Below, in pieces: positions 1 to 64,000 of a DNA stretch of 64,000 bases (the stretch's first letter is position 1; each line of letters begins with the position of its first letter). A model generated the notes under the pieces. That model had not been told where the DNA came from. It did no database searches and was given only the letters and a program-made list of their open reading frames with translations. A program made the translations under genes and the position numbers. Origin of the DNA: Diadema antillarum. Taxonomy: Eukaryota. Where the stretch lies: positions 1,612,001 through 1,676,000 of the forward strand of contig NW_027271030.1 of the NCBI RefSeq assembly GCF_040938485.1, in the 5' to 3' direction.

Positions 1-300
1 CTCGGACGAACGATCAAATACGGCGATGCGTTCGGCGCTTCGAATGCAAATGTGTGTTCGATATCTTGCTGTGGTATCCCCGTATTATTGACACAAACCG
101 ATCTTACAAACTGTGTAAAGTGGCCCAGTCTTACGGTGGCGTGGTATGTAAGTCAATATTTGGCTTGCGAATCTTAGGAAAGCAGTTTAAATTGTAAACC
201 TGACCTTCGTCCGACATTAAGAAATGAATGTATGAACTTCAAGGTTATATTACAAGACCTTCTTTCTGAATGCGTCAGTCCTCTTGTCAATGGAATGGAC
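1..300 (-). promoter_or_regulatory. Upstream module copy 0 (its gene would lie left of the window)
   Basis: Contains GACACAAA.CGATCTT, GGTGGCGTG and TGACCTTCGTCCGA in the same order as the module upstream of ST-2 to ST-6. Confidence 0.6.
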
Positions 301-852
301 TGTTTTAACTGGAGTGTTCTATGATATAAATGTGATATTGCCAATGCAAGCTATTTGCATTAGTTAAAGTACACTCTGGAAAGATTTCCAGAGTGTAACT
401 TATACTGCACTGTCTCTAAACTAATGTGCATTATTCCCTTGAAATTGAGCTTGCACGCGGTGCATGTTGCTTTCGGGGATATCAACTGCTCACATCAACA
501 AGCGTGTTTAGGGCAATTACCCCCTTGGCAATTAAATATACCCCAGACCCTTCCCCTGACACTAAACCCTTATCCCAATCCTGAACTTAATCCTAACCGT
601 AACCCAAACTCTAACCCTTAATCTAACCCTAACCCTAATCTTTGCTCTGACCTTATCACTAACCCGTATTTAGCCGGGGAGGGGGGGGGGGGGGATAATT
701 GTCCTCAGGGGTTACCCTGCTGATACGCAACAAGCCAATAAATGTGGTGTCGGGCTGTCTAACCCATTGTGTTCCTGTTGGTTGTATAAAGTTTTGTCAC
801 GTAACTATCAAAACCATGCATGACCACGATTTATATGACTTCGAGATTGTTG

Positions 853-2956
853 GGCTCTGTCACACCTTTCCGGTGCAAGCCTTGCGAAGAACAATGTTTG
901 CCATCCGAATGTCCCCGCAGATGGCCCGCACATGACAGTACCTTCCACGTATCTCGCCTGTAGTTGCCCTGAGTTGAGCAAGCAAGTCCCATTTACCTGC
1001 AGCCAAGTTTAGGCCCTAGCTGTCACACCTTTCCGGGCAAGCTACACGGGCTTGTTATGTGGGGATTTTCCACCATGCTGGACAATTTTTATTCATTTAT
1101 TTATTTTTTTTTGCGGGCGGGCGGGCAAGGATCTGGGGGCGTTTCGCATGCACCTTACCTGTTGGACCAGTGCTACTTACAATCTATGTACTTAATGTAT
1201 TCCGTGTGACCTGCGTGTCAGGCGGATGGGTATGGAGTGAGGGCTGACAACTCGCTGAAGGAATCCCTCTGAAGGAATATAATATGCCAGAGTTAGCACA
1301 GAATGTCATTATCTTGGTAGCAGCCGACTCTCAAGTAAACCAGCAGAAAGGCAGTATATAACTGACCCTCAGCATCCACGCAATTTGCTCGCGTAGCTGG
1401 CTCCACACCAGCTTCACGGATGTTAACAGTATCGACACCATTCCTTGCCAGTAAAACACCCTTATTATGCTCGAAGAATGCCGGCAGATGACGTGTGTGT
1501 CTGGCGCGTAGGCATAATCCCACGGGCGACTTACGTATTTCAAGCGGATTGACTGCCTGTGACCTGCGGCAAGTACGGGTCTCATACTGGTGTTCTGCGT
1601 GGACCTTTGCAAGGCAATACGCGCGACTCACCAGGAACAAGTTTTGAGCATGACATCTCAGACAACGAAGGGCAGGATACGTGCTAGGTACTGTCAGGTG
1701 CAGGCCATTTGCGGGGAGCTCGGGGTAGCAAAATAATGTTGTTTTCCGCAAGTCAACACACAAGGCTTCCCCAGACACGATGTGACAAGGCCTTAAGCAC
1801 GCTCAAAACTTGTTAAAGATGAGTAGCGGGGGTTTGCCCGCAGAGGTCAACGTAGAACACGAGTAAGAGGCCCTTGGCGGCAGCACCTCTCAGGCAACAC
1901 CCACGCAGTTACCACGCAGCTGTAACGCAGGTACTTCGCAGTGCCCGTATGTCACTCGGAACTGAAAATGGATCGGCTTCGAAGCTCTCACGCAGGTCAA
2001 CTGGGATACACGCAAGTAGAAGGTAAGTAGGTAATGACTTACGTGAGAGCTTTGAGACCGATCCGTTTTCTGTTACGAGCGACTTACAGGTACTGAGAAG
2101 TACTTGCGTTGGAGTTGCCTGAGAGATGATGCCGGTATGGGTCTCCTACTGGTGTTCTGCGTTAACCTCTGCGAGCGTACCCCCACGACTCACTCGGAAC
2201 AAGTTTTGAGCATACTCAAGGCCTTATCATACCGTATCTGGGGAAGTTTTGCGGCTTGACTTGCGAGGAAACAAATTTGCTACCTGGAGCTCTCCGCAGT
2301 TGGTCCACACCTGACAGTATCTAGCGCATATCTCGCCTGTAGTTGCCCGGATGTGCGAACGAAGTCCGATTTAACCTCAGCCAAGTTTTGAGCATGACCA
2401 AAACTTTTTCCGGGTGAGTCGCGGGGATGCCCGGAGAGGTCCACTCAAAACGCCAGTAGGAGGCCCTGAGCGGAGGCATCTCGCAGGCAACTCCCACGCA
2501 GGTACTTCGCAGTCCCCATATATGCAGTCAAAATAATGACATTTTGTCAGACTTATGCCATTCCTTCAAAGGAATTCCATCACTGAGTTGTCAGCCCCCA
2601 CGTGCCTGGAACACAGGTCACACAGTATACCCGCAAGTACAGAATTTAAGTAGAACGCGTCTAGCAACTAAGACACATGCACTGACTCGCCCAAATCCTT
2701 GTCCGCCCTCGGAAAATTGTCTGGTATGCTGGAAAATTCCTACACGCAACAATCCCACGTAGCTTGCCCGGAAAGATGTGACAGGGCCTAAACATGTTTG
2801 CGAGTAAAAAGATTGACGTGCGCACATCCGGGCGACTACGGGTGAGATACGTGCTAGGTACTGTCATGTGCGGGTCATCTGCGGGGACCTCCGGGTAGTC
2901 AAAATTGTTCTTCGCAAGTCGCACGCAAGGCGTGCCCGGAAAGGTGTGACACTGCC
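853..2956. mobile_element. PIF/Harbinger-like non-autonomous foldback cluster
   Basis: About 240-bp inverted arms (853-1090 and 2705-2956). Recurring termini of the form GTGTGACA.GGCC|TTA at 1781-1795, 2944-2959 and 3657-3672. A further partial copy lies at 3547-3669. Superfamily is inferred from terminus and TTA target. Confidence 0.55.
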
Positions 2957-3673
2957 TTTAAACTTGACTGAGGAGAAATAGGACTCGCGTGCACACTATA
3001 GCTGGTAATTCTAATTCTAATTCTAATTTTTCTTTGAATGTTAGTACTTGTATGTTCACTCTTTAGGCTTCCCGTATCTCTTCCGAGGACTCGCATGTCG
3101 AGTTGTTGTTTTTTTCAGCATTATTCAAATCGTATTATTACACTATTGTGAACATTGCTAAATCAACTGTTCTTACGTCTGCAGAATGTGGTTGTCTGTA
3201 TATCACTATTTTGTATCGAGAAGATTCTGTTATTGCCCCGGGTATTTTGCCTTTCATTTTTGTTTTTATTTATTTTGGTCCTACGTTGCATCCGTGCTCC
3301 TCATATGTATCTTGCACTCTATTCAGAATTTGGGACCTACGCTTAACAAGCTCGCTTTTAAGTAGGTTCCATCATATTTCTTTAGCGTTATACATAGAGC
3401 AAACGTACGATGATTGACCGCTATGTTTTATATGTTTACATTAACTTACTGTGCATCCAAGCCGGATATTATGATTCACTATGTTTTTATTATATTTGAT
3501 GTACATTCCTCCATTGAGAAATATGAAAATAAATTGAATTGAAAAAGATACGTACTAGGCACTGTCATGTGCGGGCCATCTGCGAGAACCTCCGGAAAGC
3601 AAAAATAAAATGCCTACGACAAGTCATACGCATGGCTTACACTCTGACGCTGAAAGGTGTGACAGGACCTTAA

Positions 3674-4057
3674 AGGGATCATACAGTTTTGGTTCAGACC
3701 TAATTTCAGGTTTCTAACATTTTTTTGGTGAAATAATGCGAAACTTCTTATGAAATATGAAAGAGCATGTAATTGTATGATTACTTCAAAGTTTATTTGA
3801 TGATCATTGGTTTTGAAATGGCTGAGATATCCAAAAAAGAGCGATTCTAATAAAGTGTAGGACCCACACTTCATTACAATTGCTTTGTTTTACTTTGTTT
3901 TTGGATGTTTCAGTCATTCCAAACCCGATTTCCATCAAATAAACTTTGAATTCCTCTTAAAATGGTATGCTCTGTACTATATCATAAGTGTTTTCTTGGT
4001 ATCTTGCAAAAAGTTGAAAGCCCAATTCTCATCTCCACCAATACTGTACTTATCCCT
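3674..4057. mobile_element. TTAA-flanked MITE (Kolobok/piggyBac-type)
   Basis: TTAA|AGGGAT...ATCCCT|TTAA with imperfect TIRs. The same family occurs at 62111-62487 and near 63950. Confidence 0.65.
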
Positions 4058-5933
4058 TTAAACGTCTGCTTGGAACTGCCTTAAAACAATCCTCATGACT
4101 GTCCCGTTTCTTAGTACAAGAGGGCATTATAATAATTGACTGCATAACAGTGACTTCATTGTAAGGAATCTTCCCCATTGACTTTTGTATTACCAACTGC
4201 ATTTGACCAGGGGGAAATCATCTTCGATATTATCTTTTGTACAGTTTTTTTTTTTTAAATACAATTATTATACATCCTGGATCTGGATGTTTAGCCCTTT
4301 TGAATGGTACGAAGGGTCAACAATAACTATGTTGATGGTATTAAAGGTGGATTAAACGTCAATATACATGGTGACATGGAAGTCTTAAAATGAGCGTTAT
4401 TACTTGCACATGTTGAATATTAACTCATAACATATTAAAGTTGGAACATTTTGAAATCTTTGACAAATTACTTTTTTGTTATCATCCTCTCATTATGAAC
4501 CACTTTGTGCTACTCTCTTTTGTGATTTTGTGATTTTTTTTTTTCGTTTTCTTTTGTAACAGACATTTTCAACCTTAGGTATCCATAATTATTCAGTAAT
4601 TATTTACCCGCTTTTGCACTTTCTATTTTTGTCTAACAATTTAGCCCGACACGTCTAAATGTTCCTTTAGAGTATGTGTATAATTGATGTAACCTCATAC
4701 AAATTCTGTATTGTGGTTCAAGAACTGATTACAAAGATATCAAGAAATTTGAATTACTGATTCAGGGTTATACGACATAAATCTTAGATACCTAAAAGCA
4801 ACGAAAAATGGAAAAGATCGATACAAAATGAGTCACAGTACAAAGATCTTAGAAAGAAAGTACTCGCAGAATCCAGTCCAGTGCTGTGAAAATGTCTGTA
4901 AACATTTAAATTGTTTTACTTTGTTTTTGGATGTTTCAGTCATTCCAAACCCGATTTCCATCAAATAAACTTTGAATTCCTCTTAAAATGGTATGCTCTG
5001 TACTATATCATAAGTGTTTTCTTGGTATCTTGCAAAAAGTTGAAAGCCCAATTCTCATCTCCACCAATACTGTACTTATCCCTTTAAACGTCTGCTTGGA
5101 ACTGCCTTAAAACAATCCTCATGACTGTCCCGTTTCTTAGTACAAGAGGGCATTATAATAATTGACTGCATAACAGTGACTTCATTGTAAGGAATCTTCC
5201 CCATTGACTTTTGTATTACCAACTGCATTTGACCAGGGGGAAATCATCTTCGATATTATCTTTTGTACAGTTTTTTTTTTTAAATACAATTATTATACAT
5301 CCTGGATCTGGATGTTTAGCCCTTTTGAATGGTACGAAGGGTCAACAATAACTATGTTGATGGTATTAAAGGTGGATTAAACGTCAATATACATGGTGAC
5401 ATGGAAGTCTTAAAATGAGCGTTATTACTTGCACATGTTGAATATTAACTCATAACATATTAAAGTTGGAACATTTTGAAATCTTTGACAAATTACTTTT
5501 TTGTTATCATCCTCTCATTATGAACCACTTTGTGCTACTCTCTTTTGTGATTTTGTGATTTTTTTTTTCGTTTTCTTTTGTAACAGACATTTTCAACCTT
5601 AGGTATCCATAATTATTCAGTAATTATTTACCCGCTTTTGCACTTTCTATTTTTGTCTAACAATTTAGCCCGACACGTCTAAATGTTCCTTTAGAGTATG
5701 TGTATAATTGATGTAACCTCATACAAATTCTGTATTGTGGTTCAAGGACTGATTACAAAGATATCAAGAAATTTGAATTACTGATTCAGGGTTATACGAC
5801 ATAAATCTTAGATACCTAAAAGCAACGAAAAATTGAAAAGATCGATACAAAATGAGTCACAGTACAAAGATCTTAGAAAGAAAGTACTCGCAGAATCCAG
5901 TCCAGTGCTGTGAAAATGTCTGTAAACATTTAA
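3885..5933. repeat. Near-identical tandem duplication of about 1,025 bp
   Basis: 3885-4910 is repeated at 4911-5933. I saw only two substitutions and a poly-T length difference. Confidence 0.9.
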
Positions 5934-6481
5934 TGAATTATGTTATTAATGCACTCCAACCAGCAAAATAGAACTATTACCATTAATATCATGATAACAC
6001 CAAAGATGATATAAGAAAAGCCTAGCAACTATCAATGGTACAGATGAAAAATTAATTGTAAATGCGCTTTATGATCTTTTTCTTGTAACTATTGAAAATT
6101 AATGATTGTCAAAACAAGACACTGATCTGTGATTAATATCACAATATATCATCTATGTGTAATGTCTAATAATGGTTATAATAATTCACAACAAAATTCT
6201 CCGTGCGCTTGATATAACATATACAATCATCAGTACTTAAACAGATAAGTTTTCAGTGCCTTCTTGAAAGAATCTAATTGTGCATTTGTCGTGCCTAAAG
6301 GCATGTGAGCTCGTACCAGCTCTAAAATTTTTAGTACCAATTTATACATGGGCACTATTTTCAAACCTTTCTTCGGAAATTTGTATCGCGCATGCTTGAA
6401 GTGATCTTTTCTTTGCGAATGATATCGTTTCCGTACAACTCTCCCTTGGATTAGGAATGTAGATTTGTACGCACTTAAACG

Positions 6482-6516
<35 letters not shown>

Positions 6517-7066
6517 ACTTTAACCTTCAATCGTGAATATCATGTTCCTGTCAACGACAGTAACGGAAACCTATTCCTCCGACTAAGGACTATAAGATAA
6601 AAACAACTGTAGAGTAATTCATCTGTTTTTTTTCTGAATTTGTCTTAACCCTAAGCTAGTGAGAAATCAAAATGAAGAATAAAGAGAGACTTTGATGACA
6701 TTGTCGTTATCATTTTGATCGATTCCAAGCTATGGAGAAAGAAGATCTGCTCCGGCTTCGTGGCTACATCCGTAACCATAAAAACCGAGAAACTGGATTT
6801 AAAAAACAAACAAACAAACTTTTTACACTACACCATCATTTGATTAGGATCCATATCATCAGGTTATTATTACCAGGCATTATCAAACTTAAGCTAAGTG
6901 AACAGTAGGTATGGTCTTTAAGTTGAAATAAAAAGGGTAATACTCATCCAGATATTTCATTATAAAAAGGATCCTTATCACCATATTATGATAATGTGGG
7001 ATACTTTAAATTTCTATCTAGGAGCCATTCTTTTTGTGATAATGTTGAATTTCTTACAAAACGTTA

Positions 7067-7471
7067 TGCCCCAGTCACATGGACATCCCGGATCACCCCG
7101 GACCAACCCGGATCTGATCCGGGGAGAAATCCGTGTTGACACCGGGAGGCCAACACGGCAACTTTTGGATGTCAAAACATCCGGCGTCATCCGGGGATTG
7201 CCGTGTTGGCAGAGCAATCCGGGTGGTCCGTGTGGCTGCCGTGTAGATGCCGTGTTGATCCGTGTAGCTGCCGTGTTGATATGTGTAGATGCCGTGTTTG
7301 TCCGTGTAGACGCAGCGCTCTTCCGGCCTCATCCGTGTAGCTGCTGTGTTGATACCGTGTGTACAGTCATACCAAAATCCCGGATCTCCCCGAATCTCCC
7401 CGGACGTCCCCGGATTTCCCCGGATCACCGTGTAGATCCTTGAGCATCCGTGTTTATATGTGACTGGGGCA
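7067..7471. mobile_element. Harbinger-like MITE, 405 bp
   Basis: TIR TGCCCCAGTCACAT / ATGTGACTGGGGCA with TTA target duplication at 7064-7066 and 7472-7474. Confidence 0.75.
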
Positions 7472-8328
7472 TTATATTCATGAATCATAATATTATAACA
7501 AACTACTTCAATAGTTTACATGGACTTAATCATCTGTAGGTGTAAATATCGCAACTACTTGTCATTTCAGAACGAACAATCTAGTATACGTGGGTTAAAT
7601 TTGATATATGTATCGAAAGCTTTCCTCTTCGCGACAAGACTCCATTTCATTTGTAGTTGTTAAATTCGATCCTCAACTATTAAACAATGAAGGACCATAC
7701 TTCCATACCACAAAATATTCTATCAAAAACATTTGGAATTCAATTTCTTATCCTTTCGCTAGCATATCTTTGCAGAAAATGTACTTCATGATTTGGGGTC
7801 TTTTATGCTTTTTTGTTGGGGGGGGGGGGGGGTTCGCTGAAAAAAAGGAAGAATATTTTCAATATTTGCCAAACTGCAAGCAGAAACATTTTGTTTCTGA
7901 TAAAATTTTGAAGAAGAATTATTGATTTGCTGAGGAATCAATACTTTCTTGCCATGGTACACTGACGAATAGAAGTATTGATTTTAAATTCACTACACTG
8001 ACTTGTGTATGTTTTGCTTTAGTAGTAGTAACGCGTATAAGATCTGACACCATTTTACTTATGGTCGCACTGAAATGTAATTACCTCAGTATAACACCAA
8101 GTCAATTTACTTCTGGACGGCTTTCAAAATTTAATGTTAAGAACTCATGTCTAGGAAAGAAAAGAGACGAGTTATTCCCGTTAAATCACTTTGCGTGATT
8201 ACGTAATTGTGTGACAAGTGGATAAACTTGTATACCCGAGGGTAACCATATTTTAAAAGTAAACCTAAATCAATAAGTGGGTTCTCTACCTGAGGTATTT
8301 ATAAAGAATAAACTAGTGTCTTTAGAAT

Positions 8329-9661
8329 TTACGAAGGGGTTATTCTAAACTTGTACATTTCCTCGTAGTACGGCATTTCTTTCTCGGCAACCTCCCTGAT
8401 ATCCTTTGTCGCCCCGTCAAGAGAAGCGGAAGTGGGAGAAGGTTTGAAACAAGTACTCTTAAAGGCATTGGCAAACCACACATTATAGCGTGGAGCCTCA
8501 AGTACATTTGAACAGACATTCTGCCACGTACGGACCACATCGGATGAGGCGTCCCAAGTTACGTAATCCTCTGAGTACGGAATACCCAGTGCCCGGAAGA
8601 GCAGTGGAAGTAATGTTGCCGGATCATCCACGAGTTCATCGATGTCGACAATGACCGGGTTGTCATCGACGTTTTCTCGAATGTGGCACCATAATTCGTG
8701 GATTGCCTTGAAAAAGTAAAGCGTTCCTTCCTCGGGTGCCGGTGCATAATTCATAACATTGAAGGTTTCTGGGTCCGGTTTCGTCATATTCCATAGTACT
8801 TGATCGGGATCTGATCCCTCTACTGTTTTCAGCAGTGTTTTCCTAAAAGATTTGTACGTCTTCACAGGATGTCGTATGAGGAAGCAATGTCGAAAACCAC
8901 TGGATGGATCAGGCAGGTACTTGTATCGGCTTGGTGGCATGCCGAAGGCCATGTCTTTGATGAAGACAAATTTCTTGGTTGGAGGAATCGAGTCGAATAT
9001 TTGCTTCAGTTTAGCAGGTCTATGGATATGAGGATAGAGATAATGATTGATGAGTTTTCTAGTTTCTATATATTTTTGTGTACGCCTTGAATTTCTAATA
9101 TTATTATGAAGTAATACACCTCAGACTGTGGGTACAAAGAATGGAACAATCATTTTCTTTGAGTGTAATTGTAAAGTCGTGTAAGTTGTGCAAACATTTG
9201 AGATTGTTTTAGCATAAGCGGACCAAGTTGTAATACAAAACATTTTTCCCATTCCTATATTTCTACTTTCAAAAATGTCCCTTAATGTACATTAGGCTCT
9301 ACACAATTCTGAGACAAGTAGGACATACACCTACTATCATACGGTAATGATTTGTTTGTAAACATGACACTTACGACAGCAGGTCGAGCTTGAAGGACTT
9401 TGTGTCAACACCCAAATTTAAGTTCTTTGCTGTTTCAACGTAGATCTCCTCGTTACCATCAATATCAGCAGGAAGCGGGACGGAAAGATAACCTTCACAA
9501 ATTTCTCTGGCAATCCTGGAAATAACGTACGGCTCCAGCCAGACTTCTGCACCGTCAACAAAACTCAAGCATTTTGTCATTCCTGTCGACACCGACCGGG
9601 GAGAGCACCACATGATAACCCGTGCTGGTTCGTCGTATGTAGCTTCTGCGTCAGTGGCCAT
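8329..9661 (-). CDS. ST-1: sulfotransferase-fold (P-loop) protein, 325 aa, 2 coding exons
   Basis: Exon A 9661-9375 ends TC|GTAAGT. Exon B 9019-8329 starts after CATAG|A. The phase-2 join reads LLS-PAKLKQIFDS. CDS is 978 nt with no stops. Motifs WCSPRSVST and FLIRHPVK are present. Family assignment is from remembered motifs, not a search. Confidence 0.9.
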
Positions 9662-9909
9662 TTTATTTCTCCGAAAGGATGGCTAGCGGGTTATGGAAAG
9701 CAGATACACACATTTCATCGATAACGTTGCTCAAATCAATATATTTTTTTAAAGACTGATTTTGATTCACCTGATCATGGTATGTCAGAATGTTGGCATG
9801 TTTGTCACTCCATGGCACACCATTTGCAAAATCTCGTCACTTTATGACGATATTTTGTAAAGAGTATAATACACTTTACTATAAAAAATGATGTCATAAA
9901 GCGATCGTG

Positions 9910-10590
9910 ACATCACAAAGCGAGACATCGTGCGCTGCTTCGTATACCATCACTATGTGAAAAGAATGTAACAATTTCTAACAAAAAGCTATGACGTCAC
10001 ATATCACTTCTGACATCGCGCACTGGTTTGTAACGTCAGTCTGCGAAATGTTACCATTTCGAACACAATTGTGACATAACAAAGCAATGATGACATCGTG
10101 CGCTGCTTCGTAACGTCATTCTGTGAAATGTTACAATTTCGAACAAAACAATTGTGACATAATAAAGCAATGGTGACATCGTGCGCTGCTTCAAAACGTC
10201 ACTCTGTGAAATGTTACCATTACGAACAAAACAATTGTGACATAACAAAGCAATGATGACATCGCGCACTGCTTCGTAACGTCACTCTGTGAAATGTTAC
10301 CATTTCGAACAATACAATTGTGACATAACAAAGCAATGATGACATCGCGCACTGCTCTGTGAAATGTTACAATTTCGAATAAAACAATTGTGACATAACA
10401 AAGCACTTCTGACATCGCGCACTGCTCCGAAACGTCACTCTATGAAATGTACAATTTCGAGAAAAAAAAACAACAATTGTGACATAACAAAGCAATGATG
10501 ACATTGTGTGCTGCTTCGTAACGTCACTCTGTGAATTGTAACAATTTCGCACAAGAAAAAAGCGACATAAATAAGCAATACTGACATCGT
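9910..10590. repeat. ~83-bp minisatellite, about 8 units
   Basis: GTGACATAA starts at 10071, 10154, 10237, 10320, 10390 and 10479. Confidence 0.9.
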
Positions 10591-10722
10591 TGGCTGCAGC
10601 TGCGTACGGTCAGTGTAGGATCCCTCCGCAACATCACATCAACCACACGACTTCTCGCCTATCACTTTTCCCTTCTTTTATTAAAGTATCAGACCCGAAA
10701 TATGTATATAGAGATATATATA

Positions 10723-10974
10723 CAGTTAACAACAACATTATTCATACCCCTGGGAAATTTTTAGTTTTGAGCAGATTTCTCACAAGTAAAGGATTAAGTG
10801 ATGTGATTGGGTGTTATATCTTAACATTTCTATTGTTATGCAAATGATGTGAAACTGTAATTAATGTCAATTTATAGAGGACAAATAAGAGTAAAAAGTT
10901 AATCACTCCATCATTCACTTGTAAGAAATCTGCTCAAAACTAATAATTTCTCAGGGTATGAATAATTTTGTTGT

Positions 10975-10979
<5 letters not shown>
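10723..10979. mobile_element. TA-flanked MITE (Tc1/mariner-like termini)
   Basis: About 65-bp imperfect TIRs set in (TA)n. A second copy lies at 25281-25522. Confidence 0.6.
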
Positions 10980-11019
<40 letters not shown>

Positions 11020-11375
11020 GTATAAACTCCATTTAAAGTATTCTCGTTACAACTCTAAGCCTCGGTGCCTCCAAAAATATTCTTTACTTCGGGGGTGTGC
11101 CCTTCAATGAATAGTATTATTTTGGCGTCGTTTTAAACAGAAACTCTCAAGGCAATGTACACTAGCATTAGGCAATGACGGACCCATCCATTATAGTTAT
11201 CTATCATTGAAAAGCGAGCTTTAAGTATTTAGTTATGTAATGTTTTGACTTTGAAATATCAGAAACAAATTTCTGGACTTATTTTGTACAAGTACAAACA
11301 TTATACTTACAGAGCAGTTCGGTACTAGGTCAACAGTAGCAATGTCTTGCGCGTAATGTAATAGCTGGTGCTTAC

Positions 11376-12394
11376 CTATACACGTAGCGTTTAGCTGAAA
11401 ACGGACCCTCTTATACCCTTCGATACGTTTTTTCGTGTTAGCAACCCGAATTTAGTTCAAATCTTATGCGTGTCGCGTTGTAAATGCCAGTGTGTATTGG
11501 ATATCTTGCCACTATTATCTATCTAAACCTCTCTTTTGTTGACACAAAGAGATTTTACAAACTTTGTATAGTAGGTAGGTCTCGTGATGGCGTGATAGTT
11601 AAGTCGTTTTTCCAAAGCTTACAATAAAATTCACCGGCGTAGCCGGGGGGAGGGGTGGGCTCGCCCCTAACCCCCAGGATTTAGAAATGAGATTATCCCA
11701 TAAATGTGAGATACAAGAAGAAATCCCCGAGATATTTGAAATCCTTTCCTCCGTTTTTTTTTTCCTGTTAGAATTTTTCATTCTTTTTTATTTTCAGGAT
11801 GAAATAAAATTAAGTGAGAAGTGATCATACTACGGTGACAAGTTTAGCAGACCCCGCGTCTTAAGCCTATATTACGCGTGCGTTCGTATGTACACACGTA
11901 GGCCTACCCCTCGTATTGGAAGGTTTGCTGATAGCCCTCCCCATAGCGTCCCCCTGTATACTCGTCCCCCTCCATCTATAGACTGTAAGGCTACACTTTG
12001 GAGATTGACAGTTTTCTAAATATTCCACAAAATGTATGCACCAGATCATTGAATTGAATTATAAATAATCTCCCTCTTGTGGGAGGGGCAATAGCGTTTA
12101 CCTCCTCCCATCCTTCTGCTGCTTGGTCTCCCTCCACAGACTTACTGTTCTTCATTGAAAACTTTCTCAATATTCAACTAAAACGTGTTGGCCAGATCGT
12201 TGAATTTCAGTGCAAAAGCTCCCTCAAAATTGATACGGGAGAGATATTAATTGGTCCTCTGTATAGAGTTAGTACATTTTTTGGAATGACAATTATGAAA
12301 ACGGATTGACGCCAGACGATTGTAATATTTTGAGCTCATATTAATTTTTACGTTAATTGGACCTTATATATCAATTGCATGTTTCTAACAAGAA

Positions 12395-12437
<43 letters not shown>

Positions 12438-12800
12438 AAGGAATATACACATATACATGTCCTTGCATGAATCCTTTCCTTTTCTCGGTCTTTCGTTTCG
12501 TTTCTTTTATTTTATTTTCAACAAAGAGATACAATGTACAAGCATTAATTAAAGGAAATTAATATGGAAATGAAAATGTTTTCATACTGTTCCTCCCTGC
12601 AATCAAATTGGCCAAAAAAAAAAAGAAGAAGAAGAAAGAAAAGTGGTTTGAAAATTAGATATTTCTATTTCTATCAAAAAGTTTTAACTATAGGAGACGG
12701 ACGACCCATCCTAACCCCCCCCCCCCCCCCCCATGTCCTGGCTTCGCCGCTGATAAAGTTTGATCTCTGTTTACCTGAACTTTGTCCGAAATTCTGTAAT
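11376..12800 (-). promoter_or_regulatory. ST-1 upstream module / putative leader exon, split by an hAT-like insertion
   Basis: Donor G|GTAAGC at 11375-11370. Homology to the other modules runs 11376-11631 and resumes after 12760. Confidence 0.55.
11632..12752. mobile_element. hAT-like non-autonomous element, 1,121 bp
   Basis: Termini CACCGGCGTAGCC / GGCTTCGCCGCTG. 8-bp TSD ATAAAATT / ATAAAGTT (7 of 8 match). Flanks rejoin into the conserved module. Confidence 0.7.
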
Positions 12801-13124
12801 ATCTATCATTCTTTTTAACTGACCACAAAGCACCGGTGGGCATATCCGGTGGGCATATCCACTCTACGTATTATAGGCAGTAACAATTTAACGAGTAGAT
12901 GTCCAACTGTTCTACCCAATGAACTCCATTGGCTGGGTACATTTTTGCCAAGATAATGACAGCATATTCGGGGTGGCAAATCTTGTTGTTTTCTATAAGG
13001 GTTCCTAAATTGCTACAACACAGGGTTTCTGAATAAAGTAATTTCCGGACTTTATTCAACAACTTGAATCATGATGTCCGCTCACTGCAGATCCTTGATT
13101 CCTGGGGTTAGATATTTTCTAACT

Positions 13125-13458
13125 ATTTTTTTTTTCATTTTCCATCTAGGAAGATGGCTAGACAGCCCATATTTAGCTGTTCTAGCTGGTCTTCCATGGG
13201 ATTTAGCTGGGTATGAAGCGGGACCACTTCATCGGTTTATAGACACCTTCCTCTATGCGATGAATGAAGCGGGATGTTTTCATGTAGGCCTATACATGAG
13301 TTGTGACTGTTGCTCACATGGGACCTCCATTTTATATTGGGGTGTTTGGCATCTTACTTGATGAGACTATCACACACAACATCGCACAGTTACAACTGGG
13401 AATCGAACCCTGGTCCTTAGATTTGGAGACAGACGCGCTATCGACTGAGCCAAATCAC
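13125..13458 (-). mobile_element. tRNA-derived SINE
   Basis: Minus-strand head has an A-box-like TGGCTCAGTCGATAG and B-box GGTTCGATTCCC. Body CCCATGGAAGACCAGCTAG is shared with the copies at 22149 and 31238. Confidence 0.7.
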
Positions 13459-14278
13459 AACCCTACAAGGTCTGTAGCCTGGGCAGTGGGTATTGATACT
13501 TTTTGCCTTGGTGGGCACAGCTTCCTGCTGCCCCCAATCCTTTGACCATGCAAGTTTTTCCACTTAGGATTATCATCTAACAATGTTCCTGACATATTTT
13601 GCGACTATGTCGCATTTTTTTTTACTCTACATACCACATTAAGCCACTGAGGATATCATCTCCGATTCTTTGGAATTTTACATCCCATGTTTTCTTAGAT
13701 GGATTAAACTCGGACACAGGTCGCGTTCGAGCTCTCAAAAAGCGAACCAAAGCAACCAATGTGACACCATATCATGCCATATTTGGAACGTTCAACCGCT
13801 CTTCGGAGAAAGAGTACCACATGATATTTGTTTTGTATGTTTGTTTGCTTGTTTGTTTGTTCTTACTCAGAGGGGATCACACGTTTTATAGCACCCATGG
13901 TCATGAACCTATACGCGGTTACTTCAACACATTTATTATTTTCATTTTCTTGCATGATGAAAGAGCACTTGGCTTGACTCTTTCAGAAAAACAGGAGGGA
14001 TGATATTACTTCAAACATTTTGTATATGGGATATCAAAGGATTATCTTCTTTACATAAACATTAAACTTTAAAAAAATCAGTACTTTTGAAAAGATTGTC
14101 TGTTTCCTCTCCATCTTCATTGTTATGTGCTGGTAATATATCTGGCATTCTAACTGATTTCGTGTGCTGTACCTGCATGGGTATCCCTGTGAATACTTCT
14201 GATAATGTAGGACTTTTCAAACGTTACCATATTTCTAGAAATGGAAAAACTGCTTGCGTTCGTAAAATTCTAATATTA

Positions 14279-14520
14279 CACTCTTAAAATATCCGAGTCA
14301 GAACTGACCCGGAACTGGGTCCGTTGGGGTCACACGCCGTTCCGGGTCAAAAATGACTTGGAATTTGGTCATGAAGACCCCGAATGGGGTCACCCTGACC
14401 CAATTCATGACTCTGAATGGGTCATATCTGTCCCCATTCCTTGTCATTTCTGACCCGGAACGGTGTGTGACCCCAACGGACCCAGTTCCGGGTCAGTTCT
14501 GACCGGATGTTTTAAGAGTG
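14279..14520. mobile_element. Palindromic MITE with CACTCTTAAAA termini
   Basis: TA|CACTCTTAAAA...TTTTAAGAGTG|TA with about 80-bp inverted arms. Confidence 0.75.
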
Positions 14521-16479
14521 TATATTCAAGTAATGAAAGTCATGTTTTTCCTAAATGATTTAGTAGCTAGCTGTGATCTCGTTACTCTTAGACGTCTGTT
14601 GGGTTTTTTTTTTTTCACATTTTCCGTTTTTTTTTTTTAATACATTATTATTTTCATAGCTGCACATCCCGTAGGCATCCCGTTGAATAGCCGGTATACT
14701 CTTCCGTATCCATGTATCACTTGCGTTCTGTTCCTTTCAATGTACTTTTCCCCAGCAAGACTATTAATGCAAATGTATAGAACACGTCTCACAACATAAT
14801 GCACCGGTTTTTTAAATTGAACAAAATAAACAACGTTTTAATTGTGAGTGAATACTAAAATGCTTAAATGCGATTTCATGAAGTCTGCAACAATAAATGC
14901 GTGTACCCGTTCAAAAATAAATGTAAACATAGAAAAGTCATTTGCGCAATGAGTGTTTAAAGCATTTCCAATGAATAAAAAGTATGTTTTACGTCAATGA
15001 TTGTTTGATAAAAACAGAATACCATCCTTGCTACTTTGATTGCGCGAAGTGCTAAACTAATTGCTAAGAAAGAATTTTAATGCTGGAATATAGGCACTGT
15101 GTAATCACATTATCTTCTTTACAAATGCACCGTTTATGCAATGTATGACAACACACATCATGTTCGTGGATATTTCTGATCATTGAGCTTAGTAACGAGG
15201 CCTTTCATTCACGTGTCCCTTCATCTTAAGCCCCTTAGGCAGAAATTGACTCCGTTCACTCATTCTTTTCTTCTTATTCCTGCTCTTCTTGGGCACCCAT
15301 GTGATCTTTGGGTTTCTGTATAATGTACATTATGTACATCACACATGTTTCCACCCCCAACATATTTTTAGGGTGTGTGCAATTGTGTATTTCTGACTTT
15401 GTAATTTTGATATATATTTGCCATAGTCAGACGTCAGCATGTTTAAAAGATTCAATGCATCAACAGTATATCATAATGTTCTATTCTTATAGTCTCAAAC
15501 ATACCTCTTCATTTCATTAGTATTTCAGTTTAATTAGTTACGTCATATAGTTTGATGTATCGAAATGTTAATTATTAGTCATTTTGCTTATACATGTGAT
15601 CTGTTTGTTATTTGTGTCATGTAATGTTCTGTTATCTTGCCAGTGGAGGAACATAATCTGTATTTTTAATTCAGACAATGAATGATTGAATTGAATTGAA
15701 TTGAATTGAATTGAATTGTTGCTGGGTAGGGCTAGCTCCCGACAATCATTTTGCTTGCTAAGGCAACTTTTGCGAACAAAACGTGCATAGAAATAAACCC
15801 AATACCGAAAAGCGGACTTTGAATGACCGCTTCGCCGATTACTTTTTTCCGAATCTGACGAACATTTCAGATTTGATTCCAATGAATACAGCTTGGAGTT
15901 ATAAAGAAATAAATTTCACAGAAATAAGCCATCACATCTGGTCAAAACCTGAATTTAATGATTGCCATATCAGCTCGACTGGCGAGCTTAGAAATCAGAC
16001 AGGAAAAACCCATGATTCAAATGGACATGCTACGGCATTGTCCTTGGATGTATAACCTAGCTTGAATAGGATGGCCCCATCTTCACTGAATGTACATTAA
16101 AAGTAAAACACAGGGCCCACCATAGTAGAGATGTTCTTAGAATATGATGGCAGTCCCCTGTTTGTGTTTTCTCCCTTGATTTTTATGTGGTTATAAATGT
16201 ATTATGCCAATTCACTATTTTCCTACGTGTATTGTGACAAGGGACAGTTTTGTTACGGAAGCGACAACTCGTATCGGTATTCATATAATTTATTTTTGTA
16301 TTCATGCATAGACCTATTTTGTACCTATTCTCATAGAAATAAAAACGAGGCAAAATCAAATGAAATTCAATTTGAATTATTTTCAAGGAATGTTACAGTG
16401 TCAAATTTTTCTTTGTTTGTTTGCTTTTATTTCTGCGTTCAATCAGATGCAATTTGAATGCAAACTTCAAAAAGTACAA

Positions 16480-17100
16480 AGACAAAGAATAACAAGTGCA
16501 GTGAAATAAATCGATAACAGTACATAAATAGATACACATAGATGATTGCATTGAGCAATGTAGATACACAGAAACATAAGATAAGATATACAGTATTTTT
16601 CAGTAAACAACAGAGATCATTGAATGCAGGAGACCACCATCATAAGCGATGAAGCTTAAAATGGATGGAGGCCTCATAAAATGACTATCCAACGACATAA
16701 CTCTCTTGGAGGAAGGTGATCAGGTGAGTGCAGTGCAGTTGCAGGTGAGAGTGCAAGATGCAGTTGAAGGAAGAAAATAGAGATTGACAATAAGATGACA
16801 ATCTATACTATAAATATTTGTTAGCTCAATTGGTTTGGAGAATATAATTGTATCAAATATCGTTTTAGTGAAGCTTTCAAAGAATAAATGCTTGAACAAG
16901 ACTTTATATTATCCGGGAGATTATTCCAAATGTCCGGACCCAAATGTCTTATAGATTTATGTGTCACTAATAATTTGGGATTCAAAAGATGGAAATTTCT
17001 ACATATACGAGTAGGGTACGAATGGACAGAAGTATTGAACCTAAACATGTTATCAAACATGTCATATCAAATATAATGGCTGATAAACATTTGATAATAA
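16480..17100 (-). mobile_element. CR1/L2-like LINE 3' fragment
   Basis: ORF 16821-17060 (HSYPTR...SIRHLGPDIWNNLP...SLKASLK) resembles the C-termini of the LINEs at 41263 and 57468. Confidence 0.7.
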
Positions 17101-18812
17101 ACATATCAAATAATGGCTGATGTCACCTTATCGTGGTAAATTCTTGTAACATTGAATAATTTCATGAAACCATTATCATTTTATTTATTCAATGTGAGTA
17201 AAACTATATGAAGAGTCATTCTGTTCGCGATTTGGATGACATTGCAATGTGATGCTACTATAGGGAGACAAAAGTGAAAGCGCGCCAGTCATATATCTTT
17301 CACTTTGACTAGGTGTTTGCCACGGTATATTGTTTAGGGGGTATTCTTTTTTGATATATCTGGAGCCATTATTAAATGTGACACATGTTGTATTTATTAT
17401 TTTTCTTACGGTTTTGTGATTGGATTACTTATTCACGAAATATGATGCAAAAATTTTACTCTTCGGTATCAACTTGGTCAAAACATACGTGACTAAGTAA
17501 CCTGCATTTTAGTACGGTCTTCTGTGTCACACGACAGAACACAATACACGTACTTATTCCTAATCAAATGAAAAAAGTACATGCACCATAGACGATTGTA
17601 CTAGTAGCATACCTTGAATATATGGCACATCATATGGCACATCATAATCATAACACATGATTCATCCCTATGCTAAAGAGCAGGCTCAGTGTATCTAAAC
17701 AAAAGATATTGCAGCAACATCTCCTCTGGTACTTCAGTGTACTCAAGTAGTTGAGCAATGTGACGTACATTATTAATTCTATGAATCTTATTCATTCCAT
17801 GCAGTCCATATAAAAGTTAAAGAGCAGGCTATTGGTCTATATCCAAACAGGAGTTATACCGGCAATGCCTCCTCTGGTACTTCAGTACTCAAATAGTTCA
17901 GTATCAAATCTATGAATTTCATGTATCCAATGCATTTTATAACGATTTTATGAATTTTGAACTGAATTTCATTGAATTCAGATTAAATGGAAGAGTCTGC
18001 GCTTAAAAGCATTATTTACCGTTTGCAGTTGAAACAAAAAACCGCGTTTTAGTGCTACAAAATAGTTCCAGAATATGGGTTAGAGATAGAAACAACCATT
18101 GTAAAATTGTTAATCAGTATAATCAATGTTACGTAGTTGATATATAAACAATGTAGTTATGATAAAAACTGTTTCTAGAATAATAAAGCTGTATACAGTT
18201 ATGAATTATTGAGAAAAATAGTGATATCTCCTTATAGTTCAGGCTTTATTGTAAAATTTTTATATGGTAGGATGTTTTTGTGATACAACTGACCTAAACA
18301 TATGCATCAAAGTGTGATAACTTAAACATTTTTTTTTTTTCAAATCATTGCTCCCAATTCATGGTAAACAATACCTTTAACTCTATAGGGTCTATATGTC
18401 TTTCTAAGTATTATTAGGACAAGTAGGTCTAAAGACAGCAATATGGTTTTCAAAGAGCTATTGATCTGCTCCAGAAACCAACAAATTCATGTTATGCTGG
18501 ATTCGAAAATGATGTTGGTGATTTTTAATCTGATATCATTTCAGTTTGACTACACTAAAACATGTCTGAATCTCACGTCTAACAAACAAAGAGATACAAC
18601 AGGTTACTACTATTCTATTCCCGTAAATCATATTCTAAGTTCATATCAATAATATGATTGAAAAATGTTCTTCTTTGTTTTGTTTTGCTTTTTTTTTTTT
18701 GGGGGGGGGGGGGGGGTTAGCATACACGAAGATCACTATAATAAATTTTCAACCCAAACCTAGTCAATGAGTATATAGGTTCACTAGCTGAAGTTCAATT
18801 AGTGTCCCGAAT

Positions 18813-20417
18813 TTACGAAGGGGTTATTCTAAACTTGTACATTTCCTCGTAGTACGGCATTTCCTTCTCTGCAACCTCCTTGATATCTTTTGTCGCCCCG
18901 TCAAGAGAAGCGGAAGTAGAGGAAGGTTTGAAACAAGTACTCTTAAAGGCGTTGGCAAACCACAGGTTATAGCGTGGAGCATCGAGGACGTTCGAACACA
19001 CACTGTGCCACTTCAGGACAACATCGGATGAGGCGTCCCAAGTTACGTAATCCTTGGAGTACGGGATACCCAGTGCGCGGAAGAGCAGTGGAAGTATGGT
19101 TGCCGGGTCATCCATGACTTCATCGATATCGACAATGACCGGGTTGTTATCGATGTTTTCTCGAATGTGGCACCACAATTCGTGGATTTCCTTGAAAAAG
19201 TAAAGCGTTCCTTCCTCCGGTGGCTGTGCATAATCCATAACATTGAAGTTTTCTGGGTCTGGTTTCGGCATACCCTGTGGTAGATCCTTGGGATCCACTC
19301 CTTCTACTGATTTCAGCAATGTCTTCCGAAAGGATTTGTACGCCTTCACAGGATGACGTATAAGGAAGCAATGTCGAAAACCACTGGATGGATGAGGCAG
19401 ATACTGGTATCGGCTTGGTGGCATACCAAAGGCCATGTCTTTGACGAAGACAAATTTAGTGGTTTGAGGAATCGAGTCGAATATTTGCTTTAGTCTAACA
19501 GGTCTGTGGATAAGGGGAGAAGTGATTATAGTTACGTATCTTCTTTGACTTCTCATACATGTACACGATTAAAAAAATAAAATGCTTTTTTAGATGTAAG
19601 CTATAACATAGAATTTAAAAAGAAATGTGAAGATAACATTTCACCGCATTGTAAGTGACATACATATTGACTTACTCAAAGTGTAAAAATTGTAATTTTA
19701 AACATCAAGAGTTCTAGTTCACTTGGCATAGCTCTTTGAGTATTGCAAGACACTGACATTGTTTGAGTCTAGGAGGATAATCAAGTCGAGAGTATTCGCC
19801 CTAATTCCTATTTCTAATCGTTTTTTCTCTTTAATTTCTACTGAGTTTGATAAACAAATATGGTACGAAAGCACTGTCATTCATAAGGTGAGTCGTCATT
19901 TGCTCCTGCGACAATTATTCTGGTCTTATCATCTCTAAGGACTTAGCGCTAGAATTAGGGTTATGATAGGGGTTTAGGTATAGTTTGATATGAAGATTAG
20001 GATTAGGGTTAGGTTTTGTTTGTGGATAGAATTTATGTTTGGCTTACCGTGCAGATATTTCGTGGGAGCAATTGTCGCAGAAGCAAATGTCATAAAACTC
20101 ATACTGACATGGTACGTTTCAAAAACGTAGACTTACGACAATAGATCGAGTTTGAAGTTCTGTGTGTCACCTCCCATATTCAAGTTTTTCGCAGCATCCA
20201 GGTAAACCTCTTCGTTACCATCAATTTCAAGAGGAAGCGGATCGGAATTGTATAGTTCCCTGGCAAACCTGGAAATGACGTACGGCTCGAGCCAGATTTC
20301 GGCGCCGTCAACGAAGCTCATGCATTTTGTCATCGCTGTCGACACCGAGCGGGGAACGCACCACATGATGACTCGTGCGTTTCCGTCACCTCCTGCCATG
20401 TTTGCGTCAGAAGCCAT
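18813..20417 (-). CDS. ST-2: sulfotransferase-fold protein paralog, 323 aa
   Basis: Exon A 20417-20137 (MASDANM...), GTAAGT donor. Exon B 19503-18813 follows CACAG. CDS 972 nt, open. Confidence 0.9.
19887..20100. mobile_element. Intronic MITE shared by ST-2, ST-3 (29056-29271) and ST-5 (~38684-38880)
   Basis: TIR-like CATTTGCTCCTGCGACAATT / AATTGTCGCAGAAGCAAATG around degenerate TAGGGT repeats. In ST-3 it is flanked by the direct repeat ATACAGACA. ST-4 looks like an empty site. Confidence 0.65.
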
Positions 20418-20783
20418 TTTATTCCTCCTACAAAGGGTTTTTAAGCAGGTTAAAGAAGATATTACTGGTAGTATTACAGAGGGGAAGAAGTGACTCAAAC
20501 GCAAAAATAGAAAGCTATAGCATTCACTAGACAAGAGTAATGTTGCAATACTGGTTCCTTCAAAATGATCATATAATTGCAATTGTCAGCATCGAAACTT
20601 ATCTTTCATTATTCATTTTATTATTTATCATTATTTCATTATTGTAACTTGAGTAAAAATGTAGAGTTTCACAGATCTAATGAACGTCATTGGTATAAAT
20701 ACCATTAGATATAGATAGACGGCATTTTGATCGGTGCTTTTGTTTAGCGCAGCTGATCTCCCAGTTGCAACATTTAAAATTAC

Positions 20784-20836
<53 letters not shown>

Positions 20837-21006
20837 TCAGATTCTCACGGAGCCCTTATGTAGTCGCTCAAGGAAAGACGAACTTCATCTGCATAGTTTC
20901 AAAACAAGTGTATAAATTTCTTTGGTGAAAAAGCAAAACTATCTTATGGATACGTAGCAGTAGTCTGCTATTCGCTTGATCTCCGACCATGCGCTATTAA
21001 GCTTAC

Positions 21007-21340
21007 CAATACACGCCCTGTTGCGCTAAAATTGCCACTCTTTCGCTTTGAGACTTTTTCGTGTCAGCAACCCTCCGACGAGTGGTTCGATGCAGATTGT
21101 GTTTAGCGTCTTCAATGCAAGTACGTATGTTCGATATCTCGCTGTGGTACTTTCTGTCATAGCTTGTCTCTTTCTTGTTGGCACAAAGCGATCTTCAAAA
21201 CTTCGAGAAGTGGTCCGGTCTCACGGTGGCGTGATAGTGAAGTCAACGTGATGACTCAGCAAAAGCAGCAAAATATTTTGAATTATGTACCTGACCTTCG
21301 TCCGATATATCGAATTGAATGTGTAAACATCAAGGTTGCA
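21007..21340 (-). promoter_or_regulatory. ST-2 upstream module / putative non-coding leader exon
   Basis: Donor GTAAGC at 21006-21001; TAG acceptor at 20429-20428, 10 nt before the ATG. Confidence 0.6.
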
Positions 21341-21344
21341 CGAC

Positions 21345-21920
21345 GTTTTATGCTCCTCCACGAAGTGTCGCCAGAGGCATTATGTTTTCAGGTTGTCCGT
21401 CCTTCCGTTCGTCTTTCCGTCCGTCCGTCCTTCCATGATCCGTCCTTCCGTCCGTCCCTCCGTCCGTCCCTCCGTAATGAATTTTGTGGACAGCGTAACT
21501 AAAAAAAAAGCAACAACATTTGTCAAAGTATCCTAATGAGACTTGGTATGTCTATACTGTGTGAGTGGATGAAATTGTGCCACACAACTTTTGGGTGCAC
21601 ATGCTCAAGGTCAAAGGTCAAGGTCAATTGCTCAAAATTTCACTATTTCCCCCATATCTATGCTATGCCTGAAGTTATTTCTCGAAGCTTAGTGTAAACA
21701 TGTATTACCCTAGAAAGATTCTTTAGAGAAACTTTCGGGAAGTGAGGTCGATGGTCAAAGGTCATGTGAAAGTGCTAATTTTTCACTTTTTCTCCTTATC
21801 TCGGAAATGGTCCAAAGTATTCTCGTGGAACTTAGAACATGTGCATGTACTGCCTGACAATGATTATTTTTCTTGGGAATTTTTTAGTCACGGGGTCAAA
21901 GGTAGAGAGCGACATATCTA
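21345..21920 (+). mobile_element. DINE-1/Helentron-like non-autonomous element
   Basis: TTATGCTCC... start followed by (CCGT)n and GGTCAAAGGTCA repeats. It is absent at the homologous position upstream of ST-3. Confidence 0.5.
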
Positions 21921-22148
21921 GGTCAGAGTAAACATTTATCATCTTCTTTATGGTAATGAAGGCGTCTGAATAGGATTGTTTTATCAAATCCATTTATCTG
22001 ACGTGGGTTATAATACATTTTAACCCAAATGCAATATCAACACTGCGTATAGGAAACAAAGTACAAGTAAAAAAAAAAAAAAAAAAAACTCGGGTTTTTT
22101 TTTCTTGACTTTTGTGTGAGATAAAAATATCGATTAGCCAAACACAGG

Positions 22149-22580
22149 GCGGAGATTTGTGTCAGTCGGTAGCGCGTGTGCCTCCAGCGAATGGACGCAG
22201 GTTAGATTCCCAAGTCTAACTGAGCAAGGCTGCATGTCATCATAAATTGTGCGCCAGTATTAAAAAGGAAAAGCCGGACGACCTCAGATACGATGTGGAG
22301 AGACTTTATTCACTGAGCCCGAGAGGACTACTCTAACTTGTTAACAACAGAGGGCGTTAATCATGTATACATACAAATGTACATCGTACATGTATTCAAC
22401 ATAACCATAACATATGGCGGTGAGAGAGTCGTAACTCATGCACGTAAAAAAAGATCGTTCATTCATCGCAAAAAGCAGGGTGCATATTCCCGGTGAAGTG
22501 GTCCCGCCTCTCACCCAACTGGACCCCATGGAAGACCAGCTAGTGCAGCTGAATATGGGCTACAGTCATCTTCTCAGATG
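22149..22580 (+). mobile_element. tRNA-derived SINE
   Basis: tRNA-like head, shared body, A-rich tail. Same relative position as the copies at 31238 and 36963. Confidence 0.7.
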
Positions 22581-24840
22581 GAAAAATTAAACAAACAAAA
22601 AACTGACTTTGAGCGAAGTCTGAATTGTTGCCTCGTTATATTGCCCAATAAGCTCGACGTGAATCACTAGATACATGCATTGATAATCACCTGGAAGGAA
22701 CAAACTGCACCAGAAAACCAAGGACAAACTCAAAACTCTCACGCCATTGCCTATTCTTTGGTTTGGTTTTATTTTGCATTTTAACATATCTATACAACAT
22801 GAAAGCCTTGATTATTGTTCTCAATGTTACGAAAAACATGATATACAATGTAAACAGAACTTAACTGCAGATTTGTTGTTAATTAGTTTCAAAATAAGGA
22901 ATATTCATGAAGGGAAAATTCAGCAGACCGCACATAATTATATCGGAGGCCTATTGTAAAATAAATCATACAGAGAAGTAATCTGACCAGTACTACAGCC
23001 CCTCTTATATAAAATTATTCCAAATCTTAAGTTCTGGTAATTTACGTCACATGACACGGTAGTATGAATTTCTTTATCAACCTCCCGCAGGCTATCGAAG
23101 CTAAATCATTATTACTGATTACAATTCATTTCGCTATACACTCACGCTTCCCATTTAACGTGCTCAAGGCCTAATACATTAACAACGATGATTGCAATAT
23201 TGGAGACATAAAAATCCATATTTCATATTCTGCTATTGCAGAAAAGTGATACATGTATATCAGTTATAACAGTCTCATTCCCTGCTTAAAAAAACAGTGT
23301 CCCACAGCGTGTTCACAATGCGTTTACGTAGTCGACTATTATGTGAAAACGTTCGAATCTAACAGTGTGAATAAGATTTCACATTGTGCTGTAGTTTTTC
23401 ACAGCGAGTTCACATAGTAAATTTCTGTATCACACTGAATCAACACTGTGAAAGGATGATTCACAATGTGTTCATGACGTTAAAACGCTCGAATTTAACA
23501 GAGTGTGAAGAGATTCCACACTGTGTTCACTATATGTTTCACTGTGTGACACTGTGTTCTTACCAGCAAGGTTTTTACCACTTAACGAATTCTTCTTTCA
23601 TTCATATACGGTAGGTCCTACGAAGGTTGCCTACATGTCAAACTACATGTACAATATTCGTGTACAGTATGTAAAAAAATATATATATAATTGGATTTTT
23701 GCATTGATAACTTGCAATATAAACATGTTTAAACTATCCAAATGCTACTTCAGGATCGTAAATATAACATCTTAACTATATTTTTCAGAAAATCCCATTT
23801 AATTTGGTTAAGTGGTCACAGAGAAATGTGGATCGTTTTAACGTATTTCATGGGTTTGATTCTTCCAAGTTTAGCAATTGGATGCTCGTAGAACTGCACA
23901 TTAATGTGTGAACAAAATGAACAGAACTTGGGGGAAGGGATTCCTGACATGCTCTACAAAACTCCTCATTTCTATTTTACCACTGAAGCAAATCGGATGG
24001 GGTTTTCTGTAAGATGCGGGCAATAAGTCATAATTCCATACCATGAAATTGTATTTGGATTGATTCGCTAATTTAAAGTTATCATTGTAGAAGATACTGC
24101 TATAATTTTCTTGGGACATACGGTATAAATACTGTCACATATACTAGCTGCCTAACTAATTACCAAAAAAAAAAAAAAAAGAAAAAGAGAGAAATAGAAT
24201 CCAACAATAGTACATTATGATGGTACCTTGTCTTTTAATGACATTTATTGTTCTTTAGATATTAATGACGTAAATGTCTTACTTTATATGGTTGTCTCCG
24301 GTTATAACATTAAGGGTTAAAATGTGTAACATTAAGGATTGGCTATGGTTAATACATTTATGGTCGATATTTTATTTAGCTCCATGGGGTGACAGCGACC
24401 ATGACAACATGCACAATGGAAAACTATGCATACATACAATACTTTTTTATTTCCTAATCGGTCGAGATATGTGTTTGAATGGTTCGTAGGCTCTACGGTT
24501 AAGATTTATACGACGTTTCTCTATCGAGTTTTGGTACTAACATTATGTGTGTGAACAGGAGGTTAGAGTTAAAATGCATTATATTTACAAAGGTCAATGC
24601 ATTTTGGGTAAAAATGTATAGCATTAGGTTCGATATTGCATTCCCGAGGATACTGGGGGAGTTTGCCAGGAAAAGTTCGAAAGTTCTGAAAAGTCACCCA
24701 GCACTATACCACGTTTCCTTTCGTACTACAGCTACAACCGGAAGTTATCGGGAGATCAATGGTGAGATCGTCCAAGCGTATACCGCTTCCATGCTTATCA
24801 CTCGGGGGATCACCTGGGAGATTCCTGGGAAACAAACGGT

Positions 24841-24990
24841 NNNNNNNNNNNNNNNNNNNNNNNNNNNNNNNNNNNNNNNNNNNNNNNNNNNNNNNNNNNN
24901 NNNNNNNNNNNNNNNNNNNNNNNNNNNNNNNNNNNNNNNNNNNNNNNNNNNNNNNNNNNNNNNNNNNNNNNNNNNNNNNNNNNNNNNNNN
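24841..24990. other. Assembly gap
   Basis: Run of N. Confidence 1.
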
Positions 24991-24995
24991 ATGAC

Positions 24996-25068
24996 GTCTC
25001 CGTGGCCTAGCGGTTTAAGGCGTTGGCGTTCCATGCCAAAGACCCCGGTTCGACTCCCGGCGCAGACC
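24996..25068 (+). tRNA. tRNA-like cloverleaf, anticodon TCC (Gly); probably a pseudo-tRNA or tRNA-derived repeat
   Basis: D stem GCCT/AGGC and anticodon stem TTGGC/GCCAA are perfect; loop GTTCCAT; T loop TTCGACT. One C-C mismatch each in the acceptor and T stems. A T7 run at 25070-25076 follows. Confidence 0.4.
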
Positions 25069-25142
25069 ATTTTTTTCAACTCTTGCGCTTTTCCAAAAAG
25101 GAGGAACAGGAAGAGGAATGATGTCAAAGCTACGCACCGAAT

Positions 25143-25280
25143 NNNNNNNNNNNNNNNNNNNNNNNNNNNNNNNNNNNNNNNNNNNNNNNNNNNNNNNNNN
25201 NNNNNNNNNNNNNNNNNNNNNNNNNNNNNNNNNNNNNNNNNNNNNNNNNNNNNNNNNNNNNNNNNNNNNNNNNNNNNNNN
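25143..25280. other. Assembly gap
   Basis: Run of N. Confidence 1.
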
Positions 25281-25538
25281 ATTCATACCCCTGAGGAATT
25301 ATTAGTTTTGAGCAGCTTTCTTACAAGTGAAGGATGGAGTGATGGTGATTGGGTGCTAACTTTTTGCTCTTATTTGTCCTCTGTAAATTGACATTAATTC
25401 CAGTTTCACCTCTTTTGCATAACAATAGAAATGTTGAGATATAACACCCAATCACCATCACTCCATCATTTACTTGTAAGAATTGTGCTCAAAACAAAAA
25501 ACAAAAAATCCCAGGGATATGAATAATTTTGCTGTTAG

Positions 25539-25593
<55 letters not shown>

Positions 25594-27971
25594 TACCAGC
25601 GAATGAATTCCGGATTATATTTCTTGTCCGGTCTTCTGAGGTGCAAGCACACGTTATGTCACAGGCGCGACACGGTCCGCAAGACGTTGTTGGTATTATG
25701 CTAACCCTGGAATGCTACCCGGGAATTTACATTTCATACTACATCGTCACCCTCAAAGAGGTACATGTATTTGAGTGCGACGAGTGCCGATCGCATTTAA
25801 TGTAGGCACGGACAAAGGATGGTCGAATTGGACTGAATGATTGCCCGTTGGACAGTACAAAATATAATTAACCTTATTTCTTAAAGTCTTATCTCAAACA
25901 AACTGCAATTTTCGGTTACCTCTAATTCGAATGATATCGATATCTATATTTTCTAGTCTGGAGCAAACGATGGGCCCAAAACCATGAAAACCTAACTGTA
26001 CAAACACGTAAGAAGAAAATCAAAACCACCTAGTTGGTCGTCTTTCCCTTACCCATGTGAGGGATGATAATTCAAATGAATATGCAATAAACAGTATGCT
26101 CCCATCAGGAAGCATAACCCCAACTTGACCAGGATGGGCCCAACTCGTAAATATATCTGCTTATATCTTCTTCTTCTTCTTTAAAAAACAAAACAAAAAA
26201 CTTTGTATATATTTTTACATAGAAATAAAACAAAGTCAAATCAAATTCAATTTGTATGAAATGTAAGTGTGGCAATCCATTTTCAATGTCAACTTGTCAT
26301 AACACTGAATAGTTTTAGAACATTATTATACAACGCCCAAGTAGATCCTTGTAATTTGATTGGAGGATTGTCGGTGACGTGATATTCAATAAGTACTCCA
26401 TTCAACGCGCCGTGCAATTTTGATTCTATTTTTGCGTGCAACTTGGTTCGATTTTTTCGTTCTATTCCACGGTTCGAGAAATTGTACGATACTGCATGTA
26501 CCGTGTGTTGCATATTGCAGCTAGCGCGGTGAACGTGTGCGGTACATCCCATGCGCGTATGTAGGCCTTCGTACGTAGTGCTAGTGTACGTGTATGAGCG
26601 CTAGCTGTTACCTGTATCTACACTGATTGCACAAGCCAGAAAGAGAATCGCAGTGGATCCACATGTAAGTATGGCTAAATTTTTCATATAGACTTCTAGG
26701 CCTACTTAGACCTACCCAACAATCCTCCAACCAAACAGAGATCTACTTGGACGTTGTATAAAACAAATAGTGTATGGTCTTTACTCGTGCAATTACCATT
26801 GCACTCGTGACCATTCACTATTTGTATATTATGTCATGTCTTAGATATTAGTGAAGAGTCATTCTCTTCGGGTGGTTTGGTTGACCTTGACCAAATCCGA
26901 AAACGCGTCATTTAAAGAGCATCCATCTATTTAGAATATGAATTTGCTATGTTATTAGTGTCTACTCATTATGTAAATGATTGCCATTAAGACTGGAGCA
27001 ATCGTTGTCATTAAGTGGCTACATGTGATATTGATGGTTTGTCTGAGATGTGTCATTCCCTCACTATTGCAAGTTAAGTATGCTTAAGGATCGAGCTGGC
27101 CGAAGTTGTAGTTTAGTATGGTATTCTTTGTAACATGACATAAAACAATTGCTTTTCCCATAAAACAGTCCAAAAGTGATGCAGGTAAGTATATAACAAG
27201 TTGAATATTTTGCATATCTGACTCGTGAAACATGAATCATCTCAAAGCTAAAGAGCTCGATAAGTCTATCCAAACAAAGGTTGTAAGAGCAACAATTTAG
27301 GTATATCTGCACTCAAAAAGTTGAGGAATGTGATGTACATTTTCAACTTTATATGAAACTTAGACATTCTATACATATCATACCAAAGTTAAAGAGCAGG
27401 CAAAGTCTATCTAAACAAAAGTTATGGCAACAGCTCCTCTAGTTCTTTAGTACCCAAATAGTTGAGTGATGTTACGTTATCAAATACATTATCAAATCTA
27501 TAAATTGCATGTATTCAGTGCATTTCACAATGACAGAATTAAGCTGAACTTCATCAATTTCAGTGAAAAATGGAAGAGTCTCCGCTTAACGCCGGTACGT
27601 CTTTCTGAATATGTGACAAGTAGGTTACGATAGCGTTTTAAAGAGTAATTGATCAGCTCCAGAATTATGCCTGTGATAATAGATTTGAAAATGATATTTC
27701 TGAATTCAAATCTGGCACCACTTTAGTCATGGTCAAATTGAAACGTGTCTGGAATTTATTTCTAGTAAACAAAGGATACAGCCGGTTACCCCTATTTCAT
27801 CCCAGTAAATCTCATTTTTAGTTCATATATGTATTTACTTAAATTTTCTGTGGCAAGTGGAGAAACTTGCATACAGGAAGATTATCATTATCATTGTAGT
27901 GATTTTCTTTTAACGCAAATCTAAGTCAATAAGTTCACTCTTCTAGCCGAGGTTTGATTAGTGTCCCGAAT

Positions 27972-29589
27972 TTACGGAGGGGCTATTCTAAACCTGTGCA
28001 TTTCCTCGTAGTACGGCATTTCCATATCGGCAACCTCCCTGATATCCTTTGTCGCCCCGTCAAGGGAAGTGGAAGTAGAGGAAGATTTAAAACAAGTACT
28101 CTTAAAGGCGTCAGCAAACCACATATTATAGCGCGGAGCGTCGAGGACGTTCGAACAGAAACTTTGCCACGTGCGGACCACATCGGATGAGGCGTCCCAA
28201 GTTACGTAATCCTCGGAGTATGGGATACCTAGTGCGCGGAAGAGCAGTGGAAGTAAGGTTGCCGGATCTTCCATGAGTTCATCGATGTCGACAATGACCG
28301 GGTCGTTATCGACGTTTTCTCGAATGTGGCACCACAATTCGTGGATTTCCCTGAAAAAGTAAAGCGTTCCTTCCTCCGGTGGCTGTGCATAATCCATAAC
28401 ATTGAAGTTTTCTAGATCCGGTTTCGGCATACCCTGTGGTAGATCCTTGGGATCCACTCCTTCTACTGATTTCAGCAATATCTTCCGAAAGGATTTGTAC
28501 ACCTTCACAGGATGACGTATGAGGAAGCAATGTCGAAAACCACTGGATGGATCAGGCAGGTACTTGTATCGGCTTGGTGGCATGCCAAAGGCCATGTCTT
28601 TGATGAAGACAAATTTAGTGGTTTGAGGAATCGAGTCGAATATTTGCTTCAGTCTAACAGGTCTGTGGATAAGGACAGAAGTAATTACAGTGATGTATCT
28701 TATTTGACTTCTCATACACGAATGAAAATGAATTGAATCCTTGGTTTAAGATGTTGGCTAGATAGAATTTAAAAACAAATCATGGAGATCAACTACATTT
28801 CACCGCATTCTAATGGACATGTGTATACCATGGACTTTACTTAAATGGGAATTGTAATTCAGATCAAGAGTTCAAGTTTACTTGTCATAGCTCTTTAGGT
28901 TTTCCAAGCCATTTACATTGTTTGAGTCTAGGAAGAAAGGCAAGTTGCAAGTATTCACCCTCATTCCTATTCTTGATTCATTTTTTTTTCCTCTTTAATA
29001 ATTATTATACTGACTGTAATAAACAAGTGCTACGAAAACACTGTTTATACAGACAGTGACACGGCATTTGCTCCTACGACAATTATTCCGGTCTTATTTT
29101 CTCTAAAAGGACCTAGTGTTAGAGTTAGGGATATGATAGTGGTTCAGGTTTACTTTGATATGAGGATTAAGATTAGGGTTTAGGTTATGTTTGTAGATGT
29201 AATTTATGTTTGGCTTAGCGTGCAGATATTTCATGGAAGCTATTGTCGCAGGAGCTAATGTCATGGAACCCATACAGACATAGTACGTTTCGAAAACAGA
29301 AGACTTACGACAATAGATCGAGTTTGAAGTTCTCTGTGTCACCTCCCATATTCAAGTTTTTCGCTGCATCCAGGTAAACCTCTTCGTTACCATCAATTTC
29401 AAGAGGAAGCGGATCGGAATGATATAGTTCCCTGGCCATCCTGGAAAAGACGTACGGCTCTAGCCAGATTTCGGCGCCGTCAACGAAGCTCATGCATTTT
29501 GTCATTGCTGTCGACACAGAGCGGGGAACGCACCACATGATGATGCGTGCGTTGTTGTCACCTCCTGCCATGTTCGCGTCACATGCCAT
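27972..29589 (-). CDS. ST-3: sulfotransferase-fold protein paralog, 323 aa
   Basis: Exon A 29589-29309, exon B 28662-27972, same GT-AG phase-2 intron. CDS 972 nt, open. Confidence 0.9.
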
Positions 29590-29938
29590 TTTATTCCTCC
29601 TACAAATTGTTTTAGGCAGGTTAAAGAAGACATTTTTACAGAGGGAAGGAAGTGACTCAAACGCAGTAATAGAAAGCTAATATTCATTAGACAAAATGTA
29701 TGTTGCAATATATACTGGTTCCTTCAAAATGATCAAATAAGTGGTAACCATTTTCAGTATCTAAACTGGTCTTTCATTATCGTAGTTCGAATAAAAATGT
29801 AGTTTCACAAAAGCTAATGAACGTTAGTGATTTAAATAGATACCATTTTGATTGGTAGGTTTGTTGAGAGCAGCTGATCTCCCAGTCGCAACATTTAAAA
29901 TTACACACACACACACGCATATATATATACATAATATT

Positions 29939-30232
29939 GGGCCGTGACGCGAGAAAAGGGCCCTTAGGGCATTATATACCGAAAATGAGTTTTCACCTCC
30001 ATATTGTACAAGAAACTCTGACGTATTTGGATATGCAAATCTCTGTCTGAAATTCCACTCCTAAATGCTCCAATTACCACATTCAAAACAGCATGTTTTG
30101 TCCAAATCCTGTCACTTTTTGATGCGTCTATGCATTTCCGCGTAGTTAACTAGTTGATCTTTTTTGCGCGTATTGCTTTGTTAAACGTCCGCGTCGTTTT
30201 CTAGCGTTTGCGCGCAGCGCCGCTAAGGGCCC
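29939..30232. mobile_element. TIR element in the ST-3 leader intron (Sola2-like terminus), right end in a gap
   Basis: GGGCCGTGACGCGAGAAAAGGGCCCTTAG ... CTAAGGGCCC|N. Absent from the ST-2 and ST-5 leader introns. Confidence 0.45.
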
Positions 30233-30401
30233 NNNNNNNNNNNNNNNNNNNNNNNNNNNNNNNNNNNNNNNNNNNNNNNNNNNNNNNNNNNNNNNNNNNN
30301 NNNNNNNNNNNNNNNNNNNNNNNNNNNNNNNNNNNNNNNNNNNNNNNNNNNNNNNNNNNNNNNNNNNNNNNNNNNNNNNNNNNNNNNNNNNNNNNNNNNN
30401 N
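30233..30401. other. Assembly gap
   Basis: Run of N. Confidence 1.
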
Positions 30402-30661
30402 GGTCTTTACTCGTGCAATGGAACAAGATTGTACCATTGTACCATCGCACTCGTGACCATTCACTATTTGTATAATATACATGTACATACATTCTGAATC
30501 GATGACCGAGCCCCTATGTCGTCGCTCAAGGAAAGACGAACTTCATCTGCATAGTTTCAAAACAAGTGTATCAATTTCTTTGGTGAAGAAGGAATAAAGC
30601 TGTCTAATGGATATGTAGCAGTAGCTATGCTTGATCTCGTACCATGCGCTGCAAAGCTTAC

Positions 30662-30990
30662 CAGTGCTCGTCTTGTTCCGCGAAAATTGTTCCTCTTTCC
30701 TTTTGAGATCCTTTCGTGTCAGCAACTCTCCGACGAATGGTTCGATGTTAATTGTGTCTCTGTTTTGAGTGCAAGTATGTGTTCGATATCTCGCAGTGGC
30801 ATTTTCTGCCATAGCTTGTCTCTTTCTTATTGACACAAAGCGATCTTAAAAACATTGTGAAGTGGATCTGTCTTACGGTGGCGTGATAGTAAAGTCGACG
30901 TGATTAACTTGCGATAGCTACAAAGCATCTTAAGTTGTGAACCTGACCTTCGTCCCATAATGACATGAATGTGTAAACGTATAAGGGTTA
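30662..30990 (-). promoter_or_regulatory. ST-3 upstream module / putative leader exon
   Basis: Donor GTAAGC at 30661-30656; acceptor AG at 29601-29600. Confidence 0.6.
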
Positions 30991-31237
30991 AACGTCCTTT
31001 TCAGACTATATTAATCATATTCTTATGGTAATGACAGTTTCTGAATAGGAATGTTTTATCAAATACGTTCATTTGACATTACTTGTAAAACAATTTATCC
31101 GAATTGCAATATCAACACATAATGTGATAAAGGCAGCGTATCAGGAAACAAAGACAAGAACTATGCTCGTTTTTTCTTTCTTCGCTTGTCTCTGTGTTAC
31201 CATAGTGTGAGATAAGAATATAAATTAGACAAACATA

Positions 31238-31509
31238 GAGCAGTGATTTGGTTCAGTCGGTAGCGCGTGTACCTCCAGATAATGGACCCAGGTTTGATTC
31301 CCAAGTCGAATTGAGCAGTGCTGCGTGTCATCAAACAGTATGAGAGGGTCACAAGTCAGGCACGTAAAAGATCAATCATCGCAAAGAGCAGGGTGCATAA
31401 CCTGGTGAAGTGGTCCCGCCTCACATCCAACTGGACCCCATGGAAGACCAGCTAGTGCAACTGAATATTGGTTATCCAGTCATCTTCTCACATGGAATAA
31501 ATAAATAAG

Positions 31510-31572
<63 letters not shown>

Positions 31573-31590
31573 ATAGATAAACAAACATAC
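31238..31590 (+). mobile_element. tRNA-derived SINE with (TAAA)n tail
   Basis: Same family and same relative position as the copy at 22149. Confidence 0.7.
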
Positions 31591-33973
31591 TGACTTTGAG
31601 TGAAGTCTGAATTGTTGTTCGATACATTGCCCAACAAGCTCAACGTGAATCACAAGTTAAATACATGCATTGCTAATTATATTGGAAGGAAATACAAAAT
31701 GTACCAGAAAAAATAAGGACAAACTACAAAATCCCATTCCCTTGCCCATGTATTGATTTGCTGTGGTTTGGTTTTATTTTTGTATTTTCAACATTCCTAT
31801 AAGAAATAAAGCTTGATCATTTTCAATAATATTTCAAACATCAGAATATACAATGAAAATGGAACTTTCAAGTTTGTTATTAATCAATTTCAAATAAAAG
31901 GAATGTTCAGGACGGGAAAATAAAGCAGACCGCACATCGTAAGCCCATTGCATTATACAATTACAAATCATATAGAGACGTAATCTGACCAGTACTACAG
32001 CCCCTCTGATATAAAATCATTCCAAATTTTACGTCCTGATCATTTATATCACATAACGCGGCACTATGATCTTTTTTTATTTAGCCCCTGCAGGTTAACG
32101 CACCTAAATCATTACTACAATTCCTTTGCTATAGACTAATACTTCCCACTTTTTCTGCTACATTAACAACGATGTTTGCAATATTGGAGACATAAATCTA
32201 TCATGCCTTGCTCCAATCCAAATTCCGTATTCTGCTAATACAGAAAAGTGATATATCAGTTAAACAGCCTCATTCCTTTCTGGAAAGAAAACAATGTCCC
32301 ACAGTGTGTTCACAATGTGTTTACATGGTCGACTATTATGTGAAAACGCTCGAATACAACAGTGTGAAGATGATTGCACATTGTGGTGTACTTTTGCACA
32401 GAAAGCTCACATAGTAATGTTGTGTTACACACTGTGAATCCGTACTGTGAAAGGATGATTCACAATATGTTCATGACGTTAAACCGCTCGAATTTAACAG
32501 AGTGTGACAAAATTCCCCACTGTGTTCGCTTTATGTTTACCCCGTGTTCACATTGTGTTTCTCACTGTGTGACACTGTGTTCTTACCAGCAGGGTTTTTA
32601 CCACTCAACGAATTCTGCTTTCATTCATATACGGTAGGTCCTACGAAGGTTGCCTACATGTCCAACTACAAATTAGTGTTTTAATACTGTCAAGTAAACC
32701 AGCTGCCTGTAACTACCAAAACTGAAAAAAAAAAGAATCCAACAATAGAACATCATAAAATGATACCTTGTTTTTCAATTACATATTGATGACTCTTTAG
32801 ATATCAATGAGGTGAAATGTCTTACATTTATAGCGTTGTCTCGGGTTATAACATTCAGGGTTAAAATGTATAATAAGGGTGGACTAAGGTTTATACATTT
32901 ATGTTCGATATCTTATCTCCATGGGGCGACAGCGACCATGACAAAATGAAAAATGACAAACTGTGCATCTATACAATTTCTTTTTCCCACTAATAGGTCG
33001 AGATATGTGTTTGAATGGTTCGTTACCTCTACGTTTAAAACTTAAACGACGTTTCTTTATCAAGTTTCGGTATGAAAATTTTGTGTCTGAACAGGGGTAA
33101 GACTTAATTATGTAATACATTTAGGGTCGATTCGTTTTGGGTGACAATGTTTAGCATTACGTTCGATATTGCATTCCCGGGGATACTGGGGAGTTTGCCA
33201 GGAATTGTTCAACGAGTTCTGAAAAGTCACCAGGCACTGTTCGTATTATAAATACTATGAAATTATAAAATATTATGTCTATCAAATCAAAAGTTGTAAA
33301 AGCATCATCTTCTCTAATATGTTAGTACTCCTATAGTTGAGTAATGTGGCGTCCATTTTCAACTCCATGAGATGTATGCATTCTATACATTTCATACCGA
33401 AGTTAAAGAGCACCCTAGGCTTTCTAAATTAAAGTTATAACAACTTCTCCTCTAGTTCTTCAGGTTGAGTAAAGATACGTACATTATCAACTCTATAAAC
33501 TGCATGCATTCAAGAATTTCACAATGACGGAATTATGAACTGAATTTCATCGATTTCAGTGAAAAATAGAAGAGTCTGTGCCTACCGCCAGTTCGTGTGT
33601 CTGAGTATGACAACAAGTAGGTTACGATAGCTTTCTAAAGAGCTATTGATCTGCTCCGGAAGCAAACAATTGCCTGTAATAATAGATTTGAAAATGACAT
33701 TTGTGAATTCAAATCTGACAGCACTTTAGTCATGGTCACATTGAAAAGTGTCTGGAATTTACTTCTAGTCAACAAAGGATACAGCAGGTTACCACAATTT
33801 CATTCCTGTAAATTGCATGTTAAGTTAATACTAACTGAAATTTTCTGTGGCAAGTGGTTGAAATTGCATACACGAGGACGACCATAATATTATTACAGTG
33901 ATTTTTTTTTTAATGCAAACTTACGCCAAAAAGAGGACCCTCTGGTAGGTGTTTGAATGGTGTACCGAATTTA

Positions 33974-35269
33974 CTAAGGGGTTATTCTAAACTTGTACAT
34001 TTCCTCGTAGTACGGCATTTCCTTCTCTGCAATATCCCTGATATCCTTTGTCACCCCGTCAAGAGAAGCGGAAGTAGAGGAAGGTTTGAAACAAGTACTC
34101 TTAAAGGCGTTGGCAAACCACAGTTTATAGCGTGGAGCCTCGAGGACGTTCGAACAGACACTGTGCCACTTCAGGACCACATCGGATGAGGCGTCCCAAG
34201 TTAGGTAATCCTCGGAGTACGGGATACCGAGTGCGCGGAAGAGCAGTGGAAGTATGGTTGCCGGATCCTCCATGAGTTCATCGATATCGACAATGACCGG
34301 GTTGTTATCGACGTTTTCTCGAATGTGGCACCACAATTCGTGGATTTCCCTGAAAAAGTAAAACGTTCCTTCCTCCGGTGCCGGTGCAAAATCCATAACA
34401 TCAAAGTTTTCTGGGTCTGGTTTCGGCATACCCTGTGGTAGATCCTTGGGATCCACTCCTTCTACTGATTTCAGCAATGTCTTCCGAAAGGATTTGTACG
34501 CCTTCACAGGATGACGTATGAGGAAGCAATGTCGAAAACCACTGGATGGATCAGGCAGGTACTTGTATCGGCTTGGTGGCATACCAAAGGCCATGTCTTT
34601 GACGAAGACAAATTTCGTGGTGGGAGGAATCGAGTCGAATATTTGCTTCAGTCTAACAGGTCTGTGGATGAGGACAAAAGATATCATAGACATGCTTTGT
34701 TATTGTTGTTTTTTATTGACTTCTCAAATAGGATAAACAAAACCATTAAGCAATTGTAATTTAGATCAAGAGTTCAAGTTTACTTGGCATAGCTCTTTAC
34801 GTTTTGCAAGCCATTGACATTGTTTGAGTCTAGGAGGAAAGGCAAGTCGTAAGTATTCGTCCTCACTCCTATTTTTAATTATATTGTTTCTTTATTTCAT
34901 TACTGAGTATATTAAACAAATTTGACACAAACACTGCCAAACAGACATGGTACGTTTAATAAAACATAACACTTACGACAATAGATCGAGTTTGAAGTTC
35001 TGTGTGTCACCTCCGAAATTCAAATTTTTTGCTGCATCCAGGTAAGCCTCTTCGTTACCATCAAATTCAGCAGGAAGCGAGTCGGAGTCGGAATTATATA
35101 GTTTACGGAATTCTCTGGCCATCCTGGAAATGACGTATGACTCCAGCCAGATTTCGGCCCCGTCAACGAAGCTCATGCATTTTGTCATTGCTGTCGACAC
35201 CGAGCGGGGAACGCACCACATGATGACTCGTGCGCGCCCGTCTTCTGCCGTTCTTGGGTCAGTGGCCAT
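33974..35269 (-). CDS. ST-4: sulfotransferase-fold protein paralog, 326 aa
   Basis: Exon A 35269-34977 (MATDPRT...), exon B 34661-33974. CDS 981 nt, open. Confidence 0.9.
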
Positions 35270-35673
35270 TTTATTCCTTCTGCAAATGGTGGTCATCGGG
35301 TTAAAGACGATATTGTTCCAGAGGAAAGAAAGTGATTGAAACGAAATGAAAAAGAGCTAACATCCACCCGACAAGAGTTGAGTTGCAAACATGGTTCTTC
35401 AAAAGATCAAATAATTACAATTTTAAGAATCTAACCTCCTCTTACATTTTTGCAGTTCGAAAAAAAAAAGTTCAGTTACACAACCATTTATAAAACATAT
35501 AGTGGCCTATCAGATAGATTACTTCTTAGTCGTTGACGAACGACACTTCTTCATCACTCTACAAAGTTTCTCTCCTTATAAATTACTTTTTATCAAGAAG
35601 CAAAACTATCTTATGGATGTAAGAGTAGCCTTTCCTATTCGACTGATCTCGTACCATGCGCTATGATGCTTAC

Positions 35674-36045
35674 CAGTACACGCCTTGTTGCGTTAAAATT
35701 GCCACCCTTTCACGTTGAGAGCTTTTCGCGTCAGCAACCCTCCGACGAATGGTTCGATGCAGATTGTGTTTAGCGTCTTGAATGGAAGTGTGTTCTATAT
35801 CTCGAGGTAGTACTTTCTATCATAGCTTGTCTTTTTCTTGTTGACACAAAGCGATCTTAACAACTTTGTGAAGTGGTTCAACCTCACGGGGGCGTGATAG
35901 TGAAGTCAATGTGATTACTTTAATAGCGAAAGCAAAAAAAAAAAATTCAATTGTGTACCTGACCTTCGTCCAACATAATGAATTGAATGTGTAAACACCA
36001 AGGTTGCACGACCTTTTCAGAATACATTAGTCATCTTCTTTATGT
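35674..36045 (-). promoter_or_regulatory. ST-4 upstream module / putative leader exon
   Basis: Donor GTAAGC at 35673-35668; CAG acceptor (AG at 35281-35280). Confidence 0.6.
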
Positions 36046-36092
36046 TGAGTAGATAGCCTTTTCAAAACCGTTTATTCGGTCAGACATAACTC

Positions 36093-36438
36093 GTAGAAGT
36101 TATTTGAACAAATCAAAAAATCCCGGAGACAGAATTTCCTCATGCAACTTTCGCTATCTGGAACAATACATAATTCCTTTGCACTTGATCAAACACAGTG
36201 TGTGGATTTCAGGCATATAGACTCTTCACATCAGTAACGTAGAGGCTGGGACAGGCTGGGACAGGCTGGGACAGGCCGACACCGCTACGTTACTGATGTG
36301 TAAATGATGGGGTATTTTTAACCCACGTGGTGTGTTTTGGTCAATTGGAAATGAATTATACATCTTGCAGATATAGCGAAATTTGCATCAAGCAAATCTG
36401 TCTCTAGGGTTTTTTTTTAATTTGACAAACATATCTAC
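36093..36438. mobile_element. Foldback element at the centre of the ST-4/ST-5 inversion
   Basis: About 90-bp imperfect outer arms. Perfect 16-bp inner arms CACATCAGTAACGTAG (36227-36242 / 36285-36300) flank (GGCTGGGACA)x3. Confidence 0.65.
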
Positions 36439-36454
36439 ATACACACTGTTTTAT

Positions 36455-36930
36455 CACAAAGAAGAAAACTAATGTACTCTGAAAAGGTCCTGTAACCTTG
36501 AAGTTTACACATTCATCTCATCATGACGGACGAAGTTCAGACACACAACTCAAAATGCTTTGTAGCTTTCGCAAATCAATCACGTTGACTCTACTATCTC
36601 GCCACCGTGAGACCAACCATTTCACAAAGTTTGTAAGATCACCTTGTGCCCAAAAGAGAGAGAGAGAGAGAGCCAAGATATTATAGAAAGTACCACTGCG
36701 AGATATCAACACACACTTGCATTCAAAACGCTTGACACAATCGACATCGGACCATTCGTCGGAGGGCTGCTGACACGAAAAGATCTCAAAAGGAAAGAGG
36801 GACAATTTTTAGCGCAACAGGCCGTGTACCGGTAAGCTATATAACGCATGGCACGAGATCAAGAGAATAGCAGAGAGTACTTTTGCTTCCTCACCTGTAA
36901 ATTATACAGGTGAAGTTCGTTTTTCCGTCA
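36455..36930 (+). promoter_or_regulatory. Orphan inverted upstream module with intact donor
   Basis: Reverse-complement homolog of the ST-4 module. G|GTAAGC at 36832-36837. No coding exon of its own follows; it ends at (TA)n. Confidence 0.55.
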
Positions 36931-36939
36931 GCAATTCAG

Positions 36940-36962
<23 letters not shown>

Positions 36963-36984
<22 letters not shown>

Positions 36985-37162
36985 GTTGTGCGCACCCTGC
37001 TCTTGGCGATAAGTAAAATCATGATCTTTTACGTGCATGAGTTGGGACCCTCCCACACTATATGATGACACACAGCATTGCTCAGATCGACTATAGGGAA
37101 TCAAACCTGGGTCCATTATCTGGAGGCACAACGCGCTACCGACTGAACCAAATCACTGCTCT
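36963..37162 (-). mobile_element. 3'-truncated tRNA-derived SINE
   Basis: Reverse complement of the 31238 SINE head, cut at (TA)n. Confidence 0.7.
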
Positions 37163-37429
37163 ATGTTTGTCTAATTCATATTCTTATCTCACAATAAAAA
37201 AGAAAATGTCAGTGATATTAATGGCATCACAGAGACAAGCAAAGAAAGAGAAACCGAGCAGAGCTGTTGTCTTTGTTTCCATTACGCTTCCAATATCTCA
37301 TTTAGTGCGGATATTGCAATCAGGGTTAAAATATATTACAAGTAATGTCAAATAAACGGATTTGATAAAACATTCATATTCAGATATTGTCATTACCATC
37401 AAGAATATGATTAATGAATTCTAAAAAGG

Positions 37430-37764
37430 TCGTATAACTTGACGTTTACACATTCATGTCGTTATGTCGGACGAAGGTCAGGTACACAACTAAAAATGCT
37501 TTGTAGCTATCGCAAGTTAATCACGTTGACTTTACTATTACGCCACCGTGAGACCGAACCACTTCACAAAGTTTGTAAGATCGTTGTGTGTCAACAACAA
37601 AGAGCCAAGATTTGATAGAAAGTACCACTGCGAGACATCGAACACATGCTTGCATTCAAAACGCTAGACACAATTAACATCGGACCATTCGTCGGAGGGT
37701 TGCTGACACGAAGAGATCCCAAAGGGAAGAGAGACAATTTTTAGCGCAAACAGGGCGTGCACTG
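37430..37764 (+). promoter_or_regulatory. ST-5 upstream module / putative leader exon
   Basis: Donor GTAAGC at 37765-37770; TAG acceptor (AG at 38353-38354). Confidence 0.6.
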
Positions 37765-37940
37765 GTAAGCTTTACAGCGCATGGTACAATATCGAGCTTA
37801 GCTACTGCTACATATCCATTAGATAGTTTTGCTTCTTCACCAAAGAATTTGATACACTTGTTTTGAAACTATGCAGATGAAGTTCGTCTTTCCTTGAGCG
37901 ACGATATAGGGGCTCGGTCATCGATTCAGAATGTACATTT

Positions 37941-38020
<80 letters not shown>

Positions 38021-38364
38021 TTGCAGGTTTATATACGTTCATAATTATAAATGTTGTTACTGGGAGATCAGCCGCTCGAAACAAAACTACCGATCAAACT
38101 GGTATCTATTTAGATCACTAACGTTCATTAGATTTGTCAAACTCTACATCTTTATCACGTTGTTTATTCGAACTATGATAATGAAAGATCAGTTTAGATG
38201 CTGAAAATGGTTACCACTTATTCGATCATTTTGAAGGAACCAGTATTGCAACATTACTCTTGTCTAGTGAATGTTAGCTTTCTATTATTGCGTTTGAGGC
38301 ACTTCCTTCTCTCTGTAACAATATCTTCTTGAAACTGCTTAAAACTCTTTGTAGGAGCAATAAA

Positions 38365-51158: not shown

Positions 51159-54100
51159 GTTTCCTCGAGGCGAGAGGGGCATTTCTGTAATATCTACACC
51201 AATTCGTTGAAAAGGTCGCGAGGAGGTGATCGGTTGCAGGGGAGCGCGAAGCGCTGGGACAGGGGCACGACGCGTTTGGCATGGGAGGCAGGGTTTGCAA
51301 AAACCTGTAAGATGTACTGAGAAGTTCCATGACATTGCTAATGAAAGGATACAGGAACTTTGCAACTGTGGGAATTGTAAACAGGATTTGGGATGGACTG
51401 GATTTCTAAATGAACCAATGTTTAGGGTACCATCTTTCCGTCTTACATTATGTTAGACGTAAATTTATTGCTAATAGAGTCACCGGGACTTTTGGTATGA
51501 GTGTAGAATAATCATTTATGAATCAGAATATTTAGGGCACAAGGTACGATTTTCTTTTGTTCCCTTTAAAGATGTAAGAACTTTGATGTGCAATGTTATA
51601 CATTGAAAAGAGATCCAGACATATTGCCCATGATGCTTTAATGATTTTGGGGTTGTGGCGATTCTGGGGTTTTGAGGATAGTCATCTGACGACTACTGTA
51701 CTGTACAGTGTTGGGTGTGAGTGAACTGCGGGGTTTAAAGTGAAGGAAAAAACATCATAAATTGTAGCAAGACAATTAAATGTGTATCTATGCTTAAAAA
51801 CAATCTGAAAGTATGAATAATTATATGTCTTAAAAGTGTCAGTGACACAAGGATTCGCGAGATCTTATAAGTCCAGGATTTATTCAACTGAACCATCGTA
51901 CCGACATACGGCAGAGTCTCGATCTCTGGGGTTCATTTCATTTCATTTATTTGTTTCCATATTCAAATAATACAAAATAACTGCAAAGTAGCATAATCGA
52001 TTCCTTCAAACAGGTGAAAAAGTGAAATGTCTTGAAACACTGATACAAAATAATGCAAACAATAATGTTACAAAAGTATAGTACATGTACAGCTGCTCCT
52101 ACAAACATGTATAAAGATACATGTGATTTACATAATATGTTGGCCATCATGAAGTCACTATGAATTGAATACTCTCTGAAACTGGTCTGTAGCCTTGAAG
52201 CTTGTTGCCTTGCTAAAGGGTTACGGGCTGTCGAGCGAGAGTACATGCAGGGCGCATGCTTGACTTGTACTTCAGCGATGGGTATTGACACTAATCGGCT
52301 CAGTGGATACTATAGGTTTCACAGCTACAGACTTCCAAAATCATTTTACCAAACCATTCTTCCCGGGCTATCTAAAAATATCGTGGATATATGTGAAGCT
52401 AGGTCACATTTTTCAACTCTACATACCACAGCAACGTATTATATGGGTACTTTCTCTCATTCTTAAGGATTTTAGCTCGCTTGGAAGGATCAAGACTTCA
52501 AGAATATTCCTTGTTTGTATCAAGTGAGGTATCACTAGAATGATTTTGTTTTGCTCTATGATGATGGACTTACTTGCAAGATGTGTATGTTTGTTAGTTT
52601 ATTCAAATGTGACTAATTTGTCTACCAGTGACATTCTGTCCTGACAACTTCAAAGCCGTACCGTTTACCCTCTGATACGCGAGAAATGGACAATGTAGTG
52701 ATAAAGAAATACATACTCTGTACAAGAGGTAAATCATGAGAACCGTCGTGACAGCATTCCAAATGCCATACTCACTGACATTGCGTATTCTGCTCCTGCG
52801 AATCCGTATGAATGCCTAAGACACTATAAGACTTGTCACACGATGCCATATTTCTCGAAACAAATAAAGCTATAGTTTGTTTGCGTGCATGGACTTGTAA
52901 AATTTTCTCCTTTTTGCGTTGTGAAGGAGAGCACAGGTTAAGAGATGATTGCAAATGATTACAATCGACCAGCATATGACATATAAGTAAATCAACAACA
53001 ACAAACAAAAGATGTCAATAAAAACCATCCGCGCAACCTTTCCAACATAGTGTACTGACTTCTTTTGTACATATTTGAATATTTTGAGAGTGAAGGAGCG
53101 ATTAGATTGGGAATGATCTTTGCTATTCGATGCATGAAGTGTACACATTGCACCCTGCTACCGATGATACAGCGCAAACTGTGAAATGTATACAATGTTT
53201 GCTGTAATTTGTATCGATCATCTCTTATATCAGGCATCTGTGCACACGCCTTTGCTTAAGTTGACGCAAGGTGCAAATGCATTATTTTTTTCTCTCTCTC
53301 ACTCACCCCCTCTCTCCATTTACATATATGAATATATGAACAAATATGAACAAATATGAACAAATATGACAGTGAAATCAATTCACATATTTGCTCCAAT
53401 AGATTGCGGTATGCTATATCATAGATTATTCAAGGGTATGCCCGCTCACTGCAAAACTAAACCTTTATTACCCCCAAATGTGATAAAAACGCTAATTGTA
53501 ATACATTCAACTCTAAATGTATGTATATAAACCAGAGACAGTCATGAATGTAACACACCTTAACCAGAAGGATGAAAACCCAAATACATATATGGATTCA
53601 GTGACTGCAGCAATATCAGTAGAAAGCATCGATGAAAGTTTGAGGAAAATCAGGCAATCCGTTTAAAATTTATGTCTTTTTGAAGTTTTGGTGCTGCCAC
53701 TGCTGGGTGAGAAAACTGCTACAGATCATGACGTCACAAATGGAAACAATCCTATAAAGAAAACATACAGAAAATTCGACGTATTATACACCTTCACTTT
53801 TCTACATCATGAAGTATAGCAGTAGACTTATCTCTTTCAGAAAGCAAGGGGAATGACATCAAAAGTCAAGGGAATGTGTACTTTTTACTATAAAATGATA
53901 TTTTGTGGAGTTTTCTTTACATATCCTCTATCTTTTCTGTATATTATTCCCCTAATTTTAGCTAATGTATAAGATGGGACCCATCCTAGTCAAGTTCTAC
54001 TTATGATGGCGGTCTCATGCAGTGTTTTTCTCCAGTGATTACGGGATGGTTATAGTATGCAAAGTCCTTATTTTCTTAAGTGTTGTTACGGAATTGAAAA

Positions 54101-55189
54101 CTCATCTGTTTGTGTCATTTATTTTGTGTTCTTGCATACTTTGTTTTCATTGTTATGCAGGAATAAAACAAAGCCAAATCAAATCAATTTTTTTCTAACT
54201 TTTAAAGAATGTTACTGTGGCAAGCCGCCGTTAACGTCACCTTGATATGGTGAAGAGCATAGTATGCCATAATTCTATACCATTATCATGTCATGTCCAA
54301 TATTGATGAAGAGTGATTTTCTTCTGTTTGTTTGGTTGACATCGGAAGGCAACGAGGAAAACGGAATAGAAAAAGCGTCATTACAAGAGCTTCCATCTAT
54401 ATGGATTTGCCATGATATCATTGTGTAAGGTTTAGGGGTTGTTCTATAAATTATTTTCATCGATAAGTCTGAACTCATCATATGCCTTCTAATGGCTACA
54501 TGTGATATTGATGGCTCGTCTGCCTGAGGGATGTGACGTTCGGTTACTAATTCAAACAGTTAAATAATGCAAAGTTTGTATGCTCTGGGATCACATTGGC
54601 CACAACATAAGGAACTATATTGTAATTGTATTTCAGTATGATCCTCTGTGTGACATACCACAAGACAATGCTTATTCCCATCAAGGTCGAATAGTTCGTA
54701 ATTGACAAGTGTACCCGTTAGCATATCTTGCATATCTGACTCATGAAACATGATTCATCTCAAAGATAAAGAGCAGGCTAAGTCTATTTAGTCCAGTCAA
54801 TCTAGCGATTTTTAGGGGGTAACCCACCACTAATTGCAACAGTAGGAATTTCACTGCAGAGCAAGTCGTTGAGCGGGGCAAAATAGTAAAATTTGCATAA
54901 TATGCAAATTAGCACCTGAAATGAGAGGAAACTGACAGATCTCAGCTTCCCGTTATCCAATTTTAAAGATTTAAATGTATAAACTTATATTTTGTAGGTT
55001 AATGAACACGATAGATGCCTTTTCGAATTGGTCGTACAAAAATAATTTACATAAAATGCAAATTAGCGGTAACTGTAAGAGTACATTCATAACAACAGTA
55101 CTCACGTTGGCATAATGTACGTTTTGCATATGGGGACGCGGGGTTGAGGGGGTAACTTTGGGCGCCTCCCAAGGGGCCGCTTTAAATGT

Positions 55190-57440
55190 GCACCACTTTT
55201 TACTATATAAGTATTGTAAAGCAATGTCTCCTGTATTGATTACATTGCATTTCTTGAAAACAAAAATACCCTTGCTATAAGGCATGATCGAATTTTGACA
55301 GTATGTACTTTTGGAACATATATATTCGCGTTATATGATATTATATGTTTTCTATATTGCCAAGAGGATAAAGGGCATTTCGGGGGCACACGCCACAGGG
55401 TCGCCCTTCAATAAGCACCCTCTTTATTGTGTAGATCTTGTAAAGCAAATCTTCTTCTATCATATTCATGACTTTTCATATATATAAGAGTGTATTTGCT
55501 GTATTGCTGGACCTACATTTAAAACCATTCACGCTAGAACAACTGCATTTGCGTTGCTAATATCCGTATCTTGTCATAAGGGGCGTGAGCGTAGGTGTAA
55601 ATTTAGACACCTCCCCAGGGATTACCTTTGCATGTCCACCTTTTTGACAATGTAGTTATTGTAGAGCAATGTTTCCTCTACTAATTAGTTGCATTTTTGG
55701 GGGGGAAGCAAAAGTGCCTTTGCTATACGGCACGATGGAATTTCGAAAACATGTACGTTTGGAACATATATATATTCGCGTTATATGATACTATATGTTT
55801 TCTATCTTGCCGTGAGGGTGGAGTATTTTTGGCACATCCCACAGGGTTGCCGTTTGATGCGCACCCTCTTAAGTGTATAGATCTTGTAAAGTTAAGTTTC
55901 TTCTATCATTTTCATAATTTGTCATCGATGAAAATTGTATTTGATGTATTGCCGGAACTACTTTTACAACCATTCACGCTAGAACAACGGTATTTGCGTT
56001 GCTAATATCTGTGCTTTGTAATAAGGGGGCGTGAGCGTAGATGTGAATTTGGACACTTCCCAAGGGATTACTTTTGAATGTTCACCCTTTTGACAATATA
56101 GTTATTGTAGAGCAATGTCTCCTCTATTAATCAGTTGCATTTCTTGGAAACAAAAGTGCCTTTACTATTCAGCACGATGGAATTTTGAAAACATGTACGT
56201 TTGGAACATATATATATTCGCGTTGTATGATATTATATGTTTTCTAAGTTGCCGTGAGGGTTGAATATTTTTGGCACATCCCACAGGGTTGCCATTTAAT
56301 GTGCATCCTCTTCACTGTATAGATCTTGTAAAGTTAAGCTTCTTCTATCATTTCCATGACTTTTCATTGATAAATAGTGTATTTGCTGTATTGCCGGGAC
56401 TACTTTTAAAACCATCCATGCTAGAACAACGGTGTTTGCGTTGCTAATATCTGTGTTTTGTCTTAAGGGTGCGTGAGCGTAGGTGTAATTTTGGACCATT
56501 CCCAAGGGATTGTCCTTTAATGTTCACCCTTTTGACAATATGGATATCGTTAAGGAATGTCTCCTCTATTAACTACAATGTATTTTTGAAAACAAAAGTG
56601 CCCATGCTGCATGGCATGATCGAAGTTTGAAACATGTACGTTTGGAACATATAGTATATTCGCGTTAATAATATTCAATGTTTTCTATATTGCCGTGAGG
56701 GTGGGGTACTTTGGGGCACATCCCACAGGATTGGAATTTAATGTGCATCCTCTCACTGAATAGATATTGTGAAGCAATGCTTCTTCTATCATTTCCACGA
56801 CATTCATCGATATAAAAGCATGTAGCTGTATTGCCGGAACTACTTCTAAGATCATGCACCAAAGAACGTCAGTATTTGCGTTCATAGTATCCGTGTGTTG
56901 TAATTACGGGGCTTGAGCGGAGGTGTAATTTTGGACACTTCCCAAGGGATTGCTTTGAAATGTTCACCCTTTTGACAATAAAGTTAAGGTAGAGCAATGT
57001 TTTCTTCTTTTGATTATATTGCATTTCTTTAAAACAATAGGGCACTTGCTGTACAACCGTTGGAAAATTGGAACATATTCGTGCTAAATGATAGTGCATG
57101 TTTCCTATATTGCCCTGGGGGTTGGATGATTTGAACACATCCCACTCGGTGGCCTTTGATTGTGCACCCCTTTGACTATATGAATATTGTAAAGCAGTGT
57201 CTCTACCATTTAAAAATCATGAAAAGTACATTGTAAAGTGTTTTTATTTACAACCCGGCAAAACGACTTTCTACGTGCATGTACAACTGAATTTGCTTTG
57301 GCATATAATGCTGTTTTGGGACCACGAAGGTCAAGGTATGGGTGATTTGGGCACTTCCCAAGGGCTTGCGTTTAAATGTCCAACTTTTTGACGATATAGA
57401 TATTGTAAAGCAACGTCTCCTGTATTACCTGAATTGCATT
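55190..57440. repeat. ~440-bp tandem array (5 units; more diverged units at 58930-59440)
   Basis: TTGGAACATA at 55311, 55759, 56201, 56642 and 57068. Confidence 0.85.
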
Positions 57441-57449
57441 TTACCAAAA

Positions 57450-58925
57450 TAAAAGAGTATTGTTAGTTTGAATGGCCATGTGTCCAGTTCACAGCCTATA
57501 ACTTGTGGGGTACCGCAAGGATCCCTTTTAGGTCCTTTATTGTTTATTCTTTATATGAATGACTTTCGCAGTTCGTCCTCTCTGCTCTATTTTCTACTTT
57601 TTGCCGATGACACCAGTATTTTTTATTCAAATCGAAACCCTCATGTTTTACTGAATACCGTAAATACTGAATTAAAATCAGTATCTAAGTGGATTCAGGC
57701 TAATAAATTGTCATTGAATTTGACCAAGACAAAATTTATGGTTTTTAGCAATATAATCAATATTTTACCGGGTAAGTTGGTTGTAAACGACGTAGAATTG
57801 AACCAGGTGGAACATATAAAATTCCTTGGTCTCTATATTGATTGTAAGTTGACATGGAAAGTTCATGTTGATTCTTTGCGTAAATTATTATCAAAAAATG
57901 TAGGTGTTATGTATAAGTTAAAACAGTTTTTTCCTAAACATGTTCTGCATTCATTGTATTCTACTCTATTTTTGCCTTATATAGGTTATGGAATCCTGGC
58001 ATGGGGAAACTGCTGTACAACTAGACTTAATTCTTTATTATTGATACAGAAAAGAGCTATACGGATAATTAACTTCGCCACATTTTTCGAACACACTAAT
58101 GTCTTATTCTTTTCCAGTAGAACACTTAAGATCCAGGATTTATATCATTTTAATATCGGGTCATTTATGTATCAATTAAACTCAGGTGGTCTCCCTGATG
58201 TGTTTTCTTCGATGTTTGTCAAAAATACTGAAGTTCATTCTTACCCTACTAGACAAAAAGATTCTTTTCATCTTTCTCCTGTACGAACCGTATCTGCTTT
58301 AAAAACAATAACCACTACAGGACCTAAATTTTGGAATGAGTTGGATAGAGAAATAATCCAATCTCAGTCTCTTTATTCATTTAAACATAAACTTAAACTA
58401 GTTTTTCTGAATTCATATCTATAGCTATTCTTCAATCCTCCTCGATATTCTCTGTTCATACTTCACATTACTGACATTATCGATTATGTAACATGTGCCT
58501 CGCTCGTGATTTCTGTATTATCTCCTGAACTTCCTTTGTACACATTTGGTATCTCTGCTATTGTACACTGCATCTGACTTATACCTCGCTCGGGTGATCA
58601 CGCAACACTCAAGAAGTCTGTGCCGCGGACATTGTTGTCATTGTTTTCTTTTTTCTTTTTCTTTTTACTTTTTGGCGTTTATATTTCTCCAATTCAGAAA
58701 TTGTCATTCCTTTAATTACATACCCAAGTAAGAAATAATCTCACATCCGCATCTGGGAATCTACACCCTACAAGCAATGCTTCTATGTAGATTCCTCATA
58801 TTTCACATGTTTTATTGTCTTTTAAGCTGTACGTGACAATTCATCCAGGCTTTTGTATCGTGATGTCTATGTTTTATGTATTTGTTGAAATGTGGAATAT
58901 GGAACAATAAAAAACAAAAACAAAC
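57450..58925 (+). mobile_element. 5'-truncated CR1/L2-like LINE with an uninterrupted 318-aa RT C-terminal ORF
   Basis: ORF 57468-58424 with GVPQGSLLGP and FADDT, then a 3' UTR and A-rich tail. Confidence 0.9.
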
Positions 58926-59779
58926 AAAAGTATGTGCCAGACAGGCGGAAGAACTTTTCAGAGGCATGTACCCACGGAACATTTTTTTCGCTGTTGTATA
59001 TACTGCATGTTTTTCATTGCCTTTAGGATTTCACCTTTTCATCTTATAGATATTGTAGAACAATAATTCTTCTATAACTTCCACTGAAATTTAATGGAAA
59101 TGAAACGAAAAGGACGTTATAGAGGGTTGGTTTTTTTTTTCGCTTAAAACAGCTGTATTTACGTGTATATACTGTGTTTTGTACCAGGCTGTGAGGGTAT
59201 AGGGATAAATTCGGGTACCTCCCTCCGAGTCGCTTTGACTCATGCGCACCACTTTTTAAAGATATACTTTCATGGAAATAGTCTTTGCTAGACGGCCAAA
59301 CGACTTAAAAAAAAAAATCTTGTACGCTTAGAACAACGGAAATCGCGTTGGTTGATGCATGTTTTGCAAATGGCCGTGGGGATATGATCGATAGGGGTAA
59401 CTTTTGTCACTACCCACAGAGTTTCCTTTGACTGTGCTATCTTCAATATCTCAAAACCCTCAAGGGTGCAAGAGCTGAATCATCCAGATTCGAATAAGCA
59501 ACTCTCCAAATAGAGTTCATTAATTACAAAATTGGACAAGTTATAGATGTTGACAGTTGTTTATATTCGTACTTTGATTCTACGTAATTAATGGATAAGC
59601 TATCATTATCTGTCTGATAACAAACTATTATTCGCTTAAAATTATTCATGCTAGGTTTCTAATGCTGAAAAGTTTTTTTTTTTTTTTTTGGTGAAGAGAA
59701 ACTGAAATATCACATTTGAGCACTCTTGATATGCTCATATCGGGCACTTTGGTGCATTTGAATAATCCGTTGGCTCGGT

Positions 59780-60620
59780 ACCTTTTGCATATTATGCAAA
59801 TGAGGCCCAGATTATGTACATGGAATTGTTTGCATCGCACTAAGTGACATTGGAAACATAGGTTTCATTACTTTCGGTGTTCCAATCTGAAACCTAGAAG
59901 CATAGTTTTCATGGAAACACTGTATTTTTATCATTATTGGAGCTAATTTGCATATTATGCAAATGAGGCCCAGAATATGTACATGGAAATGTTTGCATCG
60001 CACTAACTTACATTGCAAACATATGTTTCAACACTTTGGGTGTTCCAATCTGAAACCTAGAAGCATAGTTTTCATGGAAACACTGTATTTTCATCATTAT
60101 TAGAGCTAATTTGCATATTATGCATATGAGGCCCAGAATATGTACATGGACATGTTTGCATCGCACTAACTGACATTGAAAACATACGTTTCAACACTTT
60201 GGGTGTTCCAATGTGAAACCTAGAAGCATAGTTTTCATGGAAACACTGTATTTTCATCATTATTAGAGCTAATTTGCATATTATGCATATGAGGCCCAGA
60301 ATATGTACATGGACATGTTTGCATCGCACTAACTGACATTGAAAACATACGTTTCAACACTTTCGGTGTTTCAATCTGAAACCTAGAAGTATAGTTTTCA
60401 TGGAAACACTGTATTTTTATCATTATGGGGAGCTAATTTGCATATTATGCAAATGAGGCCCAGATCATGTCCATGGAAATGTTTGCATCGCACTAGCTGA
60501 CATTGTAAACATAGATTAAAATACTTTCGGTTTTCCAATCTGAAACCTAGAAGCACAGTTTTCATGGAAACACTGTATTTTTATTAGTATGGGAGCTAAT
60601 TTGCATATTATGCAAATTTA
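59780..60620. repeat. 163-bp tandem array, about 5 units
   Basis: AACCTAGAAG at 59891, 60054, 60217, 60380 and 60544. Confidence 0.9.
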
Positions 60621-61099
60621 GCCACTTTACCCCATTGGATTTCTTGGGACTTTTAGTATGGTGTTTAGGAGCCCATAACAAGTTGCACTGCAGTGGAATT
60701 CGTACTGTTGCAATTAGTGGTGGGTGAAACCCTATTTTGACTGGACTAATTCAAGCAAAGGTTACAACAGCAACATCTCTCTGGTACACAACCAGTTGAG
60801 TGACATGACGTACACTATATACTGTGATCATAGATTTGAAAATGAAATTTCAAGTCAGAAAGCATTTTAGTCATGGTCACATGCACTGAAACGTGTCCGA
60901 AACTTGCGTCCAGCAAACAACGGATAAGGTTGCCGCTATTCCATTCCAGTAAATCACATTTTAAACTCAGATTAATCGGCATTTCACGTAAATGTGTCGC
61001 AAATGAGTGAACTTGCAAAAACGAGGAATACCTTATTTTCTATGCAAACCCAAGTCGATTAGTTGGTTCTCTAGCTCAGGTATGACGATTGTCCCGAAT

Positions 61100-62903
61100 T
61101 TACGAAGGGGTTATTCTAAACTTGTACATTTCCTCGTAGTAGGGCATTTCCTTCTCGGCAACCTCCTTGATATCCTTTGTCGCCCCGTCAAGAGAAGCGG
61201 AAGTGGAGGAAGGTTTGAAACAAGTACTCTTAAAAGCGCTGGCAAACCACATGGCATAGCGCGGAGCTTCAAGCACGTTCGAACAGACACTTTGCCACTT
61301 ACGGACCACATCCGATGAGGCGTCCCAAGTTACGTAATCCTCGGAGTACGGGATACCCAGTGCTCGGAAGAGCAGTGGAAGTAAGGTTGCCGGATACTCC
61401 ATGAGTTCATCGATGTCGACAATGACCGGGTTGTTATCAACATTTTCTCGAAGGTGGCACCATAATTCGTGCATTCCCTTGAAAAAGAAGAGGGTTCCCT
61501 CCTCCGGTGGCGGTGCATAATCCATAACATTGAAGGTTTGTGGGTCCGCTTTCGGGAAACCCCATGGTAGGTCCTCGGGATCCAATCCTTCTACAGCTTT
61601 CAGCACTGTCTTCCGGAAGGATTTGTACGTCTTCACAGGATGTCGTATGAGGAAGCAATGCCGAAAACCACTGGATGGATCAGGCAGGTACTGGTATCGG
61701 CTTGGTGGCATACCAAAGGCCATGTCTTTGATGAAGACAAATTTCTTGGTGGGATGAATTGAGTCGAATTTTTGCTTCAGTTTAACAGGTCTGTGGATAG
61801 GGACAGAAATACATTAATTAATTAAACTTGTAGTTATATCTTCTCTTCTAAACCTATAGATAAAAGTAATATTCTTTAGATTTGGTCAGTGAAATGTTGA
61901 CAAAACTTGAAAAATTAATAAACTCTTAACTCACCGACTCTAAAATAATCTAACAAAAAAGTACTACATGTATACATGTATGCTCGTGTAAAACCATAAG
62001 CATTTACTTACAAGATAATTGTAAGTTAGACAAAGAGCTCACAGTCACTTGGCATACCCCTTTAAGTTTGGCAGGAGTTTGCCTTCTGTTTCAGTCTTGG
62101 AGGAACTTAAAGGGATCGATGGTATAGTATTGGTTGAGACTAAGATTCAGCTTTTAACTTCTTGCACAATACTTAGAAAACATTCCATGATGTTTTATGG
62201 CATGCAATTCTAAGAGGAATTCAAAGTATATTTAATGAAAATGGGTTTTGAAATGACTGAGATATCCATGGATAAAGTAAAATTAAAGTAAAAATGATCA
62301 TGATAAAACGCAGGTCCGACTATTCATTCGGATTGCTTTGTTTTAGATATCTCAAATTGTAGCAAATAAACGTTGAATCTCTCTTAAAATTACAAGCTCT
62401 TTCATATTTCATATGAGGTTTCTCATTATCTCGGAAAAATATTTGAGAAACCTGAAGCCCCATCTAAACTTAAACTATACCATTGATTTAATGTTTGTCT
62501 ACTAGGAAGTATTTTAATCTCGTATATCAAAATTCCAATCCAAACTTAATGACATATTGATACAAACATTATCACACACTTAATACACATTTGAAGAGCA
62601 CAACACTTACGACAACAGATCGAGTTTGAAGTTCTTTATGTCACTGCCCAAATTCAAATCTTTAACTGTCTCCAGGTAAATCTCCTCGTTACCGTCAATA
62701 TCAGTGGGAAGTGGGTCGGAGTCGGGATGATATATTTTATGAACGTCTTTTGCGATCTTAGAAATGACGTACGGCTCGAGCCAGATTTCGGCCTCGTCAA
62801 CGAAGCTCATGCATTTTGTCATCGCTGTCGATACCGATCGGGGAGAGCACCACATGATGACTCGTGCTGGTTCGTCGCCGGCAGTTTTTGCGTCGGTGGC
62901 CAT
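61100..62903 (-). CDS. ST-6: sulfotransferase-fold protein paralog, 327 aa
   Basis: Exon A 62903-62611, exon B 61790-61100. CDS 984 nt, open. Confidence 0.9.
62111..62487. mobile_element. TTAA-type MITE in the ST-6 coding intron
   Basis: Reverse-orientation homolog of 3674-4057. Confidence 0.65.
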
Positions 62904-63170
62904 TTTATTCCTCCTACAAAAGGTTGTAAGAAGGTTACAAAAAAATGAACATCAAATCTCATCAGTGATATTGCTATGAGTAATAGTTTTTTTTAATCGA
63001 TAATTTATTGACAACGGCTGATCTTTCTTGACGGTTGTAACTCTAGAAATAAATCTTTTTTCCTCATTACTCGACGGCGGACAGTACTGTGTGATCGATC
63101 ACTTTGTGTAATTTGTTCTTTTTGATGACTTAACCAACTGAATCTGATCTTATACATAAAAAAACCTTAC

Positions 63171-63490
63171 CTTTATAACACGTCGTGTGTTGTTGAAGAC
63201 TTTGCCTCTTTCCCTTTGAGATGCTTTCGTGTATACCTTCCGACGAATGGTTCGATACTATTATTGTGTTTAACGTTTTGAGCGCAAGTGTCCGAGATCT
63301 TGTATCTTTTTTTTAAACAATTGACCCCTGCTGGCCTCTTTCTTATTGACACAAAATGATGATCTTATAAACTTTGTGAAGTGGTTCAGTCTCACGTGGC
63401 GTGATGTATAGATAAGTCAACACGATTGGTTGATTGAGAAAGCTATAACGATACAGTTAAAATTCTGTAACTGACCTTTGTCCGAAATTA
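63171..63490 (-). promoter_or_regulatory. ST-6 upstream module / putative leader exon
   Basis: Donor AAG|GTAAGG (GT at 63170-63169); acceptor AG at 62915-62914. Confidence 0.55.
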
Positions 63491-64000
63491 TGATTTGCAT
63501 TCATAAGCTTGAAGTTTTTGCCAATATTGATCTCTACAGAATGTGTCAGTCGTCTTCGCAGTCGTTTCGGCAATGTCGGAGTATGAATATTTTATTAAGA
63601 TCCGTTCATTTGATAATGCCCAAACAGATTATTTGAACAGAAATAAGATATCCATCAGATTTTCTTAGTGAAACTTATGTTGTGTTCAGAATATACATGT
63701 ACCAATCCTTTGCAATTTATCATAGAGCACAAAAATTTGCGTTTATAGGGAATGTATATTTTTTGGTTGAGACTGAACCACAGGTTCCTAACATTTTGGG
63801 GTGAGATAACGAGAAACCTTTTAAGATATATGAAAGAACATAATTCCATGAGGAATTCAACGTTTGCTTGACGAAAATTGGTTATGAAATGGATGAGATA
63901 CAAAAAAATGAGCAATCCTAATAAAAGGTGACACGCTCCTTTTATTACGATCGCTTTGTTTTACTTTGTTTTTGGATGTCTCAGCCATTTTAAAACCGAT

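What the first reader, a model, noticed from the sequence alone, without database searches (positions are those of the whole stretch)
9534..9599. Active site looks TPST/CurM-type (Arg...Glu at +21), not classical cytosolic SULT
Seen: in all six paralogs an invariant Glu (WLEPY; WLESY in ST-4) lies exactly 21 residues after the Arg of PRSVST. The segment that may correspond to the KTH/KSH His of cytosolic SULTs reads invariant KDM. Knowledge, from memory: tyrosylprotein sulfotransferase TPST2 (R78/E99) and the curacin CurM sulfotransferase (R39/E60) use an Arg-Glu pair with this spacing. Inference: these could be soluble animal enzymes with TPST/polyketide-type chemistry, acting on peptides or beta-hydroxy acyl groups.
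Basis: partly seen in the sequence, partly recalled or inferred. Interest (0 to 1): 0.7.

Follow-up and report, generated by a model that had tools for sequence, protein, structure and literature searches.

The report
Sea-urchin sulfotransferases with Arg–Glu active site
Six neighbouring sea-urchin genes encode soluble sulfate-transferring enzymes of a little-studied family (Pfam Sulfotransfer_5). Their catalytic residues match those of tyrosine-sulfating and polyketide-sulfating enzymes, not the classical drug- and hormone-sulfating ones, and what they sulfate is unknown.

Summary
The window is Diadema antillarum DNA and carries six intact two-exon genes of 321-327 aa. All six have Arg in PRSVST and Glu exactly 21 residues later (WLEPY; WLESY in the fourth gene), and all six have KDM. 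In gene a the Arg-to-Glu stretch is 9598..9533 (-), one base off the stated span.

The Glu is not a chance match:
- It is kept in 107 of 116 cluster representatives, all named ones echinoderm.
- It is Glu (16) or Asp (2) in 18 distant members from an annelid, fungi and bacteria.

A family profile hits only two solved structures, the curacin CurM (E 2e-11) and olefin-synthase (E 1e-8) sulfotransferase domains. The Arg-to-Glu stretch aligns without gaps, and Lys and the 3'-phosphate Arg/Ser also align. A confident model (pLDDT 92) is closest to these two and to the TPSTs (Z 12.7-13.7). Other sulfotransferases score 11.4 or less.

The proteins belong to Pfam PF19798, not to the TPST, CurM or cytosolic SULT families. 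So the active-site reading is supported. The suggested substrates (peptides, beta-hydroxyacyl groups) have no support. I could not measure the Glu-to-PAPS distance and found no RNA evidence.

The genome holds well over 100 such exons, some in duplicated haplotigs. This scan had already noted similar arrays elsewhere in this genome.

The parts
9375..9661 (-). Gene a, exon 1 (codons 1-95 plus 2 bases). It carries the 5'-phosphosulfate-binding loop PRSVST (9601-9584), Arg22 (9598-9596) and Glu43 (9535-9533, in WLEPY 9541-9527).
8329..9019 (-). Gene a, exon 2 with the stop codon. It carries Lys117-Asp-Met (8958-8950), His140 (8889-8887), the 3'-phosphate motif I-R145-H-P (8877-8866) and Ser153 (8850-8848).
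   Evidence: exon 2 is 100% identical to the annotated protein P0001
18813..20417 (-). Gene b (323 aa): exon 1 20417-20137, exon 2 19503-18813; R23, E44 (WLEPY), KDM.
27972..29589 (-). Gene c (323 aa): exon 1 29589-29309, exon 2 28662-27972; WLEPY, KDM.
33974..35296 (-). Gene d (326 aa from the conserved ATG at 35269; an in-frame upstream ATG at 35296 would add 9 aa): exon 1 ends at 34977, exon 2 34661-33974; WLESY, KDM.
38365..39921 (+). Gene e (321 aa), the only one on the plus strand: exon 1 38365-38642, exon 2 39234-39921; WLEPY, KDM.
61100..62903 (-). Gene f (327 aa): exon 1 62903-62611, exon 2 61790-61100; WLEPY, KDM.

Best explanation
Each of the six genes encodes a cytosolic, stand-alone PAPS-dependent sulfotransferase of about 325 aa from Pfam family PF19798 (Sulfotransfer_5). 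PAPS binding: the loop after strand 1 (P-R22-S-V-S25-T26) would hold the 5'-phosphosulfate, and R145 with S153 (I-R-H-P-x5-S) would hold the 3'-phosphate. Catalysis (inferred by homology): Glu43, the first residue after strand 2, would take the proton from the acceptor hydroxyl. Arg22 and Lys117 would stabilise the transferring sulfuryl group and the PAP leaving group, as described for TPST2 (Arg78/Glu99/Lys158). No His base is involved, because the position two residues after the Lys is Met. Acceptor: unknown. My best guess is small hydroxylated metabolites. The guess rests on three points: the proteins are soluble, the family is hugely expanded in tandem arrays in echinoderms, and the paralogs differ mostly in two segments (residues 46-77 and 158-200) beside the catalytic residues. 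Shown here: the gene models, the motifs, their conservation, homology to the CurM/OLS ST domains, and the nearest folds. Inferred: PAPS use, the Glu as base, and the kind of acceptor.
For: Gene models and intactness. Purifying selection on every pair of paralogs (dN/dS 0.24-0.54), strongest over residues 13-45 (0.14). Pfam PF19798 above threshold; all 18 members of A3 match it, best E 3e-64. Profile A2 against the PDB gives CurM ST 4gbm at E 2.3e-11 and OLS ST 4gox at E 1.3e-8, with pRslSt..wfEpY over pRsgSt..ppElh without gaps, vfvKdm over lvdKsp, and RHP..S over RHP..S. The spacings match CurM closely: R to E 21 in both, E to K 74 against 73, K to R 28 in both, R to S 8 in both. The AF2 model has pLDDT 91.6 and pTM 0.91. 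Nearest folds are OLS ST Z 13.7, CurM ST 13.5, TPST1 13.3, TPST2 13.0 and tick TPST 12.9; the next are Teg12 11.4, SULT7A1 11.1, 3-OST about 10.7 and SULT1/2 about 10.2. The exhaustive search gives the same order. The first, weaker model also gives it. In the model R22, E43, K117 and R145 all lie within 0-3 residues of the C-terminal ends of strands 14-19, 39-42, 114-119 and 139-144, which is the edge of the sheet that carries the 5'-PSB loop and the 3'-phosphate motif. Conservation of R22, E43, K117, R145 and S153. Literature: TPST2 and tick TPST triads with Ala-mutant data (PMC10951654); SslST R12 and E33, also 21 apart and both essential (PMC11143521).
Against: There is no biochemical evidence for any PF19798 member: paper searches found none. 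The tools give no model coordinates, so I could not measure the distance from Glu43 to the PAPS site. No RNA evidence: the only runs holding the locus are genomic contigs that span the intron. About 7% of family representatives lack the Glu (K, Q, A, G or H), so some members either work otherwise or are inactive. TPSTs are not detected by sequence: the PDB profile search at E up to 10 lists none, and hhalign against the Diadema TPST ORF gives only a weak C-terminal match. The gap in Z between the top group and other sulfotransferases is only 1.3-1.8. His140 is also highly conserved (109 of 116).
Confidence: 0.7

Rival explanations
1. The proteins are active PAPS sulfotransferases, but Glu43 is structural (for example it caps helix 44-59 or braces the 5'-PSB loop). 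The proton acceptor would then be another conserved residue such as His140, His146 or Tyr45.
For: His140 is conserved in 109 of 116 representatives and Tyr/Phe45 in 111 of 116. CurM has a His two residues after its Glu (ppElH). The paper on SslST reads its E33 as a substrate-contact residue.
Against: His140 begins strand 139-144, at the opposite end of the strand from R145 and so away from that edge of the sheet. It is Asn in some bacterial members and Tyr in CurM. His146 varies: H 65, D 20, N 20. Phe often replaces Tyr45. The Glu is the residue that aligns with the catalytic Glu of TPST2 and tick TPST.
Confidence: 0.1
2. They carry out CurM-like chemistry: they sulfate a beta-hydroxyacyl thioester or free 3-hydroxy acid, possibly to activate it for elimination. 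This is part of the first reader's suggestion.
For: The only solved structures detectable by sequence are the CurM and OLS ST domains, and the motif spacings are nearly identical. A bacterial PF13469 enzyme sulfates 3-hydroxy fatty acids (PMC13449962).
Against: The genes stand alone. No ACP, thioesterase or PKS ORF lies in the window; the other large ORFs are retroelement remains. Identity to CurM ST is only 14-16%. The segments that would form the acceptor pocket are the least conserved.
Confidence: 0.08
3. They are cytosolic protein or peptide tyrosine sulfotransferases, that is, they have a TPST-like function.
For: The catalytic triad matches TPST and the TPSTs are among the nearest folds (Z 12.7-13.3). 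Peptide sulfotransferases such as SslST show the same +21 spacing.
Against: P0001 has no PF13469 match. It has no membrane anchor, whereas Diadema has a separate canonical TPST with one. By sequence the family is closer to CurM/OLS than to TPST. More than 100 copies are hard to reconcile with a housekeeping protein-modification role.
Confidence: 0.05
4. They are non-catalytic sulfotransferase-fold proteins (PAPS/PAP or ligand binders), or a gene family decaying after amplification.
For: No expression evidence was obtained. Some genomic copies carry stop codons. Some family members have lost Arg and/or Glu, for example P0028 with Gln and Lys.
Against: All six genes are intact. All PAPS-binding and catalytic positions are kept, dN/dS is 0.24-0.54, and it is 0.14 across the Arg-to-Glu segment. 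Orthologues exist in all five echinoderm classes.
Confidence: 0.05

Closest known systems
CurM and olefin-synthase (OLS) sulfotransferase domains of cyanobacterial polyketide synthases (PDB 4gbm, 4gox)
   Same: These are the only solved structures detected by sequence (E 2.3e-11 and 1.3e-8). Arg, Glu(+21), Lys, R-H-P and Ser align, and the spacings are nearly identical. They are also the best structural matches (Z 13.5-13.7, rmsd 3.8-4.2 A over 226-238 residues).
   Different: Those are domains inside PKS modules, next to an ACP and a thioesterase, and they act on ACP-bound 3-hydroxyacyl chains. The urchin proteins are stand-alone products of two-exon animal genes with no PKS neighbour, share 14-16% identity, and have Tyr/Phe where CurM has His two residues after the Glu.
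Tyrosylprotein sulfotransferases TPST1/TPST2 and tick TPST (PDB 5wri, 3ap1-3, 8w5z)
   Same: The same Arg/Glu(+21)/Lys catalytic set (TPST2 78/99/158, tick 74/95/154; PMC10951654), K-D-x after strand 3 (KDP in the Diadema TPST ORF; KDM here), and near-top fold similarity (Z 12.7-13.3).
   Different: TPSTs are Golgi type II membrane proteins of Pfam PF13469 that sulfate protein tyrosines. The urchin proteins have no anchor and no PF13469 match, their Lys lies at +92 to +97 instead of +80, and they show no significant sequence similarity to TPST.
Pfam PF19798 (Sulfotransfer_5), including the N-terminal domain of plant 'branched-chain-amino-acid aminotransferase-like' proteins
   Same: This is the family the proteins belong to. 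The HMM score is above threshold, there is continuous homology to annelid, fungal and bacterial members, and the same R, E/D, K, R and S positions are kept. Atlas clusters occur in Mucoromycota, Cnidaria, plants, green algae and bacteria.
   Different: The echinoderm branch is divergent: the Pfam model aligns only its last third, at 31.8 bits. The proteins are about 60-80 residues longer than the bacterial members, are not fused to aminotransferase or rhodanese domains, and are amplified to well over 100 exon matches in one genome. I found no paper that characterises any member.
Classical cytosolic sulfotransferases (SULT1/SULT2, Pfam PF00685), including the sea-urchin pigment-cell gene sult1c2
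   Same: Soluble, PAPS-type fold with a 5'-PSB loop and the 3'-PB Arg..Ser (8 apart). Structural Z is about 10.
   Different: No PF00685 match. Arg replaces the 5'-PSB Lys, Met sits where the catalytic His would be, and there is no C-terminal GxxGxxK. The pigment-cell marker 'sult' of S. purpuratus is sult1c2, a different family (PMC7455242).

Membership tests
Pfam PF19798 Sulfotransfer_5 | Score against the family HMM above the curated cut-off (23.2 bits) | tested here: met
   P0001 scores 31.8 bits (E 1.2e-7), but only residues 218-317 align; P0009 scores 40.5 and P0013 45.9. All 18 members of A3 match, best E 3.1e-64.
Pfam PF19798 Sulfotransfer_5 | Full-length homology to typical (non-echinoderm) members with the same conserved positions | tested here: met
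   Profile A2 retrieves annelid, fungal and bacterial PF19798 proteins. In alignment A3, R22, R145 and S153 are invariant, K117 is nearly so, and position 43 is E in 16 and D in 2 of 18.
Tyrosylprotein sulfotransferase (TPST, PF13469) | Match to the PF13469 HMM or detectable sequence similarity to TPSTs | tested here: not met
   P0001 has no PF13469 hit at E up to 1. No TPST chain appears in the PDB profile search at E up to 10. hhalign against the Diadema TPST ORF gives probability 5%.
Tyrosylprotein sulfotransferase (TPST, PF13469) | N-terminal type II membrane anchor (Golgi lumenal enzyme) | tested here: not met
   The longest hydrophobic run in the first 40 residues is 7, and strand 1 starts at residue 14. 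The Diadema TPST ORF has a long hydrophobic segment before its domain.
Tyrosylprotein sulfotransferase (TPST, PF13469) | Catalytic Arg, Glu at +21, and Lys after strand 3 | tested here: met
   R22/E43/K117 are present in all six genes. Offsets from the structural alignments put R22 on TPST2 residue 78 and tick TPST residue 74. The triad is named in PMC10951654.
Tyrosylprotein sulfotransferase (TPST, PF13469) | Sulfates tyrosine in proteins or peptides | not testable with these tools
   Needs an enzyme assay.
CurM/OLS-type PKS sulfotransferase domain | Significant sequence homology with the catalytic and PAPS-binding residues aligned | tested here: met
   4gbm E 2.3e-11 and 4gox E 1.3e-8. Arg, Glu, Lys, RHP and Ser are in register.
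CurM/OLS-type PKS sulfotransferase domain | Embedded in a PKS module between ACP and thioesterase | tested here: not met
   The genes are stand-alone 321-327-aa two-exon genes. The other ORFs of 140 aa or more in the window are retroelement remains or have no family.
Cytosolic SULT (PF00685) | PF00685 match; 5'-PSB Lys (PKSGTT); catalytic His two residues after the strand-3 Lys; C-terminal GxxGxxK | tested here: not met
   There is no PF00685 hit, the loop reads PRSVST with Arg, the strand-3 motif is K-D-M, and no gene has G..G..K. That K117 matches the SULT Lys is inferred from the fold, not aligned residue by residue.

The most novel reading that the evidence does not exclude
PF19798 enzymes are the missing sulfotransferases behind the sulfated secondary metabolites typical of echinoderms (sulfated sterols and steroid or triterpene glycosides, sulfated polyketide pigments). 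On this reading they form a phylum-wide, tandemly amplified toolbox of cytosolic Arg/Glu-type enzymes, and the two variable segments (residues 46-77 and 158-200) set acceptor specificity. The family would then parallel the vertebrate SULT1/2 system but use different catalytic residues.
Probability: 0.3. Interest if true: 0.7.

Novelty: new member of a known kind. Interest (0 to 1): 0.45.

Why it matters
PF19798 is a large sulfotransferase family found in bacteria, fungi, plants, cnidarians and echinoderms, and I found no paper that characterises any member. This work shows that its catalytic residues match the Arg/Glu/Lys set of TPST and CurM-ST. It also shows that echinoderms have amplified the family to dozens or more genes per genome. 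Together these give a concrete mutagenesis plan and a defined set of candidate genes for the unknown enzymes that make echinoderm sulfated metabolites. For annotation, it warns that counts of animal 'SULT' genes based on PF00685 alone miss a second and larger soluble sulfotransferase repertoire in these genomes.

Tried and rejected
- **Single-sequence and shallow-profile PDB searches.** Exon 1 alone and P0001 alone gave nothing. The 13-sequence profile reached CurM ST only over the C-terminal half. The 67-sequence profile was needed to align the Arg-to-Glu segment.
- **hhalign of A2 against the Diadema TPST ORF.** Only a weak C-terminal match, probability 5%. Equivalence with TPST therefore rests on fold matches and identical offsets, not on sequence.
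- **RNA evidence.** Laid on the locus, they are genomic contigs that cross the intron and show no splice joints. Expression is untested.
- **The CurM-ST paper** (McCarthy 2012) is not held, by DOI or by PMC id. A text search for CurM with E60 found nothing.
- **Pigment-cell link.** I asked whether the sea-urchin pigment-cell 'sult' belongs to this family. It is sult1c2, a classical SULT, so the link was dropped.
- **Genomic context of a bacterial member** (P0263, Sneathiella): no informative neighbours.
- **Other searches.** NCBIfam has no model for these proteins. Searches for the plant fusion proteins, for echinoderm sulfotransferase expansions and for S. purpuratus LOC identifiers found nothing relevant.
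- **Glu43-to-PAPS distance.** Not measured, because the structure tool returns no coordinates.

Full report
**What is there.** The finding lies in exon 1 of a minus-strand gene. A six-frame scan finds the motif PRSVST six times in the window, each followed 21 residues after the Arg by Glu: WLEPY five times, and WLESY in the copy at 35209. Each copy is a two-exon gene with a conserved phase-2 intron (TC|gtaagt ... cag|A), giving intact proteins of 321-327 aa. In gene a, Arg22 is 9598-9596, Glu43 is 9535-9533 and K-D-M is 8958-8950. Protein names returned for exon 2 identify the organism as the sea urchin Diadema antillarum. The annotated 325-aa protein P0001 uses the same splice and differs from the window copy at two exon-1 residues.

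**Selection.** The six proteins are 79-90% identical, with pairwise dN/dS of 0.24-0.54. Constraint is strongest across residues 13-45, which contain the Arg and the Glu (dN/dS 0.14). It is weakest in residues 46-77 (0.47) and 158-200 (0.63).

**Family.**
- Pfam places the proteins in PF19798 (Sulfotransfer_5), just above threshold and only over the C-terminal third. PF00685 and, for P0001, PF13469 do not match.
- A profile search of 1.8 billion cluster representatives finds 1,906 relatives.
- All named members among 20 sampled clusters are echinoderms: sea urchins, a brittle star, sea cucumbers, sea stars and a feather star.
- A word-indexed profile search reaches an annelid, fungi and a bacterium, all PF19798.
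- The ESM Atlas shows PF19798 clusters in Mucoromycota, Cnidaria, plants (fused to an aminotransferase domain), green algae (fused to rhodanese) and bacteria.
- The Diadema assembly holds at least 128 exon-2 and at least 150 exon-1 matches. The same array appears on contigs C142, C164 (identical) and C34 (98%), so haplotig redundancy inflates these counts. Two further paralogs lie just upstream of the window on C142.
- I found no paper that characterises a PF19798 protein.

**Is the Glu more than chance?**
- Among 116 full-length representatives, the counts are Arg22 110, Glu43 107, Lys117 111, Arg145 115 and Ser153 109.
- The Arg-to-Glu spacing is exactly 21 in 92 of the 103 that have both residues.
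- In the 67-sequence alignment A2 (mean column identity 28%), the only invariant positions are R22, E43, K117, R145, W251 and Y314.
- In 18 distant members, position 43 is Glu in 16 and Asp in 2.
- All 11 distinct exon-1 sequences from 30 further Diadema loci have the Glu.
- About 7% of representatives lack it. One of them (P0028) has also lost the Arg.

**Relation to solved enzymes, by sequence.** Profile A2 hits only two PDB sequences significantly: CurM ST (4gbm, E 2.3e-11) and the olefin-synthase ST (4gox, E 1.3e-8). The printed alignment puts pRslSt...wfEpY over pRsgSt...ppElh with no gap. It also puts the Lys of vfvKdm over the Lys of lvdKsp, and RHP...S over RHP...S. The spacings are nearly identical to CurM: R to E 21 in both, E to K 74 against 73, K to R 28 in both, and R to S 8 in both.

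**Relation to solved enzymes, by structure.** A first model was moderate (pLDDT 75). The model built on A2 is confident (pLDDT 91.6, pTM 0.91).
- Nearest folds are OLS ST (Z 13.7, rmsd 3.8 A over 226 residues), CurM ST (13.5), TPST1 (13.3), TPST2 (13.0) and tick TPST (12.9).
- After these come Teg12 (11.4), SULT7A1 (11.1), the heparan-sulfate enzymes (about 10.5) and the cytosolic SULTs (about 10).
- Alignment start points (model 13 = CurM 30; model 11 = TPST2 67; model 12 = tick TPST 64) place R22 on CurM 39, TPST2 78 and tick TPST 74.
- PMC10951654 names Arg78/Glu99/Lys158 of TPST2 and Arg74/Glu95/Lys154 of tick TPST as catalytic, with Ala-mutant support.
- Diadema's own TPST ORF shows R, E at +21, K at +80 (NKDP) and R at +105. 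These are the human TPST2 offsets 78/99/158/183, with R183 numbered from my own recollection; the ORF also has an N-terminal hydrophobic segment that the window's proteins lack.
- SslST, a lanthipeptide sulfotransferase, has essential R12 and E33, again 21 apart.

**Mechanism.** In the model, R22, E43, K117 and R145 each sit at or just after the C-terminal end of one of four parallel strands (14-19, 39-42, 114-119, 139-144). This is the edge of the sheet that carries the 5'-PSB loop and the 3'-phosphate motif. I therefore read Glu43 as the general base, with Arg22 and Lys117 as the electrophilic helpers and R145/S153 binding the 3'-phosphate. Met119 sits where cytosolic SULTs would have their His; that last equivalence is inferred from the fold. 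I could not measure the Glu-to-PAPS distance, because the tools return no coordinates. The catalytic role of CurM Glu60 comes from my memory of a paper the library does not hold.

**What is not supported.** Nothing indicates the acceptor. The window has no ACP, thioesterase or PKS gene; its other large ORFs are retroelement remains. The proteins are not TPSTs by sequence or topology. The sea-urchin pigment-cell sulfotransferase is a classical SULT, sult1c2. No RNA evidence could be obtained.

**Earlier notes and verdict.** Earlier notes of this scan describe similar tandem arrays elsewhere in this genome. One follow-up reached the same general conclusion: a real, conserved array with unknown substrate and unknown expression. 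The proteins are divergent members of a known but uncharacterised Pfam family. The substrate proposal remains open.

Noticed in passing
G000 contig C142 about 1,598,000-1,611,500 (just upstream of window base 1); also contigs C164 and C34: The array continues beyond the window with at least two more paralogs. The whole array is present three times in the assembly: C164 is identical and C34 is about 98% identical. This points to unpurged haplotigs, so genome-wide copy counts are inflated.
   Followed up: partly
Proteins P0028, P0049, P0058, P0071, P0117, P0132, P0143 (family representatives, not in the window): About 7% of family representatives have lost the Glu (K, A, Q, Q, G, H, K). P0028 of Diadema setosum has also replaced the Arg with Gln. 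These may be pseudoenzymes, or members with another mechanism. P0042 of D. antillarum has Asp.
   Followed up: partly
window 46946-50746 (-) and 57468-58424 (+): Retrotransposon remains lie between genes e and f: ORFs with integrase core (rve, below cut-off) and reverse transcriptase (RVT_1) domains. They were only described, not assembled or repaired.
   Followed up: partly
window 9924-10597: A tandem repeat (units of 83 and 166 bases, about 4 copies, 79-90% matches) begins about 260 bases upstream of the start codon of gene a, in its presumptive promoter region.
   Followed up: no
window 55180-57054 and 59784-60617: Two further satellite-like arrays: 442 bases x 4.2 copies and 163 bases x 5.1 copies.
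   Followed up: no
window 35296-35270 (-): Gene d has an in-frame ATG 27 bases upstream of the conserved MATD start. It would add 9 residues. The annotated relative P0003 starts at the conserved ATG.
   Followed up: no
window 24841-24990, 25143-25280, 30233-30401: Three runs of N (457 bases in all) lie between genes b/c and c/d.
   Followed up: no
L001 1261-2142 (G000 contig C33) and L002 (C1772): Diadema has a canonical TPST orthologue: a large ORF of 293 aa (its ends were not defined) with PF13469 at E 2.6e-55, an N-terminal hydrophobic segment, and R/E/K/R at the human TPST2 offsets.
   Followed up: partly
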